The position numbers were made by a program, and so were the translations under genes. A stretch of DNA of 64,000 bases from assembly GCA_038121105.1 (NCBI GenBank), contig JAYONB010000007.1, positions 119,365 to 183,364 on the forward strand, given 5' to 3'. The notes below the pieces were generated by a model. The model ran no database searches. It saw nothing but the letters and a program-made list of their open reading frames with translations, and was not told the DNA's origin. Positions 1 through 64,000 of the stretch are shown in pieces. Source of the stretch: Alphaproteobacteria bacterium (lineage in GTDB: Bacteria; Pseudomonadota; Alphaproteobacteria; SHVP01). Within the stretch, counting starts at the first letter, position 1. Every line of letters begins with the position of its first letter.

Positions 1-450
1 AAGGTCCAGCGCTGCGGCTTTCGCCTGCGCCTTTTCGCGCACCAACCTCACCACGGTTTCCAAGGCCTGCACCACGGCCGCGAAATCGTCGCGCCCGCGC
101 GCCTCGCGCCAAATCATCTCGCACGCCGAGTTGGCGTGACTGAGGGCGGTGACCAATTCGCCCGGCAGCGCCGTCGCATGCCGCCACAGCCGCCGCATTT
201 CCGCGAGGTTGGCCCGTTGCCAGACCGACAGCTCACCCGCGCCCTCCGCCGCCGCACCCAACAGATCGGCCATCTCCGGCGCGGTCATCAGGTCGTGTTC
301 CAGCAACGACAGCTCGGCAAGCTGGTCCGAGCGCGCCGTCGCCCCGCCCGGCGGCATCATCACCGCCCGGTCCCAATGCAACACCTGCTCCACGCCGCCC
401 AACACGCCCAGCCGGCGAAAGCGCGCTTCCAAATCTTGATAAGCGTTCAT
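1..450 (-). CDS. M32 carboxypeptidase (Taq-like metallopeptidase), N-terminal part only; the gene runs off the window start
   Basis: Reverse-strand translation from the ATG at 450 gives MNAYQDLEARFRRLGVLGGVEQVLHWDRAVMMPPGG..., which matches the conserved N-terminus of M32 carboxypeptidases. There is no stop in the window, so it is absent from the ORF track. Confidence 0.5.
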   Translation of the reverse strand, partial: MNAYQDLEARFRRLGVLGGVEQVLHWDRAVMMPPGGATARSDQLAELSLLEHDLMTAPEMADLLGAAAEGAGELSVWQRANLAEMRRLWRHATALPGELVTALSHANSACEMIWREARGRDDFAAVVQALETVVRLVREKAQAKAAALDL

Positions 451-496
451 CCGACGCAACCTCTACGGCACGGGGCCGTAACCCGCCTAGGCCGCC

Positions 497-1243
497 CTAG
501 GATTGCTGCTCGCGCATCCGCTTGCGGTTCCACGCGACGTAAACCACCACCAACGTCAGGGCCAGCAGGTACCACGTAATCGCGTATTGCAGATGATCGT
601 TGGGAATATCAAGCCGGGTTTGCCCGCCGATCGGAAAGCCGCCGGGGTTCGGCGTGGCATCGGCATCGATCACCACGGGCTGCAAATCGCGCCCGACCGC
701 CGTGCCCATCGCCGCGTAGTCGACCGACAGCCAAAAATTGGTCGCCGGATCGTTGTCCGGCGTAAAAGCGTTGCGCCCCGCCCCGGGGGTCACCAAGCCC
801 ACCACCGTCACGGGGCCGTCGATCTGTGCCTCGGGCCGGGCGGAGGGCGTACGCCGGTCGTCCGGCACCCACCCGCGATTGACCAGCACCACGGGCCCTT
901 CGTCGCGCACGAGCGGCGTCAACACGTGCGAGCCGACATTGCCGCGTTGCGAGCGCGCCGCGAGGAGGAGTTCCTTGTCGTGGAGAAACCGCCCGGTTAG
1001 CCTCACCGGGGCCCACATCGCGGCCTCTAGTTCGGCATCTTCGGTGGGCAGCGCGATGGGCGGCGCCTCGAGGCGCGCGGTGCGCTCGGCGATCAGATCG
1101 GTTTTCCAATCGAGTCGCACCAATTGCCAGCTCCCCAGACCGACCAGAATGGCAAAGACGACGATCGCCCCGATCGTCGAGCCCAACGTCGGGCGAAACT
1201 CGTTCCAGGGGATGGGCGCACCTTGGGGTTCTTCGAAGCTCAT
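497..1243 (-). CDS. surf1: SURF1 family cytochrome oxidase assembly protein
   Basis: Contains the GSWQLVRLDWK motif and sits at the end of the cta cluster. Confidence 0.85.
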   Translation of the reverse strand: MSFEEPQGAPIPWNEFRPTLGSTIGAIVVFAILVGLGSWQLVRLDWKTDLIAERTARLEAPPIALPTEDAELEAAMWAPVRLTGRFLHDKELLLAARSQRGNVGSHVLTPLVRDEGPVVLVNRGWVPDDRRTPSARPEAQIDGPVTVVGLVTPGAGRNAFTPDNDPATNFWLSVDYAAMGTAVGRDLQPVVIDADATPNPGGFPIGGQTRLDIPNDHLQYAITWYLLALTLVVVYVAWNRKRMREQQS

Positions 1244-1605
1244 CGCAAATCCGGGCGTCGGGCATAGTTGATGGCATAGAACACCGCCTTAAGCGGCCTC
1301 AAGAGGCCGAGCGACAGCGCAAAGATGAGCGGAATCCAAAGCAAGGCATGCACCCAAAACGGGGGTTGGTAGGAAACTTCGACGATCAGCGCCGCGGCAA
1401 CGACCAAGGCGCCCACGAACAACACGACGAAGACCGCCGGCCCGTCGCCGGTATCCCGCGCTTTCAGCTCCAACCCGCAATGCGTGCAGGTCTCGGCGAC
1501 TTCCAGAAACCCGGCGAACAGCTTGCCCGCGCCGCAACGCGGGCAACGGCTGGTCAGGCCGGCCTTGATCGGGGAGACGGGCGGCGCGTTGCCTTGGTCC
1601 GTCAT
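1240..1605 (-). CDS. DUF983 domain protein (zinc-ribbon plus membrane protein conserved in cta clusters)
   Basis: CPRCG...CTHCG zinc ribbon followed by two transmembrane helices, in the typical position between ctaE and surf1. Confidence 0.7.
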   Translation of the reverse strand: MTDQGNAPPVSPIKAGLTSRCPRCGAGKLFAGFLEVAETCTHCGLELKARDTGDGPAVFVVLFVGALVVAAALIVEVSYQPPFWVHALLWIPLIFALSLGLLRPLKAVFYAINYARRPDLR

Positions 1606-1620
1606 CCCCGTTGGGTCGAT

Positions 1621-2433
1621 CTAGCCGTGTACGACGCTGCCCGCGCCCCACCAGTAGATGGAGACGAACAGGAAGATCCATACCACGTCGACGAAGTGCC
1701 AGTACCAAGCGGCGGCTTCGAGACCGAAGTGCTGGTTCGGCTTGAAGTGCCCCTTATGGGCGCGGATCAGGCACACCAGGAGGAAGATCGTGCCGATGAT
1801 CACGTGCGCGCCGTGGAAGCCGGTTGCCATGAAGAAGGTCGAACCGTAGATCCCGCCGGTGAACGAGAACGCCGCCTCGGCATACTCGATCCCTTGGATG
1901 ATCGAGAATATGACGCCCAGAATCACGGTGATCAGCAGACCCAGCTTGAGCCCACGGTAATCGCCATGGCGCAACGCGTGATGCGCCCACGTGACCGTGG
2001 TCGAGGAGGTCAGCAGAATAATGGTGTTGAGGAACGGCAGATCCCACGGGTTGAAGGTGATGACGCCTTCCGGCGGCCACATGCCGCCCATCGCCTCGGT
2101 CGGGAACAGCGCCGCGTTGTAATAGGCCCAGAACCACGCGACGAAGAACATCACCTCTGAGGCGATGAACAAAATCATGCCGTAGCGCAACCCAAGCTGC
2201 ACGATCGCGCTGTGGTGCCCCTCGTGTTCGGCCTCGCGGGTCACGTCGCGCCACCACATCATCATGGTGTAGCCGGTCATGACGAGGCCGACGACGAAGA
2301 CCCAGACCGTCACGTCCCGCATGAACATGACGAACCCTGCGGTCAACACAAGCGCACTAAGTGCACCGACGATCGGCCATGGGCTCGGATCGACGAGATG
2401 GTAGCTGTGTCCTTTTGCGTGTGCGTCGGCCAT
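1621..2433 (-). CDS. ctaE: cytochrome c oxidase subunit III
   Basis: Strong similarity to CoxC (HSYHLVDPSPWP, HHALRHGD, multiple transmembrane helices). Confidence 0.95.
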   Translation of the reverse strand: MADAHAKGHSYHLVDPSPWPIVGALSALVLTAGFVMFMRDVTVWVFVVGLVMTGYTMMMWWRDVTREAEHEGHHSAIVQLGLRYGMILFIASEVMFFVAWFWAYYNAALFPTEAMGGMWPPEGVITFNPWDLPFLNTIILLTSSTTVTWAHHALRHGDYRGLKLGLLITVILGVIFSIIQGIEYAEAAFSFTGGIYGSTFFMATGFHGAHVIIGTIFLLVCLIRAHKGHFKPNQHFGLEAAAWYWHFVDVVWIFLFVSIYWWGAGSVVHG

Positions 2434-2499
2434 AAGCCTTACTCCTGTCTCAACCGTTACCGGTTAGTTCACGTCGTTCGTTTTGGTTTCATTGCCAGC

Positions 2500-3063
2500 C
2501 TACGATAGCTGGAACTTCCGAATCTCTTCCTCCGTCATGTCTTGGCGGAAGAAGGTGTAGGACAGCGTGATCGTGGTCACGTCGTCCATATTGGGATCGT
2601 CGAGCATTTCCGGATCGACGAAAAACGTCACCGGCATATTGGCGCGTTGCCCCGCCGCCAGGATCTGTTCGTTAAAGCAAAAACACTGAATCTTGCTGAA
2701 ATAGCGTCCCGCTTTGGCGGGCGAAACGTTGAACCCGGCCTGGCCCATCACCGGCCCGTCGCTCAGGTTCTCGGCCTCGTAGAACGCCAGACCTTCTTCG
2801 CCCACCTTCAACGCGACCTCGCGCTGCTTGGGCCGAAAGCGCCAGGGCAATGCAGGATCGGTGTTGGCGTCGAATTGCACCTTGATCGTCCGGTCGCTGG
2901 CCACCGCGGGCACCGAATGAGCGCGCTGGGTCGTGCCGCCGAACCCGGTGACTTGGCAGAACAGTCGATAAGCCGGCACCGCGGCATAGGCGGCACCGCC
3001 CATCCCGACGACAACGCCGCCAAGCATCAACGCCGTAAAACGTCGCTTGCTCTGATCGACCAA
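2500..3063 (-). CDS. ctaG: cytochrome c oxidase assembly protein CtaG/Cox11
   Basis: Cox11 family with the CFCF copper-binding motif. The start appears to be TTG at 3063. Confidence 0.9.
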   Translation of the reverse strand: MVDQSKRRFTALMLGGVVVGMGGAAYAAVPAYRLFCQVTGFGGTTQRAHSVPAVASDRTIKVQFDANTDPALPWRFRPKQREVALKVGEEGLAFYEAENLSDGPVMGQAGFNVSPAKAGRYFSKIQCFCFNEQILAAGQRANMPVTFFVDPEMLDDPNMDDVTTITLSYTFFRQDMTEEEIRKFQLS

Positions 3064-3064
3064 C

Positions 3065-3184
3065 TCAACCTCCTCGCATCTGAGCCATGGCGCCGAGAAA
3101 CACCAGAACCACGAACGCGATCAACGCGGCGCCGAGCGCAAAATTCTTGCCTCGGCGTTTTTTGTGTTCCTCACTGAGCGGCAT
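3065..3184 (-). CDS. small 39-aa membrane protein (CoxF-like ORF between ctaB and ctaG)
   Basis: ATG at 3184 gives MPLSEEHKKRRGKNFALGAALIAFVVLVFLGAMAQMRGG, then TGA. It has one transmembrane helix and sits in the conserved ctaB-ctaG gap; it is too short for the ORF track. Confidence 0.45.
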   Translation of the reverse strand: MPLSEEHKKRRGKNFALGAALIAFVVLVFLGAMAQMRGG

Positions 3185-3193
3185 CCCTACTCG

Positions 3194-4126
3194 CTACGCA
3201 CCCGGCGCCCAACCGAGCGCATGGTCCGCCAACAAGAGCGCAAAAATGAGAAACAAATACAGAATCGAAAACCCGAACAACCGCTTCGCAGCGCGGTGCC
3301 CGTCGGCTTCCGCGGCGGCTTCGTCGCGCCGCCATACGCCGATCGCCAACGCCACGAACGCCGCGCCAAGAATGGCCACCGTCGCGCCGTAGAACGCGCT
3401 GGCCCCGCCCAGCAACCACGGCGTCACCGCCAGAGGGGCGAGCAACAGGCTGTAGAGCAGGATCTGGCGCCGCGTCTCGCGGTCGCCCTGCACCACCGGC
3501 AGCATCGGCACCCCGGCCTTGGCGTAGTCGCCGCTGCGGTAGAGCGCCAGGGCCCAAAAATGCGGCGGCGTCCAAAAGAAGATGATCGCGAACATCATGA
3601 TCGGCAGTAGCGAGATCTCGCCCGTCACCGCGGCCCACCCGATCATCGGCGGCAACGCCCCGGCGGCACCGCCGATGACGATGTTCTGCGGCGTCCGCCG
3701 CTTGAGCCACATCGTGTAGACGAAGACGTAGAACCCGATCGTCAGTGCGAGCAAGCCGCCGGCCAACCAATTGACCAGCGACCCCATGACCATGACCGAC
3801 AAGAGTGCGATCACCACACCGAATGTCAGCGCTTCCGCGCGCTGGACCCGACCGGCCGGGATCGGGCGTTGGGCCGTGCGTTTCATCACGGCGTCGATAT
3901 CGGCGTCGTACCACATGTTGATCGCACCGGAGGCACCTGCCCCCAAGGCGATCGCCAGCAGCGCGATCACCGCAGTCACCGGATGGATCGCGCCCGGCGC
4001 CACCACCAAACCAACCAGACCGGTGAACACCACCAGCGACATCACGCGCGGCTTGAGCAGCGCGACATAGTCGCGCACGCCGGCTACGGCGACGCCGTCG
4101 TTTTGGCTGATGCTGAGATCGGTCAC
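3194..4126 (-). CDS. ctaB: protoheme IX farnesyltransferase (heme O synthase)
   Basis: UbiA-fold CyoE/CtaB sequence. The track ORF (to 4222) overlaps ctaD, so the real start is probably near 4126, just after the ctaD stop at 4140. Confidence 0.88.
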
Positions 4127-4139
4127 GGTCGTTCTCTGC

Positions 4140-5774
<1,635 letters not shown>

Positions 5775-6686
5775 TTAGTTGGCGGTCGGGACTTCGCCGG
5801 TTTCCTCGAAGCGCGCTGCAATTTGGCGCGCTTTCTCGGCACGGGCCGCGGCAAAATCCTTGGGCGCGCCGGGCTTGCCCTCGTAGGCGAATTCTTCTTT
5901 GGCTTCCTCGACCCATCTCGCGTACTCGGCCTTGCTGACCGCACGCACCATGATCGGCATGAAGCCATGGCCCGAACCGCAAAGCTCGGAGCACATGCCG
6001 TAATAAACGCCTTCCTTTTGGATCTCGACCCAGGTCTCGTTGATGCGGCCCGGCACGGCGTCGATCTTGATGCCGAGGTTGGGCAGGGCCAACGAATGAA
6101 TCACGTCGGTCGCCGTCGTCAGGATCCGGATCTTAGTGTTGACCGGCAGCACCACGTCGTTGTCGGTGGTGAGCAACCGGACTTGGCCATCTTCCAAATC
6201 CTCGTCTTCGACGATCACGGCATCGAACGTCAGGTTGTCGCTATCGGGATATTCGTAGCTCCAGAACCACTGATTGCCGATCGCCTTGATGGTCATTTCG
6301 GCGTCGACCGCGCGGTCGGAGAAATACAACAGCCGGAACGACGGCACCGCGATCACCACCAGGATGACGATCGGGATCACCGTCCAAAGGACTTCCAGCG
6401 CCGTGTTGTGGGTGTTGGTGCTCGGGTTCGGGTTCTTCGAGGCCCGGAAGCGCAGCATGATGTAGACCATCAGCAGCAGCACGAATGCCGCGATCACGGT
6501 GATGATGACCAACAACAAGTTATGGAAATCGTTGATCCGCTCCATCGTCGGCGAGGCCGCTTCGCGCAAGCCCATTTGCCAGGGCGCCGAGGTGCCTTCA
6601 AAAGCCTGCGCCAGCGCCACCCCCGTCGTCAGTGCAAAGGTGGCAAGCAGCGCGACCGCTGCGGTAACAATGCGTGAAATCGACAT
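5775..6686 (-). CDS. ctaC: cytochrome c oxidase subunit II
   Basis: Signal peptide, two transmembrane helices and the CuA site CSELCGSGH. Confidence 0.95.
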   Translation of the reverse strand: MSISRIVTAAVALLATFALTTGVALAQAFEGTSAPWQMGLREAASPTMERINDFHNLLLVIITVIAAFVLLLMVYIMLRFRASKNPNPSTNTHNTALEVLWTVIPIVILVVIAVPSFRLLYFSDRAVDAEMTIKAIGNQWFWSYEYPDSDNLTFDAVIVEDEDLEDGQVRLLTTDNDVVLPVNTKIRILTTATDVIHSLALPNLGIKIDAVPGRINETWVEIQKEGVYYGMCSELCGSGHGFMPIMVRAVSKAEYARWVEEAKEEFAYEGKPGAPKDFAAARAEKARQIAARFEETGEVPTAN

Positions 6687-7031
6687 GCCGTAGACCCGTT
6701 TCTGGTCGTTCCCGAATGGCGCACGGCCCCCGAGAGGGCCGCACAGGCCGCAGTTTTACTTCATCCCGCGGCCCCAGCGCCAGCATGCGTCCACGGACCA
6801 ATCGCCGCAGGGCACGCCCCGCCGCGACGATCCCGCCGCGTTTTCCTCGCTCACGGCGCTAACACATTGTTTTTACATAGTTAATCTGGTTTTGGTCAAG
6901 AATCGCCCCGCGCGACGGCCAAAACCGCCGTTTTCCGCGTCATTATGTCGCGGGGCCGTCCCGCCCTGGTTCGCACCGGGCCTTGGGACTCCCTATATTC
7001 CGGGTCACCCTCAAACCCGGAGCCCCGTTGC

Positions 7032-8462
7032 ATGAGCCAGCCTTCGCCCCAAGAACTCTTTTTTACCCGCACCGGCCTCGACGAAAAGCGTGTCGAAGGC
7101 CTCGTCGGCGAGGCCCTGCACGGCATGGATGACGGCGAGATTTTCCTGGAATACCGCCAGTCCGAGAGCTTTTCCTTCGATGACGGGCGGCTCAAAGCCG
7201 CGGCCTACGACACCGACCAAGGTTTCGGCCTACGCGCGGTTTCCGAAGATTCCACCGGCTACGCCCATGCCGCCGAGCTTTCCGAGGACGCCATCAAACG
7301 CGCCGTCTCCACGGTGCAAGCCGTGCGTGGCGGCAATGTGGGCACCGCCGCGGCAGGTCCTGCGCGCACCAACAACACGCTCTATGTCGACGACAATCCG
7401 CTCAACGAGGTGCCGTTCGAAGACAAGATCAAGCTGATGCAAGACATCGACGCCTATGCCCGCGCCAAAGACCCGCGCGTGCGCCAGGTCTCGGCCTCGC
7501 TCGCCGGATCGTGGCAGGTCGTCCACATGATCCGCGCCGACGGCCACCAGGTCGGCGACATCCGCCCCCTGGTCCGTCTCAACGTCTCGGTCGTGGTCGG
7601 CGACGGCGACCGCCAGGAGACCGGCTCGCACGGCACCGGCGGCCGCACCGGTTACCTCGGCTATATCGATCCCGCGGCTTGGCAAGGCCAAGTCGACGAA
7701 GCCTTGCGCCAGGCCCTGGTCAATCTCGAAAGCATCGATGCGCCCGCCGGTGAGATGACGGTCGTACTCGGCCCCGGCTGGCCCGGCATCTTGTTGCACG
7801 AAGCCATCGGCCATGGCCTCGAGGGCGACTTCAATCGCAAAAAAACCTCCGCCTTCGCCGGCTTGATGGGCGAACAGGTCGCCGCCAAGGGCGTCACCGT
7901 CGTCGACGACGGCACGCTCACGGATCGCCGCGGCTCGCTCACCGTCGATGACGAAGGCACGCCGACCAACCGCACGGTCCTGATCGAAGACGGCATTCTC
8001 ACCGGTTACCTGCACGACCGGCTCAACGCGCGGCTGATGAACATGGCGCCCACCGGCAACGGTCGCCGCCAGTCCTACGCGCACATGCCGATGCCACGCA
8101 TGACCAACACCTACATGCTGTCGGGCGATCGCGATCCCGCGGAAATTCTAAGCGGCGTGAAAAACGGTCTCTATGCGGTGAACTTCGGCGGCGGCCAGGT
8201 CGACATCACCTCGGGCAAGTTCGTCTTTTCCTGCACCGAGGCCTACATGGTCGAAGACGGCAAAGTCGCCGCCCCGGTCAAAGGCGCCACCCTGATCGGC
8301 AACGGTCCCGACGTGCTGACCAAGATCAGCGGCATCGGCACCGACATGGGCCTCGATCCGGGCATCGGCACCTGCGGCAAAAACGGCCAAGGTGTTCCCG
8401 TCGGCGTCGGCCTCCCCACCATCCGCGTCGACGGCCTGACGGTCGGCGGCACCGCGGCCTAG
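7032..8462 (+). CDS. tldD: metalloprotease TldD
   Basis: TldD/PmbA family with the HEAIGHGLEGD motif. The start was chosen at MSQPSP (7032) inside the longer track ORF. Confidence 0.9.
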   Translation: MSQPSPQELFFTRTGLDEKRVEGLVGEALHGMDDGEIFLEYRQSESFSFDDGRLKAAAYDTDQGFGLRAVSEDSTGYAHAAELSEDAIKRAVSTVQAVRGGNVGTAAAGPARTNNTLYVDDNPLNEVPFEDKIKLMQDIDAYARAKDPRVRQVSASLAGSWQVVHMIRADGHQVGDIRPLVRLNVSVVVGDGDRQETGSHGTGGRTGYLGYIDPAAWQGQVDEALRQALVNLESIDAPAGEMTVVLGPGWPGILLHEAIGHGLEGDFNRKKTSAFAGLMGEQVAAKGVTVVDDGTLTDRRGSLTVDDEGTPTNRTVLIEDGILTGYLHDRLNARLMNMAPTGNGRRQSYAHMPMPRMTNTYMLSGDRDPAEILSGVKNGLYAVNFGGGQVDITSGKFVFSCTEAYMVEDGKVAAPVKGATLIGNGPDVLTKISGIGTDMGLDPGIGTCGKNGQGVPVGVGLPTIRVDGLTVGGTAA

Positions 8463-9229
8463 ATCACGCGGACCGATGCCCGCGCAGTGTCGCACTCGGC
8501 GCAGCCCTCGGCGGTGGCGTGCAGAAACAACAACGGATCGTCCTTGAGCGCCGCGCACGCCAACCTCACGACATCGCGTGACCGAAACAATCGCGCCGTC
8601 GCACGGCCGACCGTCCCTTCGTGCTGCAATCCCTCGACACGCAACAAATCGTCGGCCAACGCAAACCGCGCGCAGCACGAATCGTTTTCGCCGTAGTCGA
8701 TCCGCGTCGGCACCCCGTCTTCGAGAACCGTGATGTGATGCGGAATGCGATAGGGCACCCCAGCCTTAAGCTCGGCAAGATGTAAACTGGTGTCGGCATC
8801 ATGCCCGACACCGAGCAACAGCACCTGGCCGCCCAGATCGTGTACCCGACCGACCGCGCTCTCAGGGCCGTGCGGCGGCAGGGTCATCGGCACGTCGACG
8901 ATCTCCTTCGCGCGCGGCCCCACCGCCGCCCAGGCAAAGGGATGATCGCCGCGCCGCGCGTCGGGCCGTCGCCACAACGTCTGCGCCACCACACCGAGAT
9001 CGAGGTCGGCGGGCGTGGTGGCCGGGTCGAACACATGATCGTCGTCCCCGGTCCACGACGGCATCACCACCGTGCCGTCCGGTCCGACCGTCATCAACAA
9101 CGCCTCGATCAGCCCCGCCGGTCCGCCGTCCACCGGCCGTACCGCGCGAAACGAGGTGTGCACCTGCACCACCGCGCCGGTCATCACGCCCAACGCACGA
9201 AGTTGATCGGCGATCGCGCTGGGGGTCAT
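8459..9229 (-). CDS. aminoglycoside N(3)-acetyltransferase family protein (AAC(3)-like, Antibiotic_NAT)
   Basis: Collinear similarity to AAC(3)-IV-type enzymes: VHTSFRAVRP, VMPSWTGDDD, FDPATTP, LHLAELKAGVPY, DYGENDSCCARF. Confidence 0.8.
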   Translation of the reverse strand: MTPSAIADQLRALGVMTGAVVQVHTSFRAVRPVDGGPAGLIEALLMTVGPDGTVVMPSWTGDDDHVFDPATTPADLDLGVVAQTLWRRPDARRGDHPFAWAAVGPRAKEIVDVPMTLPPHGPESAVGRVHDLGGQVLLLGVGHDADTSLHLAELKAGVPYRIPHHITVLEDGVPTRIDYGENDSCCARFALADDLLRVEGLQHEGTVGRATARLFRSRDVVRLACAALKDDPLLFLHATAEGCAECDTARASVRVI

Positions 9230-9249
9230 CGTGTTGGTTGGCTGGCCGC

Positions 9250-9939
9250 CTAGCGCAGCTCGAACGTCACCGCGAGGTCCATCGACAGCGTGGACGTACC
9301 CGCCGCAACCGGCACGCTCGCCAACGCTTCGGACCGGAAGCGCGCCGGTGCGGGCCCGCCGCCACGCCCGGTTTCCGAAATCGTCATGACGCGGCCCAAC
9401 CGGGCCCCGGCCGCTTCCGCCATCATGGCCGCTTTGCGTTGCGCGTCTTTGACCGCGGCAATGCGCAAGCGGTCTTGCACGGCCTCGTCGGGCGCAACGA
9501 AGAACGTCACGCCGTTCAGCGAATTGGCGCCGCCTTTGATCAACGCATCGAGCGTGTCGCCGACGATCGCCGTGTCGCGCACCAGGGCCGTCACGGTGTT
9601 CGTCGCCCGATAGCCGACGATCCGCCGCGCCTGCCCCCGCCCCTCGACCTGATCGAACACCGGCGAGACGTTGAACCCCGAGGTTTGGATATCCGCCTCG
9701 GCCACCCCCGCGGCGCGCAAGGCGGCAAATACGCCGCGCATCGCCGCGCTGTTTTGATCGACCGCCTCGCCGGCGCTCTTGGCTTGGCTCACCACACCGG
9801 CGCTGACGCGCGCGCGGTCCGGCGTCGCGTCGACCTCGGCATGACCGCTCACCGAAATCGTCCGCGCCGGTTCCGCGGCGTGGGCCTCGGCCGATAGCCC
9901 CACCGTCATCGCAACGAACGCAATCAAAAAGGCTCGCAT
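9250..9939 (-). CDS. SIMPL domain (DUF541/BP26-like) periplasmic protein
   Basis: Signal peptide MRAFLIAFVAMTVGLSAEAHA plus the SIMPL fold motif TISVSG. Confidence 0.8.
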   Translation of the reverse strand: MRAFLIAFVAMTVGLSAEAHAAEPARTISVSGHAEVDATPDRARVSAGVVSQAKSAGEAVDQNSAAMRGVFAALRAAGVAEADIQTSGFNVSPVFDQVEGRGQARRIVGYRATNTVTALVRDTAIVGDTLDALIKGGANSLNGVTFFVAPDEAVQDRLRIAAVKDAQRKAAMMAEAAGARLGRVMTISETGRGGGPAPARFRSEALASVPVAAGTSTLSMDLAVTFELR

Positions 9940-10002
9940 GGTTTTACTCCCATTGATGTCGGGCCACGATGCCATGCCCGCACCCTGGTGCGCGACTCTC
10001 GT

Positions 10003-11190
10003 TTAGCGAAACGCTTCCTCGCGCAGTGCCGCGATCACGGCCTCAACAGTCATCGCCTCTTGCACGCCATCGCGGCGGCGCAGTGTGATCTGATCGCCGG
10101 CGGCCTCACGGGCGCCCACCGCGGCCAACAACGGAATGCCGGCGTCGCGCGCATCGACCACCTTGCGCGCCAACCGCTCTGGGCGCACGTCGGGCACCGC
10201 GCGATAGCCCGCCGCCGCCAACCAGTCGACGACGGATTTGGCGTAGGCCACCTGCGCATCCGTGATGCTCGCCACCACGATTTGATCGGGCGCGAGCCAC
10301 AGCGGCAGATTGCCCTCGTGGTGTTCCAGCAACATGCCGATGAACCGCTCGACGCTCCCCAACACCGCATGATGGATCATCACCGGGCGGACCCGACCGC
10401 CCCCGGCATCGACGTAGGCCGCGTCCAGGCGCTCGGGTAGCACCATATCGAGCTGCACCGTCCCGCATTGCCATTCGCGCCCGTGACTGTCGCGTAAGTG
10501 AAAGTCGAGCTTGGGGCCGAAGAACGCGCCCTCGCCCGGATCGACGCGGTAGGCAATTCCGGCGGCTTTGGCCGCGGCCTCGAGCCGCGCCTCGACTGCA
10601 TCCCACGCCGCATCGTCGCCGGCCCGCACCTCGGGCCGCGTCGAAAACGCGACCTGCACATCGTCGAACCCGAAGTCGGCATAGACCTTGTGCAACAGGC
10701 CGCAAAACCGCGCGACCTCGTCCTCGATCTGGTCCTCGGCGCAAAAGATATGCGCATCGTCCTGCACGAAGCTGCGCCCGCGCATCAGGCCCATCAGCGC
10801 CCCGGAGGGTTCGTCGCGATGGTACATACCGAACTCGCTATAGCGGATCGGCAAATCGCTAAACGAACGCACGCGTTTGTTGAACACCTGCACGTGCCCG
10901 GGACAACTCATCGGTTTCAGGGCCCGCGATTGGCCGCCGTCTTCGAACGCAAACATGTTGTCGCCGAACTTTTCCCAATGACCGCTACGCTCCCACAGCT
11001 TTCGGTCCAGCAGCACCGGCGTGCGAATCTCACGAAAGCCGAGCCCGCGCATGCGCGCCCGGATCGTCTCTTCGACGATGCGAAACAGGGCAAAGCCGCG
11101 GGGGTGCCAAAACACCATGCCCGCCGCTTCCTCCTGCTGATGCCAAAGGTCCATGCGGTTGGCGATTGCGCGATGATCGTGGTCGTCCAT
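10003..11190 (-). CDS. threonyl-tRNA synthetase paralog: catalytic core and anticodon-binding domain only, lacking the N-terminal TGS and editing domains
   Basis: The ORF begins exactly at the DHR(K/A)xG catalytic-domain boundary (MDDHDHRAIANRMDLWHQQEEAAGMVFWH...MSCPGHVQVF...GTVQLDMVLPERL...), near-collinear with E. coli ThrRS residues ~240-642. There is no room upstream for N1/N2 domains: 233 bp separate it from the next gene. Confidence 0.8.
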   Translation of the reverse strand: MDDHDHRAIANRMDLWHQQEEAAGMVFWHPRGFALFRIVEETIRARMRGLGFREIRTPVLLDRKLWERSGHWEKFGDNMFAFEDGGQSRALKPMSCPGHVQVFNKRVRSFSDLPIRYSEFGMYHRDEPSGALMGLMRGRSFVQDDAHIFCAEDQIEDEVARFCGLLHKVYADFGFDDVQVAFSTRPEVRAGDDAAWDAVEARLEAAAKAAGIAYRVDPGEGAFFGPKLDFHLRDSHGREWQCGTVQLDMVLPERLDAAYVDAGGGRVRPVMIHHAVLGSVERFIGMLLEHHEGNLPLWLAPDQIVVASITDAQVAYAKSVVDWLAAAGYRAVPDVRPERLARKVVDARDAGIPLLAAVGAREAAGDQITLRRRDGVQEAMTVEAVIAALREEAFR

Positions 11191-11239
11191 GTCGTTTTCT
11201 CCTCATCAAAAAAGCCGGGAGAAGACGGGCACCAGACAC

Positions 11240-11271
11240 AAAAAAGGCCCCGTCCGGATACCGGCGGAGCC
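11240..11271 (-). terminator. candidate attenuator terminator: 11-bp GC stem GGCUCCGCCGG-UAU-CCGGACGGGGCC followed by U6
   Basis: Seen on the minus-strand transcript between the Thr leader ORF and the ThrRS-like start. Alternative pairings with upstream segments are possible. Confidence 0.5.
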
Positions 11272-11294
11272 TGGGGTGGTTATTGATGCTGTAC

Positions 11295-11372
11295 TTAGCG
11301 CACGTCAAAACCCCACGGCCCGCCGCTGCGGGTCGTGGTGGTGGTGTTCAGTGCCTGAAGCATCATCAACAT
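11295..11372 (-). CDS. candidate leader peptide (25 aa) with five consecutive Thr codons
   Basis: ATG at 11372 gives MLMMLQALNTTTTTRSGGPWGFDVR*, with the run ACC ACC ACC ACG ACC. It lies 52 nt downstream of the methyltransferase stop and 105 nt upstream of the ThrRS-like ATG. Confidence 0.5.
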   Translation of the reverse strand: MLMMLQALNTTTTTRSGGPWGFDVR

Positions 11373-11423
11373 GGCGCGGACCCTAAGTCCGGTCGCGAAA
11401 GGGTTCAATGTTCTATTGGTCTG

Positions 11424-12245
11424 CTAGGACAAAAGCGTCCGTTTGACGATGAGCCCCTGCCCCGTGGGGAGCTCCAAAATCCGTTGGCTGCGCGCGGCAA
11501 ACCAGGCCTGGTAGGCATCGAACATGGGCTCGTATTCCGACCGCCCGAAATCGTCCAGCAAGATCACGCCGTTCTCGGGAATGCGATCGTAAAAGAACTC
11601 AAGCGCGGCGATCTCCGCCCCCGCGCAGTTCATATCCAAATGTAGGAACACAACTTTCTCCGGGGCGGTCTCGGTCAAGACGTCCGGTACCGTGCCCGCC
11701 ACGACATGCACGTTAGGCCAAGGCGCAAAGCGCGCCCGCACTTGCGCTTCCAATCCGTCGGCGGAGAACGTCGGCCCCGACAAGCGCATTTCCGTCTCGG
11801 TGGCATAGCGACTGTCCAGTCCTTGGAACGTATCGTAAAGGTAGAAGTCGCGATCCGGCGCGATGGCCGAGCCCAACGTGCCCAGCGCGGTCACCGCATA
11901 AAGCCCTTCGTAAACCCCGCATTCGACCAACGCCCCCTCATGACCCAACGAGGTCGAGATCGCCCAACAATACGTATGCAGCCGCCACAGTTTGTGCAGA
12001 TCTTCGGGTTGTTGGCACGCGTTGCCCGCGACTTCCATGAACGTGCGGTCGCGGGTGAAACCGAGATTGCGTGCAATGGCAATGAGGTTGTCCGCCATAA
12101 AGGTGCGCACACCGTGCTCTCGACACACACGCTGCATGTCGTGCGCGCTTTCGCGGACGCGGCTACGCGCGGTGAGCGGAAGGCCCACCGAATAAAAGCT
12201 CATGGCCTCGTAATCGGGCACCGGGGATTCTGTCATGTGCCGCAC
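11424..12245 (-). CDS. TylF/MycF-like (macrocin O-methyltransferase family) class I SAM-dependent methyltransferase
   Basis: LVECGVYEG and LYDTFQG motifs typical of PF05711-type O-methyltransferases. Confidence 0.65.
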   Translation of the reverse strand: MRHMTESPVPDYEAMSFYSVGLPLTARSRVRESAHDMQRVCREHGVRTFMADNLIAIARNLGFTRDRTFMEVAGNACQQPEDLHKLWRLHTYCWAISTSLGHEGALVECGVYEGLYAVTALGTLGSAIAPDRDFYLYDTFQGLDSRYATETEMRLSGPTFSADGLEAQVRARFAPWPNVHVVAGTVPDVLTETAPEKVVFLHLDMNCAGAEIAALEFFYDRIPENGVILLDDFGRSEYEPMFDAYQAWFAARSQRILELPTGQGLIVKRTLLS

Positions 12246-12278
12246 GCTAGGCCGTCTTGGTGAACAAACCCTTAAGGG

Positions 12279-12971
12279 CTAGGACGGCGGGGCCGAGACC
12301 TCGGCGCGCGCCAAATTGTCGAGCAACGTCGGATCGTCCGGAAAGCGCTTCAGCGCCTCGCGGTAGTCCGCCACCGCCGAGGCATAGTCCCCAGTCGCAT
12401 GATGCGCCAAGCCGCGCGCGAGATAGCCGAACCCGTCGCCGTAGCGGATCAAACGGCTCGCCTCCTCGCGCAGTCGGGCATGATCGCCCAGGCGCAATAA
12501 CGCCTCGACGCGGGTCCGCACCGCCAAGTCAGGAACGATGCCTTCGATCACGGGCGTCTCGGCACAGCGCGTCAGGGCCGCACGTTCCAGCGCCACGCGA
12601 CAGATCACCTGAATCTGGCGCAAGGCCTGCGCCGCGATTTCGGTGTTCGCCGGATCGCGTCGCGCGTCGGGCGACCCGGTGGCGTGGGCCACCGTCTCGT
12701 GGCAGGTGTCGATCATCGCAGCGCCGTCTTGGGTTGGGCTGCCTTGGATGCACGCGCTCAGCGAGTCGCGGGCCGCGGCCGCCGGGTCGGAGTCGAACAC
12801 GCCCAACCACCACAGCCCGGCTGCGACGATCAGCACGTCCACCACGATCCCGCCGACGATAAAGTAGGTGAGATAGCGCCGGTTCATGCTGCGCATCTTG
12901 GCCATCGCCGTCTGGAATAAAGACGGTGGGTCGGTCTTGGGATCCTCGGGTTCGCTCACGGGCGGCATCAT
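12279..12971 (-). CDS. membrane-anchored TPR-repeat protein (hypothetical)
   Basis: N-terminal transmembrane helix (YLTYFIVGGIVVDVLIVAAGLWWL) followed by TPR-like helices (DYASAVADYREALKRFPDD). Confidence 0.5.
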   Translation of the reverse strand: MMPPVSEPEDPKTDPPSLFQTAMAKMRSMNRRYLTYFIVGGIVVDVLIVAAGLWWLGVFDSDPAAAARDSLSACIQGSPTQDGAAMIDTCHETVAHATGSPDARRDPANTEIAAQALRQIQVICRVALERAALTRCAETPVIEGIVPDLAVRTRVEALLRLGDHARLREEASRLIRYGDGFGYLARGLAHHATGDYASAVADYREALKRFPDDPTLLDNLARAEVSAPPS

Positions 12972-13001
12972 AGCCGTCCCGTGACGCCAAGGGGCCAGGC
13001 A

Positions 13002-13238
13002 TTAGTTCAGCGGCCAACGCCACCACGGCGTTTGGGACACCGACCTTACCTCGCCGGCGGTCACCCCGATATCGCGCCGCCCGCGGGCATCCAGCAGGCC
13101 CAGCGCGGCTCGGTCGCGACGCGCTTTGACCCAGCGTCGCGCCAACACCGCCAAGACCTTGGTGAGACGCGGCATGGCACCCCGACGGGGCTCAATCCGG
13201 TGGGTTTCGGTAAGGTCGCCCATTGCAATCTCGGCCAT
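13002..13238 (-). CDS. DUF1127 domain small protein
   Basis: C-terminal motif RRDRAALGLLDARGRRDIGVTAGEV matches DUF1127. Divergent from a LysR gene, which is a common arrangement. The start is uncertain (alternatives at 13223 or 13175). Confidence 0.5.
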   Translation of the reverse strand: MAEIAMGDLTETHRIEPRRGAMPRLTKVLAVLARRWVKARRDRAALGLLDARGRRDIGVTAGEVRSVSQTPWWRWPLN

Positions 13239-13392
13239 CGGTCTATCCTTTTGCGCCCGCATTTCTGCGGATTTTCGGGAATCTCGGGCGGTAGGCCCAC
13301 CTGGTTCTTGCGCCTCAAATAAGGGGCAGACCCGCCCATCAATCAAACGAATTGATTTGAAGCCACCAATCAGAATTGCTTATGTCAGGGTC

Positions 13393-14316
13393 ATGCACCG
13401 CAATCTCGATATCGACCTCCTGCGCACTCTCGTGGCCATCGCCGAGACCGGCTCGTTCACCGCGGCGGCCGATCAGATCGGGCGCACCCAATCGGCGATC
13501 TCGATGCAGATGAAGCGATTGGAAGAACAGATCGAGCGCCCGCTTTTTGTCCGCGACGGGCGCACCAGCACGCTCACCCCGGCCGGCCATGACTTGCTCG
13601 ACTACGCGCGCCGGATCTTACGATTGCAGGACGCCGCCCTGTCGTCCCTCCGCGAACCGGAGATGGAGGGCGTGGTCCGCGTCGGCATCCCCGACGATTA
13701 CGTCGGCGTGTTCATGCCGCCGATCCTTGCCCGTTTCGCGCGATCCCATCCGCGCGTCCAAGTCGATCTGCGCTGCGAAACCTCCGACCGGTTGCGCGAT
13801 TCCCTGTTGGCCGGCGAAATCGATTTGGCGGTCGTCACCTGCGGCGCATTGACCGAAGAAAGCCAGCCGCTCAAAAAAGAAGCCGTCGTGTGGGCTGCCC
13901 CGCGCGAGCATCGCGTCGAAGACGAACCCGTTCTGCCGCTCGCCCTGTTCGCGGCCCCGTGTCGGGTGCGCGAATCGACCATCCAAGCGTTCGACAAAAT
14001 GGATCGCGACCATCGCATCGCGTACGTCTCGCCCTCGCTGATGGGATTGTTCGCCGCGGTGAACGCCGGGCTCGCCGTCACCACCATCGGCCGCAGTGCG
14101 CTGACCTCGGGAATGCGTACGCTGACCGAGGAAGACGGCTTTCCGCCGCTGCCCGACATCGTCCTGACGTTGGAGCGTACCCCGCGCGAACGCTCCGCTG
14201 CGGTCGAAGCGCTGGCGACGCACATCATCGAATCGTTTCGCGACGAAGCGAACGTCCCGCGGGTCCCGCCCAACGCGGGCCCGGAATATTGGCAGCGCCC
14301 CAGCGCCGCCGAGTAG
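13393..14316 (+). CDS. LysR family transcriptional regulator
   Basis: N-terminal wHTH (LRTLVAIAETGSFTAAADQIGRTQSAISMQMKRLEE) plus a LysR substrate-binding domain. The ATG at 13393 was chosen inside the longer track ORF. Confidence 0.9.
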   Translation: MHRNLDIDLLRTLVAIAETGSFTAAADQIGRTQSAISMQMKRLEEQIERPLFVRDGRTSTLTPAGHDLLDYARRILRLQDAALSSLREPEMEGVVRVGIPDDYVGVFMPPILARFARSHPRVQVDLRCETSDRLRDSLLAGEIDLAVVTCGALTEESQPLKKEAVVWAAPREHRVEDEPVLPLALFAAPCRVRESTIQAFDKMDRDHRIAYVSPSLMGLFAAVNAGLAVTTIGRSALTSGMRTLTEEDGFPPLPDIVLTLERTPRERSAAVEALATHIIESFRDEANVPRVPPNAGPEYWQRPSAAE

Positions 14317-14320
14317 CGAT

Positions 14321-15688
14321 CTAGTAGGCTTCTTCCTCGAAGACGGGGTCGACGTTGCCGCCCCAGGCGCCGGCGTAACGCACCAGCAGACCTTCGGCCG
14401 GCGCCTTGCCGCTGCGTTGAATGACGTCCAGCGGATCGAGGAACCCCGCTTCGTCGGTCCCCATGCCGTCGAGTCGGCCACGGTCGCGCAATCCGCCCCG
14501 CGCGATCTCCAGCACGCGGCCGGCAAGATCACCCACCGTGCCGTTGCGGAACGGCGTCTTCAGCGCCGTCTTGGGCACTTCGGCGCGCAAATACTCATGC
14601 TCTTCCAGCGTGAAGTCTTTGACCAAATCCCACGCCGCATCGAGGGCGGATTGCGAATAGGTCAGCCCCACCCACAACGCCGGCAACGCGCAGATGCGGC
14701 CCCACGGCCCGCTATCGGCGCCGCGAAACTCCAAAAACCGTTTCATGCGCACTTCGGGGAACAACGTCGTCATGTGGTCTTCCCAGTCGCGCAGCGTCGG
14801 CTTCTCGCCCGGTAGCGCGGGCAACTTGCCGTCGAGAAAATCGCGAAAGCTTTGGCCCGAGGCATCGAGATACGTGCCGTTGCGATAGACGAAGTACATC
14901 GGCACATCGAGCACATGATCGGCGTACCGCTCGAAGCTCATGCCGTCCTCGAACACGAACGGCAGAATGCCGCAGCGATCGGGATCGGTGTCCGTCCACA
15001 CATGACTGCGCAGCGACAAGAACCCGTTCGGCTTGCCTTCGGTGAAGGGCGAGTTGGCGAACAGCGCCGTCGCCACCGGCTGCAACGCCAGGCCGACGCG
15101 GAACTTCTTCACCATGTCGGCTTCGGATTGGAAGTCGAGGTTCACCTGCACCGTGCAGGTGCGAAACATCATATCGAGCCCCATCGAGCCCTTGGTCGGC
15201 ATGTAGGCCATCATGATGCCGTAACGCCCTTTGGGCATGACGTGGACATCCTCGCGCCGCCACTTGGGATTGAAGCCCAATCCCAGCATCCCCGATCCGG
15301 TCTCCGCGCCGATCTCTTTGACCTGCTTGAGATGCGTGTTCACCTCGACGCAGGTCTCGTGAATGTTCTCCAGCGGCGCACCCGACAATTCGAACTGTCC
15401 GCCCGGCTCCAGCGTGATGCTTTGCCCGGCCATGGTCAGCGCGATCGGGTTGCCGTTCTCAAGGTGCGGCTCCCAGCCGAACCGCGTCAATCCGTCCAAC
15501 AACGCGCGAATCCCGGGCGTACCCTCATAGGGCAACGGGCGCAGGGTCTTGAGGTCGAACGCGAATTTCTCGTGCTCGGTGCCGATGCGCCAATCCTCGG
15601 GCGGCTTGCATCCCGATTCGATGAAATCGACCATCTGTTGCTTGTTCTCGACCGGAATCCCGGGGTCGTCTGCCGGTGGCGCCGACAT
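14321..15688 (-). CDS. gshA: glutamate--cysteine ligase (GCS2/plant-alphaproteobacterial type)
   Basis: Full-length similarity to GshA type 2. Confidence 0.9.
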
Positions 15689-15831
15689 AGCTAGTCGGCC
15701 ACCCGGCGGGGCGTGTCACACGCGTTCATCGATGATCTTCCGAAGTCGTTACCGATTGTTGGCCCGCAGTATTGCCGCCCTCGATTCGGAATGCAAAGCA
15801 GGTAAGTCCGTCGCGCAACCCTGCCATGCGC

Positions 15832-16575
15832 CTAGCGCCAGTCTCCCAGATGAGCCTGCACCATCGTCAGCGCGGCGATCGCCGCTGTATCGGCGCGCAG
15901 CACGCGCGGGCCCAACGCGACCGCTACCGCAAAAGGCTTGGCCGCGATCATGGCGCGCTCGTCTGCCGAGAACCCGCCCTCGGGCCCGATCAGGACCGCC
16001 CACGGGCCCGGCGCTTCGCCCGCCAACGCGGTCGCGATCGGGGTGCCGGTGCCGGACTCGTCGCAAAACAGCAAACGCCGCGCCGCCGGCCAGGCATCCA
16101 GCACCGTCGCCAACGGCGCGATCGGCACGACCTCCGGCACGGTCATGCGCCCGCATTGCTCGGCCGCCTCGATCACCAAGGCTTGCGCCCGGGAGTGGTT
16201 GAGATCGCGCACGCTGGTGTGCGCGCTCAGCACCGGCACCAGCCGCGACGCCCCCAACTCCGCCGCCTTCTCGATCGTCACGTCGAGCCGCGCCTTTTTG
16301 ATGGGCGTGAAGACCAGCCACAAATCGGGCTCCTCGATATGCCCTCGGACCAACTCGCCCACCTGCAACGTACCGTCGCGGCGTCCGAGCGCCTCGACCG
16401 CGGCGCGCCACTCACCGTCGCGCCCGTTGAAGACCAACAGCGCATCGCCCGGCCCCAGCCGCATCACGTTCTTGAGGTAGTGCGCCTGTTTTTCGTCCAA
16501 CGGCACGGTCGCGGCCGCGGCCAAATCGTGCGGGACATAAAGGCGGATGGACGGCGCGGGGTGCGGGGAAGCCAT
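15832..16575 (-). CDS. rsmE: 16S rRNA (uracil1498-N3)-methyltransferase
   Basis: RsmE family (IRLYVP...GDALLVFNGRDGEW). The start was chosen at MASPHP (16575). Confidence 0.85.
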   Translation of the reverse strand: MASPHPAPSIRLYVPHDLAAAATVPLDEKQAHYLKNVMRLGPGDALLVFNGRDGEWRAAVEALGRRDGTLQVGELVRGHIEEPDLWLVFTPIKKARLDVTIEKAAELGASRLVPVLSAHTSVRDLNHSRAQALVIEAAEQCGRMTVPEVVPIAPLATVLDAWPAARRLLFCDESGTGTPIATALAGEAPGPWAVLIGPEGGFSADERAMIAAKPFAVAVALGPRVLRADTAAIAALTMVQAHLGDWR

Positions 16576-16590
16576 GCTAGAACCATAGCA

Positions 16591-17544
16591 ATGACTTCGC
16601 CCGACGACACCGTCCTTCCCGACTCCGTGCGCGGCCACTGGGTCGACCGCAGTCCGGCCCGCCTACGCCCTTACCTGCGCCTGTCGCGCCTCGACCGCCC
16701 GATCGGCACCTGGCTCCTGGTATGGCCGGGTTGGTGGGCCATTGCGCTGGCCGGCGCGCTCACCGCCGGCGCCCCCGACACGCGACCCTGGTTCGGCCTA
16801 CCCGATCTGTTTTTGCTGGCGCTTTTCGGCATCGGCGCGCTCGCCATGCGCGGCGCGGGGTGCACCTATAACGACATCGTCGACCGCGACATCGATGCGC
16901 AAGTCGAACGCACCCGTGGCCGCCCGATCCCGTCGGGCGCCGTCTGCGTGCGCGCCGCCGTGGCGTGGCTGATCCTCCAAGCGCTGATCGGCTTTGCCGT
17001 CCTCGTCACGTTCAACGCGTTTGCGATCTGGCTCGGCGTCGCCTCGCTCGCTTTGATCGCGGCCTACCCGTTCATGAAGCGCATCACCTGGTGGCCCCAA
17101 CTGTGGCTCGGTCTCGCCTTCAACTACGGCGCGCTGTTGGGTTGGGCCGCGGTCACCGGCGGCCTCTCCGCCGCCCCGATATTGCTGTATGTGGGCGGCA
17201 TCTTCTGGACGTTGGGCTACGACACCATCTACGCCCACCAAGACACCGAGGACGACGCCCTCGTCGGCGTCAAATCCAGCGCCCGCTGGCTCGGCACCCG
17301 CACCCGGCCCTTTCTTTTTGTCGCCTACGCCGCCACCACGATCCTGATCGCCGCCGCCGGCGCAACGGCCGGGCTCCACTGGCTGTTCTACCCCCTGCTC
17401 GGCCTCGCCGCGTTGCATCTCGCCTGGCAGGCCCGCGCCCTCGACATCGAAGACCCTGCCGACTGCCTCGCCAAGTTCCGCAGCAACCACCACACCGGCG
17501 CCTTGGTATTCCTGGCGATCGTCGTCGGCAGCGTCCTGGCCTAA
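16591..17544 (+). CDS. ubiA: 4-hydroxybenzoate polyprenyltransferase
   Basis: UbiA motif YNDIVDRDIDAQVERTRGRPIPSG and about nine transmembrane helices. ATG at 16591; the track ORF from 15772 is an antisense-overlap artefact. Confidence 0.9.
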   Translation: MTSPDDTVLPDSVRGHWVDRSPARLRPYLRLSRLDRPIGTWLLVWPGWWAIALAGALTAGAPDTRPWFGLPDLFLLALFGIGALAMRGAGCTYNDIVDRDIDAQVERTRGRPIPSGAVCVRAAVAWLILQALIGFAVLVTFNAFAIWLGVASLALIAAYPFMKRITWWPQLWLGLAFNYGALLGWAAVTGGLSAAPILLYVGGIFWTLGYDTIYAHQDTEDDALVGVKSSARWLGTRTRPFLFVAYAATTILIAAAGATAGLHWLFYPLLGLAALHLAWQARALDIEDPADCLAKFRSNHHTGALVFLAIVVGSVLA

Positions 17545-17570
17545 CCCCCCAACGCCGCACTTCTAGGATG

Positions 17571-17865
17571 TCATCCTGAGGAGGCGCCAAAGGCGCCGTC
17601 CCGAAGGGCCCGCCGACGCACCGCAAGGCGTCCGCATTCTTCCGCGGACGCCGCGCGCACCGCACACCCGCCCCCAACAAACTCCTCCCCCTCTTGGAGG
17701 GGGAGGCCGGGAGGGGGTCTTCGCCCTAATGGATTCCGGATGCCACCAACCCCCTCCTCAATCCTCCCCCTGCCAAGCAGGTGGAGGAGGCTCGAGGGCC
17801 CAATCGCCTCAATTGTCGTCATCCTGAGGAGGCGCCAAGGGCGCCGTCTCGAAGGGCGCCGCAAA
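17571..17865. repeat. composite intergenic repeat cluster: A-module (GTCATCCTGAGGAGGCGCCAARGGCGCCGTCYCGAAGG) x2, internal hairpin, and B-module polypyrimidine/polypurine hairpins x2
   Basis: A at 17571-17610 and 17818-17860; hairpin GGCGTCCGC-attcttcc-GCGGACGCC at 17627-17653; B at 17682-17720 and 17743-17790. Confidence 0.8.
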
Positions 17866-17874
17866 GCAAGATCG

Positions 17875-18648
17875 CTACTGCAGTGTCGGCAGCAACTGCT
17901 TGTAGCCCTTGAGCTTTACCTTCACCCCGTTCTTGTGAAGCCGCGCGGTGTACGCCGCCCGCGCCTCGGGGTTGGTCGCGGCCTCAAGCAAAAACGCCTC
18001 CAGCGTCATCTCCGGCGCGATGCCTTCGTGGGCCGCCTGCAACACGCGCTCGTGCCCGTAGGTCTGAAAATTGCGCTCGCGCGCCTCGACTTCGCTGTAG
18101 CCGACCAGCGCGCCGTCGTGCCCCATCGCGGGCGCGGCGCTCTGGTACATATAGACCTCTTCGCGAAGCCCGACCGCATCGATCATCGCCAAGATGCCGG
18201 TCAGTTTGCCGAAGGTGTAGGCCGAGCCGTCGCCGTCCGGACCCAACTCGGTGTCGTGCATGACCTCGAGCTGTTCCTCGGTCAACCACGTGACATACGT
18301 CGTCAACCGCGTGCCGGGCGAGGGCGCCAGCATCGCGGGGATCGCGCCGTAACTCGAAAACCGCGCCGAATAGACCACGTCGAACCCGGTCAGCGCCGTC
18401 TTAAGCACCGGGATGCCTTCCTCCTCGCCCAGGTCGGGGTACTTGTTCACCAGTTGCTGGGGCGAGGCGTTCGAGCCATAGGCCAGGACCGGAATGCGCT
18501 CGGCCGTATCGTCGGGCGGGTTCATGCGCTTCAACGGCACCGGCGCGCCCTGAAACAAGATGTAGCTCGATTTCGGCACGTCGTAGGGATAGCTCTTGGC
18601 GCGGACCAGCCGTTCGGCGTCGCTCGGTTCTGTCATGTCTTGCCTCAT
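17875..18648 (-). CDS. hypothetical protein, possibly with a gamma-glutamylcyclotransferase/AIG2-like fold
   Basis: A VLAYGSN motif is reminiscent of GGCT-like proteins. I have no strong match. Confidence 0.35.
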   Translation of the reverse strand: MRQDMTEPSDAERLVRAKSYPYDVPKSSYILFQGAPVPLKRMNPPDDTAERIPVLAYGSNASPQQLVNKYPDLGEEEGIPVLKTALTGFDVVYSARFSSYGAIPAMLAPSPGTRLTTYVTWLTEEQLEVMHDTELGPDGDGSAYTFGKLTGILAMIDAVGLREEVYMYQSAAPAMGHDGALVGYSEVEARERNFQTYGHERVLQAAHEGIAPEMTLEAFLLEAATNPEARAAYTARLHKNGVKVKLKGYKQLLPTLQ

Positions 18649-18700
18649 GCCCTTGTTTGGCCGGTGTTGTACAGGATTTACGCGCGCGCTGCGCGCCGGG

Positions 18701-19249
18701 TCAATCGAGCGGCTTGGCCCCGCCCGGCACCGGCACCTCGAACGTGTTCAGCACCATGCTAATCAGGGTGTAATAGCCGCACAGACCGACCAAATCGGTC
18801 ACCCCGGTCTCGCCCAGTTGGGCGGTTGCCTCGGCGTAGGTCGCGTCGTCCACGACGTGATCGCGGTGCAGCGCGCTTGCAAAGTCGTACACCGCCTTTT
18901 CGTCGGCCTGCATCGACGCGCGCGGATCCTCGCCCGCCCGGATCGCCTCGATGATCGCCTCGCTCAGCCCGCCCTTGGCGGCGAACTTGGCATGCTCGTG
19001 CCACTCGAATTGCGCCGACCAAAACCGCGCCGTCACCAGGATCGCCAATTCCGACAACCGTGGCGGTAGCGCCGAATCGAAGCGCAGATAAGCCCCGAGC
19101 GATTGCGCTCGGGCGCACAATTCGGGGCTCCGCAACAGCGGATGGAACGGCCCGACCACGGCGCCGCGCGGGCCCGCCACCATGGCGTCAAACACCACGC
19201 GCTGTGCGTCGGTCAGGGTCTTAGGATCGGCTTCGGCAAAGCGGCTCAC
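18701..19249 (-). CDS. carboxymuconolactone decarboxylase (CMD/AhpD-like) family protein
   Basis: CMD-family layout. GTG start at 19249 is preceded by GGAG. Confidence 0.7.
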   Translation of the reverse strand: MSRFAEADPKTLTDAQRVVFDAMVAGPRGAVVGPFHPLLRSPELCARAQSLGAYLRFDSALPPRLSELAILVTARFWSAQFEWHEHAKFAAKGGLSEAIIEAIRAGEDPRASMQADEKAVYDFASALHRDHVVDDATYAEATAQLGETGVTDLVGLCGYYTLISMVLNTFEVPVPGGAKPLD

Positions 19250-19332
19250 GGTGTCACTCCGGTTGATCGATTTTCGGTGATATACCATGCGCTGCCCCTT
19301 GGGGGCCAAACGACACGGGATTACCTCCAAGC

Positions 19333-20829
19333 ATGTCCTTCGCCACGCTCCGCGACTTTATCCAGCACCTCGACTCCCGGGGCGATCTGGTGCGCGTGCG
19401 CGAACCGGTCTCGACGCATCTCGAGATGACCGAGATTCAGACCCGCCTGTTGGCCGAGGGCGGCCCCGCCGTCTTGTTCGAAAACCCGATCGATGCCGAG
19501 GGCAACCCCGCCGCCATGCCGGTGCTCACCAACCTGTTCGGCACCGTCGCCCGCGTCGCCGCCGGCATCGGGCGTACGCCCGAAGATCTCCGCGCCGTCG
19601 GCGAAACGCTCGCCTTCCTGCGCCAGCCCGAACCGCCCGGCGGCTGGCGCGAGGCCGTCGCCATGTTGCCGATGGTCAAAACCGTCATGGCGATGAAGCC
19701 CGCCGCCGCCGCCCACGCGCCGTGCCAGGACGTGGTGTGGACCGGCGACGACATCGACCTCGGCAAACTGCCGATCCAAATGTGCTGGCCCGGCGAACCC
19801 GCCCCGCTGATCACCTGGCCGTTGGTCGTGACGCAAGGCGCGGACGAGAAATTCAATCTCGGCATCTACCGCATGCAAGTCACCGGGCGCGACACCACCT
19901 TGATGCGCTGGCTCGCCCATCGCGGCGGCGCGCAGCACTTCGCGCGCTGGCAACGCGAACACCCGGGCGAACCGATGCCGGTCGCCGCCGTCATCGGCGC
20001 CGACCCCGGTACCGTCATCGCCGCCGTCACCCCGGTGCCGGAAACCTTGTCCGAATATCAATTCGCCGGATTGCTGCGCGGCAAGAAACTCGGCCTCGCG
20101 GACTGCGTCTCGGTCCCGCTCAAAGTCCCGTCCGAAGCCGAGATCGTCATCGAAGGCCACGTGCTGCCCGATCAATCGGGCGACGAAGGCCCTTACGGCG
20201 ATCACACCGGCTACTACAACGCGGTCGAACGCTTCCCCGTGTTCAAAGTCTCGGCCGTCACCATGCGCCGCGACCCGATCTATCTCTCCACCTTCACCGG
20301 CCGCCCGCCGGACGAGCCCAGCGTGCTGGGCGAAGCGCTTAACGAAGTCTTCGTCCCTCTGTTGCAACAACAGTTCCCCGAGATCGTCGACTTCTGGCTG
20401 CCGCCCGAAGGGTGCAGCTATCGCATTGCGGTGGTCTCGATGAAAAAGGCCTACCCCGGCCACGCCAAGCGCGTGATGCTCGCGGTGTGGTCCTACCTGC
20501 GCCAGTTCATGTACACCAAGTGGGTCATCGTGGTGGACGACGACATCGACGCACGCGATTGGAAAGACGTGATGTGGGCGGTCTCCACCCGCATGGACCC
20601 GGCGCGCGACATCACCGTCATCGAAAACACCCCGATCGACTACCTCGATTTTGCCTCGCCCCAATCCGGCTTGGGTTCCAAGATCGGGCTCGACGCCACC
20701 AATAAACTACCGCCCGAGACCAAGCGCGAGTGGGGCACCAAAATCCGCATGTCCGACGACATCGTCGAAACCGTCACCGAAAAATGGCCCCGCCTCGGCC
20801 TGCCGGGCACCGGCAAACCGATCTGGTAG
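19333..20829 (+). CDS. ubiD: UbiD family decarboxylase (3-octaprenyl-4-hydroxybenzoate carboxy-lyase)
   Basis: Full-length UbiD similarity, with ubiA nearby. Confidence 0.92.
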
Positions 20830-20877
20830 ACTGGTCGATGCACCGCGCCGTCACCACATAAGCGACGCAAACCCCGC

Positions 20878-22199
20878 ATGGCCGACACCCACCCCAAAAC
20901 CGACCCCATCGATACCGCCTTTGCGGACGAAGAACTTTACGCCCGCCGTCTATCGTTCCGCGTGCGCGTCGTCCTCGTCGTCGCGGTGTTCTGTTTTTTG
21001 CCGTTCATCGTCACGCCGACAACGCTGCTGCCGTATTTCTATGGGCTCAGCCTGTTGTTTCTGGTCTCGAGCTGGCTGCACTACCGCATCGCCAAGGCCG
21101 GCGATCACAGCGCGGTGTGGTCGTATCTCTTTTCGGCGCTCGATGTCTGCCTGATCGTTTGGATCGTCGTCGTCCCGCCGCCGTTCGTCGAACCCTTCGT
21201 GCCGGTCAGCGCCCAACTGTGGTTCGGCAATCAAACCTACATGTACATCTTCCTCGCCGCGGCGGTGTTCACCTACAGCCCCTGGGTCGTGGTCGGGACC
21301 GGCGTGGTCGGCGCGGCGGCTTGGTGGGTCGGCGTCTTTTGGATTCTCCAGCAACCGGGATCCTATGTGCTGAGCGACACCACGCCGCTCCTCACCATGA
21401 CCCCCGACGAGCGGATCGACTATCTCGCCGATTACCGCCGGGTCGACCTCGGCGTCCATGCCCAAGCCGCCTTTCTCTTTATCGTGGTCTCCGTCGGCTT
21501 GGCCGCCTTCGTCTGGCGCGTCCGCAAGCTCGTGTACGACAGCGCAACCTCGGAACGCGCGCGCGGCAACCTCGCGCGCTTTTTTCGCCCAACATCGTCG
21601 CCGAGCTTTCCAACCACGACGAACCGTTACGCGCCGGACGCCGCCAAGACATCGCCATCATGTTTGCCGACATCGTCGGCTTTACCGAACTAGCCGAGGG
21701 CCGGTCGCCGGACGACGTGCTCAAATTGCTGCGCGACGTCCATGGCATCGCGGCCCGCCAGGTCTTCGCCCACAACGGCACGCTGGACAAATATCTCGGC
21801 GACGGGGTGATGGCGACCTTCGGCACCCCGCGCACCGCCGACGACGATGCCGACCGCGCCCTAGCTTGCGCCAAGGCCATCCTGCAAGACCTCGCTCGGT
21901 TCAACGCCGCACGCGCCGGCCCGCCGGTGCGCCTTGGTATCGGGCTGCATTACGGCGACGTCGTGCTGGGCGACATCGGCAGCAGCGAGCGCCTCGAATA
22001 CACCGTCATCGGCGATACCGTGAACGTCGCCAGCCGCCTCGAACGCCTCACCCGCGAGATCGGCCAAGACCTCGTCGTCAGCGACGCGCTCTACCAGCGC
22101 CTCCATGATCCGTCGCTCGCCGAGGGACTTACCAAGGGCGAACCCCGCCGACTGCGCGGCCGCGAAGAACCCGTCGCCTTCTGGACCCAAACCATATGA
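20878..22199 (+). pseudogene. membrane-anchored class III adenylate/guanylate cyclase, interrupted by a +1/-1 frameshift in a T6 run
   Basis: The six-TM N-terminal ORF (20878-21693) and the CHD cyclase-domain ORF (21117-22199; FADIVGFTELAE...GDGVMATFG) are in different frames. The protein would read ...GNLARFF/SPNIVAEL... across T6 at 21580-21585. Confidence 0.7.
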
Positions 22200-22330
22200 G
22201 CCGCCGCCCTGCGGACGGGTCGACCCGTGCCCGATCAAGACCTGCGCGATGGGCTGGAAACGGCGGGTGAGAAGACGGTCAGGGGCCGGGACGGCACCCT
22301 AACTCTTTGGTCGTTGCACGAAGCGTCGGG

Positions 22331-23551
22331 CTAGACCGACGCGGCCTCGCGCCGCGGCGCCAGCACCCAGAACGACAACGGCACACCTACCGCGAGCACC
22401 GCCATGGGCACCAACACCGACATCACGGTGCCGTCGAACAACAGGCCGGCCGCCGCACTCATCCCGGCGGCAAACGTGCCTTGCGAAAAACCGATGAGCG
22501 CCGACGCCGTCCCGGCAACTTCCGGATGCGGGGCCAACGCGCCGGCCATGCCAAGCGCCACGACAAACCCCATCGCAAATCCGATCGCGCCCAACAACAC
22601 GATCAATACTGCGATCGAGGCGCCCCCGGCCCACCCGATCCCGGCCATCGCCACGCTGATCGTCGCCACGGCCACCGCCGCCGCCACGAACATGCGCCGC
22701 CGGTCGACCCGACGCGCCAGCGACCCCGCGAGGAACGAGCCGAGCGCGAGACTGCCCGATATGGCGGTGAACACGAACCCGAAATGCGCGGGTGCCATCC
22801 CCAACACCTCAACGAACATGAATGCGCCCGCCGAAATGAACGTGAACATGCTGCCGAACATGAAACAGATGCTGGCCGTGTAGGAAAGAAACACGCGGTC
22901 GGCGATGAGCCGCACCATCCCGCGGCGCGTGATTGCGACTTGGCGGGACAGCGATTCGCGTACCGGGATCGTTTCGGTGAAGCGTCGCCAAATCAGCACG
23001 AAGAAGATCAGCGCCAGCACGACATGCAGCGCAAAGACGACCTCCCATCCCAACCACACCGCCAGGAACCCGCCCGCCACCGGCGTGATCGCCGAGGTTA
23101 GCCCGATCACCACCATGGTGAAGGCCAGCATGCGCGCGGTGCCCGCCGGGTCGTGGGTATCGCGAATCACCGCCCGGCCCGCCACCTGGCCGACCGACAC
23201 GGCCAGGGCCTGCACGAAGCGCGCAATGGTTAGGGAGTCGATCGAGGGGGCAACGATACAGATCGCACTGGCAGCCGCGATCAGCACCATGCCGCCCAGC
23301 AACAAGGGCCGCCGCCCGAACACGTCGACCAACGGCCCCGACACCAGCTGCCCAATGGCGAATCCCGCAAGGTAGACGCTCACCGTCAATTGCGCCGGCC
23401 CCGCGCCGACCCCGAACGCTTCCGCCACCAGCGGCAGGGTCGGGACGTACATCTCCAAGGTCAGGGGCCCAAAGGCCAACAGCCCGCCAACAAATAGAAT
23501 GAAAGAAAGAGAATTGGGTCGCAGCACGCCGGCGACCCTAGTGCCTCCCAC
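22331..23551 (-). CDS. MFS transporter, Bcr/CflA drug-resistance subfamily
   Basis: Twelve-TM MFS protein with a Bcr/CflA-like N-terminus (LAFGPLTLEMYVPTLP...GRRP). Confidence 0.85.
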   Translation of the reverse strand: MGGTRVAGVLRPNSLSFILFVGGLLAFGPLTLEMYVPTLPLVAEAFGVGAGPAQLTVSVYLAGFAIGQLVSGPLVDVFGRRPLLLGGMVLIAAASAICIVAPSIDSLTIARFVQALAVSVGQVAGRAVIRDTHDPAGTARMLAFTMVVIGLTSAITPVAGGFLAVWLGWEVVFALHVVLALIFFVLIWRRFTETIPVRESLSRQVAITRRGMVRLIADRVFLSYTASICFMFGSMFTFISAGAFMFVEVLGMAPAHFGFVFTAISGSLALGSFLAGSLARRVDRRRMFVAAAVAVATISVAMAGIGWAGGASIAVLIVLLGAIGFAMGFVVALGMAGALAPHPEVAGTASALIGFSQGTFAAGMSAAAGLLFDGTVMSVLVPMAVLAVGVPLSFWVLAPRREAASV

Positions 23552-23567
23552 ATCCTAGGGCGAGACG

Positions 23568-23693
23568 CTCTTATAAACACTATTAATTGTGTTAAATAAT
23601 TAAATATCCATTTGACTAGTGTGATTTAACTCATACATTCAACTCATACTGTGTTTTAGAAACGCGCCCTGGGCGCCCATCGGCAGGCAGGCG
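23568..23693 (+). promoter_or_regulatory. AT-rich promoter island upstream of cysG with candidate sigma70 elements, a direct repeat and a palindrome
   Basis: About 90 bp at under 30% GC in a ~67% GC genome. Contains TTGACT (23612-23617), a 16-nt spacer and TACATT; AACTCATAC at 23628-23636 and 23641-23649; and GCGCCCtGGGCGC just before the cysG ATG. Confidence 0.4.
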
Positions 23694-25088
23694 ATGAAGA
23701 CCTTTCCGATCTTTCTTACGTTGCAGGGTCGGCCCGCACTGGTCGTTGGCGCCGGTGCGATGACCGTCGCCAAGGCGCGCCTGCTCCATGCGGCCGGTGC
23801 GCGGGTGACCCTAATCACCAACCGGGACACGCCGGACGCCGAATTGCCCCAAGACGACGCGGCCCGAATCCTCGACCGCCCCTTCCGCAAGGTCGATGCA
23901 CCCCGGTACGCCCTGATCTACAGCGCCACCGGCGATGCCGTGGAGGATGCCCGCGTGGCCGCCGCGGCCCGCGCCGCCGGCATTCCGGTCAATGCGGTCG
24001 ACCGGCCGGACTTGTCGAGCTTCATCACCCCGGCCATTGTCGACCGCGATCCGATAACCATCGCCATTTCCAGCGCCGGTACGGCGCCGGTCCTGGCGCG
24101 CCAACTGCGTATGAAACTCGAGGCCGAACTGCCGCGCCGCCTCGGTCGTCTCGCCGCATTCGCAGGCAGCTTTCGCAACGCGGTCAAAAGTGCCGTCAGC
24201 GACTTCGGCGCGCGCCGCGCGTTGTGGGACGGCCTGTTCAACGGCCCGATCGCGGACGCGGTCTTGCGCGGCGACGAGGCCGAAGCCCGCGAGCGCATGA
24301 TCTCGACGATCAACCGACCCGTCGCGCCCCCGCGCGGTATCGTGCATATCGTCGGCGCCGGCCCGGGCGATCCGGAACTCCTCACGCTCAAGGCGCTCCA
24401 GGCCCTCCAGCGCGCCGACGTCGTGTTCTACGACCGGTTGGTCAGCGCCGAGGTTTTGGACTTCGCCCGGCGCGATACCGAGCGCGTGTTCGTCGGCAAA
24501 ACGCCCGGCAGCCCGACGATGCCGCAACACGAAATCAACGCCTTGCTCGCGCGTCGCGCCCAAGCGGGCGAACGCGTCGTCCGCCTCAAGGGCGGCGATC
24601 CTTTTATTTTCGGTCGAGGCGGCGAAGAAGTCGCCCATCTCACGGCCCGCGGAATCGAAGTCGTCGTCGTCCCCGGCATCACCGCGGCCGCCGGTTGCGC
24701 CGCCGCGGCGCAAATCCCGCTGACCCACCGCGACCATGCCACGGCCGTCACCTTCGTCACCGGACACGCTCAGGACGGCGAACCCGATTTGGACTGGCGC
24801 GCGCTCGCCTCGTTCGGCCAGACGCTCGCCATCTACATGGGCATCGCCCAGGCCAAGGTCATCGCGACGCGCCTGATCGACGCCGGCCGCGACCCCGCCA
24901 CCCCCGTTTCCGTCGTCGAAAACGGCACCACCCATCGACAACGGGTCGTCTCCGGAACCTTGCGCGGGCTTGCCCGTCTTATCGCCGGCAACGACATCAC
25001 CAGCCCCGCACTTCTCATCATCGGGGCCGTCACCTTGGCCGCTGCAGATGCCGACCGACCGGCCGAAGCGCTGCAAGCCGCCGTCTAA
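23694..25088 (+). CDS. cysG: siroheme synthase (uroporphyrinogen-III C-methyltransferase, precorrin-2 dehydrogenase and ferrochelatase)
   Basis: N-terminal Rossmann fold (LVVGAGAMTV) plus C-terminal SUMT domain (VHIVGAGPGDPELLTLKA). Confidence 0.92.
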   Translation: MKTFPIFLTLQGRPALVVGAGAMTVAKARLLHAAGARVTLITNRDTPDAELPQDDAARILDRPFRKVDAPRYALIYSATGDAVEDARVAAAARAAGIPVNAVDRPDLSSFITPAIVDRDPITIAISSAGTAPVLARQLRMKLEAELPRRLGRLAAFAGSFRNAVKSAVSDFGARRALWDGLFNGPIADAVLRGDEAEARERMISTINRPVAPPRGIVHIVGAGPGDPELLTLKALQALQRADVVFYDRLVSAEVLDFARRDTERVFVGKTPGSPTMPQHEINALLARRAQAGERVVRLKGGDPFIFGRGGEEVAHLTARGIEVVVVPGITAAAGCAAAAQIPLTHRDHATAVTFVTGHAQDGEPDLDWRALASFGQTLAIYMGIAQAKVIATRLIDAGRDPATPVSVVENGTTHRQRVVSGTLRGLARLIAGNDITSPALLIIGAVTLAAADADRPAEALQAAV

Positions 25089-25099
25089 AGGAGAACGCC

Positions 25100-25393
25100 A
25101 TGGCCACCCAAGTCGTTTCAGCCAACCGCCTCGACAACGGACGCGTTGTCTATCTCGCCCCCAGCGGCCAATGGGTCGGCGCCCTCAGCGAAGCCGAGGT
25201 CGCCAAGGACAAGCCCACCGCCCAAGACCTTCTGCAGCGCGCCGAAACTGCCGTCATCGAAAGCCACATCGTCGGCCCCTATTTGATCGACGTCACCGCG
25301 GCGAGCGCCGCACAGCGCCCGCAGCGCCTGCGCGAACTGATCCGCGCCACCGGGCCGACGGTTCAACCCGCCACTTCGACCCCCGCCCTCTAG
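25100..25393 (+). CDS. DUF2849 domain protein
   Basis: Small ORF with an AAGGAG RBS between cysG and cysI, the conserved position of DUF2849 in alphaproteobacterial sulfite-reduction clusters. Confidence 0.7.
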   Translation: MATQVVSANRLDNGRVVYLAPSGQWVGALSEAEVAKDKPTAQDLLQRAETAVIESHIVGPYLIDVTAASAAQRPQRLRELIRATGPTVQPATSTPAL

Positions 25394-27054
25394 TGGCGGC
25401 CACCTACCACTACAACGCCGCCGACCGCACCTTGGTGCGCGAGCGGGTGGCGCAGTTTCGTGATCAGGTGAACCGGCGCCTGGCCGGCGACCTCACCGAG
25501 GACGCCTTTCGCCCGCTGCGGCTGATGAACGGGCTCTACCTGCAACTGCACGCTTACATGCTGCGCGTGGCCATTCCCTACGGCACCTTGTCGGCAGCTC
25601 AGATGCGCAAGCTGGCCGATATCGCGCGGCGCTACGACCGCGGATACGGTCACTTCACCACCCGACAGAACATCCAATACAACTGGATCGACCTCGAACA
25701 AACGCCGGATCTGCTGGACGAGCTTGCCGATGTCGACATGCACGCCATTCAGACCAGCGGCAACGTGATCCGCAACGTCACCGCCGATCACTACGCCGGC
25801 GCGACGGCCGACGAGGTCGACGATTCGCGCATCTACGCCGAGATCATTCGGCAGTGGTCGACGCTGCATCCCGAGTTTTCGTTCCTGCCACGCAAGTTCA
25901 AGATCGCCGTCACCGCAAGCCCGACCGACCGGGCCGCCCTCAAGGTCCACGACATCGGCGTTCGATTGCATCTCCAGGGCGATGCGCGCGGCTTCGAGGT
26001 GATGGTCGGCGGCGGCCAAGGGCGCACCCCGATGCTCGCCAAGACGATCCGCGATTTCCTGCCCGAGCGCGACCTACTCAGCTATCTCGAAGCGATCTTG
26101 CGCGTCTACAACCGGCTCGGACGCCGCGACAACAAATACAAGGCCCGCATCAAAATTCTGGTTCACGAACTTGGCGCGGACGACTTTGCCGCCATGGTCG
26201 AGACGGAATGGCAGGCCATCAAGGATGGGCCGCTGGCGTTGCCGGCCGAAGAAATCACCCGCATCCGCCGCCATTTTCATCCGCCGCCGTTCCTCGACCT
26301 CGATGCCCCGAACGCGTTGCGGGCCGCCAAAGAGCGCATCGATTCGGCGTTCAACCGATGGCTCAAGGTCAACACCAAGCCGCACAAACACCCGGGCTAC
26401 GCCATCGTCGATATCTCGCTGAAACCGACCGGCGGCATTCCGGGCGACGCAACCGCCGATCAAATGGATGCCGTCGCGGACCTCGCGGCGCGCTACAGCT
26501 TCGACGAGATTCGCGTCACCCATACGCAAAACCTCGTCCTGCCCCATGTCGAAGAAGGCAAACTTTACGATCTGTGGCAGGCGCTCGACCGGTTCGGGCT
26601 TGCCACCCCCAACGTCGGACTCGCGGGCGACATCATTTCGTGCCCCGGATTGGATTATTGCTCGCTCGCCACCGCCCGCTCGATTCCCATCGCCCAAGCG
26701 ATCAGCACCCGCCTTGCCGATGTCGGCTTGCAAGAAGACCTCGGCACGTTGGGAATCAAGATCTCGGGCTGCATCAACGCTTGCGGCCACCACCATGTCG
26801 GCAATATCGGCATTCTCGGCCTCGAAAAGAACGGCGAGGAATTCTACCAACTCACCCTCGGCGGCGACCCCGGCTCCGATGCCTCATTGGGCGAGGTCGT
26901 CGGCAAATCGTTTTCGGCCGAGGGCATCGTCGATGCCGTCGAACAGATCACCCATGCCTATCGCGACCTGCGCGGCCCCGGCGAAACCTTCATCGCTACC
27001 TACCGGCGGGTCGGCCCCGCCCCCTTCAAGGAGACCCTCTATGCCGCTGCTTAA
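25393..27054 (+). CDS. cysI: sulfite reductase hemoprotein (nitrite/sulfite reductase family)
   Basis: NiR/SiR ferredoxin-like and 4Fe-4S/siroheme domains (CPGLDYCSLA...CINACGHHH). The GTG start at 25393 overlaps the DUF2849 stop. Confidence 0.88.
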   Translation: MAATYHYNAADRTLVRERVAQFRDQVNRRLAGDLTEDAFRPLRLMNGLYLQLHAYMLRVAIPYGTLSAAQMRKLADIARRYDRGYGHFTTRQNIQYNWIDLEQTPDLLDELADVDMHAIQTSGNVIRNVTADHYAGATADEVDDSRIYAEIIRQWSTLHPEFSFLPRKFKIAVTASPTDRAALKVHDIGVRLHLQGDARGFEVMVGGGQGRTPMLAKTIRDFLPERDLLSYLEAILRVYNRLGRRDNKYKARIKILVHELGADDFAAMVETEWQAIKDGPLALPAEEITRIRRHFHPPPFLDLDAPNALRAAKERIDSAFNRWLKVNTKPHKHPGYAIVDISLKPTGGIPGDATADQMDAVADLAARYSFDEIRVTHTQNLVLPHVEEGKLYDLWQALDRFGLATPNVGLAGDIISCPGLDYCSLATARSIPIAQAISTRLADVGLQEDLGTLGIKISGCINACGHHHVGNIGILGLEKNGEEFYQLTLGGDPGSDASLGEVVGKSFSAEGIVDAVEQITHAYRDLRGPGETFIATYRRVGPAPFKETLYAAA

Positions 27055-27469
27055 AGACGGCGCCCTTACCGAAGATCCCTGGCAACACGTTACCGGCGTG
27101 CGGCTCGACCTCGCGACATGGCAAGCCGACCGCGATGCGCTCATCGCCCGCGCGGTGCCGCTGGGACTGACCCTCGGTCCCGAGGACGCGATCGAGCCGC
27201 TCGGCCCCGATATCCATCGTTTCAGCCTGATTGCCCTGGACTTCCCCGCCTTCACGGACGGGCGGCCCTATTCGGCGGCCCGCCTGCTGCGCGAACGCTT
27301 CGGCTATCGCGGCGAATTGCGCGCCACCGGCGACGTGCAACGCGATCAAATGGCGTTCATGGCGCGGTGCGGCTTCGATGCCTTCGAGGTAGCCAACGAA
27401 CAGGCCGCCAGAGACTTCGCCGCCGCGCAGGCCGAGATCAGCGTCACCTATCAACCCCCCGCGGCTTAG
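27041..27469 (+). CDS. DUF934 domain protein (companion of cysI)
   Basis: AAGGAG RBS; the ATG at 27041 overlaps the end of cysI, the conserved position for DUF934. Confidence 0.7.
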   Translation: MPLLKDGALTEDPWQHVTGVRLDLATWQADRDALIARAVPLGLTLGPEDAIEPLGPDIHRFSLIALDFPAFTDGRPYSAARLLRERFGYRGELRATGDVQRDQMAFMARCGFDAFEVANEQAARDFAAAQAEISVTYQPPAA

Positions 27470-27512
27470 ACCCGCAACGCCGCCACACCTGAACGGTCCA
27501 GGGCCGCGCGGT

Positions 27513-28058
27513 TCAGTCCGCGTTCGCCTCGTCGGCGGTCGACGTTTCGGGCGACGCCAACGCCACCACGGGCACCGACTCGTCCTCGGCGCGCGCGGTA
27601 CGCGTCAAGTCACCGGTCACGCACCCCCCCTTCTCGACCTCCAACGCATCGTAGATCACCGTCCCGGTCACCTGGCCCGAGCGGCGCACGCTCAGGCATC
27701 CCCGCACCGTCAATTGGCCGTCAAAATGACCGTCGATTTCGGCGGCCTCGACCTCGGCGCTTCCTCTGACCTGACCGGTGGCCGAAATCGCCAAAACCCG
27801 CGCCGCGATCGTCGCCTCGACATCGCCCTCGACCGTCAGCCGATCGCACGAACTCACCTCGCCCTTCAAGCGCAAGCCACGGCCGACATGCAAATTGGCG
27901 TCCTCCCCCGGCTCGACCGCCACGGCCGGCTCGTCCGGCCACCAGCCGGGTTTGGGCTTCTCCGGTAGCCCGGTGCTTTGTCGTGTCGTGTCGGCGTTAG
28001 GGGCTTCGGCCCCGCCGCGTTGACGAAGCGATTTGAATCCTAGGGGTGATCTTTCCAC
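27513..28058 (-). CDS. bactofilin family cytoskeletal protein
   Basis: Repetitive beta-helical DUF583-like motifs (VEGDVEA, GQVRGSAEVEAAEIDGHFDG). Confidence 0.55.
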   Translation of the reverse strand: MERSPLGFKSLRQRGGAEAPNADTTRQSTGLPEKPKPGWWPDEPAVAVEPGEDANLHVGRGLRLKGEVSSCDRLTVEGDVEATIAARVLAISATGQVRGSAEVEAAEIDGHFDGQLTVRGCLSVRRSGQVTGTVIYDALEVEKGGCVTGDLTRTARAEDESVPVVALASPETSTADEANAD

Positions 28059-28154
28059 GATGCTGTCTCCCTGCGTGGTGAGGCGAAGGACGACAGCGTG
28101 TCAGGGGAATGGGGCGCGAGTGGGATGCCAACAAGGCGAATCCGTGGCACGTCG

Positions 28155-28901
28155 TCAGATCAACAACGCCGCGGCCCCCGACCCGAACAACATCACCAAG
28201 GAGACCTTGCGAAACCAGGTCAGCGGCGCCCGCGCGAACAACCGCGCCCCGAACCATGTCGCCGCCATGAACATCGGCGCCAGCGCCAGCGCGCGGGTGA
28301 TGCTCACCGCGACCGCGCCCCCGGCGACCAGCAACGACACCTGCACCACGATCAGTCCGGCAAACACCGCCAGCACGATGCGCGCGCGTTGGATCTCGGG
28401 ACGCTCCGGCGCTGACAGGAAATACGCCACCAGCACCGGACCGGTGATCCCGGCAATGCCGCCCATGAACCCGGCGATGCCACCCGCCGTTGCCCGCATC
28501 ATCGGCCCGCGGCGGCCATGATAGGTCCAGCCCGACGCCAACAGCACGCCCGACAGCAACACCAACACGCCGATGATTCGCCGCACTAAGGTCGCGTCCA
28601 ACGAGACCAACAACGCCGCCCCCACCGGCACCATGACCATTTGCGCGATCATCAGGGGCGCCATACGGCGCCAGGACACCAGCCGCATCGCCGCCGGCAC
28701 CATTTGCGCCGAGCCCAGCAACGATGTCAGGCTGCCCACCGCGATCCCCCCCACCGGGCCAAACAGCAAGGCCAGCAACGGCACCGCGAACAGCCCCGAA
28801 CCGAACCCGCCGGTATAACCGTGCATGACGCCCGCGATGGCGAATACCAGTGCGGCGTACAGGAACGAGAGGTTAAAGGCCTCGGCAAATAGCTCGGGCA
28901 T
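28155..28901 (-). CDS. TauE/SafE (DUF81) family sulfite/anion exporter
   Basis: Eight-TM protein with two GG-rich halves. The start was chosen at MPELFAEAF (28901) within the longer track ORF. Confidence 0.75.
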   Translation of the reverse strand: MPELFAEAFNLSFLYAALVFAIAGVMHGYTGGFGSGLFAVPLLALLFGPVGGIAVGSLTSLLGSAQMVPAAMRLVSWRRMAPLMIAQMVMVPVGAALLVSLDATLVRRIIGVLVLLSGVLLASGWTYHGRRGPMMRATAGGIAGFMGGIAGITGPVLVAYFLSAPERPEIQRARIVLAVFAGLIVVQVSLLVAGGAVAVSITRALALAPMFMAATWFGARLFARAPLTWFRKVSLVMLFGSGAAALLI

Positions 28902-28920
28902 CGGGCTCACAAAGCGGTGG

Positions 28921-28938
28921 GTTGGCGCGCGCGCCAAC
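28921..28938. promoter_or_regulatory. perfect 18-bp palindrome GTTGGCGCGCGCGCCAAC in the divergent TauE/pmbA promoter region
   Basis: Seen directly in the sequence. It lies 20 bp from the TauE start and 45 bp from the pmbA start. Confidence 0.35.
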
Positions 28939-28983
28939 AGACTTATATAACCGGGACGCCTGAACCCAGGAGAATCAGCGCCC

Positions 28984-30339
28984 ATGACCCAATCTCGCGA
29001 CGCCGAGGCCCGCACGCTTTCGTTCCTGAGCGACCTCGTCGCCCGCGCCATCAAGGCGGGCGCCGATACCGCCGACGCCATCGCCGCCGAAAGCATCTCC
29101 CTAGGGGTCTCCCAACGGCTCGGCAAACGCGAAGACCTGGAGCGCGCCGAATCGGTCGATCTCGGCTTGCGCGTCATGCTGGGCCAGCGCCAGGCCATGG
29201 TCTCTTCCACCGACCGGTCCGAGACCGCAGTCGAGGAGCTCGTCACCCGCGCCGTTGCGATGGCCAAGATCGCACCGGAAGACCCCCATATCGGCCTAGC
29301 CGACCCCGACCTCATCGCCACCTCGTGGCCCGATCTCGAGCTGATGGATCCCTACGAGCCCAACCCCGAAGAGCTTTACGCCCGCGCCGCCGAGGCAGAA
29401 GACGCCGCGCGCGCGGTCAAAGGCGTCACCAATTCCGAAGGTGCGGATGCGAGCTGGGGCCGCAGCACCGTGGCGCTCGCCACATCGGGCGGGTTCGCCG
29501 CAGCCTATAGCGGCACCTCGCATTCGGTCTCGGCGTCGGTCATCGCCGGCGAAGGCACCGACATGGAACGCGACTACGACTATTCCTCGGTGCGTTTTCT
29601 CAAAGATCTCGACGACCCCGCGACCATCGGCCGTCAGGCCGGCGAACGCGCGGTCAAACGCCTCAACCCGCGCAAGGTCAAATCCGGTGCCGTGCCGGTG
29701 GTGTTCGATCCGCGCGTTTCCAACGGCTTGCTCGGACATCTGGCAAGCGCCATCAACGGCGCGGCGGTTGCCCGCGGCACCAGTTTCTTGCGCGACAAGA
29801 TGGACGAAAAAGTGTTCGCCGTGGGCATCGTCATCGTCGACGACCCGCACATCAAAGCCGGGCTCGCCTCGCGACCCTTCGACGGCGAAGGCGTCGCCAA
29901 TCGCCGCATGAACCTCATCGAAGACGGCCGGCTCACGACCTGGCTCTTGGATACCGCGACCGGCCATCAACTCGGCCTTAAATCCACCGGCCATGCCAGC
30001 CGCGGTGCGTCCTCGCCGCCCTCGCCCAGCCGCTCCAACCTTTACATGGAACCGGGCCCGCACACGCCCGAGGCCCTGATGGCCGATATCGCCTCCGGGC
30101 TCTACGTCACCGAACTGATCGGCTTCGGCGTCAATGCGGTGACCGGCGATTACAGCCGCGGCGCGGCGGGCTATTGGATCGAGAACGGCGAGATCGCCTT
30201 TCCGGTCAGCGAACTCACCATCGCCGGCAACCTCAAGGACATGTTCCTCAACACCACCGCAGCGAACGATCTCGAGTTTCGCTACGGCGCCAATGCGCCG
30301 ACGATCCGTCTCGAAGGCCTCACCGTGGCCGGCGCGTGA
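28984..30339 (+). CDS. pmbA: metalloprotease PmbA (TldE)
   Basis: Full-length PmbA/TldD-family similarity. Confidence 0.9.
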   Translation: MTQSRDAEARTLSFLSDLVARAIKAGADTADAIAAESISLGVSQRLGKREDLERAESVDLGLRVMLGQRQAMVSSTDRSETAVEELVTRAVAMAKIAPEDPHIGLADPDLIATSWPDLELMDPYEPNPEELYARAAEAEDAARAVKGVTNSEGADASWGRSTVALATSGGFAAAYSGTSHSVSASVIAGEGTDMERDYDYSSVRFLKDLDDPATIGRQAGERAVKRLNPRKVKSGAVPVVFDPRVSNGLLGHLASAINGAAVARGTSFLRDKMDEKVFAVGIVIVDDPHIKAGLASRPFDGEGVANRRMNLIEDGRLTTWLLDTATGHQLGLKSTGHASRGASSPPSPSRSNLYMEPGPHTPEALMADIASGLYVTELIGFGVNAVTGDYSRGAAGYWIENGEIAFPVSELTIAGNLKDMFLNTTAANDLEFRYGANAPTIRLEGLTVAGA

Positions 30340-31136
30340 CGGCAACGCCCGCCCCCCAAGACGACCTCGGTCCCGACCACCTGCTGCTGCTCGAAGCCGT
30401 CCGCGAGGCGGGCGCGCTGGCGCTCAAGTATTTCCGCACCGACGTCGAGTCCTGGGACAAATCGCCCGACAACCCGGTCAGCGAAGCCGACCTCGCGGTC
30501 GACAGATTGCTCCGCGAGCAACTCACCGCCGCGCGACCCGACTACAGCTGGCTGTCCGAAGAAACCGAAGACAATCCCGAGCGCCGCGGCAAAAGCCACG
30601 TCTGGATCGTCGATCCGATCGACGGCACCCGCGCCTTCTTGCGCGGCACCCCGCAATTCGCGGTCTCCGCCGCGCTTGTCGTGGACGGCCGCCCGGTGCT
30701 GGGCGCCGTGTTCAATCCCGCCCAAGACGAGATGTTCGAGGCCGTCAAAGGCGGCGGCGCGCGCCTCAACGCCGCCCCGATCCATGTCTCCGGCAACACC
30801 GACCCGACTTGCGCGCGCCTCCTCGCCGCCAAAAAGACCTTCCGCACCCACGGCTGGCCCGAGGTCGCCGAGGGCGCCGAGTTCCACTTCGTCAACTCGA
30901 TGGCCTACCGCATGGTCGTCGTCGCCGACGGCCGGTACGACGCCACCATCACCACCACCAACAAAAGCGAATGGGACATCGCCGCCGCCCACCTCATCGT
31001 CGAAGAAGCCGGCGGCGCCGTCACCAACGTCGACGGCACCCCCCTCACCTACAACCGCGAACACGTCCACCACGACAACGTGCTGTGCGCCGGCAAGAAA
31101 CTCCACGACGTGTTGGTTGCTGGGCTAAAGAGCTAA
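30336..31136 (+). CDS. inositol monophosphatase family protein (CysQ/SuhB-like 3'(2'),5'-bisphosphate nucleotidase)
   Basis: IMPase motifs WIVDPIDGT and EEAGG. The GTG start overlaps the pmbA stop. Confidence 0.78.
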   Translation: MTATPAPQDDLGPDHLLLLEAVREAGALALKYFRTDVESWDKSPDNPVSEADLAVDRLLREQLTAARPDYSWLSEETEDNPERRGKSHVWIVDPIDGTRAFLRGTPQFAVSAALVVDGRPVLGAVFNPAQDEMFEAVKGGGARLNAAPIHVSGNTDPTCARLLAAKKTFRTHGWPEVAEGAEFHFVNSMAYRMVVVADGRYDATITTTNKSEWDIAAAHLIVEEAGGAVTNVDGTPLTYNREHVHHDNVLCAGKKLHDVLVAGLKS

Positions 31137-31173
31137 CGCGCGCTCGGATTCCGGGTCCCACACCCCAGCGTCT

Positions 31174-31432
31174 CTCATCCTGAGGAGGCGCCGGACGGCC
31201 AAAGCCTGCCATGGGCCTGCCGAATGGTCCCGAAGGACGCCCACCCAATTGCCGGGGCCGAAACCCGCAAAGCGTCCGCTGGCCTCCGCGGACGCTTTGC
31301 GCGCGGCACCTTTACCCCCACCCAACTCCTCCCCCTGCGCGTCAGGGGGAGGCCGGGAGGGGGTCGCCGCGAACAACGCGCGGTACCGCCAACCCCCACC
31401 TTCATCCTCCCCCTCAAGAGGGAGAGGAGATG
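31174..31432. repeat. second copy of the composite A-hairpin-B repeat, plus a B-module variant
   Basis: A-like at 31174-31245; hairpin AAAGCGTCCGC-tggcctcc-GCGGACGCTTT at 31268-31297; B at 31325-31363; B' at 31401-31432. Confidence 0.8.
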
Positions 31433-31433
31433 T

Positions 31434-32315
31434 TCAATGCGTCGATGGGGGTGACGCCACCATCAACGCATCATCCACCACCTCGATCTCCACCGGCGTC
31501 GTCAACCGGTTGTCGCCGTCCAACTGCACGGGCTTGCCCGCGGGCGCCGCAATGCGCATCCGCTGCGCTGGGACGATCCGCACGTCCGGCAAGGCATAGA
31601 GGTTGCCGCGCATATAGGCCGCGCCGTAGCGCATCAGGTTCCACCGCCCGTGCCGCAGGCCGATCAGCACATGAAGGTCGCGCCCCGTCAGCCGCGCCGC
31701 GGGCGCGACGACCTTATCGCCGGCATAGCGCGCCGCATTGGTGACGATTACCGAAGACACGCGATGGACCGCGCCGTCGATCTCGACATCGAACACCGTG
31801 TCGCCTTCGGCGATCAGCGCCCGCACCAGCGCGATGTAATAGGCGGTTTGCCCGAGCCGTTTCTTCAATCCGGGCGAAAGAAACTTCACCGCCGCCGCGT
31901 CGGCACCCGCACCGGCCGTCAGTATGAAATGCCGCCCGTTGGCGCGGCCCACCGTCACCGGGGTCAACGACCCGTCGGCCAGAACGGCGGCGAGCCCCGC
32001 CGCATCGCCGGGCAGCCCGAGTTCCAGCGCCAACACGTTGATCGTCCCCAGCGGCAACGTGGCGAAGCCGGGCCGCGCCCCGTCGCGCCTCATCAGCCCT
32101 TCCACCACTTCGTTGATGGTCCCATCGCCGCCGGCCGCCACCACGAGATCGGCGTCGGCCGCCCGGGCCACGTCGGTCGCATGATCCGGCCCCTCCGTAG
32201 CAACGACCTCAGCTGCCACCCCGCGCGCGCCCAGCGCCGCCACCACCCCGTCCAGCAACGCGGTGCGCCGCTTGCCGGCGGTCGGGTTGTGAATGATCAG
32301 AATGCGCCGCGTCAT
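31434..32315 (-). CDS. diacylglycerol kinase catalytic-domain lipid kinase (YegS/BmrU family)
   Basis: GGDGT motif and DAGK_cat layout. Confidence 0.75.
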   Translation of the reverse strand: MTRRILIIHNPTAGKRRTALLDGVVAALGARGVAAEVVATEGPDHATDVARAADADLVVAAGGDGTINEVVEGLMRRDGARPGFATLPLGTINVLALELGLPGDAAGLAAVLADGSLTPVTVGRANGRHFILTAGAGADAAAVKFLSPGLKKRLGQTAYYIALVRALIAEGDTVFDVEIDGAVHRVSSVIVTNAARYAGDKVVAPAARLTGRDLHVLIGLRHGRWNLMRYGAAYMRGNLYALPDVRIVPAQRMRIAAPAGKPVQLDGDNRLTTPVEIEVVDDALMVASPPSTH

Positions 32316-32328
32316 CGCGGCCCAGGCC

Positions 32329-34410
32329 TCAGGCGATTTTCAGCCAGACCGCGGTGTCGTGGAACGCGGCCCCGCCGTTGGGCGGCGGCGAATCCGCCCC
32401 CGTCAGCGCGTTGATCCCAATCCCATCGACGAACGCCTTGTTGGGCCAAATCCCTTCAACGATCACGACGTCGGGCTGCACGCCGTCGAACAGCTGGGCA
32501 TGCACCTTCACTTCGCCGCGCTTGTTGCCCAGCACCACCAACGCCGCGTCGGTCACGCCGAGCCCAGCGGCGGTGTCGGGATGGATCATCACCTTGGGCC
32601 GGCCTTCGCGCTTGGTCGAGGTCGGCGTTTCGGTGAACGACGAATTGAGATAGCTGCGCGCCGGGGCCGTCACCATGCGCAACGGATGCGCGTCGTCGAC
32701 CTCCTCGATGACCTCTTGATGATCGGGCAACGGCGGCATCACCGCGGCATCGGGCCCCAAGTCTGCCCAACGCGGCGCGAAATGAAACTTGCCGTCGTCA
32801 TGGGGAAAGCCGTTGACGAAATGCGCGGTGTCGAAATCGGGCATGCAATCTATCCAGTTGTCGTCCCACGCCGCCGCTTCGGGCCACCCCGAGGCGCGCA
32901 ACGTCGCATCGACCAGTTCGCGCGCGGTCATCCCAAAACCGGGATGCTCGGCACCGACCCGCGCGGCGATGCCTTGCAAGACTTCGTGGTTGGAGCGCGA
33001 CTCGGCCAATGGCTCGATGGCCTGCAAGCCAAGCTGCAAGTACGAATGCCCCCCGCCGATGTAGAAATCGTCGTGTTCGAGGAACGTCGTCGCCGGCAGC
33101 ACCAGATCGGCGGCCTCGGCCGTTTCGGTCATGAACTGCTCGTGCACGCACACGAACAAATCGTCGCGGGCAAAACCCTGGCGCACCAAATTGTGCTCCG
33201 GCGCCACCACGACCGGGTTGGTGCTCTGGATCAACATCGCCGTCACCGGCGGTCCGTCGCCGAGATCGCGTTTGTCGCCGGTCAGCACCGGCCCGATACG
33301 CGACATGTCCAACGTCCGGATCGACGGATCGATCGCATCCAAGCCTTCGATCAAGGTCGAATCGAGATGGTAGATATCGGAATTGCTGAAGAACGCGCCG
33401 CCGCCCGGCACCAGCCATTTGCCGGTCACGCTCGGCAGGCACGAGACCGCATGCACGTTGGCCGCCCCGTTGCGCGAGCGCGAAAAACCGTACCCCACGC
33501 GGATGAATGCCCGTTCGGTGGCGCCATAGGCGCGAGCGAAACCGACGATCTCGTCGACGCTCAACCCGGTGATGCGCGCCGCCCATTCGGGCGTCCGGGT
33601 CTTGAGGTGTTCTTCCAGCTCGTCCGGCACGTCGGTGTAGCGCGCCATGTAATCGCGATCGGCATAGCCTTCGGCAAACAGCACATGCATCATCGCCGCC
33701 GCCAGCGCGCCGTCGGTGCCGGGCCGCAAGCAAATATGCTGATCCGCCACTTCCGCCGAACCGTTGCGATAGGGATCGACCACGATCAGCTTCGCCCCGC
33801 GTTCCTTGCGCGCCCGCGCCACGTGGTTCATCACGTTGACTTGCGTCGCCACCGCATTGGTGCCCCACAGGATGACCATGTCGGCCTCGGCCATCTCGTA
33901 CGGGCTTGCGCCCATGAACGCGCCGACGCCGGCCTTCCAACCGGGATGCACCGTGCCGGTGCAAATCGTCTTCTTCATGCCCGAATAGCGCATCACGTGG
34001 CGCAACCGGTTGATCCCGTCGCGCTGCACCCGGCCCATCGTGCCCGCGTAGTAGTAGGGCCACACCGCTTCGCTGCCCAACGACTGCGTCGCTTGCGTGA
34101 ACTTCTCAGCGACAAGATCGAGCGCATCGTCCCAGCCGATCGGCGCAAACCCGCCCCCGGCTTGTTTGAGGAGCGGCGTCGTCAGTCGATCCGGGTGATG
34201 CACGCGCTCGGCATAACGCGCGACCTTGGCGCAGACCACGCCGTCGGTATAGCGCTGGGTCTTGGCCCCGCGCACCCGCCCGATCGTCTGGGCATCCAAC
34301 CGCTCGATCTCCAGCGCACACTGGCTCGGACAATCGTGCGGACACGTCGAAAAAACCGTCTGGGGCATATCCATGGCGGCCACGTTAATTGGGGCACTCC
34401 GGAGCGGCAA
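32329..34410 (-). CDS. molybdopterin oxidoreductase family protein (MopB superfamily)
   Basis: N-terminal 4Fe-4S CPHDCPSQC motif followed by a molybdopterin-binding domain. Length 693 aa. Confidence 0.75.
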   Translation of the reverse strand: MPLRSAPINVAAMDMPQTVFSTCPHDCPSQCALEIERLDAQTIGRVRGAKTQRYTDGVVCAKVARYAERVHHPDRLTTPLLKQAGGGFAPIGWDDALDLVAEKFTQATQSLGSEAVWPYYYAGTMGRVQRDGINRLRHVMRYSGMKKTICTGTVHPGWKAGVGAFMGASPYEMAEADMVILWGTNAVATQVNVMNHVARARKERGAKLIVVDPYRNGSAEVADQHICLRPGTDGALAAAMMHVLFAEGYADRDYMARYTDVPDELEEHLKTRTPEWAARITGLSVDEIVGFARAYGATERAFIRVGYGFSRSRNGAANVHAVSCLPSVTGKWLVPGGGAFFSNSDIYHLDSTLIEGLDAIDPSIRTLDMSRIGPVLTGDKRDLGDGPPVTAMLIQSTNPVVVAPEHNLVRQGFARDDLFVCVHEQFMTETAEAADLVLPATTFLEHDDFYIGGGHSYLQLGLQAIEPLAESRSNHEVLQGIAARVGAEHPGFGMTARELVDATLRASGWPEAAAWDDNWIDCMPDFDTAHFVNGFPHDDGKFHFAPRWADLGPDAAVMPPLPDHQEVIEEVDDAHPLRMVTAPARSYLNSSFTETPTSTKREGRPKVMIHPDTAAGLGVTDAALVVLGNKRGEVKVHAQLFDGVQPDVVIVEGIWPNKAFVDGIGINALTGADSPPPNGGAAFHDTAVWLKIA

Positions 34411-34472
34411 GGCGGACGCGGGTCAATACCGACGGCCCAATGGATCAGCACTCGGACGCACGGCTCCGAGCC

Positions 34473-34515
34473 AACTCCTCCCCCTCACCGAGGGGGAGGG
34501 CAGGGAGGGGGTTGG
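34473..34515. repeat. B-module hairpin repeat (AACTCCTCCCCCTcaccgAGGGGGAGGGCAGGGAGGGGGT)
   Basis: Same polypyrimidine/polypurine palindrome as at 17682 and 31325. Confidence 0.75.
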
Positions 34516-34559
34516 TCACATCTCGCCAAAGCGAAGGGTTTGGCCCGGATTCCGCCGCC

Positions 34560-36398
34560 ATGCTATGGTCCGCCGCAACGACCACGGGAGTTGCATTGAC
34601 CTCCACCAGCCCCGGCCCCGCGGCGAAGGGCACGACCAAGGCCCTCCTGGCCCGGCTCTTTCGCGGCTATATCGGCAAGCATTGGCGCAAACTGACGGTC
34701 GCGATGATCGCGATGGCGGTCGTTGCCGCGACGACGGCGGCCTATGCCCGAATCATGCAGCCCCTCACCGACCTCGTGTTCGTCGACCGCGACGCCACCG
34801 GGATGATCGTGGTGCCGCTGATCTTCATCGGCATCGCCGTCGTCAAGGCCGCCGCCACCTACGTGCAGTCCTATCTGATGGGCGTGTTCGGCCAGCGCAT
34901 CATCGCCGATGTGCAAAACGCGCTGTTCGCCCACATCATTCGCGCCGACATCGCGTTCTTTCATTCCACCGCCACCGGCGGGCTGATCTCGAACTTCCTC
35001 AACGATGCGAACCTGCTGCGCGAAGCCCTCAACAAAGCCCTCACCGGCATTTCGAAGGATTCGCTCACGCTGATCTTCCTCGTCGGCGTGTTGTTCTGGA
35101 CCGACTGGAAGCTCGCCTTCATCGCCACCGTGGTGTTCCCGCTCGCCATCTTGCCGATCCGCACACTAGGCAAACGCATGCGCAAGGCGTCGACGCAAAA
35201 CCAAGAACGCACCGGCGCGTTCAGCGCGCTGTTGGGCGAGACGTTCGCCGGCGCCCGCCACATCAAGGCCTACGGGATGGAGGCGCACGAGACCGAACGC
35301 GCCCGCCAATCCAACGAACACCGCTTGGCCGCCATGTTCAAAGTGATCCGCGCCCGCGCCGCCGCCACCCCGGCCATCGAAATCTTGGGCGGCATCGCCG
35401 CCGCGGCTGTGGTGTTCTACGCCGCCGGTATCGGCGATGTTCAAAACCGCATGACCGCGGGCGAATTCTTTACGTTCATCACCGCGCTCGGCCTCGCCTA
35501 CCAACCCTTGCGCTCGATCGCCAATCTCAATAGCGCCCTACAAGAAGGCCTCGCTGCCGCGCAACGCATCTTCTCGATGCTCGATACCGAACCCACCATC
35601 CAAGACGCCCCAGACGCCAAACCGCTCGACATCGCGGGCGGCGCGGTGCGCTTCGAGGGCGTTACCCATGCCTATAGCGACGGCGCACCTGCGTTGCGCG
35701 ACATCTCCTTCGATGTCCCGGCAGGCCAGACCGTCGCGTTGGTCGGTCCGTCGGGCGCCGGCAAATCGACCGCGCTCAATCTCATCCCGCGCTTCTACGA
35801 TACCGAGCACGGCCGCGTGACCATCGACGGCCAGGACGTCAAAACCGTGATCCAGGCCAGCCTGCGCGCCGCCATTGGGTTGGTCAGCCAAGAATCGACC
35901 CTGTTCAACGACACCATCCGCGCCAACATCGCCTACGGTCGGCCCGGCGCCTCGGACGACGAGATCGAAGCCGCCGCGAAGGCGGCCGCCGCACACGACT
36001 TTATTTCCGACCTGCCGCAGGGCTATCACACCCCGGTCGGCGAATCCGGCCTCAAACTGTCGGGCGGCCAACGTCAACGCATCGCCATCGCCCGCGCCGT
36101 CCTCAAGGACGCCCCGATCCTGCTGTTGGACGAAGCCACCTCGGCGCTCGACGCCGATTCCGAGCGCCAAGTGCAAGACGCCCTCAAGCGGCTCAGCACC
36201 GGCCGCACCACGCTTGTCGTCGCGCACCGGCTGTCCACCGTGATCGACGCCGACCGCATCATCGTGCTCGACGACGGCGCCATCGTGGCCGCCGGTACCC
36301 ATAACGATTTGCTTGCCCGCGGCGGGCTCTACGCCAAACTCTACGCGTTGCAGGGACAACCCGATTCTCCGGACGCACCCGCCCGCGCGCAGGGCTAA
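34560..36398 (+). CDS. msbA: ABC transporter permease/ATPase, MsbA-like lipid A exporter
   Basis: Six TM helices plus an NBD with Walker A GPSGAGKST, signature LSGGQRQR and Walker B LLLDEATSALD. ATG at 34560. Confidence 0.85.
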   Translation: MLWSAATTTGVALTSTSPGPAAKGTTKALLARLFRGYIGKHWRKLTVAMIAMAVVAATTAAYARIMQPLTDLVFVDRDATGMIVVPLIFIGIAVVKAAATYVQSYLMGVFGQRIIADVQNALFAHIIRADIAFFHSTATGGLISNFLNDANLLREALNKALTGISKDSLTLIFLVGVLFWTDWKLAFIATVVFPLAILPIRTLGKRMRKASTQNQERTGAFSALLGETFAGARHIKAYGMEAHETERARQSNEHRLAAMFKVIRARAAATPAIEILGGIAAAAVVFYAAGIGDVQNRMTAGEFFTFITALGLAYQPLRSIANLNSALQEGLAAAQRIFSMLDTEPTIQDAPDAKPLDIAGGAVRFEGVTHAYSDGAPALRDISFDVPAGQTVALVGPSGAGKSTALNLIPRFYDTEHGRVTIDGQDVKTVIQASLRAAIGLVSQESTLFNDTIRANIAYGRPGASDDEIEAAAKAAAAHDFISDLPQGYHTPVGESGLKLSGGQRQRIAIARAVLKDAPILLLDEATSALDADSERQVQDALKRLSTGRTTLVVAHRLSTVIDADRIIVLDDGAIVAAGTHNDLLARGGLYAKLYALQGQPDSPDAPARAQG

Positions 36399-36407
36399 GC
36401 ACCACCC

Positions 36408-37127
36408 GTGCTCAAACGTCTGACCCGAAAACCGTTCGTCCAGGCCCTCATCGGCGGGCTTGCCGCGGGCTATCTCCTGCTGGTGCGCTACACCACGCGC
36501 TGGGAAGTGATCGGCGACGACACCGCGGCCGACCTATGGAACAGCGGCCAACCCTTCGTACTCGCCTTCTGGCATGGCCGTTTGTTGCTGATCGGCGCCC
36601 ATTGGCGGCGCAAGGTGCCGATGAACATGCTGATCTCGCAGCACGCCGACGGCGAACTGATCGCCCGCGCGGTCGGCCATGTCGGCATCGGCACCGTGCG
36701 CGGCTCGTCCAAGCGAGGCGGCGCGGCCGCCGTGCGCAGCATGGTCAAGGCGGCCCGGTCGGGCGAATGTCTGGGCTTCACCCCCGACGGCCCGCGCGGG
36801 CCGCGCATGCGCGCCTCCAAAGGCGTGATCGATGTCGCGCGTCTCACCGGCCTGCCCATCATACCGGTCACGTTGTCGACCCGCGGCCACCGCGTGCTCA
36901 ACACCTGGGACCGGTTCTGCCTACCCCATCCCTTCACCCGCGCTGTGGTGATTTGGGGCGCGCCGATGACGGTGGCGCGCGACGCTGATGCGGCGGCCTG
37001 CGAAACCGCACGCGCGACGCTCGAAGCCGACATGATCCGCATGACCGAAGCGGCCGACCAGGCCTGCGGCCGCGCGCCCGTACCGCCCGGCGATCCGGCG
37101 CCCACCCCCGCTTCGGCGACAACCTGA
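36408..37127 (+). CDS. DUF374 (lysophospholipid acyltransferase-like) protein
   Basis: Conserved hypothetical typical of alphaproteobacterial msbA-lpxK regions. Confidence 0.6.
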   Translation: MLKRLTRKPFVQALIGGLAAGYLLLVRYTTRWEVIGDDTAADLWNSGQPFVLAFWHGRLLLIGAHWRRKVPMNMLISQHADGELIARAVGHVGIGTVRGSSKRGGAAAVRSMVKAARSGECLGFTPDGPRGPRMRASKGVIDVARLTGLPIIPVTLSTRGHRVLNTWDRFCLPHPFTRAVVIWGAPMTVARDADAAACETARATLEADMIRMTEAADQACGRAPVPPGDPAPTPASATT

Positions 37128-38107
37128 TGCGCGCACCTGCCTTTTGGTCGCCCGGGCACACCCTACTGCCCACCCTGCTCAGCCCGCTCGGCGCGCTCTA
37201 CGGGATCGCGGGCCGCATCCGGCGCGCCACCGCCAACGCGGTACGCCCACCGGTCCCGGTCATCTGTTTGGGCAACATCACCGTGGGCGGCGCCGGCAAG
37301 ACGCCCGCAACCCTTGCCGTGGCGCGTCACCTCAAAGCTCATGGCCGCAACCCGCACATCCTCACCCGCGGCTACGGCGGCAGCGCCACGGGCCCCTTGC
37401 GGGTCGATCCCAACCACAGCGCCCGCGAAGTCGGCGACGAAGCGGTTCTGCTGGCCCGCGTTGCGCCCACCTGGGTCGGCGCCGACCGGGTCGAGACCGC
37501 GCGCTTCGCGGTGGCGGCCGGGGCCGACATCGTGGTGATGGACGACGGCTATCAAAACCCCGATCTCGCGCAGGATCTGTCCTTCCTGGTGGTCGACGGC
37601 GGCTTCGGTCTGGGCAACGGGCACCTGCTGCCCGCCGGCCCCTTGCGCGAACGCCCCGCCGATGCGCTCGCCCGCGCCACCGCGGTGATCTACATCGTCG
37701 ATCCGGGGGGCGATGCCGCCGGCCCGCCGCCGCCCGGCATCGAACGCGTCCCGGTCTTTCCCGCCCGCCTGGAGCCGACGCCCGAGGCCGCGCTTTTCGT
37801 CGACCACCCGGTCATTGCCTTTGCCGGCATCGGTCGCCCCGCCAAGTTCTTCAACACGTTGCGCGCGATGGGCATTCGCGTGGTCGAAACCTATGGCTTT
37901 CCCGACCATCACGTCTTCACGGCAGACGACATGATGGTCCTGCTCGATGCCGCCGTGGCGCGCGACGCCAAACTCGTCACCACCGAAAAAGACGCCGTCC
38001 GCCTACCGCCCGAAGCGCGCGACATGGTCGAGGTCCTCCACGTCGCCCTGCAGTTCGACGATCCAAAAGCGCTCGACACCCTGCTCTCTCCGGTGCTGGA
38101 TGACTGA
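37127..38107 (+). CDS. lpxK: tetraacyldisaccharide 4'-kinase
   Basis: P-loop GNITVGGAGKTP and full LpxK similarity. Confidence 0.9.
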   Translation: MRAPAFWSPGHTLLPTLLSPLGALYGIAGRIRRATANAVRPPVPVICLGNITVGGAGKTPATLAVARHLKAHGRNPHILTRGYGGSATGPLRVDPNHSAREVGDEAVLLARVAPTWVGADRVETARFAVAAGADIVVMDDGYQNPDLAQDLSFLVVDGGFGLGNGHLLPAGPLRERPADALARATAVIYIVDPGGDAAGPPPPGIERVPVFPARLEPTPEAALFVDHPVIAFAGIGRPAKFFNTLRAMGIRVVETYGFPDHHVFTADDMMVLLDAAVARDAKLVTTEKDAVRLPPEARDMVEVLHVALQFDDPKALDTLLSPVLDD

Positions 38108-38164
38108 CCCCATCTCACCACCGCCCGGTCCTTCCTCCGCCCCCGCGCCGAGGAGGCCGACCGC

Positions 38165-39067
38165 GTGTCCATGACCGACGCCGACACCCGCCCGCCCACG
38201 CGCCGGGTGCGCCACGCAATAGAAGGCCTCGGCGTCTCCGCGCTCGTCGCGCTGTGCCGATTGCTTTCGGTCGATGCCGCCTCCGCCCTCGGCGGCGCGG
38301 TCGCGCGCACCCTGGGCCCGCGCCTCGCGCTCACCCGCCGTGCCGCGCGGCACTATGCCCGCGCCTTCCCCGACGCGACCGAGACCGAGGTCGCGACCGC
38401 GATGCGCGCGATGTGGGACAACTTGGGCCGCACCGCGTTCGAATACCCCAACCTCACCAAGATCGAGTGCTACACCGGCACCCGCGTCACCGTGCGCGGC
38501 GCGGAACACGTCGATGCGCTACGCGACGACGGCCGCACCGGGATTTTCTTCTCGGGCCACATCGCCAATTGGGAAATCATGCCGCTCGCGGTCGCGCAAC
38601 GCGGCTGCGACATCTCGCTGGTCTACCGCGCCGCCAACAACCCGCATGTCGATCAAATGATCCTGCGCGCCCGGGGCGCCATCACCCATACCCACGTGCC
38701 CAAGGGCACCCCCGGCGCGCGGCAAATGGTGCGCCTCATCAAAGACGGTGGCCACCTCGGCATGTTGGTCGATCAAAAACACAACGGCGGCATCGAGGTG
38801 CCGTTCTTCGGTCACCCCGCAATGACCGCGCCGGCCATCGCGCAGCTCGCCCTCAAATACGATCTGCCCCTGGTGCCTTGCGCCGTCCGCCGCACCCACG
38901 GCGCCCATTTTGAGGTCACGATTCATCCGCCGCTGACACACCCCAACACCGGCGATGCGACCGCCGACGTGCGCACCCTGATGGGCACGATCAACACATT
39001 CCTAGAAGACGCCATCCGCGCCAATCCACCCCACTGGATGTGGCTGCATCGGCGCTGGATGGATTAG
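38165..39067 (+). CDS. lipid A biosynthesis lauroyl/myristoyl acyltransferase (LpxL/HtrB family)
   Basis: LpxL family (HIANWEIM acyltransferase motif). Confidence 0.85.
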   Translation: MSMTDADTRPPTRRVRHAIEGLGVSALVALCRLLSVDAASALGGAVARTLGPRLALTRRAARHYARAFPDATETEVATAMRAMWDNLGRTAFEYPNLTKIECYTGTRVTVRGAEHVDALRDDGRTGIFFSGHIANWEIMPLAVAQRGCDISLVYRAANNPHVDQMILRARGAITHTHVPKGTPGARQMVRLIKDGGHLGMLVDQKHNGGIEVPFFGHPAMTAPAIAQLALKYDLPLVPCAVRRTHGAHFEVTIHPPLTHPNTGDATADVRTLMGTINTFLEDAIRANPPHWMWLHRRWMD

Positions 39068-39876
39068 GGCGTCATCGGCCCGACGATCGTCGTGGGATCG
39101 ATCCGCACCTTGAACCAATTGATGCGCCAGTCGAGGTGCGGCCCGGTCGCCCGCCCGCCCGCGCCGACGGTCCCCATCGGATCGCCTTGCGCCAGCACCT
39201 CGCCCACCTTCACCGTCACCGTGTCCATGTGGAGGAACGCCGAGGATACCCCGTGGCCATGGTCGAGAATGATCGTGCCGCCGGTGTAGTAATGATCGGT
39301 CGCCGCCAGGGTCACGCGGCCGGCCGCGGGCGCCACCACCGGCGTGCCGGTCGGCGCGGCGATATCGACGCCGTAGTGCGGCCGCCTGGGTTGGCCGTTC
39401 AAGATGCGCTGCGAGCCGTAAACCCCCGAGATGCGCCCGCGCGACGGCCAAATGAAATCTTGCGCAAACCAGGTCTCGGGCAAATCGTTGGCCCGGGCCG
39501 CGCCGATCTCCGCGTTGTTGCGCCGAATCTGCGCGAGGTCCTCGGCGTTGGGCGTCACTTGGCGCGGCGGCAGCCCGTCGATGCGCTGCACGTCGTAGGT
39601 GCGCTTGGCGACCTCCAAGTTGCGCACCTCTTCGCGACCGTCGGCAAAACGCACGCGCAAACGCACCGGCCCCTCATGATCGCGCCCGAAGCCGAACACG
39701 AACCGCCCCTCGGGCGAGACCCGCAGCGCTCGATCGTCCAAGAAAACATCCGCGCCCGGTCCCGCCGCCCCGCGGATCAACCCGCCCTGCACGAAGGCGC
39801 CGTCCAGCGCGATCTCGGCCGCCACGGCAGGCATCGCCCACAGTAGCGCAACGACAAGACCGGCCAACCCGCGCAT
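39064..39876 (-). CDS. M23 family (LytM-domain) peptidase with signal peptide
   Basis: HxxxD...HLH motifs (YGVDIAAPTGTPV, GPHLDW). The start was chosen at MRGLAGLVVALLWAMPAVAA. Confidence 0.8.
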   Translation of the reverse strand: MRGLAGLVVALLWAMPAVAAEIALDGAFVQGGLIRGAAGPGADVFLDDRALRVSPEGRFVFGFGRDHEGPVRLRVRFADGREEVRNLEVAKRTYDVQRIDGLPPRQVTPNAEDLAQIRRNNAEIGAARANDLPETWFAQDFIWPSRGRISGVYGSQRILNGQPRRPHYGVDIAAPTGTPVVAPAAGRVTLAATDHYYTGGTIILDHGHGVSSAFLHMDTVTVKVGEVLAQGDPMGTVGAGGRATGPHLDWRINWFKVRIDPTTIVGPMTP

Positions 39877-39878
39877 CG

Positions 39879-40094
39879 CTATTTCCGCTGCTGGCGCAAC
39901 TCTTCGGAGCGCTTGAACGAAATATCGGCCGTCGCGTAGGCCTCTTGCACGTCCCAATCCCAATAGCGCAAATCCTGCAAGGTGATTTGCGCACCCGTCA
40001 CGGCGCAAACCACATAGCTGCCCGGTACGATCACATCGAAACTGCCCGAGTGGTATTTCAGTTTGGCTTCGCCGCCGCCTTTCGGTCCGTGCAT
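39879..40094 (-). CDS. small conserved hypothetical protein (71 aa)
   Basis: Compact ORF immediately downstream of xseA on the same strand. Confidence 0.4.
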   Translation of the reverse strand: MHGPKGGGEAKLKYHSGSFDVIVPGSYVVCAVTGAQITLQDLRYWDWDVQEAYATADISFKRSEELRQQRK

Positions 40095-41686
40095 TAGAAC
40101 AAATCTCCTTGTCCGCCTTCCGGCGCTTTGCCGCGCCGCGCGGTTTTGCGCGGCCTGGGCGTTTCCTTTTTGGCGGGCGCTTCGCCGCTCACCGTGGCGC
40201 CGACCGAGCCGTCGGCGAATTCGATCACCACCGCCGCGCCCGCACCGGTCTCCGCCACCCTTTTGATTGGCCGCGCACGATCCGCATCGCGCACCAACGC
40301 AAAGCCGCGCTCCAACACGTTTTGATAGGACAGCGTACGCAACAAACGCACCTGCGCCTCAAGCGCTTCCTCGGCCGAGGCCATGCGCGCAGTCATGTCG
40401 CGCGCCAACGCCGCCGCAACACGCTTGGTGCGCTCTTGGGCTTCTTCCAAGGTCTCCACGACCAGGCGCGGCTGCAAGCGCCCCGCCACATGATCGAAGG
40501 TCGTGCGGTGGTGCCGCACGTCGCCCGCCAACGCCCGCACCAAACCGCGCGCCGCCGTGGCCGTCCGGGTCCGCGCCGCGGCGCTGCGCTCGCGCAACAC
40601 GCTGGGCCGCAAGCCGCTTGCGGCCTCGCGCAAGGCGCCGCGTCGGCGCTCGAGCCCCGCGCCCAAGGCCCGGTCGAGCCGTAACGAAACGTCGTCCAAG
40701 CGTTGCGTCGCCAAGCCCAGCGCATCGCGCGGGTCGCGCAAGCCACGCTTGGCGGCCTGCAGCTCGGACCGCGCTTCGCGCATCCGCCGGTTCAGTCCCC
40801 CCAACAAGCGTTGCTGCAAATTGCTGACGTCGTAAATCAGCTCCGAACGCACCGGCACCGCCATCTCGGCCGCCGCTGTCGGCGTCGGCGCGCGCTTGTC
40901 CGAGGCATAGTCGATCAGCGTCGTGTCGGTTTCGTGCCCCACCGCCGAGATCAGCGGGATATCGCTTTCGGCCGTGGCGCGCACCACCGCTTCTTCGTTG
41001 AAGCACCACAAGTCCTCGATCGAGCCGCCGCCGCGCGCCACGATCAGCACGTCGGGGCGCGGCACGTCGCCTGATCCGTCAATCGCATTGAACCCGCGAA
41101 TCGCGCCCGCGATTTTTTCCGCCGCCGTATCGCCCTGCACCAACACCGGCCAAATCAACACATGACGCGGAAAACGATCGCGCAGTCGGTGCAAGATGTC
41201 GCGAATGACCGCACCCGTGGGCGAGGTCACCACGCCGATCACCTCGGGTAAATAGGGAATGGGTTTCTTGCGCGCCTCGTCGAACAGCCCTTCGGCCTGC
41301 AGCTTCTTGCGCCGCTCTTCCAACAGCGCCATCAGCGCGCCCACGCCCGCCGGCGCAACCGACTCGATGATGATCTGGTACTGCGATTTCTTGGCGAACG
41401 TGGTCAGCTTGCCGGTGACCACCACCTCCAGCCCTTCTTCGGGCTGGAACTTCAACCGCGCCCACGAATTGCGGAAGCAAATCCCTTCCAGCACCGCGTC
41501 CGAATCCTTCAGCGTCAAATAGGCATGGCCCGAGGCCGCCCGGTAGATCCGGCCGATCTCGCCCTTGACCCGTACCCGCCCGAACGAGTCCTCGATCTGG
41601 CGCTTCAGCGCGCCCGCGATCTCGCCCACCGAATATTCGGGCACGTTGGGCGCGGCATCGGGGGCGGTGTCGAGGAGGTCTGTCAT
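40094..41686 (-). CDS. xseA: exodeoxyribonuclease VII large subunit
   Basis: OB fold plus ExoVII catalytic domain. The start was chosen at MTDLLD (41686); the track ORF extends upstream through GC-rich repeats. Confidence 0.9.
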   Translation of the reverse strand: MTDLLDTAPDAAPNVPEYSVGEIAGALKRQIEDSFGRVRVKGEIGRIYRAASGHAYLTLKDSDAVLEGICFRNSWARLKFQPEEGLEVVVTGKLTTFAKKSQYQIIIESVAPAGVGALMALLEERRKKLQAEGLFDEARKKPIPYLPEVIGVVTSPTGAVIRDILHRLRDRFPRHVLIWPVLVQGDTAAEKIAGAIRGFNAIDGSGDVPRPDVLIVARGGGSIEDLWCFNEEAVVRATAESDIPLISAVGHETDTTLIDYASDKRAPTPTAAAEMAVPVRSELIYDVSNLQQRLLGGLNRRMREARSELQAAKRGLRDPRDALGLATQRLDDVSLRLDRALGAGLERRRGALREAASGLRPSVLRERSAAARTRTATAARGLVRALAGDVRHHRTTFDHVAGRLQPRLVVETLEEAQERTKRVAAALARDMTARMASAEEALEAQVRLLRTLSYQNVLERGFALVRDADRARPIKRVAETGAGAAVVIEFADGSVGATVSGEAPAKKETPRPRKTARRGKAPEGGQGDLF

Positions 41687-41797
41687 GGCTGAGCGGGCAT
41701 GGTACAAAGGTCCCTCCCAACCACCAAACACTCTCACGGCCCTGCCCCCGCCAGCACCCATCGCGATGCCATCTTTGCCCACCCGCGCTGTCCAAAC

Positions 41798-41931
41798 GCC
41801 TCCCCCTGCTTTCAGGGGGAGGTCGCCCAGCGGCGTAGCCGATGGGTGGGAAGGGGCCGCTACCCGAGCAACCGTCTTCGCCCCTTTGCCACCAACCCCC
41901 TCCCTGCCCTCCCCCTGCCCGCAGGGGGAGG
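41798..41931. repeat. two B-module-like hairpin repeats in the xseA/purD divergent region
   Basis: CGCCTCCCCCTgctttcAGGGGGAGGTCGCC (41798-41828) and CCCTCCCCCTgcccgcAGGGGGAGG (41907-41931). Confidence 0.7.
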
Positions 41932-42004
41932 AAGATGAGATCGGCACAACGCCACAAGGCGTTCAGTTCGATGCATGTGGAGAAGAGAAAGCCATGCCAG
42001 CATG

Positions 42005-43270
42005 AACATCCTCGTCGTCGGATCGGGCGCGCGCGAACATGCGCTGTGTTGGGCCATCGCCCGCTCGCCCCTCACTGATCAGCTCTTTTGCGCGCCGGGC
42101 AACGCCGGCATCGCCCAAGTGGCCACCTGCCTTCCTACCAGCGTCGACGACACCCCCGGCCTCCTCGCTGCCTGCCGCGCGCACGCCATCGATTTCGTCG
42201 TCGTCGGCCCCGAAGGCCCCTTGGTCGACGGGCTCGCCGATGCGCTCACCGAAGCCGGCATCAAGGTCTTCGGCCCCAGCGCCGCCGCCGCGATCCTCGA
42301 AGGCTCCAAAGGCTTCATGAAAGATCTGTGCGCTCAATACGGCATCCCGACTGCCGCCTATGGCCGCTTCACCGAAGCCACCGCCGCCAAAGATTTCATC
42401 GCCCGCACCGGCGCGCCCGTCGTGGTCAAGGCCGACGGCTTGGCCGCCGGCAAAGGCGTGATCATCGCCGAGACGGTGTCGGACGCGCATGCTGCGGTCG
42501 ACAACATCCTGGGCGGCCAATTCGGCGAGGCCGGGGCCGAGTTGGTCATCGAAGAATTCATTGAAGGCGAGGAAGCGAGCTTCTTCGCCCTGTGCGACGG
42601 CACCCACGTGCTGCCGCTGGCGGGCGCGCAAGACCACAAACGCGTCGGCGACGGCGACCAAGGCCCCAACACCGGCGGCATGGGCGCGTACTCGCCTGCC
42701 CCCGTGCTCGACGATGCCATGGCGAGCCGCGTCATGGACGAGATCGTCCGCCCCACCGTCGCCGCGATGACCGCCGAGGGCCGCCCCTACCGGGGCGTCT
42801 TGTACGCCGGCCTGATGATCACCGCCGAAGGCCCCAAGCTGATCGAATACAACGTGCGTTTCGGCGACCCCGAATGCCAGGTACTAATGGCGCGTCTCGA
42901 CTCGGATCTCGTGCCCGCGCTGATGGCCTGCGCCGACGGCGCCCTCGACAAGATCGCGCTCAATTGGAAAGACCAACCCGCCTTATGCGTCGTCATGGCC
43001 GCCAACGGCTATCCCGGCGCCTACGAGAAAGGCAGCGTCATCAAAAATCTTGAGGCCGCCGACGCGCTGGCGGGCGTCACCGTCTTCCACGCCGGCACCG
43101 CCACCAAAGACCACGCCACCGTCGCCACCGGCGGTCGCGTCCTCGGCGTCACCGCCTTGGGCGACACAATCGCTGCGGCCCAACAAAACGCCTACGCCGC
43201 CGTCGACCTCATCGACTGGCCCGGCGGCTTCTGCCGGCGCGACATCGGCTGGCGCGCCCTCGACCGCTAA
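42005..43270 (+). CDS. purD: phosphoribosylamine--glycine ligase
   Basis: [16 protein letters not shown]-terminus and ATP-grasp core. Confidence 0.95.
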
Positions 43271-43305
43271 CGCCGCTCACCCCATAACAAGATTGCTCAT
43301 CCTGA

Positions 43306-43340
43306 GGCGAATCGCGAAGCGTTGCGTCTCGAAGGACGAG
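43306..43340. repeat. solo A-module-like repeat (TCATCCTGAGGcgaatcgcgaagcgttgcGTCTCGAAGGACGAG)
   Basis: Shares the TCATCCTGAGG ... GTCYCGAAGG ends with the copies at 17571, 17818 and 31174. Confidence 0.6.
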
Positions 43341-43486
43341 AAAAGGGGTGGGGACAGAGAACGTGATTCTGCGCACCGCGCATAAACGGGTAGAATCGGC
43401 ATCATGTCCTATTCAAGTGAACCGCATCACACCACCCGGCACAGCGCACGCGCCGCGAAGACCGCCCAACGCCTTCCACCACAGCC

Positions 43487-43556
43487 GTTTTTTGGCTTCG
43501 TTTGTCGCCCAAAAGAGAGGGAGCATTGATTCAAAAAGATTTTTTGGCTTCGTTTG
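43487..43556. promoter_or_regulatory. direct repeat (G/A)TTTTTTGGCTTCGTTTG x2, 52 bp apart, upstream of the kinase gene
   Basis: Copies at 43487-43504 and 43539-43556, in a relatively AT-rich stretch. Confidence 0.35.
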
Positions 43557-43584
43557 GTAATTTCGCACTTCAGGGCCGTCGGTC

Positions 43585-44631
43585 ATGACCGAAAACCCTG
43601 ACGTTTTGCCGGCGCATCGCTTCGACGAGCGCCGCCTCGAAGATTGGCTCGCGGCCAACCTCGAGGGTTTCGCCGGGCCGATGACGGTGACCGAGTTCAA
43701 GGGCGGCCAGTCCAACCCGACCTACCGGTTGACCACGCCGGGGGCGTCCTACGTATTGCGCCGCAAGCCGCCCGGGACGCTCTTGCCCTCGGCGCACGCG
43801 GTTGATCGCGAATACCGTATCATGCATGCGCTGGCCGAGACCGGCGTGCCGGTGCCCCGCACCTATTTGTTATGCGAAGACGAAAGCATCGTCGGCACGA
43901 TGTTCTACGTGATGGATTTCCTCGACGGGCGCATCCTGTTCGACCCGCGCCTCCCCGAGGTCACCTCGACCCGCGACCGTGCGGCGATGTTCGATGCGAT
44001 GAACGAGGTCATCGCCGCCTTGCACACCGTCGATTACCAGGCGGTCGGCTTGGGCGATTTCGGGCGCGAGGGCGGCTACGTCGCGCGCCAGATCGGGCGC
44101 TGGTCCAAGCAATACAAGGCCAGCGAAACCGAGACCATCGACGCTATGGAACGCTTGATGGAGTGGTTGCCCGCGCACCTACCCGCGCACGACGAAACGA
44201 CGCTCGTGCACGGCGACTACCGCTTGGACAATCTGATCTTCCATCCCACCGAACCGCGCGTCATCGGCGTCTTGGATTGGGAGATCGCCACCTTGGGCAA
44301 CCCCTTGGCCGATTTCGCCTATCACGTCATGGCCTGGCGGGTCTCGCCCGACGAGTTCCGCGGCCTGCGCGAGGTCGATATCGAAAGCTTGGGCATTCCC
44401 AACGAGGCCGCTTACACCGCCGCCTACGCCCAACGCACCGGCCGCGAGGCGCTGCCCGATTGGGAATTTTACATGGCCTACAACCTGTTTCGCATGGCGG
44501 CCATCCTGCAAGGCATCATGGGCCGGGTGCGCGACGGCACCGCCGCCAACCCCGAAGCCGCCCGCATGGGCGCCCTCGTCCGCCCCCTCGCCACCCTCGC
44601 CTGGGCGCAAGCCGAAAAGATCGGCGACTAG
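43585..44631 (+). CDS. phosphotransferase enzyme family protein (APH-like kinase, ACAD10/11 N-terminal-domain-like)
   Basis: Protein-kinase-like fold motifs ([16 protein letters not shown]). Confidence 0.8.
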
Positions 44632-45833
44632 GCGTTCGTGTACTGCCGCAACTCGCGCTTGGCGATGCCTTCGGCATGCACCTCGTCGGGCCCGTCGGCC
44701 ATGCGCAGGGCACGCGCCCAGGCCCAGGCATAGGCCAGGCCGTAGTCTTCCGAGAAGCCCCCGGCGCCATGCACCTGCATTGCGCGATCAAGAATGGTCT
44801 GCGTCATCATCGGCACCGCGACCTTGATCATGGCGATCTCGTTGCGCGCTTCTTTGGCGCCGACCTGGTCGATCATCCAGGCGGTCTTCAGCACCAGCAG
44901 GCGCGCCTGTTCGATCTCGATGCGGCTTTGCGCGATCTGCTGGCGCAACGCCCCTTGTTCAGCCAACGGCTTGCCGAAGGCGACGCGTGTGGTCACCCGG
45001 CGGCACATGGTTTCCAGCGCTCGTTCGGCCACGCCGATCTGACGCATGCAGTGATGAATGCGCCCCGGCCCCAGGCGGCCCTGGGCGATCTCGAAGCCAC
45101 GCCCTTCGCCCAGGATCAAGTTCGTGACGGGCACGCGCACGTTTTCGAACGTCACTTCGCAATGGCCGTGCGGCGCATCGTCGAACCCGAACAAACCCAG
45201 CTTGCGCACGATGGTGACGCCCGCCGTATCGCGCGGCACCAGGATCTGCGATTGCTGCTTGTGGCGCGGTGCGGAGGGATCGGTCTTGCCCATCACGATG
45301 AAGATCCTGCAATCGGGATGCGCCGCATTGGTGATCCACCATTTGCGCCCGTTGATCACATAGTCGTCGCCGTCCCGCGTGATCGAGGTTTCGACGTTGG
45401 TCGCATCCGAGGACGCGACATCGGGCTCGGTCATGCAAAACGCCGAGCGGATCTTGCCTTCCAACAACGGCGTCAGCCATTCGGCCTTTTGGGCGTCGTT
45501 GGCGTAGTTTGCCAGCAGCTCCATGTTGCCGGTATCGGGCGCGTTGCAGTTGAACACTTCGGGCGCGAACGGCACCCGGCCCATCACCTCGCACAGCGGC
45601 GCGTATTCCAAGTTGGTCAGCCCCAGCGCCAGCTCGTCGTCGGGCAGGAACAGATTCCACAAGCCCTCGGCTTTGGCCTTTGCCTTCAGCTCCTCCATGA
45701 TCGGCGGCACCCGCCAGCGCTCTTCGTCGAGCTGGGCCGCATAGACGCTCTCGGCCGGATAGACATGCGCATCCATAAAGGCATGCAGCTTGGGCAACAG
45801 TTGTTTGGTTTTTTCCGGATGTTCGACGACCAT
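44628..45833 (-). CDS. acyl-CoA dehydrogenase family protein
   Basis: ACAD N-terminal, middle and C-terminal domains ([19 protein letters not shown]). Confidence 0.9.
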
Positions 45834-45917
45834 GGAAACTCTCTTTGTAGGGCAGACCTGCCGTTTGTATCAGGAATTCTCGGACAAGGCGCATTGACGC
45901 CCCGCAAATTGGCGGCG

Positions 45918-46373
45918 CTACCGCCGGCTCTTGAAAAACTCTTTCAGCAAGGCCGCGGCCCGCGATTCGTCCAAACCGCCGTAGGTTTCCGGCGCATGGT
46001 GGCAGGTGCTTTGGGCAAAGATGCGCGGGCCGTTTTCGACCCCGCCGCCCTTGGCGTCGGCCGCGCCGTAATACAGCCGTCGCAGCCGGGCAAAGCTGAT
46101 CGCCTGGGCGCACATCGGGCAGGGCTCCAGCGTCACGTAAAGATCGCAGTCGTTCAGCCGCTCCGCGCCCAACTTCGCCGCCGCCGTGCGGATCACCACC
46201 ATTTCGGCATGGGCCGTAGGATCGTTATCGGTCCGCGTGCGATTGCCGGCGGCCGCAATCACCGCGCCCGTGGCATCGACCAGCACCGCGCCCACCGGCA
46301 CCTCGCCGGCACGTGCCGCCGCCTCGGCTTCGGCCAAGGCTTGGGCCATGGGGGTTTCGCCACTTGCCGTCAT
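45918..46373 (-). CDS. tadA: tRNA-specific adenosine deaminase
   Basis: CDA motif HAEMVVI...PCPMCAQA. Confidence 0.85.
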   Translation of the reverse strand: MTASGETPMAQALAEAEAAARAGEVPVGAVLVDATGAVIAAAGNRTRTDNDPTAHAEMVVIRTAAAKLGAERLNDCDLYVTLEPCPMCAQAISFARLRRLYYGAADAKGGGVENGPRIFAQSTCHHAPETYGGLDESRAAALLKEFFKSRR

Positions 46374-46459
46374 GCCCCCGACCTTGGGCCCCGCCCCGCC
46401 CAACGGTCAAGCCTGACCGGCAATTGCGTGCCGCGAAAGGCGGCCTTAGTGTCCGCGCC

Positions 46460-47173
46460 ATGAGCAAATCTCCCCTGATCGGCATAACCGTCGATTCCGA
46501 AGAGCCGGGCGCCTACTCCAACAAGCCTTGGTTTGCCTTGCGCCAAAACTACTGCAGTGCGGTGACCAATGCCGGCGGCACCGTCGTGATGTTGCCGCAC
46601 GATGCCGGAGCCGCCGAACGCTACGCCGATCTGTTGGACGGCTTGGTGGTCTCCGGCGGCAACTTCGATGTCGACCCTGCGCTATTCGGCGCCATCGAAC
46701 GACACGCCACCGTCACGACCAAAGACGAACGCACGGCGTTCGAGGCCGACATCACCAAAGCCATGCTGGCGCGCGACAAGCCGGTGCTGGGCATTTGCGG
46801 CGGCCAGCAGCTCTTGCACGTCATCCTGGGCGGCACGTTGGTGCAGCACATTCCCGATGCGGTGCCGAATGCGCTTGCCCACGAACAACCCAACCCGCGC
46901 GACGAACCCGGCCATACCGTTGCAGTCACCCCCGATACCTTGCTGCACCGGATCGTTGGCGCCGACGAACTGCCGGTCAACAGCGCGCACCACCAGGCCG
47001 CCGCGCATGACGGCGAGGCCGTCGTGATCAACGCGGTGGCACCGGACGGCGTGGTCGAGGGTATCGAATCCCCTGCCCACCGGTTTTGCCTGGGTGTTCA
47101 ATGGCACCCGGAATACGACATCAGCGAAGGCGACGCGAAAATCTTCCGCGCCTTCATCGCGGCCGCCCAATGA
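46460..47173 (+). CDS. gamma-glutamyl-GABA hydrolase-like class I glutamine amidotransferase (peptidase C26)
   Basis: GICGGQQ catalytic Cys motif and a conserved His. Confidence 0.8.
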   Translation: MSKSPLIGITVDSEEPGAYSNKPWFALRQNYCSAVTNAGGTVVMLPHDAGAAERYADLLDGLVVSGGNFDVDPALFGAIERHATVTTKDERTAFEADITKAMLARDKPVLGICGGQQLLHVILGGTLVQHIPDAVPNALAHEQPNPRDEPGHTVAVTPDTLLHRIVGADELPVNSAHHQAAAHDGEAVVINAVAPDGVVEGIESPAHRFCLGVQWHPEYDISEGDAKIFRAFIAAAQ

Positions 47174-47910
47174 GCACGTCAGAAGCGGCACCGCCGGGCG
47201 AACGCATCGCCAAGCGCATCGCCCGCGCCGGCCTTTGCTCGCGTCGCGAAGCCGAACGCTGGATCGAACAAGGCCGGGTGGCCGTCGACGGCGTCCTTCT
47301 CACCACGCCCGCGTTCACCGTCACCAAAGACAACAAGGTCATGGTCGACGGCAGGCCGTTGCCTGCGGCACAAGAGACCCGCCTGTGGCGCTATCACAAA
47401 CCGCCTGGCCTCGTGACCACCAACCGCGACGAGTTGGGTCGCGACACGATCTTTGATCATCTGCCCAAGAACTTGCCGCGCGTGCTCACCGTCGGAAGAC
47501 TCGACCTCAACTCAGAAGGACTTTTGCTGCTCACCAACGACGGCGATCTTGCGCGCAAGCTCGAACTCCCCGCGACCGGTTGGACCCGGCGCTACCGCGT
47601 GCGCGTCTATGGCCGGGTCGACCAGGCCAAGCTCGATCCCCTCAAGCGTGGCGTCACCATCGAAGGCGTTGGATACGACTCGATTGTCGCCTCCGTCGAC
47701 AAGCAGCAAGGCAGCAATGCGTGGCTCACCGTCTCGCTCCGCGAGGGTAAGAACCGCGAAATTCGTCGCGTGATGGAGCACCTGGGCTGGCCCGTCTCGC
47801 GCCTCATTAGGCTTGCTTACGGTCCCTTCCAGCTCGGCAACCTCAAAGCCGGCGCGGTCGAACCGGTACCGCACAAGGTATTGCGCGAACAATTGGGCCA
47901 GGGCCGCTAG
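47170..47910 (+). CDS. rluB: 23S rRNA pseudouridine synthase (RluB/RsuA family)
   Basis: S4 domain (ERIAKRIARAGLCSRREAERWI) and PsuS motif VGRLDLNSEGLLLLTNDG. Confidence 0.85.
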   Translation: MSTSEAAPPGERIAKRIARAGLCSRREAERWIEQGRVAVDGVLLTTPAFTVTKDNKVMVDGRPLPAAQETRLWRYHKPPGLVTTNRDELGRDTIFDHLPKNLPRVLTVGRLDLNSEGLLLLTNDGDLARKLELPATGWTRRYRVRVYGRVDQAKLDPLKRGVTIEGVGYDSIVASVDKQQGSNAWLTVSLREGKNREIRRVMEHLGWPVSRLIRLAYGPFQLGNLKAGAVEPVPHKVLREQLGQGR

Positions 47911-48485
47911 TGCTGCGGATCGTTTCCGGCGTCTACAGGGGTCGCAAACTCGAAACCGCTCCTGGTAATGCCTTGCGCCCCACCGCCGAACGCGTGCGCG
48001 AGGCGATCTTCAACAAGCTCACCCACGGCCTGATCACTCAAAGCGGTGCACCGCTGACCGACTTGCAGGTCCTCGATGTCTTCGCCGGCACCGGCGCCCT
48101 GGGATTCGAAGCGCTCTCGCGCGGCGCGCTGCGGGTGGTCTTCATCGAAAACGACGCTGCCACGGCGCGCCTCATCAAACGCAACGCTGAACACCTCGGC
48201 GCCGGGAATACCACCACCGTCGTCCGGCGCGACGCAACGCAACCCGGCGCGGGCCGCACTCCCGCCGGGCTCGTTCTGATGGACGCGCCCTATCGGTCGG
48301 GCCTCACGACGCCCGCGCTCGACGCGCTCAATCAAGGCGGTTGGATCACCCCCGGCGCGATCATCGTGATCGAAGTCGGGCGAGACGAAGAAATCACCCT
48401 GCCGGAAGGCTTTGACGCGATCGACGATCGGCGCTATGGCGCGGCGCGGGTGTTGTATGTGCGTGGGCCGACCGGTCCGGCCTAG
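47910..48485 (+). CDS. rsmD: 16S rRNA (guanine966-N2)-methyltransferase
   Basis: RsmD family motifs VLDVFAGTGALGFEALSRGA and DAPY. Confidence 0.85.
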   Translation: MLRIVSGVYRGRKLETAPGNALRPTAERVREAIFNKLTHGLITQSGAPLTDLQVLDVFAGTGALGFEALSRGALRVVFIENDAATARLIKRNAEHLGAGNTTTVVRRDATQPGAGRTPAGLVLMDAPYRSGLTTPALDALNQGGWITPGAIIVIEVGRDEEITLPEGFDAIDDRRYGAARVLYVRGPTGPA

Positions 48486-48489
48486 TCGC

Positions 48490-50295
48490 TCAACGCCGCC
48501 CGAACAGCCGCTCAATATCAGGCAGCTGCAGTTCGACATAGGTCGGGCGGCCATGATTGCACTGCCCGGAGTTCGGCGTGACTTCCATCTCGCGCAGAAG
48601 CGCGTTCATCTCGGCCGCCGTCATCCGTCTCCCCGCCCGAACCGACCCATGGCAAGCCATGGTGCTGCACACATCGTTGAGCCGTTCGGTCAATGCTGTC
48701 GTGTCGTCCAACTCGGCCAGGTCATCCGCAAGGTCGCGCACCAAACCTTGAATATCGACCTCGCCCAGCAGCGCGGGTTGTTCGCGCACCACCACCGCGC
48801 CAGCGCCGAACTGATCGATCACCAAACCCAATTCGGCCAGCTCGTCCGCGCGATCCAACACCCGGCCCACGGCCGCCTCGTCCATCTCCACCACTTCGGG
48901 GATCAACATGCCCTGCCGCGCGACGCCGTTCTGTAGCGCCTTCTTCATGCGCTCATAGACCAAGCGCTCATGTGCGGCATGCTGATCGACAACGATCAAG
49001 CCGTCGGCGGTCTGGGCCACGATATACGTCTGGTGTAGCTGCCCCACCGCTGCGCCAAGCGGGTAGGACGCTTCGGGCGCCTCCCCCAATCCAACCTCCG
49101 CCGGCCGTGCCGCCGGGGCGAATCCGTCGGGTTCCTCGCCCCGGGCCGGCATGCCAGGCGGCGCCTGATGCTGAAACGCGCTGGCCGCCTCGGACAGCCC
49201 GGTCCGCGACGTTCCCTCGGGACGGGCGCCATAGAACGCGCCCTGCCCGCCCGGTCGAAATGCCGCCGCCGCCTCCGCAGCAACCGTCGAAGAGGCGCGA
49301 TGTCCGGCCCCTGCCAGGGCGCGGCGTACCGTCGAAACGATCAACCCGCGCACCAACGGCTCGTCGCGAAATCGGACTTCCGCCTTCGCGGGATGGACAT
49401 TCACATCCACCGCCTCAGGCGGCACGGAAAGGAACAACGCCACCACCGGGTGTCGGTGCCGCGCCATCAAGTCCTGATAGGCGCCACGCAGGGCACCGGT
49501 GAACAACCGGTCCCGCACCGGTCGTCCGTTGACGAACAGATATTGCGCCTGGGCATTGCCCCGGTTCATCGTCGGCAACCCGGCGAACCCTGTCAGGCTG
49601 ATTCCCTCGCGCTCGGCCTCAACGGACACGCTGTTGTCGACGAAATCGCGCCCCATGACGGCGGCAAGGCGGTCGCGCGCAGCCGCCTCACCGGTGGCCG
49701 CGGCGTAGCTGAAGATCTCTCGCGCCGCCTCACGCAAGCTGAACCCAATGGTCGGGTTCGCCATCGCCAAACGCTTTGTGGTTTCGGTGATCGCCGTCGT
49801 TTCGGACCGATCGGTTTTGAGGAACTTCAAGCGCGCTGGGGTGGCGAAGAAAAGGTCTCGTATTTCGATCCGGGTTCCACCGGGAAGAGAGTCGGGCTGG
49901 AGATCACCCAGCCGCCCGGCATCGACATGCAATTGCCAAGCTTCGTCCGCCCCTCGGGCGCGACTGGTAATCGTCATGCGGCTGACCGATCCGATCGACG
50001 GCAGCGCTTCGCCACGAAAACCCAGATGCGCGATCCGCACCAGATCGTCCTCGGGCAGCTTCGAGGTGGCATGCCGCTCGACCGCAAGCGCCAGCTCGTC
50101 CCGCGCCATGCCATGGCCGTTGTCGGTAATGATGATTTGGTCTCGACCGGCCCCCGCGATGGCAACATCGATCTGCGTGGCGCCGGCGTCAATCGCGTTC
50201 TCGACAAGTTCCTTGACGACGCTTGCCGGACGCTCGACGACCTCGCCCGCCGCAATGCGGTTGACGGTGCCTTCGGGCAGTCGACGGATCGTCAT
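48490..50295 (-). CDS. mutL: DNA mismatch repair protein MutL
   Basis: GHKL ATPase N-terminus ([21 protein letters not shown]) and a C-terminal dimerisation domain. Confidence 0.95.
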
Positions 50296-51611
50296 AACTC
50301 TAGGGCGACCCGCCCCGTCCTGAGGTATTCGCGGGCGCGCACCTTGCCTTCGTCAACAGCCGGTTGGTCGAACGGGTTCACCCCAAGAAGATCCGCAGTG
50401 AGAATGGTCTCAAGCATGAAGTGCATAAACAACCCGCCCATCGCAGCCTCGTCGACGGCGGACAGCGTGATGACCCGAACGGGCCGCTTGTGCGCTACCA
50501 ATGTCTCCACCGTCGCGCGTGCCGAAGCCGCCACAATGTCGCCCGTCGACCGCCCGCCCAGATAGTCGAGCGCGGCGATTCCGGCGACCTGTTCCGGTGC
50601 AACCGTTAGACCCGTCCCTTGCGACGGCGGCAGGAGAACGGTGAAGACTTTGTCGGCGGGACCATCGAGATAAAGCTGCAACTGACTATGTTGATCCACC
50701 GGTCCGAGCGCGGTGACCGGCGTCATACCTCGTCCGTCCTTTCCCAGGCTCTCGGCCCAAAGCTGGGCATACCACTGGGTGAACCATCTCAAACGCTCGT
50801 CATAGGCCAACATAACGGAGATAGGCCGTCCGGCACGGTAGTATCCCGCCACCAAAGCCGCGGCCTCTGCTGCGTCAGAACCGCCCAAAGCCACCGCCGC
50901 CCCCTGCCGGATTGCCGCAACGTCGAGGCCAAGGATCAAGGCCGGCAACATGCCCACCAACGTCAGGACGGAGTACCGCCCTGCCACCGTCGACGGATGA
51001 TCCAGAACGCGAAAGCCCCAGGACAGGGCGAGTGCGCGCAACGGGTGGCCTCCCGGGACCGCAATGCCCAGCACGCGATCCGCAAGCGCGGGGCGCCCAA
51101 TCGCCGCTTCAAGACGCGGCAACACAACCAAGGCCTGCGCCATGACCTCTACCGTCGACCCCGACTTGGAGATAAACAGGAAACCTGTGCGCTTGAGATC
51201 CACGCGCTCCAAAACTTCTTCGAGGCGACCAGGTTGGAGGTTCGCCATCACGTGGAGTCGGCACCCTCGCCCCGGCAACGCCGTCGCAAGCGCCTTGGCC
51301 GCCAAACCCGACCCGCCGATCCCCAGCAATACGACATCATCGAACCGGCGGCGAAAGTCCTCCGCAATGCGTTTCAAGTCGGCGAGATCATCCTCCGAAT
51401 GGGCGGCGCCGATACAATCGAACGTGGCGTCGTCCCCCGCCGCCTCGCGGAGCGTCTCCAAGCGGACCGTCGCGCGCTCAAGGTCATTGACGAGCGCCAA
51501 AGAGGTCAACCCGGCCGACCCAATGGAGTCGGCATAGCAGTGGCGCGTGGCGTGAACGAAGGGTGGGCGCATGGGTGGCGCCAAACTAGCAGAGCAGAAA
51601 CGCCGGTCCAA
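50292..51611 (-). CDS. pgi: glucose-6-phosphate isomerase (short bacterial type)
   Basis: SIS/PGI motifs LLGIGGSGL and GRYSVLT. The start may lie at an internal Met (~51572). Confidence 0.78.
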
Positions 51612-51623
51612 CGACCACTGGAC

Positions 51624-52955
51624 CTAAGGCGTGGTTTCAACGCCCTCGGGGTCGCCGACGACAACGACCGACATCGCATCGACGTCCAGCAGCCGGCGGG
51701 CAACCCTTTTGACATCGTTGAGCGTCACTTGGTTTACCAAGCCGGCGCGGCGATCGAGATAATCGATACCAAGGTCCAATACCTGGAGGGTCACCAACAT
51801 ATTTGCGATCCGGGCGTTGCTGGTCAGGCTAAGAGGAAAAGCGCCGGTGGTATAGGTCTTGGCCGCCTCCAGTTCAGCGGCGGTAATACCCTCGCGAGCG
51901 ATTTTGTCGATTTCATCGCGGATTAGCGAAAGCGATTCGGCGAGTTGACCGTTCTGGGTGCCGACACCTCCCAGGACCAGACCGGAATGCTCATAGGGCA
52001 CTACCGCGCTGTAGACCGAGTAGGCGAGGCCGCGTTTTTCCCGTATCTCTGCGTAAAGGCGCGACGTAAAACTGCCACCCCCCAAGACCCGGTTCATGAG
52101 CGCCGCCGCGAAATAGTCCGGATCGTTTCGCTTGATCCCAGGCATGGCCCAGATCAGGACGCTTTGCGGGATAGGTTGTCTGATGACTTCAACGCCGCCC
52201 CTGGCGGCAGGAACGACCTCAGGCACAACGATCCCGTTCGCCGCCGTCGCAGGTAGATCGCCAAAGGTCTCATCGAGCAAGTTCGCAAGGCGTGATGCCG
52301 AAATATCACCCACCACGCCCACGATAAGATTCTCTTTCGCGAACCTTCGGCCAACGAAGGTACGAAGGTCTTCGACGGAGACCGCAGCGACCGAGTCAGG
52401 TATGCCACGGGTTGGGCGCCCGTAAGGGTGATCGGGATAGATTTTCTTGAAAAGAGTCCGGCCGGCAATTGTATTGGGGTTCTGGGCACGCGATCGAATG
52501 CCGGTAATAACCTGGGATCGAATCCGTTCGACCGGCTCGGGGTCGAAGCGCGGCTGCGTCAACGAAAGCCGCAATAGACGAAATGCCTCGTCGGTATTTT
52601 CGGTAAGGGTTCGCAGGCTTCCGCTGAACCCGTCGCGACCGGCGTCATAGGACAGAGAAATCGCGAGTTCCTCAAGCCGGGCCTGGAAGGCTTGCGAATC
52701 GAGATCGCCTGCCCCTTCATCAAGCAAGCCGGACAAAAGATTCGCCAAACCCTCCTTGCCGGCGGGATCGAGCGACGCCCCGCCGCGGAAATAGACCTCG
52801 ACCGCCAAGATCGGGATCGAGGGCTCCTCGACCAGCCAAGCCGTGATCCCGCCTGGGGAACGCACCTCTTGAATTTCTGCCGCCCACGCGGGCCCGGCGG
52901 ACCACCACACACTCAGTGCGACGAACAGGAAGGCGCTGCGCACCACGGCCTTCAT
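51624..52955 (-). CDS. M16 family zinc peptidase, probably the non-catalytic partner subunit
   Basis: M16 fold with no HxxEH motif. Signal peptide MKAVVRSAFLFVALSVWWSAGPAWA. Confidence 0.78.
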   Translation of the reverse strand: MKAVVRSAFLFVALSVWWSAGPAWAAEIQEVRSPGGITAWLVEEPSIPILAVEVYFRGGASLDPAGKEGLANLLSGLLDEGAGDLDSQAFQARLEELAISLSYDAGRDGFSGSLRTLTENTDEAFRLLRLSLTQPRFDPEPVERIRSQVITGIRSRAQNPNTIAGRTLFKKIYPDHPYGRPTRGIPDSVAAVSVEDLRTFVGRRFAKENLIVGVVGDISASRLANLLDETFGDLPATAANGIVVPEVVPAARGGVEVIRQPIPQSVLIWAMPGIKRNDPDYFAAALMNRVLGGGSFTSRLYAEIREKRGLAYSVYSAVVPYEHSGLVLGGVGTQNGQLAESLSLIRDEIDKIAREGITAAELEAAKTYTTGAFPLSLTSNARIANMLVTLQVLDLGIDYLDRRAGLVNQVTLNDVKRVARRLLDVDAMSVVVVGDPEGVETTP

Positions 52956-52969
52956 CGAACCAACACCCA

Positions 52970-54343
52970 TTAGCTTGGCTGCCGCGTTCGGAGGATACCG
53001 GTCACCGACCGGCGCTTCTCGAAGACATACCGAGCCGCGGCATTGACGTCGTCGAGGGTGACCGCCCTGACGCGATCGGGCCAGCTCTCGGCATCTTCGA
53101 TGCTGCGTCCGTTGGTCAGCGCTTCGCCGAAAATCCGGGCGGCGCCCTGAACATCGTCTCGCGCATAGATCGCCTGGGCGAGGAGGAATTTCTTGGTGCG
53201 GTCGAGCTCGTCCTGCGTAACGCCATTGTCGACCACATCTTCGATCAGCGCTTCCATCCGCGCTTCGATGTCGTCCAACGTGGCGTCGCCACGCGGCACG
53301 GCAAACAAAAAGAACTGACTGGGCCCGACATCGGTTGCAGAATAGAACGCACTCGCCCTGACTGCGATCTGAGTGTCGATCACCATGTTGCGGTATAGCC
53401 GGCTGGTCGACCGGCCACCCAAGATTTGGGCGAGCAGTTGAAGCGGCAAAGCGTGTTGGGTCTCGCCCCACTGGTAACTCGGCGCCAAATAGGAACGGCG
53501 CCAGGTATCTTGGGTGACCTGAGGGTGAAACATCTCAAGTCGCCGCGCCGCGAGCTGCGGCGGCTCTTTCGGTCTGTTACGCACTGGCTGTGCCCGCTGC
53601 GGGATCACGCCGTAGTATTTTTCGGCCAGTGGTTTCAGCTCTTCGAGCGTGACGTCGCCGGCGACGATTAAGATCGCGTTGTTTGGCGTGTAGTAGGTCC
53701 GGTACCAGTCGAGAGCGTCGTCCAGGGTCAGTTCGCGAATTTCGTTCTCCCAACCGATCACGGGAATCCTATATGGGTAAGCAATGTACTGCGCCGCATT
53801 CATTTGTTCGAAGAACAACCCGTTCGGCGTGTTATCAACCCGCGAACTCCGTTCTTCCAAAATGACCTTGCGCTCGGCAAGTACTTGCGCCTCGGTCAAG
53901 GTGAGGTTGGTCATGCGATCGGCCTCTAGCCGCATCACGGTTTCCAGTCGATCAGCCGCCACAGTTTGGAAATAGCCGGTGTAGTCGTAGGACGTGAAGG
54001 CGTTCTCCCGCCCACCGTTGCGAGTCACGACCTCGGAAAATTCACCTGCCGGCACATCCCGCGTGCCCTTGAACATAAGATGCTCGAGAAAATGAGCGAT
54101 CCCCGACTTGCCGATCGGTTCGTCGGCCGATCCGGCGCGGTACCAGATCATCTGAGTGACTACCGGCGCGCGGTGATCTTCGATCAAAACAACTTGCAGC
54201 CCGTTCTCAAGAACGAATGTCTTGGGGTCGAACAGGCCGGCCACGGCAGAGCCTCGGGCCATGAACACGACCACGAGAGCCACGAGCAGGACGACAATAC
54301 GGTGGCGATTCCGCAGGCGTTGGCGGTGGAAAAGGCTGAACAT
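52970..54343 (-). CDS. M16 family zinc peptidase (catalytic subunit)
   Basis: Inverted zinc motif HFLEHLMF. Confidence 0.85.
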   Translation of the reverse strand: MFSLFHRQRLRNRHRIVVLLVALVVVFMARGSAVAGLFDPKTFVLENGLQVVLIEDHRAPVVTQMIWYRAGSADEPIGKSGIAHFLEHLMFKGTRDVPAGEFSEVVTRNGGRENAFTSYDYTGYFQTVAADRLETVMRLEADRMTNLTLTEAQVLAERKVILEERSSRVDNTPNGLFFEQMNAAQYIAYPYRIPVIGWENEIRELTLDDALDWYRTYYTPNNAILIVAGDVTLEELKPLAEKYYGVIPQRAQPVRNRPKEPPQLAARRLEMFHPQVTQDTWRRSYLAPSYQWGETQHALPLQLLAQILGGRSTSRLYRNMVIDTQIAVRASAFYSATDVGPSQFFLFAVPRGDATLDDIEARMEALIEDVVDNGVTQDELDRTKKFLLAQAIYARDDVQGAARIFGEALTNGRSIEDAESWPDRVRAVTLDDVNAAARYVFEKRRSVTGILRTRQPS

Positions 54344-54422
54344 GTCCCTAGGTAGTCATGCCGACCGGCACGTTGCAAGGGGCCAGTGCGGCGGGAACGG
54401 TCACATGATAGTCAGGCCGGGG

Positions 54423-54998
54423 TTAAAACACCCCAGACAGGATCGATCGACTCTTGCGGCGAATGATCGGCGTTTCCTGTTCGCTTGCGCCCGTATTGGC
54501 GGCAGAATCCTGCTGGCGAAGCCGACGCTCTTCTTCCGTGGGATTGACCACCTCGGCATCATCATCGTCGGGTCGAACGCGATCGAGCAAGCGGTCCACG
54601 AAACCGCCCTCTCGCTCGGCCAGTTGGGTGGTTTCTTCGTTCAGGACTCTGCGAATGTCGGGATCGGCATCCTGAGCACGCGCCACCTGCAGCAGGGCCA
54701 CCTCGCCCGGGGTGCGGGCCGCCCCCGGCGCGGCCTGAGAGTCGCCCACAAGTGCCGCTTGGGCGCGGGTCGTCGGGTTCTGCTCTTGGGGGCGTGGCGC
54801 ACCGGGCTGTGGGGGGCGCAAGTTGAAGTCGGGCGGAATAGTCAATGGCGCTTTGCTGACAACGGTGAACTCGTCAGGCGGCTCGGGATCAAGGCCCAGC
54901 GTGCGGCTGGCATTCGAACAGGCTGCCATTGCCAAAGCGGCCAGGACGAGCGTTGCCGCGGTGAGGTGTGGTTTAGGGTTACTTATGGTCATCTCCAT
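54423..54998 (-). CDS. DUF3035-like lipoprotein
   Basis: Lipobox LAALAMAAC and a low-complexity acidic tail. This is the typical neighbour of lspA in alphaproteobacteria. Confidence 0.5.
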   Translation of the reverse strand: MEMTISNPKPHLTAATLVLAALAMAACSNASRTLGLDPEPPDEFTVVSKAPLTIPPDFNLRPPQPGAPRPQEQNPTTRAQAALVGDSQAAPGAARTPGEVALLQVARAQDADPDIRRVLNEETTQLAEREGGFVDRLLDRVRPDDDDAEVVNPTEEERRLRQQDSAANTGASEQETPIIRRKSRSILSGVF

Positions 54999-55461
54999 CG
55001 GCTGTCCCGCGGGATCGGAAGAACAGGCCCTCTGCCAAGATCATAACGACGCCGACGACGATTGCCGAGTCGGCGGCATTGAACGCCGGCCAATGATACC
55101 CCGCGACGTGGAAGTCGAGGAAGTCCACAACGGCGCCATGGGCGATCCGATCGATCGTATTGCCCAACGCGCCGCCAATGACCCCGCCAAGCGCCACCGC
55201 GAGCCACCGTGTCTCCGCACGGCGCATCCAGACCACAAGCGCGATGGCGATCACGATGGCCAAAGCGCTGAACACCCATCGTCCCCAAACCGGGCTCTGG
55301 AACAGACTGAAGCTGATCCCGGGGTTGAACGTCAAAACGAGGTTGAAGAACCCGGTGACCGCAAAACCGGTGCCCGCTTCGATCGCGCCAAGAATCCAAA
55401 GCTTGGTGACTTGATCGACCACGACCACAACGGCGGCCACGGGCAACCCAACCCGCAGCAT
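54979..55461 (-). CDS. lspA: lipoprotein signal peptidase II
   Basis: LspA motifs (NPGISFS, GGALGNTIDR). The ATG overlaps the ileS TGA (ATGA). Confidence 0.85.
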   Translation of the reverse strand: MLRVGLPVAAVVVVVDQVTKLWILGAIEAGTGFAVTGFFNLVLTFNPGISFSLFQSPVWGRWVFSALAIVIAIALVVWMRRAETRWLAVALGGVIGGALGNTIDRIAHGAVVDFLDFHVAGYHWPAFNAADSAIVVGVVMILAEGLFFRSRGTADGDDHK

Positions 55462-58307
55462 CAGGCAGCTTGCTCGTTTAAGCCGGCTACGACATCCGCA
55501 CAGCGACCGCATAGATCGTTATCGGCCTCGGGATCGGTCGCAACTTCAGGCAGAACCTTCCAGCAACGCTGGCACTTCCCGCCCTCGGCCATCGCCGGCA
55601 CCACGGCAATACCCGGCACCTCGTCCAGACGATAGGCGTCCGTCGGCGGCGCATCGGCCACCAGCGAAAGTGCCGAGGTAATACAAAGTTGCGCGAGATC
55701 GATATCGGCACACGCCGCAACGGTTTCTCGATCGGCATAAACCGTTGGCGCCGCTTGCAGCGACGATCCGATCCGCTTTTCGCGACGCTCGATCTCCAAA
55801 GCACCGGTGACGACCCGACGGAGTTGCCGGATTTTTTCCCATTTGTCGGCAAGCGCGTCGTTTTGCCAGTCGGCCGGGATCGCCGGGAACATCTGCAAAT
55901 GCACGCTCTCGTCTTCAGGGTACCGAGCAAGCCACGCTTCTTCGGCGGTGAAACAGATAAAGGGCGCGAACCACGTCGTCAGGCAGCGAAACAGCTGATC
56001 GAGCACCGTACGTGCCGCACGCCGCACGACCGATTCGGCTGCGTCGCAGTAGAACGTGTCCTTGCGGATATCGAAATAGAACGCCGACAAATCGTTGGTG
56101 CAGAAGTTGTAAAGCTGCACGTACATGTCGTGGAAGTCGAAGGCATCACAGCATTGGCGTACGTGACGATCCAGCGCCCACAGCCGATGCAACACCCAGC
56201 GCTCCAGGTCCGGCATCTCTTCCATCGGCAAGCGCTCGTCCTCGCCGAAGCCCGCGAGGTTGCCTAGCATGTAACGCATCGTGTTGCGCAGCTTGCGATA
56301 GGCGTCGACCTGCCGTTTGACGATTTCATCGCCAATACGCAGGTCGTCGGTATAGTCGGACCCGACGACCCAGAGCCGAAGAATGTCGGCCCCGCTTTGG
56401 TTTGCTATATCGAGCGGGCTCACAACGTTGCCCAGCGACTTGGACATCTTCCGCCCTTCGCCATCCATGACAAAGCCATGGGTCAGGACCGATTCGTAAG
56501 GCGCCCGCCCGCGCGTTCCGCATGACTCGAGCAACGAAGAATGGAACCAACCCCGGTGCTGGTCCGAACCTTCCAGGTAGAGCGACGCCGGCCACTGCAA
56601 ATCGGGCCGCTGTTCGAGGACGAAGCTATGGGTCGAACCCGAGTCGAACCACACATCGACGATATCGGAGACTTTTTCGTAGTCCGCTGGATCGTGGTCG
56701 TCGCCCAAGAATCCAGCGCCATCCTCGTCGAGGAACCAGGCATCGGCGCCGCGCTCCTCGAAAGCTGCCGCGATCCGATCGTTGACGCGTTCGTCGCGCA
56801 GCGGCTCACCCGTCTTGCGGTTGACGAAGACGGTGATGGGCACGCCCCAGGCGCGCTGGCGCGAGATCACCCATTCCGGGCGATGCTCGATCATCGAACG
56901 GATACGGTTTCGACCTTGGTCGGGAACCCAACGGACTTCGTCGATCGCCTTTAGCGCTTTCGCGCGGAGGTCGTTAGTCGACATGCTGATGAACCACTGT
57001 GGCGTATTGCGAAAGATGACCGGCGCCTTGGACCGCCACGAGTGCGGATATTGGTGTACCAAGGATCCCGTCGCGAATAAGCCGCCGTAAGTTTCTAGCG
57101 CCTCGATCACAACCCGGTTGGCATCGCCCTCTTTGCCGCTCGGATGCAGAATCTTGTGCCCTGCAAAGAGCGGCACGTCTTCGACATACACCCCTTGAGC
57201 ATTCACGGTTTCAGGTACGGCGATGCCGTGTCTTTGACCCAGGTCGTAGTCGTCCGCGCCGTGGCCCGGCGCTATGTGGACGAACCCGGTGCCTTGATCG
57301 GTCACCACAAAATCGCCGGCAAGGGCCGGGACGGGAAAATCATACCCATGATCGGCAAACGGATGTCGCGCAACCACACCTTCGAGGTCGCGTCCGGGAA
57401 ACGGTGCCGAGAGGGCCCATTCGGTGATGCCCGCCTCGGTCTTCACAGCGTCGGCAAGCGCCGCGGCGATGACGACCTTTTCGCCCGGCACCGCGGTACT
57501 GCCGTCGGCGACGGCGCCTACCTCGGCCACGAGATAGTCGATGTCGGCACCAAAAGCGATCGCCCGATTGCCCGGCAAGGTCCAGGGCGTCGTCGTCCAA
57601 ATGACAATGCTCGCGCCGTTCAACTCCGGCTTTCCCGCGCTGTCGGCCACGGCAAAGCGAACCATGACCGTCGTCGACGTATGGTCGTGGTACTCGACCT
57701 CCGCCTCGGCCAGCGCCGTTTGTTCGACGACCGACCACATCACCGGCTTGGAGCCCTTGTAGAGCCCGCCATTCATCAGGAACTTGCAGATTTCGCGCGC
57801 GATCTGAGCCTCGGCTTTGAAGGCCATGGTCGAGTAGTAGTTGCTCCAGTCGCCGACGACGCCCAGACGTTTGAACTGGTCGGCTTGGACGCCGATCCAC
57901 TTCTCGGCAAATTCGCGGCATTCTTGCCGGAATTGGGCGACCGGCACTTCGTCTTTGTTCTTCCCGGCCTTGCGATAGTTCTGTTCGACCTGCCATTCGA
58001 TCGGCAAGCCGTGGCAGTCCCAACCCGGCACGTAGTTCGCATCCTTGCCCATCATTTGCTGCGAGCGATTAACGACATCCTTGAGCACCTTGTTCAACGC
58101 GGTGCCCATGTGAAGGTGGCCATTCGCGTACGGCGGCCCGTCGTGCAGGATGAATTTCTCGCGGCCCTTGCTCTGTTCGCGCAAGCGTTCGTAGAGCTTC
58201 ATTTCGGCCCAGCGCTCAAGGAACGCCGGCTCCCGTTTCGGCAAGCCGGCACGCATCGGAAAATCCGTCTCGGGCAGGAAGACGGTCGATTTATAGTCTT
58301 TAGACAT
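55461..58307 (-). CDS. ileS: isoleucyl-tRNA synthetase
   Basis: HMGH and KMSKS class I motifs ([19 protein letters not shown]). Confidence 0.97.
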
Positions 58308-58465
58308 CAGAAGAATGGATTCCAGTTAGGGTAAGAAAACGGCAGACGCGGACCGGCCTCGACTAGAGTGCCGGGGTGATAATTCGCGGAATTAGTTGCC
58401 GATTTTGCCTGGACATGGCGGATTTTGTACCAGGGGCTCTGCAGCCTGTCGAGATACCTTGCGAG

Positions 58466-59470
58466 CTAGGGCAAGGGCTCTTCCCGCGCCGGCGCCGGCG
58501 CCCCCGCCTCGAAACGGGCCGGCGCGTAGTCCGGCGCGGCCAAGATGTCGCGGGCGCGTTCGCAATCGGCCCGCATCTGGGCGATCAATCCGTCGATGTC
58601 GGCAAAACGCTCTTCGGGCCGAAGGTACTCGACGAACGAGACATCCATCGTCTTGCCGTAGAGATCACCCGTGAAATCCAGGAGATGGACTTCGAGCAGG
58701 ACGGTCCGCCCGTCGAAGGTCGGCCTCAGACCCAGGTTAGCCGCGGCATCGTACCAAGTCTTTCCCCCTGCCTCGGTGATCCCCGCCCGAACCGCATAGA
58801 TACCAAGCGAGGGTTGAAGATAAGCCCCCATCTCAAGATTCGCGGTGGGAAACCCCAAGTCCCGACCGCGCGCGTCGCCATGCTGCACCGTGCCGTCGAC
58901 CGCCCACCATCGTCCCAAGGCCTCAGCAGCTTCCCGAGGACGCCCGCTTTGCAACAATTCACGAATAGCTCGCGAGGAATAGAGCGCGCCGTTGGCCGCG
59001 AGGTGCGCTTCGACGACGGTCACGCCGAAACCAAAGGTAGCGGCCTTTTCCTTGAGAAAAGCAGTGTCCCCGCGCCGCTTGTGTCCGAAGGCAAAATCGT
59101 GACCCACCACGACGTGACCCACCCCGAGCCCACCGACCAAACCCTCCTCGACGAAAGATTCCGCCGAGGTCGCGGCGAGAGCGGCGTCAAAAGGCACCGC
59201 GACCAGGCAATCCAGCCCCCAGCTTTCGAGGATGGATTGCTTGCGTTCGAACGGTGTCAGCCGAAACGGCGGGTCGTCGGGGCTGAAGTAGTGGCGCGGG
59301 TGGGGCTCGAACGTGATCACGCCGCAAGGTGCGCCCGAGGCCTGGGCGACCTGCTTGGCCCGTTCGATGACGGCCCGATGGCCATGGTGCAGGCCATCGA
59401 AGTTGCCGATCGCAAAGGATCCACCGCGCAGTGCCGACGGCAGGGCATCGAAGCGCCGAACGACCTTCAT
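58466..59470 (-). CDS. ribF: bifunctional riboflavin kinase / FMN adenylyltransferase
   Basis: FAD synthetase N-terminus (GNFDGLHHGH) and riboflavin kinase C-terminus. Confidence 0.92.
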   Translation of the reverse strand: MKVVRRFDALPSALRGGSFAIGNFDGLHHGHRAVIERAKQVAQASGAPCGVITFEPHPRHYFSPDDPPFRLTPFERKQSILESWGLDCLVAVPFDAALAATSAESFVEEGLVGGLGVGHVVVGHDFAFGHKRRGDTAFLKEKAATFGFGVTVVEAHLAANGALYSSRAIRELLQSGRPREAAEALGRWWAVDGTVQHGDARGRDLGFPTANLEMGAYLQPSLGIYAVRAGITEAGGKTWYDAAANLGLRPTFDGRTVLLEVHLLDFTGDLYGKTMDVSFVEYLRPEERFADIDGLIAQMRADCERARDILAAPDYAPARFEAGAPAPAREEPLP

Positions 59471-59483
59471 ACCGAGGAAACCG

Positions 59484-59913
59484 CTAGGCGCGAGAGGGCA
59501 CCATCACGAGCGCCTCGCCCTCGATGACGGCCTTCCCGTTGACCGTGCAGATCGTGCGCAAGGTGACGCGCTTCTTCTCTGCGTTGATATCGGCAATTTC
59601 GGCGCGCGTTACGACCACATCGCCGATGCGCACCGGGGCGCGGAACTTGAGAGATTGGCTCATGTAGACCGCCCCTGGCCCCGGCAAACGGGTACCGATC
59701 ACGGCGGAAATGAAGCTTGCTCCCAGCATGCCGTGGGCGATGCGGCCCTTGAACATCGTGCCGGCGGCGTAGTCTTCGTCGAGGTGGATCGGGTTATCGT
59801 CCCCCGACACGCTCGCGAATTGTTCGATCATCGCTTCGGTGACGGCATTACTCACCTCTTCGGCCATGCCGATGGTGAGATCCTCGATGAAATAACCTTC
59901 GTGATCGGCCATG
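59484..59913 (-). CDS. MaoC-like (R)-specific enoyl-CoA hydratase, hot-dog fold
   Basis: NPIHLDEDYA...GRIAHGM motif. Confidence 0.75.
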
Positions 59914-60183
59914 CGACGCCCCCCGTTCTGTGAGGCGTGTGGCATACCGCCGCCCGCGGCATGATGCAACCGGCTCAATGGCGGGAAACACGCCGGCCTG
60001 GCGGCGTTAGGAAACAGGCCAAGACCAAAATACTGGCCAGGCCGGTGTGAACACTGAGAGAGGCGACCCGTTCCCCTGCCAAGTACGCTTGCAATAACTA
60101 CCCCTGCGCCACCCAAGAGGAGGCGGTTCTGGGGATCGTGCAAGCCCTTGATTTCACAAGGAGTCCCGAAAAAGGACAGCGGA

Positions 60184-60756
60184 TCAGGGAATGACGACGC
60201 CGTTATGGCTGGGCTTGCGGGCGAAAACCTTACGCAACATGGGCTCGAAAAATTCGAGCGGTTTGCTCTCGTAGTCGGGATCGAAAGCCGGCATGTCCCA
60301 TTTCTCGCAAAACTCGTGTGCGGCTTCGAACCACGACTTGCCGCGGTGACGGTCGCGCATGTTGGGATCGGCGCCGATTTTGTCGAAGAAAAAGTAGCCC
60401 TGGAACTCGGGGTGGTAGCGCAGGATGTTGTAATTCTGCTCCGACACGAAGGGCCGCATGATTTCACTGACGAAAGCGCCGTGGTTATCCGGCGCCAGTT
60501 CGTCGCCGATGTCGTGGACCAGCGCACAGACGACCGTTTCTTCATCGACACCGTCGGCGTGGGCCCGCGTCGCGGTCTGCAGCGAATGCTCAAGCCGGTC
60601 GACTTTGAGGCCAGGGCATTGCCCCCCTAATCCGCGCAGTAGCGCCAGAACGCGATCGGCAAGCCGGGCATGCTCGGCCGCCATATGGTGATGCATGATG
60701 GTGAAGTCTTCGGCGGTGGCCTGATCGAGACGCGTAAAGCTCACCTGATCGTTCAT
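60184..60756 (-). CDS. HD-domain metal-dependent phosphohydrolase family protein
   Basis: H...HD motif (ALVHDIGD). Start at MNDQVSF (60756), with GGAGGA upstream. Confidence 0.5.
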   Translation of the reverse strand: MNDQVSFTRLDQATAEDFTIMHHHMAAEHARLADRVLALLRGLGGQCPGLKVDRLEHSLQTATRAHADGVDEETVVCALVHDIGDELAPDNHGAFVSEIMRPFVSEQNYNILRYHPEFQGYFFFDKIGADPNMRDRHRGKSWFEAAHEFCEKWDMPAFDPDYESKPLEFFEPMLRKVFARKPSHNGVVIP

Positions 60757-60856
60757 GATGTCCTCCCTCGTTGGATGCAGTACAGCGAAAGCCGACCACG
60801 TTGACAAGACGCGCAAGCGCATGGGTAGATGCGAGGCGCAGGAGCGGGAGGCATTC

Positions 60857-61645
60857 ATGAGCGACAAACCGGCGATTTACCTCGAAAAAGACGGCCCGAT
60901 TGGTTGGCTCGTCCTCAACCAGCCGTCCAAACGCAATGCGCTATCGAAAGCCATGTGGGCCGCGATACCGGAACTTCTCGAGGATGCCGCCAACGACAAG
61001 TCAATTTGCGTCGTCGTCGTGCGCGGTGTCGACGACCGCGCATTTGCGGCGGGCGCCGACATCAGCGAGTTTGAGGCCGTTCACGCGACGCCCGAGTCCT
61101 CGCAAAGGTACAACCGGATCGTCCAGTTGGCGGAAAAGCAACTCGCCCGTTTTCCCAAGCCAACCATCGCGATGATCCAAGGGCCGTGCGTCGGCGGTGG
61201 CTGCGGCATCGCGGTGGCGTGCGACCTGCGCTTCGCCGACGATACCGCCCGCTTCGGCATCCCGCCGGCAAAACTCGGTCTGGTCTACAGCCTCGATGAC
61301 ACGAAGCTCGTGGTCGACAAAATCGGCCCGGCGCGGGCGATGGACATGCTCTACACCGGACGGCTCGTCGATGCGCCCGAAGCGCTGCAAATCGGCTTGA
61401 TCGACCGGCTTCTGTCGCCGACCGATATCGAAACGAAAACCCGCGACTATTGCGCCACCATCGCGGCGAGTAGCCAGTTCACCGTGCGCGCCACCAAAAA
61501 GATCGTGCGGATGATCCTCGACGGCACCCCGACCGACACCGAAGAAACCCTGAAGATGTTCGATGACGCCTTTCGAGGCGAAGATTATGTCGAGGGACGT
61601 TCCGCTTTCATGGAAAAGCGCAAAGCCAAATTCACCTATTCCTAG
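60857..61645 (+). CDS. enoyl-CoA hydratase/isomerase (crotonase) family protein
   Basis: Crotonase fold with oxyanion hole motifs (AFAAGADI, GPCVGGG). Confidence 0.85.
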   Translation: MSDKPAIYLEKDGPIGWLVLNQPSKRNALSKAMWAAIPELLEDAANDKSICVVVVRGVDDRAFAAGADISEFEAVHATPESSQRYNRIVQLAEKQLARFPKPTIAMIQGPCVGGGCGIAVACDLRFADDTARFGIPPAKLGLVYSLDDTKLVVDKIGPARAMDMLYTGRLVDAPEALQIGLIDRLLSPTDIETKTRDYCATIAASSQFTVRATKKIVRMILDGTPTDTEETLKMFDDAFRGEDYVEGRSAFMEKRKAKFTYS

Positions 61646-63050
61646 ACCCGAGGTCGTCGAGCGCGGCGGGGCGCATATCGTGGCCCGCGGCCAACTCGTA
61701 GGTCCGCGCGTAACGCAAGATCGCGGCTTCGCCAAAAGCATGGCCGAGGAACTGGAGGCCCATCGGGAGACCTGCCGGCGAAAAGCCCATCGGCACCGAC
61801 ACGGCCGGACGGTCCGTTAAGTTGGCTAGGGCCGTCAAGTCGGCCTGATTGTCCGGCACCGGGGCCGAGAAATCGAACGCCGTTTGCAGCGCCGTCGGCA
61901 TGACCAAGGCGTTAAGGTCTGCGAAAGCACGGCGCACGCGCACGCGCGCAGCAGCAATATCGCGTTGCGCTTGGACAACTCGCGTCGCGGGTAGCGACGC
62001 ACCGTAGTTGAGCATCCCCCGAAACGCCTCGGACAAATGCTCTGGTCGATTGGCCAAATCGTCGGCATGGACGACGGCACCCTCGACCTCGGAAATGATC
62101 AGACCGGCGCGGCGCAACCGACCGTAGTCATGGCCTTCCAGTCGCACCGACGTGATCTCGGCGCCAAGATCCGCGAGAAGCGCGACGGCACGCTCAAACC
62201 CGTCGGCAATCTCGGGGGCGATTCCGGCGTCTTCCAACCCCTCGAGCCGACCCAGGCGTACGCCGGAGAGTTTCTTGGGGTCGCCGGGATCGAAACTTTG
62301 ATCGGGGGTCGGCGCCGCCACCGACTCGGCGCAGAGGGGGTCGAAACCGGCCAAGACATTCATCAACAAACCGAGGTCGCGTACCGACGGCGCCAAAGGT
62401 CCGACGTGATCGAACGTCCAGGACAACGGAACCACGCCGCGCGGCGACACTAGGCCGCGCGTCGGCTTGATGCCACTGACCCCGCAATAGGCCGCCGGGA
62501 TGCGCACCGAGCCCAACGTATCGGTGCCTATCGCCGCGAGGCAAAACCCTGCCGCAACCGCGGCGCCCGAACCGCCGCTGGAGCCGCCCGGCGTAAAGTT
62601 CGGCCGGTGCGGATTGAACGTCTTGCCGTAGAGCGGATTGTCATTGGTCGCGCCCAGCGCCGCCTCATGCATGTTGACCTTACCGAGGATCACCGCACCC
62701 GCTTCGCGTAGCCGAGCGGTCACAACCGCATCGATATCGGACACGAGGTGTGCGCGCGAGGCCATTCCCGCGGTTGCCGGCGTGCCGGCAAGGTCGACGT
62801 TATCTTTCAGGGCGATGGGAATACCGTCGAGCGGACCGATTCTCTTCCCCGCGGCACGGCGTTCGTCGGCCGCCGCCGCCTCGTGGCGAGCAGCCTCGGC
62901 GGTCAAGGTCGTCATCACCTTGAGCGTCGCGTCGTGGCGCTCGATTCGCGCGAGACAAGTGTCGGTCAGGGCCGTTGCGGTGATCTCGCCAGCCGCCAAG
63001 GCATCGGACCAAACGGCGAGGTCGCGCGAGAGCGGATCGATGTCGGCCAC
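61632..63050 (-). CDS. amidase-signature family amidase
   Basis: GGSSGGSGAAVAAG signature with a Ser-cisSer-Lys triad context. Confidence 0.85.
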   Translation of the reverse strand: MADIDPLSRDLAVWSDALAAGEITATALTDTCLARIERHDATLKVMTTLTAEAARHEAAAADERRAAGKRIGPLDGIPIALKDNVDLAGTPATAGMASRAHLVSDIDAVVTARLREAGAVILGKVNMHEAALGATNDNPLYGKTFNPHRPNFTPGGSSGGSGAAVAAGFCLAAIGTDTLGSVRIPAAYCGVSGIKPTRGLVSPRGVVPLSWTFDHVGPLAPSVRDLGLLMNVLAGFDPLCAESVAAPTPDQSFDPGDPKKLSGVRLGRLEGLEDAGIAPEIADGFERAVALLADLGAEITSVRLEGHDYGRLRRAGLIISEVEGAVVHADDLANRPEHLSEAFRGMLNYGASLPATRVVQAQRDIAAARVRVRRAFADLNALVMPTALQTAFDFSAPVPDNQADLTALANLTDRPAVSVPMGFSPAGLPMGLQFLGHAFGEAAILRYARTYELAAGHDMRPAALDDLGSRNR

Positions 63051-63058
63051 GCCCGGAC

Positions 63059-64000
63059 TTACTTGAAGCGGTTGTCGATCAGACGCACGGCCTTTTGACG
63101 TTTTTCGACCTGGGTCAGTTCGGCCGTTTCGCCACCGGCGGCCAACTCGACGTTGATCCCGATGCCGAGGCGGGTCTTGAGTTCGGCCGCGATCTCATTG
63201 CGGACGGTTTCGTCGTTCGGATCTTTGACCTCGACCGTGATGGTCATTTCGTCACGCCCTTCGGCATCACGGTCCGCGCGGCAAATGTACTCGCCCGTCG
63301 TCGCTTCATGCTCGTTGGCAATCGCCCCAATGGCAATCGGATAGAGGTTGATGCCGCGTAGTTTGACCATGTTGTCGCTGCGCCCAAGAAAGCCTCGGAT
63401 GCGCCGGAAGCTATAACCCAGCTCCGACGGCTTGGTCTCGAACGCCGTGACGTCTTTGGTGTCGAATCGGATGACCGGATAGATGTCGTCCTTGAACAAC
63501 ACCGTAATGATCATGTTGCCCTCACGACCCTCGGGGACGGGCTGGCCGGTATCGGGATCGGTCAAATCGAGAAGATAGGCGTCTTCGTGGACGTACATGC
63601 CCTCGCGGTCGGCGGCTTCGAAAGCCACGATTCCGGTATCGCCGACCCCGTAGAGATCGTAAATCTCGGCGCCGCCCCATGCCTCTGAGATCGATTCGCG
63701 GCTTTCGCGCCCCATGTGGCCGACGATCATGCGGACCGGAATATCCTTGCCGGGGACGAGCCCCTCGTCACGCGCGACCTGTGCCAATTTAACGATGTAG
63801 TCGGCGAATCCGACGATCACCGTGACCCCGAACCGGGCCATGTTCTGCACTTGTTGAACCGACCGGGTTTCGTTGCCGGTGCCGGCGGAGAGGTAAAGCG
63901 CCGGGCTGTAGTGAACGAATGTTTCGCGGACGTAGTGACCGCCGTTGATCATGCCGTGGCCGTACACCGAATGAACCACGTCGTCGGGCCCGATGCCTTG
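63059..64000 (-). CDS. phenylacetate-CoA ligase (PaaK)-like adenylate-forming enzyme, C-terminal part (N-terminus beyond the window end)
   Basis: PaaK/F390-synthetase-like C-terminal region. Upstream of the track Met the frame continues without a stop to the window edge. Confidence 0.65.
   Translation of the reverse strand, partial: QGIGPDDVVHSVYGHGMINGGHYVRETFVHYSPALYLSAGTGNETRSVQQVQNMARFGVTVIVGFADYIVKLAQVARDEGLVPGKDIPVRMIVGHMGRESRESISEAWGGAEIYDLYGVGDTGIVAFEAADREGMYVHEDAYLLDLTDPDTGQPVPEGREGNMIITVLFKDDIYPVIRFDTKDVTAFETKPSELGYSFRRIRGFLGRSDNMVKLRGINLYPIAIGAIANEHEATTGEYICRADRDAEGRDEMTITVEVKDPNDETVRNEIAAELKTRLGIGINVELAAGGETAELTQVEKRQKAVRLIDNRFK

Follow-up and report, generated by a model that had tools for sequence, protein, structure and literature searches.

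An editing-less threonyl-tRNA synthetase gene with a threonine-codon leader in a variable slot between tldD and gshA of an alphaproteobacterium

Engineered delta-N threonyl-tRNA synthetase (ThrRS) of Escherichia coli charges tRNA(Thr) and cannot clear Ser-tRNA(Thr). A second ThrRS gene is exemplified by Bacillus subtilis thrZ, which stays silent until thrS becomes limiting or Thr scarce and is under T-box control. Classical ribosome-mediated attenuators, such as those of E. coli thrL-thrABC and pheM-pheST, combine a short ORF rich in cognate codons, overlapping alternative hairpins and an intrinsic terminator. For Streptomyces, leader peptides have been described ahead of thrS, leuS, trpS and alaS, and these are leaderless (PMC8079986). 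Anabaena possesses the ThrRS pair T1/T2, of which the stress-induced, editing-deficient copy takes over aminoacylation if the housekeeping enzyme fails (PMC4787780), and T2 is induced by low zinc (PMC9437257). ThrRSs composed of catalytic and anticodon-binding domains without cis-editing serve as working enzymes in crenarchaea (ThrRS-cat, plus ThrRS-ed) and yeast mitochondria.

The window, referring to the whole 64-kb stretch of alphaproteobacterial DNA analysed here, carries a short thrS within a block of six minus-strand ORFs at 8459-13238. All six are present where the original prediction had placed them, between tldD and LysR/gshA, and match Pfam families above the curated cut-offs. The left anchor tldD (7032-8462, plus strand; NCBIfam TldD, 548 bits) encodes a protein 100% identical to the 476-aa P0124, and its stop codon overlaps that of the convergent gene for an AAC(3)-IV-like N-acetyltransferase (8459-9229, minus; Pfam Antibiotic_NAT, E 1e-49) inside CTAG. 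The latter is followed by genes for a SIMPL/DUF541 protein with a signal-peptide-like N-terminus (minus; Pfam SIMPL, E 5e-53), whose ORF spans 9250-9975 with the gene caller preferring 9250-9939 (229 aa, called on L001), the short ThrRS (10003-11190, minus), a TylF-like class I SAM methyltransferase (11424-12245, minus; Pfam TylF, 54.5 bits, profile positions 91-233 of 264), a membrane-anchored TPR protein (12279-12971, minus; TPR_14/TPR_16/TPR_2 matches at residues 155-223 and a hydrophobic segment at about residues 33-58, read from the translation) and a small DUF1127 protein (13002-13238, minus; 28 bits versus a cut-off of 23.3). The last of these diverges from a LysR-family regulator gene (13396-14316, plus; Pfam HTH_1 and LysR_substrate), beyond which lies the right anchor gshA (14321-15688, minus), encoding a plant-type glutamate-cysteine ligase (TIGR01436, 681 bits).

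These flanking genes are as originally described, and so is the tight packing, with intergenic gaps of 20, 27-63, 233, 33-42 and 30 bp, the 233-bp gap lying upstream of thrS. The extent of the block, first given as 8459-13346, needs correction only at the DUF1127 gene: in gene calls on identical metagenome contigs its product has 78 aa (13002-13238), in place of the 114-aa TTG-started ORF reaching 13346. GC3 is 0.75-0.84 in the five larger block genes, as expected of real genes in a genome with 65% GC. The shared strand, which had been singled out, is nothing special, because gshA, rsmE, ctaC and ctaD are on the minus strand too.

Comparison with relatives revealed a cox-tldD ... gshA-rsmE-ubiA frame, in which tldD adjoins the cox cluster in all relatives compared and the gshA-rsmE-ubiA order is kept in loci L089, L214, L215, L216 and L217. 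There is no gene between tldD (79% identical) and gshA in L216, and two unrelated genes, for PhoD and an amidase, fill the interval in L217 (tldD 77% identical). The LysR gene is missing from both intervals and belongs to the clade-specific insert, outside the conserved frame. Close relatives hold five to eight genes in this interval in differing combinations, so that the window, L089, L091, L214 and L215 present five different gene sets or orders. L089 lacks AAC(3), and the difference is a clean 784-bp indel bounded by TAGGC(G/C)GC. In L091 a split redoxin-like ORF pair takes the place of the SIMPL gene, which sits at a different position in L215, and the short thrS is missing from the syntenic slot of the close relative L214. 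The TylF-like gene occurs in all five clade loci, TPR homologues with 46-82% identity were found in L089, L091, L214 and L215, and the DUF1127-LysR pair is retained in L089, L214 and L215.

This six-gene set and order did not recur in most relatives, and the variable content of the interval, the AAC(3) indel, the replaceable SIMPL gene and the absence of thrS from one close relative mark the block as accessory and lineage-specific, as the original prediction held. Its further suggestion of one acquired module was not supported. The block varies gene by gene and fills the space between two conserved housekeeping genes without forming a single functional unit. Nor are the six genes one operon, since thrS comes with a promoter-like site, a leader ORF and a terminator of its own. 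The compositional check for foreign origin was negative, the block genes lying within +/-0.7 SD of the window's 53 genes in GC, GC3 and codon usage alike. No tRNA gene was found in our search, and the Pfam domain search gave no integrase or transposase domain among the six block products. Together with the native composition and the gain and loss of genes singly, this leaves no sign of a recently acquired island.

These data bear directly on the idea that the whole block is a single co-functional antibiotic module, gained by horizontal transfer and serving resistance or biosynthesis, in which acetyltransferase, aminoacyl-tRNA synthetase and methyltransferase cooperate. All three family names bring antibiotics to mind, the genes lie close together on the same strand, and the AAC(3)-like protein is 60% identical (148/248, ungapped, same length) to the apramycin-resistance enzyme AAC(3)-IVa (PDB 6MN3). 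The window protein scores below the NCBIfam AAC(3)-IV cut-off (398 versus 420 bits), its gene is chromosomal in an uncultured alphaproteobacterium, and its substrate is putative. Against the idea of a module, the TylF match is partial and weak, also against MycF and NovP (E about 1e-4), and neither the ORF list nor the domain search gave PKS, NRPS, glycosyltransferase or sugar genes near the block. Moreover, thrS, SIMPL and AAC(3) vary independently in close relatives with differing gene order, a promoter-like site and terminator separate TylF from thrS, and the composition is native, with neither tRNA gene nor integrase. Outside this clade, the short thrS travels without the other five block genes. 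A single cooperating module is hence largely refuted and highly improbable.

As the original prediction noted, the ThrRS is truncated and preceded by a leader. It has 395 aa without the TGS and editing domains, matching tRNA-synt_2b and HGTP_anticodon and only model positions 170-564 of NCBIfam thrS TIGR00418, at 442 bits against an equivalog cut-off of 383.65. An in-frame stop lies four codons upstream of the match. The part of E. coli ThrRS (1qf6) to which the protein aligns is residues 242-631, and with the truncated constructs 1evk/4hwo the alignment runs end-to-end, so that it has the same boundaries as delta-N ThrRS (residues 242-642; PDB 1EVK/1EVL, later 4HWO, 8H99 and others), with which it shares the catalytic and anticodon-binding domains and the zinc-ligand motifs. 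The Cys/His/His ligands reside in CPGH, QDDAHIF and MIHHA. Yeast mitochondrial ThrRS 3UGQ is also matched (E 9e-73). Whereas delta-N ThrRS is a laboratory truncation, the window protein belongs to a natural family with its own regulation: among the best 120 homologues listed, lengths range from 308 to 421 aa, with 117 at 387-421 aa, and identity within the family is 64-75% across distant taxa.

Judged from its sequence, the protein is probably a catalytically complete class II ThrRS with an anticodon-binding domain, naturally devoid of the TGS and editing domains. Truncated aminoacyl-tRNA synthetase paralogues with new functions are common, Alphaproteobacteria included (PMC9437257), and the short ThrRS might likewise have left translation as an amino acid:carrier-protein ligase or a regulator. 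This is very unlikely in view of the score above the equivalog cut-off, the retained anticodon-binding domain and zinc-ligand motifs, the lack of conserved partner genes and the predicted control by Thr codons as sensors of charged tRNA(Thr).

The 233-bp gap ahead of thrS resembles a classical ribosome-mediated attenuator. It contains a 25-aa leader ORF, three hairpins that exclude one another, a terminator and an anti-Shine-Dalgarno (anti-SD) hairpin, all on the minus strand. The thrL-like leader ORF, MLMMLQALNTTTTTRSGGPWGFDVR* (11295-11372), has five Thr codons at 11345-11331, read directly. A 1:2 hairpin joins the Thr codons to region 2 (-22.8 kcal/mol, z -3.7), while in the 2:3 antiterminator (11263-11324; -32.8 kcal/mol, z -3.1) region 2, GGCGGGCCGTGGGG (11324-11311), pairs with region 3, CCCCAGGCTCCGCC (11276-11263). 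Regions 3:4 constitute an intrinsic terminator with a T6 tail (11240-11272; -21.4 kcal/mol, z -4.0), the pattern of which has a single match in the 64-kb window versus 0.04 expected by chance. Hairpin z-scores in the window range overall from -3.1 to -4.1. Further downstream, the SD GAGGAG (11204-11199) is predicted to pair with an upstream anti-SD at about 11225-11218 (feature 11199-11225).

Leader ORFs precede the short thrS in 7/7 loci found by protein homology alone, all seven with the terminator, and 12 further metagenome loci have the Thr leader as well. In the resulting alignment of 19 leaders, the pattern by which the latter 12 were found fixed parts of the 1:2 loop and terminator, where covariation is not readable. 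The 1:2 hairpin engages the Thr codons in 17/19 leaders. In 19/19, the 2:3 pairing ties up 8-10 nt of the 11-nt terminator 5' arm, at -29 to -44 kcal/mol, the terminator itself having -20 to -26 kcal/mol. When the segment from terminator to start is folded, the MFE structure pairs the SD in all 19, but the z-scores are modest and the anti-SD feature is accordingly tentative. A Thr run of at least four in seven codons is present in 20/20 distinct short-thrS upstream regions; at least five in seven codons occur in 19/20, compared with 0/70 upstream regions of full-length thrS. In L214 and L215 the same leader scaffold stands ahead of a DUF1127 gene in place of thrS, and the Thr run is gone (NKAAMT, QKAVMT).

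A promoter-like site (11380-11408, minus), with TTGAAC (11408-11403) and TAGGGT (11385-11380) spaced by 17 nt, lies just upstream, the leader ATG being 7-8 nt downstream of TAGGGT. A TTGAC box aligns in 6/7 leaders; a strict sigma-70 consensus scan made no call at the thrS site, for which reason we only infer the promoter. A (near-)leaderless start of the leader ORF appears probable, as in the leaderless Streptomyces peptides, of which thrL has two Thr residues; the short-thrS leaders are clearer, with 4 to 9 Thr codons. The element differs from classical attenuators in its sequence family (the Rfam families searched gave no match at E <= 1, Thr_leader included), in having as its target a ThrRS paralogue devoid of editing, in Alpha- and Betaproteobacteria, and in the possible extra anti-SD hairpin. 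With the Thr region masked, the terminator still wins at thermodynamic equilibrium in 14/15 leaders folded, so the switch could operate only through folding kinetics during transcription, like classical attenuators.

The short thrS was found in at least six different, unrelated neighbourhoods. In Burkholderia, the conjugative megaplasmid pM7012 and a 3.5-Mb secondary replicon carry it with the same leader, bearing six and nine Thr codons, respectively. In a neighbour-joining tree without bootstrap, the short forms make up their own clade apart from alpha and beta/gamma full-length ThrRS, and the full-length alphaproteobacterial enzymes form a separate clade of their own. This patchy, plasmid-capable distribution of a bacterial paralogue is distinct from crenarchaeal and yeast mitochondrial ThrRS. 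In alphaproteobacterial hosts, a full-length thrS presumably coexists.

Because that coexistence is only inferred, the short ThrRS might instead be the sole housekeeping ThrRS of these alphaproteobacteria, with the attenuator as homeostatic control. In Streptomyces, a leader peptide has been proposed to control a thrS (PMC8079986), and the family is well conserved, with the identities given above. This reading is nevertheless unlikely given that the short gene is missing from the syntenic slot in L214, varies in location by genome, is found on a conjugative plasmid in Burkholderia and encodes proteins separated from the full-length alphaproteobacterial clade in the tree. Besides, an editing-free sole ThrRS is to our knowledge otherwise confined to reduced systems such as yeast mitochondria or to crenarchaea with a separate editing protein.

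A somewhat more plausible, though still doubtful, special case of the backup model is that the short ThrRS is an inhibitor-insensitive immunity enzyme against natural ThrRS inhibitors, for instance compounds resembling borrelidin or obafluorin. The inhibitor would lower the level of charged tRNA(Thr) and thereby induce the gene, a regulatory logic that fits since several resistant aminoacyl-tRNA synthetase paralogues are controlled through induction by uncharged tRNA. The gene is plasmid-borne and patchy like a resistance gene, and in the window it neighbours an AAC(3)-like gene. That adjacency, however, is not conserved, no producer cluster lies near the short thrS in any context seen, and we know of no description of the self-resistance ThrRSs BorO and ObaO as truncated.

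The explanation we consider likely is a hypervariable slot plus a self-contained mobile cassette with an attenuated backup ThrRS. The slot, in a genus- or family-level clade, would have taken in unrelated genes, each gained, lost or moved on its own, and one occupant would be a horizontally mobile cassette of promoter, leader ORF, attenuator and ThrRS gene. As in B. subtilis thrZ, a shortage of charged tRNA(Thr) is predicted to cause antitermination in the leader of a second ThrRS gene, but the thrZ sensor is a T-box RNA binding tRNA, whereas here it would be a translated leader peptide with Thr codons, and the enzyme here is without an editing domain. The presumed duplication with an editing-deficient induced copy likewise recalls Anabaena T1/T2, except that T2 retains a degenerate editing domain, absent here, and responds to low zinc instead of the predicted signal of tRNA(Thr) charging.

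When Thr-tRNA(Thr) is plentiful, the ribosome would read past all five Thr codons as far as the leader stop, covering region 2, so that the 3:4 terminator forms and transcription ends. When it is scarce, the ribosome would stall at the Thr run and mask region 1, allowing 2:3 pairing in place of the terminator and transcription of thrS; translation may additionally be locked by the anti-SD hairpin further downstream. An editing-less backup ThrRS is not what one would expect under Thr starvation, which raises the Ser/Thr ratio. Scarcity could arise from such starvation, or from a housekeeping ThrRS that is inhibited or failing. The short thrS is best read as a mobile, self-regulated gene whose product would serve as a backup ThrRS.

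The original prediction of six consecutive minus-strand genes between tldD (7032-8462, plus strand) and the LysR regulator gene (13396-14316, plus strand), which is followed by a plant-type gshA (14321-15688, minus strand), was supported by the ORF list together with Pfam and NCBIfam scans. All on the minus strand, these genes encode an AAC(3)-type acetyltransferase (8459-9229), a SIMPL/DUF541 protein (9250-9939, or to 9975), a threonyl-tRNA synthetase (ThrRS) of 395 aa (10003-11190), a TylF-like methyltransferase (11424-12245), a TPR protein with one hydrophobic segment (12279-12971) and a DUF1127 protein. For the last, gene calls on identical metagenome contigs favour a product of 78 aa (13002-13238) instead of the 114-aa ORF reaching 13346. 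GC3 values of 0.75-0.84 in the five larger genes indicate that the genes of the block are real. The AAC(3)-like gene and tldD converge, and their stop codons overlap within the palindrome CTAG.

Exact-protein look-ups, starting from homologues of ThrRS and tldD, anchored the comparison of the interval with its counterparts in related genomes and metagenome loci. The frame of ctaD-ctaC and tldD on one side and gshA-rsmE and ubiA on the other is kept in all relatives examined, with differing content between tldD and gshA. The interval is empty (about 520 bp) in L216 (tldD identity 79%), and that of L217 (77%) contains PhoD and an amidase. L214 (92%) carries DUF1127, TylF, a 202-aa ORF, TPR, DUF1127 and LysR, with thrS, SIMPL and AAC(3) all missing, and L215 (86% by tblastn, 89% by BLASTP) carries AAC(3), thrS, TylF, DUF1127, SIMPL, a 192-aa ORF, TPR, DUF1127 and LysR. 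SIMPL, thrS, TylF, TPR, DUF1127 and LysR occupy the interval of L089 (96%), and AAC(3), split redoxin ORFs, thrS, TylF and TPR onward that of L091 (93%); the window itself reads AAC(3), SIMPL, thrS, TylF, TPR, DUF1127 and LysR. Alignment at the DNA level revealed AAC(3) as a clean presence/absence difference of 784 bp, running from the SIMPL TAG to the tldD TAG and bounded by the 8-bp repeat TAGGC(G/C)GC, the sole repeat seen, and in L091 the place of SIMPL is taken by 725 bp of unrelated sequence. LysR, DUF1127, TPR and TylF form the most constant part of the clade-specific insert, and the tldD-proximal end is the most variable.

The differing content among relatives, the AAC(3) indel and the SIMPL replacement make it very probable that the interval is a small hypervariable slot with single-gene turnover. 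The description of the block as lineage-specific and accessory is thereby borne out, and an identical six-gene order is not general among the relatives; the idea of one acquired module tying acetyltransferase, synthetase and methyltransferase together found no support, since single genes come and go. The redoxin/AhpC-like gene that stands in for SIMPL in L091 (2994-3573) reads as two ORFs of 99 and 101 aa that overlap; a frameshift in a pseudogene or a fault in the assembly may account for the split. Three successive short DUF3422 ORFs between ctaC and tldD in L216 (8635-9789) look like one fragmented gene, indicating that the side of tldD away from gshA varies too.

Acquisition as a compositionally foreign island was rejected on the GC, GC3 and codon-usage likelihood of the block genes, for which the 53 genes of the window served as reference: the codon-usage z of the five larger genes lies between -0.31 and +0.66 SD, and no deviant composition was seen. 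A tRNA scan found no tRNA gene, hence the block is not tRNA-associated, and no integrase or transposase domain was detected by Pfam in the six block products and three flanking ones. The marks of a genomic island or mobile element (a recombinase, tRNA or repeat boundaries, deviant composition) are thus not those of this block. An integron cassette array was excluded as well, as gaps of 20-63 bp and overlapping stops leave no space for attC sites. The block also does not read as a single operon, given the strong terminator and promoter-like site between the TylF-like gene and thrS and the varying gene content. No terminator-like site was found between thrS, SIMPL and AAC(3), so that SIMPL and AAC(3) may ride on read-through of the attenuator described below, and co-transcription of the three genes is possible.

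The AAC(3)-like protein is 60% identical to AAC(3)-IVa and belongs to the Pfam family Antibiotic_NAT, and its score against the AAC(3)-IV model NF033081 (398.1 bits) is below the cut-off of 420. The gene lies at 8459-9229 in the window, 3570-4340 in L091 and 2742-3512 in L215, and the corresponding site in L089, which lacks it, is 8470-8478. Chromosomally encoded and environmental, it is related to an apramycin-resistance enzyme of clinical relevance, and it is present in some close relatives and absent from others. The TylF-like protein scores above the Pfam TylF cut-off, but only over the central profile positions 91-233 of 264, and its matches to MycF and NovP are weak (E about 1e-4). Since the match is partial and no sugar or PKS biosynthetic neighbours occur in five clade loci, a role as macrolide-sugar methyltransferase is unsupported. 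The block as such is an ordinary small plasticity zone with a coincidental mix of antibiotic-like annotations, and it is the embedded thrS cassette, not the whole block, that merits specialist attention.

The 395-aa ThrRS passes the equivalog threshold of TIGR00418 thrS (442 bits, cut-off 383.65) and contains the class II catalytic core (Pfam tRNA-synt_2b, E 4e-44) as well as the C-terminal anticodon-binding domain (HGTP_anticodon, residues 303-391, E 1.6e-12). The motifs kpmsCPGH, QDDAHifc and vmiHHa align to their zinc-ligand counterparts in a full-length ThrRS structure (Cys334, His385 and His511 in E. coli numbering). Absent are the N-terminal TGS (N1) and editing (N2) domains: positions 1-169 of the thrS model are unmatched and the match starts at 170, an in-frame stop lies four codons 5' of the ThrRS match, and the DNA further upstream consists of the leader and terminator. 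Its alignment covers residues 242-631 in E. coli ThrRS and the full length of N-terminally truncated crystal constructs, and in structure it equals the laboratory delta-N ThrRS. Among the best 120 homologues listed, 64-98% identical, all have 308-421 aa and 117 have 387-421 aa, with names including Azospirillum halopraeferens, Ferrovibrio, Kiloniellales and Minwuiales. Judged by these domain boundaries and homologue lengths, the short ThrRS is a natural short family and not a pseudogene.

The distribution of the short thrS is patchy and partly plasmid-borne. Outside the clade of the window it lies in unrelated neighbourhoods, namely those of L084/L090, L086 (A. halopraeferens), L088 (Ferrovibrio), L218 and two Burkholderia replicons. 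A tblastn search of PLSDB located short copies of about 60% identity in three places: in Burkholderia sp. M701 on the conjugative megaplasmid pM7012 (582 kb), in B. arboris on a secondary replicon of 3.5 Mb, and on Caballeronia chromids. The pM7012 protein is 61% identical to that of the window and 52% to the full-length ThrRS of Paraburkholderia. In a quick neighbour-joining tree, built without bootstrap support, the short forms including the Burkholderia copies cluster together, apart from full-length ThrRS of Alphaproteobacteria and of Beta- and Gammaproteobacteria, and mean identity is 0.63 among short forms versus 0.53 between short and full-length ones. A genome-collection scan with the short ThrRS was dominated by full-length thrS, one of the 80 loci listed (L064) being of the short type. 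Acetobacter and Gluconobacter plasmids of 116-261 kb also carry annotated thrS genes about 52% identical to the query (PLSDB matches H5-H8, H12, H13 and H19), a second, distinct set of plasmid-borne ThrRS genes.

The plasmid copies, the separate clade and the lack of thrS at the syntenic position in L214 suggest indirectly that a full-length thrS may coexist in the same alphaproteobacterial genomes. Comparing assembly prefixes and contig-length fingerprints paired no short thrS with a full-length one in a single assembly. We therefore lean towards the short thrS being a backup paralogue.

The 233-bp gap between the TylF-like gene and thrS was aligned with the upstream regions of six homologues chosen by protein identity alone. 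Conserved among these seven leaders are a TTGAC box, a short ORF bearing a Thr-codon run, and a GC-rich hairpin followed by Ts. Direct reading of the minus strand of the window gives a leader ORF of 25 codons (11372-11295) encoding MLMMLQALNTTTTTRSGGPWGFDVR and ending in a stop codon, with the Thr codons ACC ACC ACC ACG ACC at 11345-11331, region 2, one of the strands able to form alternative hairpins, at 11324-11311, and a terminator comprising an 11-bp GC-rich stem at 11272-11246 plus T6 (-21.4 kcal/mol, z -4.0), which is conserved in all seven protein-found leaders. The Shine-Dalgarno (SD) sequence GAGGAG (11204-11199) and the thrS ATG (11190) follow, likewise on the minus strand. An Rfam search of the whole window at gathering score was negative, as was one of 8000-14000 relaxed to E <= 1, placing the leader outside the catalogued RNA families, including Thr_leader and T-box.

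No promoter was called by a strict sigma-70 scan, and a candidate promoter is proposed solely from the conserved TTGAC box. At 11370-11408 the leader ATG lies 7-8 nt past a -10-like hexamer and has no SD; the mRNA from which the leader peptide is made is therefore probably leaderless or almost so. Most of the seven aligned leaders contain CCGCGCCATG or a near variant (for example CCACGCCCATG).

To the seven leaders, a metagenome pattern built from the hairpin cores, with the Thr codons left out, added 12 that precede a short thrS or lie at a contig end, giving 19. In 17 of these, the Thr codons are paired with region 2 in the 1:2 hairpin. When the folded RNA stops at the terminator loop and a ribosome is taken to have stalled at the second Thr codon, the antiterminator 2:3 joins region 2 to 8-10 nt of the 11-nt terminator 5' arm in all 19 leaders (-29 to -44 kcal/mol). 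The terminator 3:4 forms in all 19 (-20 to -26 kcal/mol). The hairpins of the window have z-scores of -3.7 (1:2), -3.1 (2:3) and -4.0 (3:4), with -4.1 for the whole leader. Folding in transcription order replaced equilibrium folding with a stalled-ribosome mask, under which the terminator stayed unbroken in all but one of 15 leaders. RNAalifold analysis of the 19 leaders gave almost no covariation; as the paired cores do not vary and the search pattern itself fixed part of them, covariation support is not claimed.

Between the terminator and the thrS start, an anti-SD stretch base-pairs with the SD in the MFE folds of all 19 leaders, with weak z-scores. This stretch, located within 11199-11245 in the window and at equivalent places in the 18 other leaders, is CCTCCGTCC in most and TCTTCTCC in the window. 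It resembles the 5' arm of the terminator, and the freed 3' arm is often able to compete for it. The predicted anti-SD hairpin may serve as a second, translational lock.

As a control for the Thr run, the maximum number of Thr codons per 7-codon window was counted within 300 nt upstream of each gene. At least five were present in 19 of 20 distinct upstream regions of short thrS and four in the remaining one, and the maximum never exceeded four upstream of full-length thrS (n=70). Both Burkholderia copies are preceded by this leader too, the Thr codons numbering 6 in one and 9 in the other. A natural "mutant" is seen at 11712-11947 in L214 and 6103-6290 in L215 (both on the minus strand), where a paralogous copy of the scaffold stands before a DUF1127 gene and not before thrS: the leader C-terminus (...SGGPW.VDVR before the stop) and the terminator are kept, and the Thr run is changed to NKAAMT or QKAVMT. 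L215 carries both versions, thrS-linked and DUF1127-linked. This is consistent with the Thr run being maintained only where the regulated gene is thrS. With high confidence, the element upstream of thrS is assigned as a leader-peptide attenuator.

The scaffold appears to have been re-used in front of asd, GNAT and DUF1127 genes, in combination with different leader peptides. The metagenome scan retrieved leader ORFs in which Thr, Lys, Ile and Met are abundant (such as MAQMMTKTMTTKTTAPAGG... and MSQPIIKRIITKTPAPADG...) with the same GC hairpin pattern, most without a clear T tail, in front of asd (L093, L103, L105, L134 and L170). The product of asd, aspartate-semialdehyde dehydrogenase, is the common enzyme of the Thr/Lys/Met/Ile pathway. 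In A. halopraeferens (L086, 8763-11191) the short thrS with its leader lies directly downstream of asd and upstream of prfC, an adjacency that echoes these asd-associated leaders. GNAT acetyltransferase genes (L129, L135, L156, L187 and L169) are likewise preceded by short leader ORFs, such as MHLIPTDRRGG... and MQLVIHYVATRLGGP..., that are followed by this hairpin and a tail rich in T.

Classical ribosome-mediated attenuation sensing Thr-tRNA(Thr) is proposed for the short thrS. When charged tRNA is ample, the ribosome would reach the leader stop and cover region 2, so that 3:4 would terminate transcription; when it is scarce, the ribosome would stall on the Thr run, 2:3 would form and thrS would be transcribed. 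The leader would thus respond to tRNA(Thr) charging and belong to the class of leader-peptide attenuators, as do E. coli thrL and pheM. In its proposed function, the short thrS resembles thrZ of B. subtilis, the T-box-controlled second ThrRS. No account of a natural bacterial editing-less ThrRS family or of the leader was found in the literature searched; a prior description is possible, likeliest in Lopatovskaya et al. 2010 (Mol Biol 44:128), which reportedly deals with attenuation of aminoacyl-tRNA synthetase operons. In Anabaena, an editing-impaired second ThrRS is induced on failure of the first (the T1/T2 pair; PMC4787780), and the function proposed for the short thrS is alike. In Streptomyces, leaderless leader peptides were proposed upstream of thrS, leuS, trpS and alaS (PMC8079986). 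The cassette is accordingly a variation on known kinds of system.

Taken as a whole, the explanation of a variable slot harbouring a self-regulated backup ThrRS cassette is regarded as probable. A more far-reaching reading, put forward tentatively and with the odds somewhat against it, is an unrecognised "emergency ThrRS" cassette, horizontally mobile in Alpha- and Betaproteobacteria including on conjugative plasmids, in which an editing-free paralogue behind a leaderless Thr-codon attenuator and an anti-SD hairpin would fire only when charged tRNA(Thr) collapses. It would uphold translation at the cost of unedited Ser-tRNA(Thr), and might give tolerance to ThrRS-targeting natural products or to conditions disabling the housekeeping enzyme.

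Duplicated aminoacyl-tRNA synthetase genes are very common, and few have an understood role. For the short ThrRS, expression is predicted to be coupled to tRNA(Thr) charging through an easily testable leader peptide. Annotation pipelines label this protein plainly as "threonine--tRNA ligase", and genomes may consequently be scored as having normal ThrRS quality control even when the copy observed has no editing domain. A natural bacterial ThrRS without a proofreading domain raises the question of regulated mistranslation, as well as that of intrinsic or transferable tolerance to ThrRS inhibitors.

Follow-up and report, generated by a model that had tools for sequence, protein, structure and literature searches.

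Organization of the short thrS locus

The locus described here lies within a 64-kb window (the whole stretch of DNA that was analysed, 64,000 nucleotides). It consists of a short gene for a threonyl-tRNA synthetase (ThrRS) and a leader region containing the predicted elements of a transcription attenuator (Table 1). A gene for a TylF-like methyltransferase is located upstream of the leader, and a gene encoding a SIMPL protein sits between the short thrS and a gene for an AAC(3)-IV-like protein. No tRNA genes were found in the window.

Table 1. Position and character of the features of the short thrS locus.
Feature	Position	Strand	Description
TylF-like methyltransferase gene	11424-12245	-	
Candidate promoter	11381-11408	-	TTGAAC, 16 nt, TTAGGG; proposed; precedes the leader ORF by a few bases
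Leader peptide ORF	11295-11372	-	MLMMLQALNTTTTTRSGGPWGFDVR, stop; five consecutive Thr codons at 11331-11345
Putative antiterminator	11261-11326	-	GCGGCGGGCCGUGGGG (11311-11326) with CCCCAGGCUCCGCCGG (11261-11276, including the 5′ arm of the terminator); pairing potential
Putative intrinsic terminator	11237-11271	-	GGCUCCGCCGG-UAU-CCGGACGGGGCC (11246-11271), then UUUUUUGUG (11237-11245); predicted hairpin
Putative Shine-Dalgarno hairpin	11195-11225	-	anti-Shine-Dalgarno UCUUCUCC (11218-11225) with Shine-Dalgarno GGAGAAAA (11195-11202); predicted fold
Short thrS	10003-11190	-	395 aa, ATG start; catalytic core and anticodon-binding domain, without TGS or editing domain
AAC(3)-IV-like protein gene	8459-9229	-	

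The initial annotation placed the gene in an accessory block and, from the proximity of the AAC(3) and TylF-like genes, proposed a link with resistance or secondary metabolism. These two neighbours are indeed present, but the surroundings are those of a core chromosome (cox cluster, tldD, gshA, ubiD and cysG), and the proposed link did not survive comparison with other loci. The genes flanking the short thrS vary in every genome examined, any given family recurring at 2 of 11 loci at most, whereas full-length alphaproteobacterial thrS genes have conserved surroundings, with one family found in 14 of 20 loci. Since the flanking genes are not conserved, the AAC(3) and TylF-like neighbours are incidental. 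A functional unit composed of AAC(3), the TylF-like methyltransferase, SIMPL and thrS was considered and rejected, because synteny is not conserved.

A ThrRS composed of two domains

Inspection of the encoded protein with Pfam revealed (i) a tRNA-synt_2b domain (residues 82-291, E 4e-44) and (ii) an HGTP_anticodon domain (residues 303-391, E 2e-12), and no further domain. The protein belongs to the class IIa ThrRSs: it has the catalytic core, the zinc site and the anticodon-binding domain of this class, and its whole-protein score against the NCBIfam model TIGR00418 (thrS) is 442 bits (cut-off 383.65). The match is confined to positions 170-564 of the 565 positions of the profile; thus the 169 N-terminal profile positions are absent. 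Comparison with the sequences of PDB entries showed that residues 4-392 align without a gap with residues 242-631 of E. coli ThrRS (1qf6), at approximately 50% identity to solved structures, and that the start of the protein coincides with that of the engineered construct deltaN (1evk, E 1e-119). In the same set the protein scored 400-444 bits against bacterial ThrRSs and 162 bits against ThrRS-1 of Aeropyrum, which identifies it as an enzyme of the bacterial type. The N-terminal TGS and editing (tRNA_SAD) domains of canonical bacterial ThrRSs are missing, while PF02824 and PF07973 are present in full-length relatives. Because both domains are absent, the product of the short thrS has to be regarded as a variant and not as a canonical ThrRS.

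The shortness of the gene is not a product of sequencing or assembly, the error that would have undermined the initial annotation. An identical protein, with unchanged gene order, was found in three independent Logan assemblies, and the best 120 homologues are all approximately 395 aa long; therefore the truncation is real. Nor could the 233-bp gap upstream of the gene (11191-11423), which is too small for the N1/N2 domains, be the remainder of a longer gene, since it contains the leader and no coding remnants. A tblastn search of the 64-kb window with the N-terminal domains of eight alphaproteobacterial ThrRSs gave no match (best E 0.09). In all these respects the initial description of a stand-alone catalytic core plus anticodon-binding domain, collinear with E. 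coli ThrRS from about residue 240 and carrying the motifs MSCPGHVQVF and GTVQLD, was borne out.

The catalytic residues listed here are retained. Within a set of 117 members of the family described below, as well as in the window protein, we found invariant (E. coli numbering) (i) the zinc ligands C334, H385 and H511, (ii) the arginines of motifs 2 and 3 (R363 and R520) and D383, which contacts the threonine hydroxyl, (iii) E365, R375, F379, Q381, K465, Q479, Q484 and S517, and (iv) the residues of the anticodon-binding domain aligned to E600 and R609. T482 is present in 116 of the 117 members and in the window protein.

A widespread family of short ThrRSs

The family of the window protein comprises over 200 protein clusters (about 395-430 aa), which form a single clade. 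Its hosts are Alphaproteobacteria, Acidobacteria and Burkholderiaceae (with a conjugative megaplasmid in the last group), and secondary replicons and the conjugative plasmid pM7012 are among the carriers of these genes. In the phylogeny, this clade is placed outside all full-length proteobacterial ThrRSs, and the copies from Burkholderiaceae are nested within it. Just five positions separate the family from 76 full-length enzymes, the family-specific substitutions being N333S (beside the zinc cysteine), I514V, 526L, K577R and H585A.

Two other groups of plasmid-borne genes were inspected and set aside. The thrS genes of Klebsiella "plasmids" (hundreds of matches) are apparently mislabelled chromosomal fragments, and the one record inspected contains the chromosomal thrS-infC cluster. 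The thrS of an Acetobacter plasmid is full-length, lies in a different, Zur-like context and is not a member of the short-ThrRS family. Comparison of the region around the short thrS of the window with plasmid DNA, in a search for distant matches, gave no taxonomic assignment finer than Alphaproteobacteria.

In those genomes where this could be tested directly, all of them from the Burkholderiaceae, the short genes are second copies, as the initial annotation had supposed. Burkholderia sp. PAMC 28687 encodes a 406-aa short ThrRS on a 1.7-Mb replicon (CP014506.1) and a 635-aa full-length ThrRS on its chromosome (CP014505.1), the latter within the thrS-infC-rpmI-rplT-pheST cluster, and the metagenome-assembled genome GCA_030155485.1 contains such a pair likewise. 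We infer that a full-length thrS is also present in the genome from which the window derives.

Our literature search yielded no account of a truncated ThrRS family in bacteria, nor of attenuation by a leader peptide at thrS in the taxa concerned, and the papers on pM7012 do not discuss thrS. The short-ThrRS family is widespread among bacteria and apparently unstudied so far.

The leader region of the short thrS

The leader of the window contains a short ORF with consecutive threonine codons, followed by a predicted terminator, and the same arrangement of a Thr-rich upstream ORF (uORF) and a terminator was found at all 13 distinct short-thrS loci, with 4-9 Thr codons at the loci examined. The leader, for which the initial annotation proposed a Thr-sensing role, is a conserved trait of these genes. 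The predicted terminator is paired in 91.5% of cells in an alignment of 11 sequences, with AU-GC compensation at two basal pairs. For the alternative antiterminator helix the corresponding value is 92%, compared with 33-58% for slid partners. The columns of this helix are nearly invariant and hence show no covariation; the pairing in the window leader can also be read straight from the sequence. Folding of 11 leaders further predicted a hairpin sequestering the Shine-Dalgarno sequence, which is paired in 10/10 leaders where it could be located. The window pairs UUCUCC with GGAGAA and most relatives CUCCGU with ACGGAG, and the energy z-scores of this hairpin are weak (0 to -2).

A covariance model of the leader (R1) matched the 13 short-thrS loci with 87-124 bits, the window among them at positions 11231-11368 with 108 bits, and it matched none of 77 full-length thrS loci. 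No Rfam family, in contrast, was matched in the window at gathering thresholds, and none, including Thr_leader, at E<=10 in the region 11150-11450. As for the promoter, a consensus scan of the window region found none; sequences of the type TTGAC(A/G/T)-N17-TAnnnT, recognized by eye, are placed equally to the candidate promoter of Table 1 in loci L004, L006, L008, L087, L088, L091 and L093. Judged by these elements, the leader is probably a ribosome-mediated attenuator, which should respond to low levels of charged threonine tRNA.

The scaffold of this attenuator occurs elsewhere. A scan of metagenomes revealed 46 loci at which it is followed by a ThrRS gene, in every case (46/46) the short form, and 44 of the 46 have 4-8 Thr codons among the 12 codons before GGCGGG. 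Scaffold loci preceding genes for GNAT proteins or methyltransferases have 0-3 Thr codons. Azospirillum halopraeferens carries the same leader, with eight Thr codons, before asd, and Thr/Lys-rich versions precede asd in metagenomes. The scaffold (GGCGGG ... GGCCCCGCCGG-loop-GGACGGGGCC) is a distinct conserved module, which is reused with different leader peptides.

Relationship to known ThrRSs and leaders

The closest structural parallel is the engineered deltaN-ThrRS of E. coli (residues 242-642; 1evk, 1evl and later PDB entries), whose boundaries and two domains are those of the window protein. Dock-Bregeon and co-workers (in Cell, in 2000) are said to have found that this protein charges tRNA(Thr) and no longer corrects Ser-tRNA(Thr). 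Purification of E. coli ThrRS 242-642 is routine, and the protein shows activity in assays of ATP hydrolysis (PMC9880928, PMC11252418). It is, however, a laboratory truncation, whereas the short ThrRSs are natural proteins with their own regulation and five family-specific substitutions.

Natural enzymes without functional editing in cis include MST1 of yeast mitochondria (PDB 3ugq, also matched here) and the ThrRSs of Mycoplasma, whose editing sites are degenerate (PMC9976931). These are the only ThrRSs of reduced genetic systems, unlike the short ThrRS, which is an extra copy in large genomes of free-living bacteria. The initial annotation drew an analogy with ThrRS-cat of Crenarchaeota, and this holds for the architecture, both being free-standing catalytic proteins without a cis-editing domain. 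Crenarchaeal ThrRS-cat is archaeal in sequence type, has no other charging enzyme beside it in its genome and is partnered by ThrRS-ed. The short ThrRS, on the other hand, is of the bacterial sequence type, coexists with a full-length ThrRS where tested, and has no ThrRS-ed-like gene near the copies searched (the 64-kb window and 6-10 kb around ten other copies).

Second ThrRS copies with a conditional role are also known, namely ObaO, BorO and the cyanobacterial T2 (10.1101/704981, PMC11252418, PMC4787780). T2 is produced when zinc is limiting (PMC4787780); in the present analysis, the one Zur-type context was that of the unrelated full-length thrS of the Acetobacter plasmid.

The regulatory logic that we propose for the short thrS resembles that of thrZ of Bacillus subtilis. 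Putzer and co-workers reportedly described thrZ in the 1990s as a normally silent second ThrRS gene, with a T-box through which uncharged tRNA(Thr) induces it. In both cases a second ThrRS would be produced when charged tRNA(Thr) runs short, but the thrZ product is full-length, with an editing domain, and its sensor is a T-box riboswitch, whereas the short ThrRS lacks editing and its sensor would be a leader peptide. In this last respect it is similar to E. coli thrL (thrABC) and pheM (pheST), which combine a uORF of cognate codons with alternative antiterminator and terminator hairpins, and the pheM leader likewise controls a synthetase. There is no sequence or Rfam relationship between these leaders and that of the short thrS. 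The pheM gene is annotated in a record examined in this study.

Proposed function of the short ThrRS

It is probable that the short ThrRS is a backup enzyme without proofreading in cis, induced by a shortage of Thr-tRNA and coexisting with the full-length thrS. It would thus be an auxiliary ThrRS consisting solely of a class II catalytic core and an anticodon-binding domain, a natural counterpart of deltaN-ThrRS, belonging to a presumably old and laterally mobile family of paralogues carried beside a normal thrS. The gene would be transcribed from its own promoter under the control of the attenuator. With ample Thr-tRNA(Thr), the ribosome would translate through the run of five Thr codons, allowing the terminator to form and transcription to stop. 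When charged tRNA(Thr) is scarce, be it that the cell is starved of threonine or that the housekeeping ThrRS is inhibited or fails, the ribosome would stall at these codons, leaving the GGCGGG segment free to pair with the 5′ arm of the terminator, and transcription would proceed into thrS, so that the induced enzyme would increase the capacity for threonylation.

Since the short ThrRS lacks an editing domain, Ser-tRNA(Thr) could not be cleared in cis. Proofreading might be provided in trans, e.g. by the full-length ThrRS, or the errors might be tolerated by the cell. Threonine starvation is the condition under which mischarging with serine should peak, and the induction of an editing-less ThrRS at that very time looks counter-intuitive. 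A further observation counts against this explanation: the housekeeping thrS of Burkholderia is apparently also preceded by a Thr-containing uORF and a terminator.

The short ThrRS might instead be an inducible resistance or immunity copy, insensitive to an inhibitor of the borrelidin or obafluorin type, with the attenuator triggered by lowered charging. This overlaps with the backup function, the sole difference being the selective advantage of the copy. Resistance through a second aaRS copy, such as ObaO, is well known (10.1101/704981, PMC11252418), plasmids carry part of this mobile family, and the attenuator would answer any fall in charging. However, ObaO of P. fluorescens (residues 241-637 of which were used as the core) is a full-length protein encoded within a biosynthetic cluster, and its resistance is due to serine at position 463 (G463S); L489M, also present in ObaO, confers none (PMC11252418). 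Neither substitution is a signature of the short-ThrRS family, in which Gly463 occurs in 117/117 and Leu489 in 111/117 members; the residues within reach of the inhibitor are essentially those of sensitive enzymes, and no biosynthetic cluster is present in the window or adjoins any copy examined.

The window allele deserves separate consideration at one position. Tyr462 of E. coli ThrRS is a conserved active-site tyrosine that touches the amino group of threonine, and the window protein carries phenylalanine in its place (Y224F, i.e. Tyr462Phe). In E. coli this tyrosine is the residue attacked by obafluorin, and the Y462F variant is active and uninhibited by up to 5 µM obafluorin (PMC9880928), as would suit a resistance copy. 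The substitution is nevertheless private to the window strain: 117/117 relatives have tyrosine, and it is retained by a relative of 98% identity. We regard resistance as an unlikely role of the family.

Another explanation is that the family is functional and the window allele alone is under relaxed selection and partly inactivated. The seven amino acid differences from the 98%-identical relative are all derived in the window lineage, and four of them (R111S, C123Y, A199V and Y224F) affect sites conserved in 114-117 of the 117 members, so that the window copy may be impaired or altered in function. As the E. coli Y462F equivalent is active in ATP hydrolysis (PMC9880928), Y224F need not abolish function. 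The ORF is intact, the identical allele was recovered in three sequencing runs and the leader differs from that of the relative at only 2/233 positions; moreover, the 7 non-synonymous differences are set against 9 synonymous ones, and the crude dN/dS is still below 1. Decay of the window copy is, in our opinion, quite unlikely.

Known repurposed aaRS paralogues, such as HisZ (a synthetase-like regulatory subunit in histidine biosynthesis), EpmA/PoxA, GluQRS and AsnA, lack either catalytic residues or the domain for anticodon binding. It is common for truncated aaRS paralogues to have acquired new functions (PMC4787780), and the short ThrRS might provide a biosynthetic or cell-envelope pathway with threonyl-AMP or Thr-tRNA or act, like HisZ, as a threonine-sensing subunit, as could be suggested by the short thrS adjoining asd in A. 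halopraeferens. Such a non-translational role is very unlikely, since both the catalytic residues and the anticodon-binding domain are fully conserved in the family, there is no conserved partner gene, and the adjacency to asd, which has its own copy of the leader, is limited to that one genome.

Least probable of all is that the short ThrRS is the sole ThrRS of its organism, either a housekeeping enzyme that has lost editing or one paired with a separate editing protein as in Crenarchaeota: an attenuator would also fit a housekeeping synthetase (cf. E. coli pheST) and the third-position GC of the gene (0.80) is typical of the window, but the family coexists with full-length thrS where testable, has no conserved genomic position of the kind seen for housekeeping thrS-infC, has members whose genes lie on secondary replicons or a conjugative plasmid, stands apart in the phylogeny from all housekeeping enzymes of the same classes, and has no free-standing editing-domain gene nearby (64-kb window, and 6-10 kb around ten further copies).

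Returning to the backup enzyme, a more speculative extension, which we hold to be unlikely, is that the short ThrRS is a programmed low-fidelity enzyme, made solely while Thr-tRNA is in short supply, whose charging of serine in place of threonine is tolerated or even exploited under threonine starvation, keeping ribosomes moving; or, at the level of the strain, that the window allele (Y462F and three other substitutions) is a naturally selected, inhibitor-insensitive form.

Significance of the family

To our knowledge, editing has been regarded as a fixed part of ThrRS in bacteria, and we know of its natural loss only from Mollicutes, organelles and the split system of archaea. Editing-less ThrRSs of free-living soil and water bacteria can now be added, which form a large and conserved family with lateral mobility, and each short-thrS copy examined is tied to a threonine-codon attenuator. 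In current annotation both copies are named "threonine--tRNA ligase" and are not distinguished. The analysis has also uncovered an uncurated attenuator scaffold, reused before asd, GNAT and methyltransferase genes. The question of what benefit a proofreading-free synthetase brings, and of how the cell handles Ser-tRNA(Thr) when this enzyme is induced, thereby becomes accessible to ordinary genetics. If the low-fidelity reading were true, the short thrS would be a dedicated gene for regulated mistranslation.

Structure and family assignment of the short ThrRS

The short ThrRS of the window contains only two Pfam domains, a class II core (tRNA-synt_2b; residues 82-291) and an HGTP anticodon-binding domain (303-391). 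It matches the NCBIfam thrS equivalog with 442 bits (cut-off 383.65), over profile positions 170-564 of 565 only. Among PDB sequences, its residues 4-392 align without gaps with residues 242-631 of E. coli ThrRS, and its N-terminus coincides exactly with the start of the crystallised E. coli deltaN construct (1evk). These data confirm the description in the initial annotation of a stand-alone core and anticodon domain devoid of the TGS and editing domains. Searches with eight alphaproteobacterial N-terminal domains (tblastn) revealed no match in the window (best E 0.09) or within 6-10 kb of ten other short copies, and there is no second thrS-like sequence in the window. In architecture, the short ThrRS comes closest to deltaN-ThrRS, archaeal ThrRS-cat and yeast MST1. 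The proposed likeness to crenarchaeal ThrRS-cat holds for structure but not for sequence, since the best PDB matches are bacterial ThrRSs (400-444 bits, versus 162 bits for Aeropyrum ThrRS-1).

Coordinates of the short thrS gene, its leader elements and an adjacent gene
Feature	Position	Strand	Description
AAC(3)-IV-like acetyltransferase	8459-9229	minus	NCBIfam AAC_3_IV 398 bits, below the 420-bit cut-off
Short thrS ORF	10003-11190	minus	encodes 395 aa
Anti-SD/SD hairpin	11195-11225	minus	UCUUCUCC pairs with the Shine-Dalgarno region, just 5' of the short thrS start
Terminator hairpin	3' of the antiterminator segment	minus	GGCUCCGCCGG-UAU-CCGGACGGGGCC, then U6
Antiterminator segment GCGGCGGGCCGUGGGG	3' of the uORF	minus	pairing potential with CCCCAGGCUCCGCCGG
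Leader uORF MLMMLQALNTTTTTRSGGPWGFDVR	11295-11372	minus	25 codons, five consecutive Thr codons

The 120 best database matches (64-98% identity) have the same two domains, and nearly all are 391-421 aa long, a few being partial sequences of 308-387 aa; their named hosts include Azospirillum halopraeferens, Azospirillum sp. A39, Ferrovibrio, Kiloniellales and Minwuiales. An assembly error that removed the N-terminus is contradicted by these equally short relatives and by three Logan assemblies, which hold an identical protein with unchanged neighbours. The window protein is a member of a family, and an artefact is ruled out.

The zinc ligands (E. coli C334, H385 and H511), the residues R363, E365, R375, F379, Q381, D383, K465, Q479, T482, Q484, S517 and R520, and E600 and R609 of the anticodon domain are all present in the window protein and show little or no variation among 117 relatives. 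Five positions alone separate the short family from 76 full-length proteobacterial ThrRSs: N333S (adjoining the zinc cysteine), I514V, 526L, K577R and H585A. The resistance change of ObaO, the ThrRS of the obafluorin producer, is G463S (PMC11252418). It is absent from the short family, which retains Leu489, and a resistance function of the ObaO type is therefore disfavoured. Since the catalytic, zinc and anticodon residues are kept and G463S is missing, the sequence speaks for a normal threonylation site.

The window gene differs from a 98%-identical allele (P0001, locus L109; sister sample SRR26337526) by 9 synonymous and 7 non-synonymous substitutions; all seven amino acid changes arose on the window's own lineage. 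Four of them (R111S, C123Y, A199V and Y224F) affect sites conserved in 114-117 of the 117 relatives; P0001 has the consensus residues there, and these substitutions are private to the window strain. Position 224 corresponds to E. coli Tyr462, which forms a hydrogen bond to the amino group of the substrate and is acylated by obafluorin; the Y462F enzyme retains activity and is uninhibited by 5 µM obafluorin (PMC9880928). Relaxed selection may explain the substitutions, and so may selective pressure from an inhibitor.

The threonine-rich leader

The 233-bp gap upstream of the gene had been proposed to act as a Thr-sensing leader. This proposal is supported: the same uORF and antiterminator/terminator layout, with 4-9 Thr codons, recurs at each of the 13 distinct short-thrS loci examined, which come from both proteobacterial classes, and the leader codons track the regulated gene. 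In an alignment of 11 sequences the terminator reaches 91.5% pairing, and two of its basal pairs show compensatory AU<->GC changes; the antiterminator is 92% paired (versus 33-58% when slid), being too conserved for covariation. A covariance model of the 13 leaders scored its own members at 87-124 bits and found no match in 77 full-length thrS loci, while a motif control on 68 full-length loci revealed no terminator-core motif and only three Thr-rich uORFs, all weak. No Rfam match was obtained, even at E<=10. The anti-SD/SD pair is UUCUCC/GGAGAA in the window and CUCCGU/ACGGAG at the equivalent site in most of 10 other leaders, which suggests a second, translational layer of control; the folding energies of this hairpin are not significantly better than those of shuffled sequence.

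The covariance model detected one new site (99.7 bits), located 5' of asd in A. halopraeferens (L094, 8563-8709), whose uORF MKSMFATTTTTTKTTRCGGPSAGVVR contains eight Thr codons. A metagenome scan with the bare antiterminator/terminator scaffold yielded at least 120 loci (L110-L229). Among the matches listed, a ThrRS gene comes next in at least 46 loci. Each of these 46 is a short form with its start at residue 1-2, and in 44 of them the 12 in-frame codons preceding GGCGGG include 4-8 for Thr. The next gene is asd in at least 13 loci, several with leaders rich in Thr and Lys codons, and a GNAT acetyltransferase (at least 16) or SAM methyltransferase (at least 5) gene in others, with 0-3 Thr codons. 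Leader codon content thus tracks the regulated gene, the signature of amino-acid-specific attenuation.

The metagenomic asd loci with this attenuator include L116, L129, L153, L174, L175, L187, L189, L215 and L222, with leaders rich in Thr or in Thr and Lys (e.g. MKSMFATTTTTTKTTRCGGP and MFSLTLKRTTAKKTAHGG). This fits a control of aspartate-semialdehyde dehydrogenase, an enzyme shared by the Thr and Lys pathways, by both amino acids. The leaders that are not Thr-rich (e.g. L130, L135, L155, L158, L163, L157 and L124) use the scaffold GGCGGG ... GCCCCGCCGG-loop-GGNCGGGGC and encode peptides with a common C-terminal motif, '..T(A/R)SGGPVRDVVR' or '..RLGGPAEDVLR'; among the matches listed, the GGC-GGG codons (Gly-Gly) are in frame throughout. 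Besides the acetyltransferase and methyltransferase genes, a DHDPS-family gene lies downstream of such a leader. The scaffold may constitute a general, uncurated attenuator family, whose acetyltransferase and methyltransferase versions might respond to a signal that is not an amino acid.

A tRNA gene, a uORF and a strong terminator precede full-length thrS in Burkholderia sp. PAMC 28687 (L106, 2790-2990) and Paraburkholderia denitrificans (L047). The uORF of this Burkholderiaceae housekeeping leader is MNKMAPRTLTDTTSERR or MTPRTFTETTSERR and the terminator GCGGCCCC...GGGGCCGC-U8; a Sutterella locus (L086) has the uORF LSRNTLRTTTTR. Judging by these Thr uORFs and terminators, full-length thrS of Betaproteobacteria may also be attenuated through Thr codons.

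Copy number, distribution and genomic context

Where this could be tested, the short ThrRS is an extra copy, as had been suspected. Burkholderia sp. PAMC 28687 (GCA_001577465.1) has a 406-aa short form on CP014506.1 (1.70 Mb) and a 635-aa ThrRS (TGS, tRNA_SAD, core and anticodon domains) on CP014505.1 (3.26 Mb), within the classical order relA/spoT-thrS-infC-rpmI-rplT-pheS-pheT; the same pair is present in the MAG GCA_030155485.1. Further short copies reside on pM7012, a conjugative plasmid of 582 kb, on Caballeronia replicons of 2 Mb, on a B. cepacia complex replicon of 1.15 Mb and on a 3.5-Mb replicon of Burkholderia arboris, the last having no N-domain match. Full-length Burkholderiaceae ThrRSs, almost all of 635 aa, are located in complete assemblies on the largest replicons (about 3.1-4.9 Mb). 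Full-length alphaproteobacterial thrS has flanking gene families common to 14 of 20 loci, among them that of a conserved ~160-aa gene directly downstream, which we take to be infC. The window genome very probably carries a full-length thrS as well.

A second search, with a plasmid copy as the query, yielded another large set of short forms, among them those of many Paraburkholderia, Burkholderia (including the B. cepacia complex) and Caballeronia isolates, and of Inquilinus, Acidiphilium sp. MT5 and the acidobacterium Edaphobacter albus. In a neighbour-joining tree the short forms constitute one clade, outside the full-length ThrRSs of Alpha-, Beta- and Gammaproteobacteria. The Burkholderiaceae short copies nest within this clade, apart from Paraburkholderia full-length thrS, which implies spread by lateral transfer. 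The acidobacterial carriers are E. albus (P0382; 4.25-Mb chromosome) and an Acidobacteriaceae MAG (P0377; 480 aa), and their ~64% identity to the Burkholderia plasmid copy indicates transfer between phyla. The 50%-identity representatives include further ThrRS-like proteins of ~400 aa, so the N-terminal domains may have been lost on several occasions.

The surroundings in the window are core chromosome (coxB-coxA-ctaB-ctaG-coxC-DUF983-SURF1, tldD, gshA-type GCS2, ubiD, cysG, sulfite reductase and pmbA). Short thrS, whose composition is native to the window, occupies a short variable segment flanked by tldD and gshA, together with genes for an AAC(3)-IV-like protein, SIMPL, a TylF-like methyltransferase, a TPR protein, a YjiS-like protein and a LysR regulator. 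The profile score marks the AAC(3)-IV-like product as related to the apramycin/gentamicin acetyltransferase but does not confirm it as a resistance determinant. The AAC(3) and TylF-like neighbours had been read as a functional clue in the initial annotation. A functional unit with any neighbour was rejected because none recurs beside short thrS elsewhere, and no flanking gene family is common to more than two of 11 loci.

Two other groups of plasmid thrS records were encountered. In PLSDB, thrS matches occur in 566 Klebsiella records labelled as plasmids. The one inspected (NZ_CP079608.1; L089) carries the chromosomal pfkB-thrS-infC-rpmI-rplT-pheMST region, so that at least some of these records seem to be chromosomal fragments, either mislabelled or chimeric. 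Acetobacter oryzifermentans plasmid NZ_CP011122.1 (L090) has a full-length thrS with folE, hisI, DUF1826 and a 'transcriptional repressor', a gene set that resembles zinc-starvation (Zur) paralogues and has no relation to the short family.

Proposed role of the short ThrRS

The databases name the protein threonine--tRNA ligase and nothing more, and no description of the family or its leader was found in the searchable literature. The family and its leader are best regarded as a previously undescribed form of three familiar things, namely aaRS paralogues, editing-less ThrRSs and leader-peptide attenuation. We propose that the short ThrRS is a backup enzyme with its own promoter, kept off by attenuation: when charged tRNA(Thr) is scarce, the ribosome would stall on the leader Thr codons and short thrS would be released. 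The nearest functional parallel is thrZ of B. subtilis, which differs in being T-box-controlled and full length. If it behaves like the E. coli deltaN enzyme, the short ThrRS should charge tRNA(Thr) without hydrolysing Ser-tRNA(Thr), which would be cleared in trans by the full-length enzyme, or the errors would be tolerated. The interest of the family stems from a paradox, namely that an editing-less ThrRS would be switched on exactly when the Ser/Thr ratio is worst, and this leaves room for regulated mistranslation.

Follow-up and report, generated by a model that had tools for sequence, protein, structure and literature searches.

In Escherichia coli, pheM is a leader-peptide attenuator that acts on pheST through codons for the cognate amino acid, and pheST encodes the sole, housekeeping PheRS. 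The operator of E. coli thrS mimics the anticodon arm of tRNA-Thr and is bound by ThrRS. Vecchione and Sello reportedly showed in 2010 that trpRS1 of Streptomyces coelicolor, the gene for an auxiliary indolmycin-resistant TrpRS, is regulated by ribosome-mediated attenuation. Leaderless leader peptides precede aaRS genes in Streptomyces lividans (thrL-thrS, alaL-alaS, leuL2-leuS, and trpL2-trpS), and the leaderless thrL before thrS has been proposed from RNA-seq to be a Thr-dependent attenuator (PMC8079986). A preliminary description of the present locus, which held that no leader-peptide attenuator was described for thrS, needs to be corrected in this respect. As cited in PMC4787780 (its reference 56, Putzer et al. 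1992), thrZ and thrS of Bacillus subtilis are under T-box control. A preprint on mycobacteria describes polycysteine leaderless short ORFs that act as attenuators (bioRxiv 10.1101/834739). In Anabaena, the second ThrRS copy T2 is induced by stress, responds to zinc limitation, and retains a degenerate editing domain (PMC4787780).

In the present study, we analyzed a 64,000-nt stretch of DNA (the window), in which a short ORF with a run of Thr codons lies upstream of a gene for a truncated ThrRS. We describe the sequence features of this leader, their conservation and specificity, and their predicted energetics. On the basis of conservation and thermodynamics, we consider it very likely that the leader senses charged tRNA-Thr and, by ribosome-mediated transcription attenuation, regulates a truncated thrS lacking the editing domain. 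The mechanism is classical; the module, as the arrangement is called hereafter, and its truncated-thrS target are uncatalogued.

Truncated ThrRS downstream of the leader

The gene downstream of the leader (11190-10003, minus strand) encodes a ThrRS of 395 amino acids, which comprises the catalytic and anticodon-binding domains only. It matched TIGR00418 with 442 bits (cut-off, 383.65) and the Pfam families tRNA-synt_2b (PF00587) and HGTP_anticodon (PF03129). The absence of the N-terminal domain, noted previously, was confirmed: the TIGR00418 match covers only model positions 170-564 of 565 and an in-frame stop codon lies upstream, such that both the N1 (TGS) and N2 (editing) domains are missing. 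The protein and the engineered E. coli delta-N ThrRS (PDB 1evk) align over their entire lengths, and the best PDB matches are ThrRS entries. The structure matches include PDB 1kog, which contains a truncated enzyme and which we take to be a truncated ThrRS in complex with the operator. All 118 aligned members of the truncated family are 385-425 amino acids long and conserve KPMSCPGH, QDDAHIFC, and HHAVLGS, presumably the motifs that bear the zinc ligands in E. coli ThrRS. PLWLAP[DE]Q in the C-terminal region is common to truncated and full-length ThrRS. A separate gene for an editing or N-terminal domain was not found beside truncated thrS in any locus, and no full-length thrS was present within the 64,000-nt window.

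Among the matches listed by protein-pattern scans, truncated thrS accounted for 1 of 80 in genome contigs and 6 of 80 in metagenome contigs; 5 of these 6 had upstream DNA. In Burkholderia and Caballeronia, secondary replicons and the conjugative plasmid pM7012 carry truncated thrS and the module. These locations argue for an accessory status of the gene. The truncated ThrRS is most likely a back-up enzyme that is induced when cells starve for threonine or the main ThrRS is inhibited.

Leader ORF, promoter, and alternative hairpins

The leader ORF (MLMMLQALNTTTTTRSGGPWGFDVR; 11372-11295, minus strand) consists of 25 codons and a stop, with the ATG at 11372 and TAA at 11297-11295. Its regulatory run, as read from the sequence, comprises five Thr codons, ACC ACC ACC ACG ACC (11345-11331). 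Segment 1 (CCACGACCCGC, 11338-11328) overlaps the last Thr codons and pairs at 10 of 11 positions with GCGGGCCGUGG (11323-11313) across the loop AGCG; it is paired as the 5' arm of 1:2 in the minimum-energy fold. Folding and the alignment assign two roles to segment 2 (CGGCGGGCCGUGGGGU, 11325-11310), which closes hairpin 1:2 as its 3' arm and supplies the 5' strand of the antiterminator 2:3. Together with the extension on its upstream side (ACCCCA GGCUCCGCCGG, 11277-11261), segment 3 likewise serves as the antiterminator 3' strand and the terminator 5' arm. The terminator hairpin 3:4 (GGCUCCGCCGG-UAU-CCGGACGGGGCC, 11271-11246) has an 11-bp stem, a bulged A at 11253, and the loop UAU, and the U6 tract of the intrinsic terminator (11245-11240) directly follows the stem. 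GAGGAG (11204-11199) is located 8 nt ahead of the thrS ATG at 11190. The sequence check found the five-Thr-codon ORF, 1:2, 3:4, U6, and GAGGAG exactly where the preliminary description had placed them. The 2:3 pairing it had proposed was also present; however, its extent had been underestimated, as it spans 15 bp between CGGCGGGCC.UGGGGU (11325-11310) and ACCCCAGGC.CCGCCG (11277-11262).

The leader appears to possess its own promoter. A TTGAAC -35 box is located at 11408-11403 and a -10-like hexamer, TAGGGT, at 11385-11380 (both minus strand), 17 nt past the -35 box, and the leader AUG follows after 7 nt. Of 20 leaders, 19 have a TTGA(C) box that starts 35-37 nt ahead of their ATG (approximately 1.4% expected by chance per locus), and the box forms invariant columns of alignment A2; a TAnnnn hexamer lies 6-8 nt ahead of the ATG in most leaders. 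A generic promoter and terminator scanner called neither the leader promoter nor the 3:4 terminator in the window, with the -10-like region scoring 7 of 12 consensus positions against a threshold of 9, and the case for the promoter is, thus, one of positional conservation. The terminator was probably overlooked because of the bulged A. Since the -10-like hexamer is only 7 nt before the AUG, the leader mRNA is probably leaderless or nearly so.

The leader ORFs of the relatives are 24-32 codons long and contain 5-9 Thr codons each in all truncated-thrS loci. Over 20 leaders, Thr accounted for 132 of 531 codons (25%; ACC 66, ACG 58, ACT 6, and ACA 2), which indicates that third positions vary synonymously. 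The ATG is in the ACN frame in 19 leaders and the twentieth begins with an in-frame GTG; the spacing from the start to the Thr run is variable. The leader following asd in locus L083 is the only one within an operon and has a GTG start with GAGG ahead of it. Outside the Thr run, the peptide varies between loci and the RNA complementarity is retained. EF-P-related or nascent-peptide stalling at a conserved R-x-G-G-P was rejected as the primary signal because the motif is missing in several types (L084, L087, L089, L171, L174, L178, L180, L181, and L183) in which RNA pairing is kept.

Conservation and specificity of the module

A Thr-run ORF, hairpin 1:2, the antiterminator, and a near-invariant terminator were present in each of the 22 distinct loci in which truncated thrS had DNA upstream, a small sample that includes related groups. 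Their ThrRS proteins are 60-98% identical to that of the window, and the genes adjacent to them are unrelated. In none of them was the Thr run or the leader ORF missing, and its position relative to the hairpins is the same. The occurrence of the same arrangement upstream of every orthologous gene examined indicates more than chance. The module was found in alpha- and betaproteobacteria, including Burkholderiaceae (Burkholderia and Caballeronia), and once on a conjugative plasmid. Azospirillum halopraeferens, Ferrovibrio, and Burkholderia sp. M701 are among its carriers.

A covariance model, R1, was trained on 17 truncated-thrS loci, including the window, and on a second copy of the module before asd. 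It matched the window at 11357-11238 (minus strand) with 101.2 bits (E = 6.5e-24), a value to be read in the light of the window being one of the training sequences; within the window, the second-highest score (18.6 bits) came from the same place on the opposite strand. Scores ranged between approximately 70 and 117 bits over the truncated-thrS loci, and the five held-out loci scored 94.2 (L177), 71.3 (L178), 84.6 (L181), 70.5 (L180), and 88.9 bits (L183). Elsewhere in approximately 1.07 Mb, including approximately 130 full-length thrS loci, R1 did not exceed 23 bits, and none of these full-length loci had a Thr-run small ORF upstream. The presence of the module in every truncated-thrS locus and the specificity of R1 for these loci support the thr-operon-style attenuator suggested previously. 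In Azospirillum halopraeferens (locus L083), the second copy (MKSMFATTTTTTKTTRCGGPSAGVVR; 100 bits) stands before the threonine-pathway gene asd.

Two candidates were rejected. The Thr-rich small ORF at 21014-20937 (minus strand) of the window lies inside a long opposite-strand ORF and was attributed to chance. A 40-bit partial R1 match on a plasmid of Bosea sp. RAC05 has the terminator, no Thr run, and no thrS, and was regarded as a decayed copy and not a tRNA attenuator. Four tRNA genes with their own promoter-like site are located downstream of this partial match.

Known RNA families did not account for the module. In the window and 18 related loci, no Rfam family reached its gathering score, and the covariance models for the T-box and the enterobacterial Thr leader gave no match; the Rfam scan recommended at the outset thus returned no known leader. 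At E values up to 10, the only Rfam match in 11100-11500 was a spurious lncRNA.

We considered whether the hairpin and U6 constitutively terminate transcription of the TylF-like methyltransferase gene upstream, with the Thr ORF a product of chance in a GC-rich spacer. The methyltransferase gene is on the same strand and its stop codon lies 153 nt before the hairpin, and Thr-run small ORFs do arise by chance (22 others in approximately 1.07 Mb, both strands). However, the module accompanies thrS whatever gene stands upstream, and hardly any two loci have the same one, which may be an asd, beta-lactamase, MarR, NIPSNAP, EF-hand, or TPR gene or a divergent Xre/RES pair. Moreover, a conserved -35 box belongs to the module itself (19 of 20 leaders), and the module is absent from approximately 130 full-length thrS loci. 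Since the upstream gene is variable, and once divergent (L178), and the -35 box is conserved, the hairpin and U tract are not simply a methyltransferase terminator. The comparative data already contradict this explanation, and we see hardly any chance that it is correct.

Folding of the leader RNA

The 233-nt intergenic RNA had a predicted energy of -91.5 kcal/mol (z = -3.7), and none of 200 shuffled sequences was as stable. Predicted energies in the window were -21.0 kcal/mol for 1:2, -32.6 kcal/mol for the 2:3 region, and -19.2 kcal/mol for 3:4. The minimum-energy structure includes 1:2 and 3:4, and with a ribosome placed on the second Thr codon of the full-length RNA, the probability of the terminator decreased from 1.00 to 0.03 and 2:3 and 4:5 were predicted. 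The folding check agreed with the proposed switch. In a transcript ending at the terminator, the decrease was from 1.00 to 0.65.

The pairing is retained between loci. The OFF structure was paired in 90.5% of alignment cells and the ON structure (2:3 core) in 93.2%, against 25-56% in slid controls; in the 3:4 terminator, the sequence of which is almost invariant between loci, 98.9% of cells pair. The variable 2:3 extension bound its own partner more strongly than the partners of other loci (-7.57 versus -6.15 kcal/mol; permutation p = 0.003). The core of 1:2 was also predicted independently by RNAalifold. The upstream alignment, thus, upheld the expected conservation of the Thr run and stems; the expected covariation was weak and did not convincingly exceed shuffle controls. 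Double changes were found at only 3 of 20 OFF-state pairs, all in 1:2. The helices are nearly invariant and, hence, yield little covariation signal; the almost invariant terminator and antiterminator core speaks neither for nor against pairing. The GC-rich 3:4 stem is kept in all loci and the quality of the U tract varies, with a U-rich tail after the hairpin in most other loci and a poor one in several relatives, such as CCUUGGUC and CCUUCGCU.

This near-invariance may also suggest an RNA that is recognized by a protein or small ligand, as in ThrRS autoregulation or a riboswitch-like element, with the small ORF being incidental. The terminator arms are almost constant across loci with proteins that are 60-75% identical, a constancy that a plain hairpin does not need, and in E. 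coli, ThrRS does bind its own mRNA. However, the ORF is always in frame with the ACN run, its 5-9 Thr codons vary synonymously, the Thr run is at a fixed position relative to segment 2, and the same module precedes asd. Rfam showed no riboswitch, T-box, or other family match, and two pairing partners per arm explain the invariance equally well. We consider recognition by a protein or ligand to be highly improbable.

The geometry of the switch is in line with the attenuator. Across loci, the Thr run keeps the same position with respect to segment 2, and a footprint model predicted 2:3 with the A site on early Thr codons in 17 of 17 loci and its blocking once the A site was at the last one or two Thr codons or beyond, again in all 17. 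In equilibrium folding with the ribosome footprint, the switch was found in 5 of 17 loci for terminator-ended and 7 of 17 for full-length RNA, and the stalled ribosome left the terminator in place in 10 of 17, for which kinetic, co-transcriptional control is assumed. Since attenuators act co-transcriptionally, we do not take this partial result as a refutation.

Two further helices are predicted at the thrS ribosome-binding site (minus strand). Segment 5 (GGUGCCCGUCU, 11233-11223) is complementary to the terminator 3' arm and may form 4:5 when segment 2 holds segment 3. In hairpin 5:6 (11226-11194), the anti-SD GUCUUCUCCCG (11226-11216) pairs with UG.GGAGAA..AC (11205-11194) and masks the thrS SD GGAG (11202-11199). 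Through this chain, the switch may be coupled to SD masking, weakly so in the window.

Control may alternatively be purely or mainly translational, with the relay from 2:3 through 4:5 to the opening of 5:6 exposing the SD upon stalling and 3:4 terminating poorly. Such control would resemble the translational attenuation of erm and cat genes. The spacer is complementary to the terminator 3' arm and to the SD beyond shuffled sequences (mean z of -1.8 for 4:5 over the family, with -0.4 in the window, and of -1.7 for 5:6 across 20 loci), and 18 of 20 loci use the same nucleotides for both pairings. In the OFF fold, 13 of 17 loci have a paired SD (probability unpaired, 0.00 in the window), and the SD opens to 0.6-0.75 with a ribosome on a Thr codon in L081 and L167; the weak U tracts of several loci point in the same direction. 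However, the probability of an unpaired SD exceeded 0.3 in no more than 4 of 17 loci, most loci have U-rich sequence after a GC-rich stem, and in the window a clean U6 follows the hairpin and the SD remains paired in the ON fold. We regard control at this level instead of termination as unlikely. It is nevertheless compatible with the attenuator, and both levels may operate together.

Proposed mechanism and significance

In the attenuator that we favor, we infer the transcription start, stalling, termination, dependence on Thr, and physiological role from the features described above. Transcription would begin from the dedicated promoter (-35 box at 11408-11403), at or beside the leader AUG (11372), and the mRNA from which the 25-codon leader is translated would probably be leaderless. 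With ample Thr-tRNA, the ribosome would cross the five Thr codons and segment 2, or be released with 1:2 re-forming; segment 3 would then pair with segment 4 and RNA polymerase would terminate at U6 (11245-11240). When Thr-tRNA is scarce, the ribosome would stall on the first Thr codons, covering segment 1 and leaving segment 2 free to form the 15-bp antiterminator with segment 3, such that no terminator would form and transcription would proceed into thrS. In the read-through RNA, the freed segment 4 could pair with segment 5. This pairing would loosen the SD-masking hairpin in many relatives, and not clearly in the window.

We tentatively speculate that these elements form a three-stage relay headed by a leaderless Thr-codon uORF, with 1:2, 3:4, and 5:6 in the OFF state and 2:3, 4:5, and a freed SD in the ON state. 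A single stalled ribosome would then both block termination and license thrS translation, leaked transcripts would remain silent, and the module would travel between Alpha- and Betaproteobacteria as a portable cassette for Thr starvation. Two partners for each terminator arm would have frozen the arms in sequence, including the bulged A. If the relay exists, an editing-less ThrRS would be deployed and, as a consequence, Ser-for-Thr mistranslation might increase under stress.

Documented amino-acid-sensing leaders are sparse in Alpha- and Betaproteobacteria, and the module adds a well-conserved RNA regulatory family outside Rfam in these classes. Its target is unusual, being a natural counterpart of the laboratory delta-N ThrRS without an editing domain. 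If the attenuator operates as proposed, a proofreading-deficient synthetase is switched on exactly when threonine charging fails, which bears on back-up synthetases, tolerance to natural products targeting ThrRS, and regulated mistranslation. R1 could be used to map the whole regulon, of which asd is already one further target.

Comparison with known systems

The module shares its basic design with gammaproteobacterial attenuators (thrL of thrABC, hisL, pheL, trpL, ilvL, and leuL): a short ORF in which codons for the regulating amino acid follow one another, hairpins 1:2, 2:3, and 3:4 that are mutually exclusive, and, ahead of the gene, an intrinsic terminator. It differs from them in matching no Rfam family, including the enterobacterial Thr leader, in having an apparently leaderless ORF and the additional 4:5 and 5:6 chain to the SD, and in controlling a tRNA synthetase and not a biosynthetic operon, with the asd copy of L083 as the exception. 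A leader-peptide attenuator on an aminoacyl-tRNA synthetase gene is also found in pheM-pheST; however, the present target is a truncated ThrRS that resides on plasmids or secondary replicons in some hosts, and the sequences are unrelated.

The E. coli thrS operator is likewise a cis-acting leader RNA on thrS. However, the loops of the module are UAU or GNRA and not anticodon-like (CGU, GGU, or UGU), a Thr-codon ORF is present, and Rfam gave no match. As far as it is summarized in PMC4787780, B. subtilis thrZ resembles the module in being a normally silent second ThrRS gene with leader antitermination when charged tRNA-Thr falls; the sensor there is uncharged tRNA bound by T-box RNA, whereas the module has no T-box and its proposed sensor is the translating ribosome.

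In lacking a working cis-editing domain, the 395-amino-acid ThrRS resembles Anabaena T2 (PMC4787780), E. coli delta-N ThrRS (PDB 1evk and 1evl), and crenarchaeal ThrRS-cat. It differs from T2 in having no editing domain at all.

S. lividans thrL is also a leaderless short ORF upstream of thrS. It has two Thr codons and no clear terminator and stands before an annotated thrS (PMC8079986), whereas the module has 5-9 Thr codons, a strong terminator, and conservation over 22 loci. The mycobacterial polycysteine uORFs, as described in the preprint, are similarly leaderless, rich in one amino acid, and control downstream genes, in a different phylum and with a different amino acid. Although the amino acid, phylum, and RNA sequence differ and antibiotic resistance is known for trpRS1 only, the closest functional analogue of the module is trpRS1, a second, non-housekeeping synthetase gene induced through a leader peptide upon low charging.

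Results

Every element that the preliminary description had listed for a thr-operon-style attenuator was present when the minus strand of 11000-11700 was read. The leader ORF (ATG at 11372 to TAA at 11297-11295, minus strand) encodes MLMMLQALNTTTTTRSGGPWGFDVR and contains five consecutive Thr codons (11345-11331, minus). Segment 1 (CCACGACCCGC, 11338-11328, minus) pairs with segment 2 (GCGGGCCGUGG, 11323-11313, minus) at 10 of 11 positions around an AGCG loop. Segments 3 and 4 form the terminator (GGCUCCGCCGG-UAU-CCGGACGGGGCC, with one bulged A; 11271-11246, minus), which is followed by a U6 tract (11245-11240, minus). GAGGAG is located 8 nt 5' of the thrS ATG (11190). The 233-nt spacer folded at -91.5 kcal/mol (z = -3.7), no shuffled sequence was as stable, and its minimum-energy structure contained helices 1:2 and 3:4. 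At 15 bp (11325-11310 with 11277-11262), the alternative 2:3 pairing is longer than first given. Near the leader stop (11295-11303 in the window), 17 of the 20 first-tabulated leader peptides ended in (V/M/A/L)-Arg-stop (UGCGCUGA or UGCGCUAA), with the stop codon in or beside a small hairpin within the antiterminator loop; this ending may serve in loop closure or as a pause site.

The regulated gene (10003-11190, minus) encodes 395 amino acids and matched the thrS equivalog TIGR00418 at 442 bits (cut-off 383.65) over model positions 170-564 of 565 only, so the N-terminal domain is absent, as had been proposed. Pfam identified the class II core and the anticodon-binding domain. The protein aligned over its whole length with crystal constructs of an engineered E. 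coli delta-N ThrRS (1evk and others); in a full-length ThrRS, the aligned part was residues 250-639. The truncated family retains the motifs that carry the zinc ligands of the E. coli enzyme. These matches suggest a functional ThrRS that lacks the TGS and editing domains. The family is large: the best 120 database clusters were mostly 385-425 aa (few were shorter), were 64-98% identical, and included Azospirillum halopraeferens, Azospirillum sp. A39, Ferrovibrio, Kiloniellales, and Minwuiales. Full-length proteobacterial ThrRSs showed only 47-57% identity to the 395-aa protein. No full-length thrS was found within the 64-kb window, and no editing-domain gene adjoined truncated thrS at any locus examined. 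Since it has no editing domain, the enzyme may mischarge serine unless the full-length enzyme edits in trans, as reported for Anabaena T1 and T2 (PMC4787780).

We compared 22 distinct truncated-ThrRS loci: the window, one from a genome scan (L061), five from a metagenome scan (L085-L087, L089, and L091), 12 from an exact-protein look-up (L081, L083, L084, L165-L169, L171, L174, L177, and L178), and three from annotated plasmids or secondary replicons (L180, L181, and L183). The conservation of the leader ORF and its Thr run, on which the attenuator proposal depended, held throughout: 100-210 nt upstream on the same strand, all 22 carried an ORF of 24-32 codons, 5-9 of them for Thr (e.g., MSKRIATTQATTTTTRIGGPQGFGMR, MNFHFLTLTTVTTTTTTSSGGSSGGRAR, and MNARFVTTTTTTTTTANGGLGGGCTS), followed by hairpins as in the window. 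The hairpin might instead have terminated the upstream methyltransferase gene; however, this was ruled out because the genes flanking truncated thrS differ at almost every locus and the upstream gene is divergent in L178. Several loci had accessory- or defence-type neighbours, such as AAA_15/AAA_21 ATPases, Imm27, and a RES-Xre toxin-antitoxin pair (L081 6256-7386, L166 4352-5824, and L178 1593-2680). The terminator arms GGCCCCGCCGG and CGGACGGGGCC, with the bulged A, were almost invariant (columns 101-129 of the leader alignment A3; window 11246-11271), although the ThrRS proteins were only 60-75% identical. The terminator loop was a GNRA tetraloop (GCAA, GAAA, or GCGA) in most loci; the window and L165 have UAU on a longer stem.

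In an 18-sequence alignment, the OFF structure (1:2 + 3:4) was paired in 90.5% of the cells and the ON helix (2:3) in 93.2%, versus 25-56% with slid partner columns. RNAalifold independently predicted the 1:2 core and the terminator. Covariation was weak, with three pairs of 1:2 changing on both sides. The near invariance of the terminator and of the antiterminator core made shuffle controls uninformative. Outside this core, the antiterminator has a variable extension, which paired better with its own partner than with those of other loci (-7.57 vs -6.15 kcal/mol; permutation p = 0.003).

The ribosome was modelled as a footprint extending 15 nt upstream and 14 nt downstream from the A-site codon's first base. 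In this model, 2:3 formed with the A site on early Thr codons and was blocked from the A site at the last 1-2 Thr codons, each in 17 of 17 loci. The modelled terminator probability in the window went from 1.00 to 0.65 in a transcript ending at the terminator and from 1.00 to 0.03 in the full-length RNA. The terminator was still favoured at equilibrium in 10 of 17 loci, for which kinetic control must therefore be assumed.

The leader also bears a coding signature, which points to translation of the ORF and to threonine as the signal. ATG was the start codon of 19 of 20 leaders, and the start was invariably in frame with the ACN codons despite a variable number of codons before the Thr run. Thr codons varied synonymously (ACC 66, ACG 58, ACT 6, and ACA 2) and made up 25% of leader codons, while the rest of the peptide was poorly conserved. 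The seemingly conserved R-x-G-G-P coincides with the nucleotides of segment 2 and is replaced in other lineages with pairing kept. A second full module was found on an A. halopraeferens contig (L083 2530-2765, Logan SRR896286_38), directly upstream of asd, which encodes aspartate-semialdehyde dehydrogenase of the threonine pathway. In this copy, the leader MKSMFATTTTTTKTTRCGGPSAGVVR is accompanied by a promoter, a terminator, and an SD hairpin, and the score with R1, a covariance model of the module, was 100 bits. Downstream of asd comes the truncated thrS, preceded by a leader of its own, so that A. halopraeferens has two predicted attenuators in tandem.

In 19 of 20 leaders, the distance from the first base of TTGA(C) to the leader ATG was 35-37 nt (chance approximately 1.4% per locus). 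A TAnnnn hexamer followed after 17 nt, leaving 6-8 nt to the ATG. The window has the -35 box TTGAAC (11408-11403, minus) and the -10-like TAGGGT (11385-11380, minus), and the space left there is too short for a Shine-Dalgarno sequence; a generic promoter scanner did not call this weak -10 hexamer. The module is predicted to have its own promoter, with a putative transcription start that would probably make the leader mRNA leaderless. The exception supports this reading: the L083 thrS leader, inside the asd operon, has no promoter and has a GTG start preceded by GAGG instead. Actinobacteria provide documented cases of leaderless leader peptides (PMC8079986; bioRxiv 10.1101/834739).

R1 was trained on 18 sequences (17 thrS leaders and the asd leader), which scored 73-117 bits; five untrained loci fetched later scored 94.2, 71.3, 84.6, 70.5, and 88.9 bits. 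The best score elsewhere in approximately 1.07 Mb, including the remaining 63 kb of the window and approximately 130 full-length thrS loci, was 23 bits, from a hit on the strand opposite a true site. A small-ORF scan (at least 5 Thr in 7 codons) yielded 22 chance examples in the same 1.07 Mb and no Thr-run ORF upstream of full-length thrS in the approximately 130 loci. No Rfam family, known leaders and T-boxes included, matched the window or 18 related loci. A Thr-rich small ORF at 20937-21014 (minus; VTMNGKKQNTATTRTTRTRNDRRRA), antisense within a 271-aa plus-strand ORF, had no R1 match and was read as a chance occurrence. A partial R1 match (40 bits) at 2840-3037 of L182 (Bosea sp. RAC05 plasmid pBSY19_1) has a terminator hairpin (GGCCCCUCCGG-AAAC-GGACGGGGCC) and an ORF ending in VASGGG* but lacks both a Thr run and thrS, and probably represents a decayed leader copy. 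Approximately 260 nt downstream are genes for tRNA-Ala, tRNA-Asn, tRNA-Ile, and tRNA-Met, which have a promoter-like site of their own.

Discussion

The C-rich segment between the U-tract and the thrS start is complementary to the 3' arm of the terminator (4:5) and to the SD (5:6). Both 4:5 and 5:6 exceeded dinucleotide shuffles of the spacer in stability (mean z values of -1.8 and -1.7, 20 loci), each reached p < 0.05 in 10 of 20 loci, and the two used overlapping nucleotides in 18 of 20. The OFF fold paired the SD completely in most loci; with segment 3 sequestered, the SD was partly free (0.2-0.5) in 12 of 17. In the window, 4:5 forms (11255-11246 with 11233-11223). Since the SD stays paired there and the shuffle test was not significant, we propose the 4:5/5:6 chain as a family-level hypothesis only; it would explain the near-invariant terminator arms, including the bulged A.

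A search of annotated plasmid proteins found the truncated gene in four records (approximately 60% identity): pM7012, a conjugative megaplasmid from Burkholderia sp. M701 (L180, 402392-403600), a 3.5-Mb replicon of Burkholderia arboris (L181), and 2-Mb replicons of two Caballeronia strains, one of them pSBC2-1 of Caballeronia sp. SBC2 (L183). The leader was present in all three records fetched. The metagenomic loci L087 and L089 are of the Burkholderiaceae type. That the module spans Alpha- and Betaproteobacteria and is plasmid-borne in a case argues that truncated thrS is an accessory copy, and suggests that the leader-thrS cassette moves horizontally. The parallels with Bacillus subtilis thrZ and Streptomyces coelicolor trpRS1 (references 56 and 57 of PMC4787780) make it a likely back-up ThrRS gene, which would be switched on under threonine starvation or when the main enzyme is inhibited.

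The arrangement of thrS neighbours in the window is common to its close relative L165 only. These comprise an AAC(3)-IV-like aminoglycoside N-acetyltransferase (8459-9229, minus; its 398 bits fall slightly short of the 420 required by NCBIfam), a SIMPL/DUF541 protein (9250-9975, minus), a TylF-like O-methyltransferase (11424-12245, minus), and a TPR protein (12279-12971, minus). The HTH domain of a 396-aa LysR-type regulator ORF (13126-14316, plus) begins at residue 97, and its listed TTG start is probably too far upstream.

The window module has all the defining features of classical ribosome-mediated attenuation (thrL, hisL, pheL, and pheM) that may be tested in silico, and lies outside the RNA families catalogued in Rfam. 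Leader-peptide control of aminoacyl-tRNA synthetases has precedents in pheST and trpRS1. The preliminary description knew of no leader-peptide attenuator for thrS; however, a weak thrL-thrS of S. lividans precedes ours among leader-peptide proposals (PMC8079986). Given these precedents, the principle is not new. What is new is a conserved and specific RNA family, its truncated-ThrRS target, and its second use before asd, and possibly also the leaderless start and SD relay.
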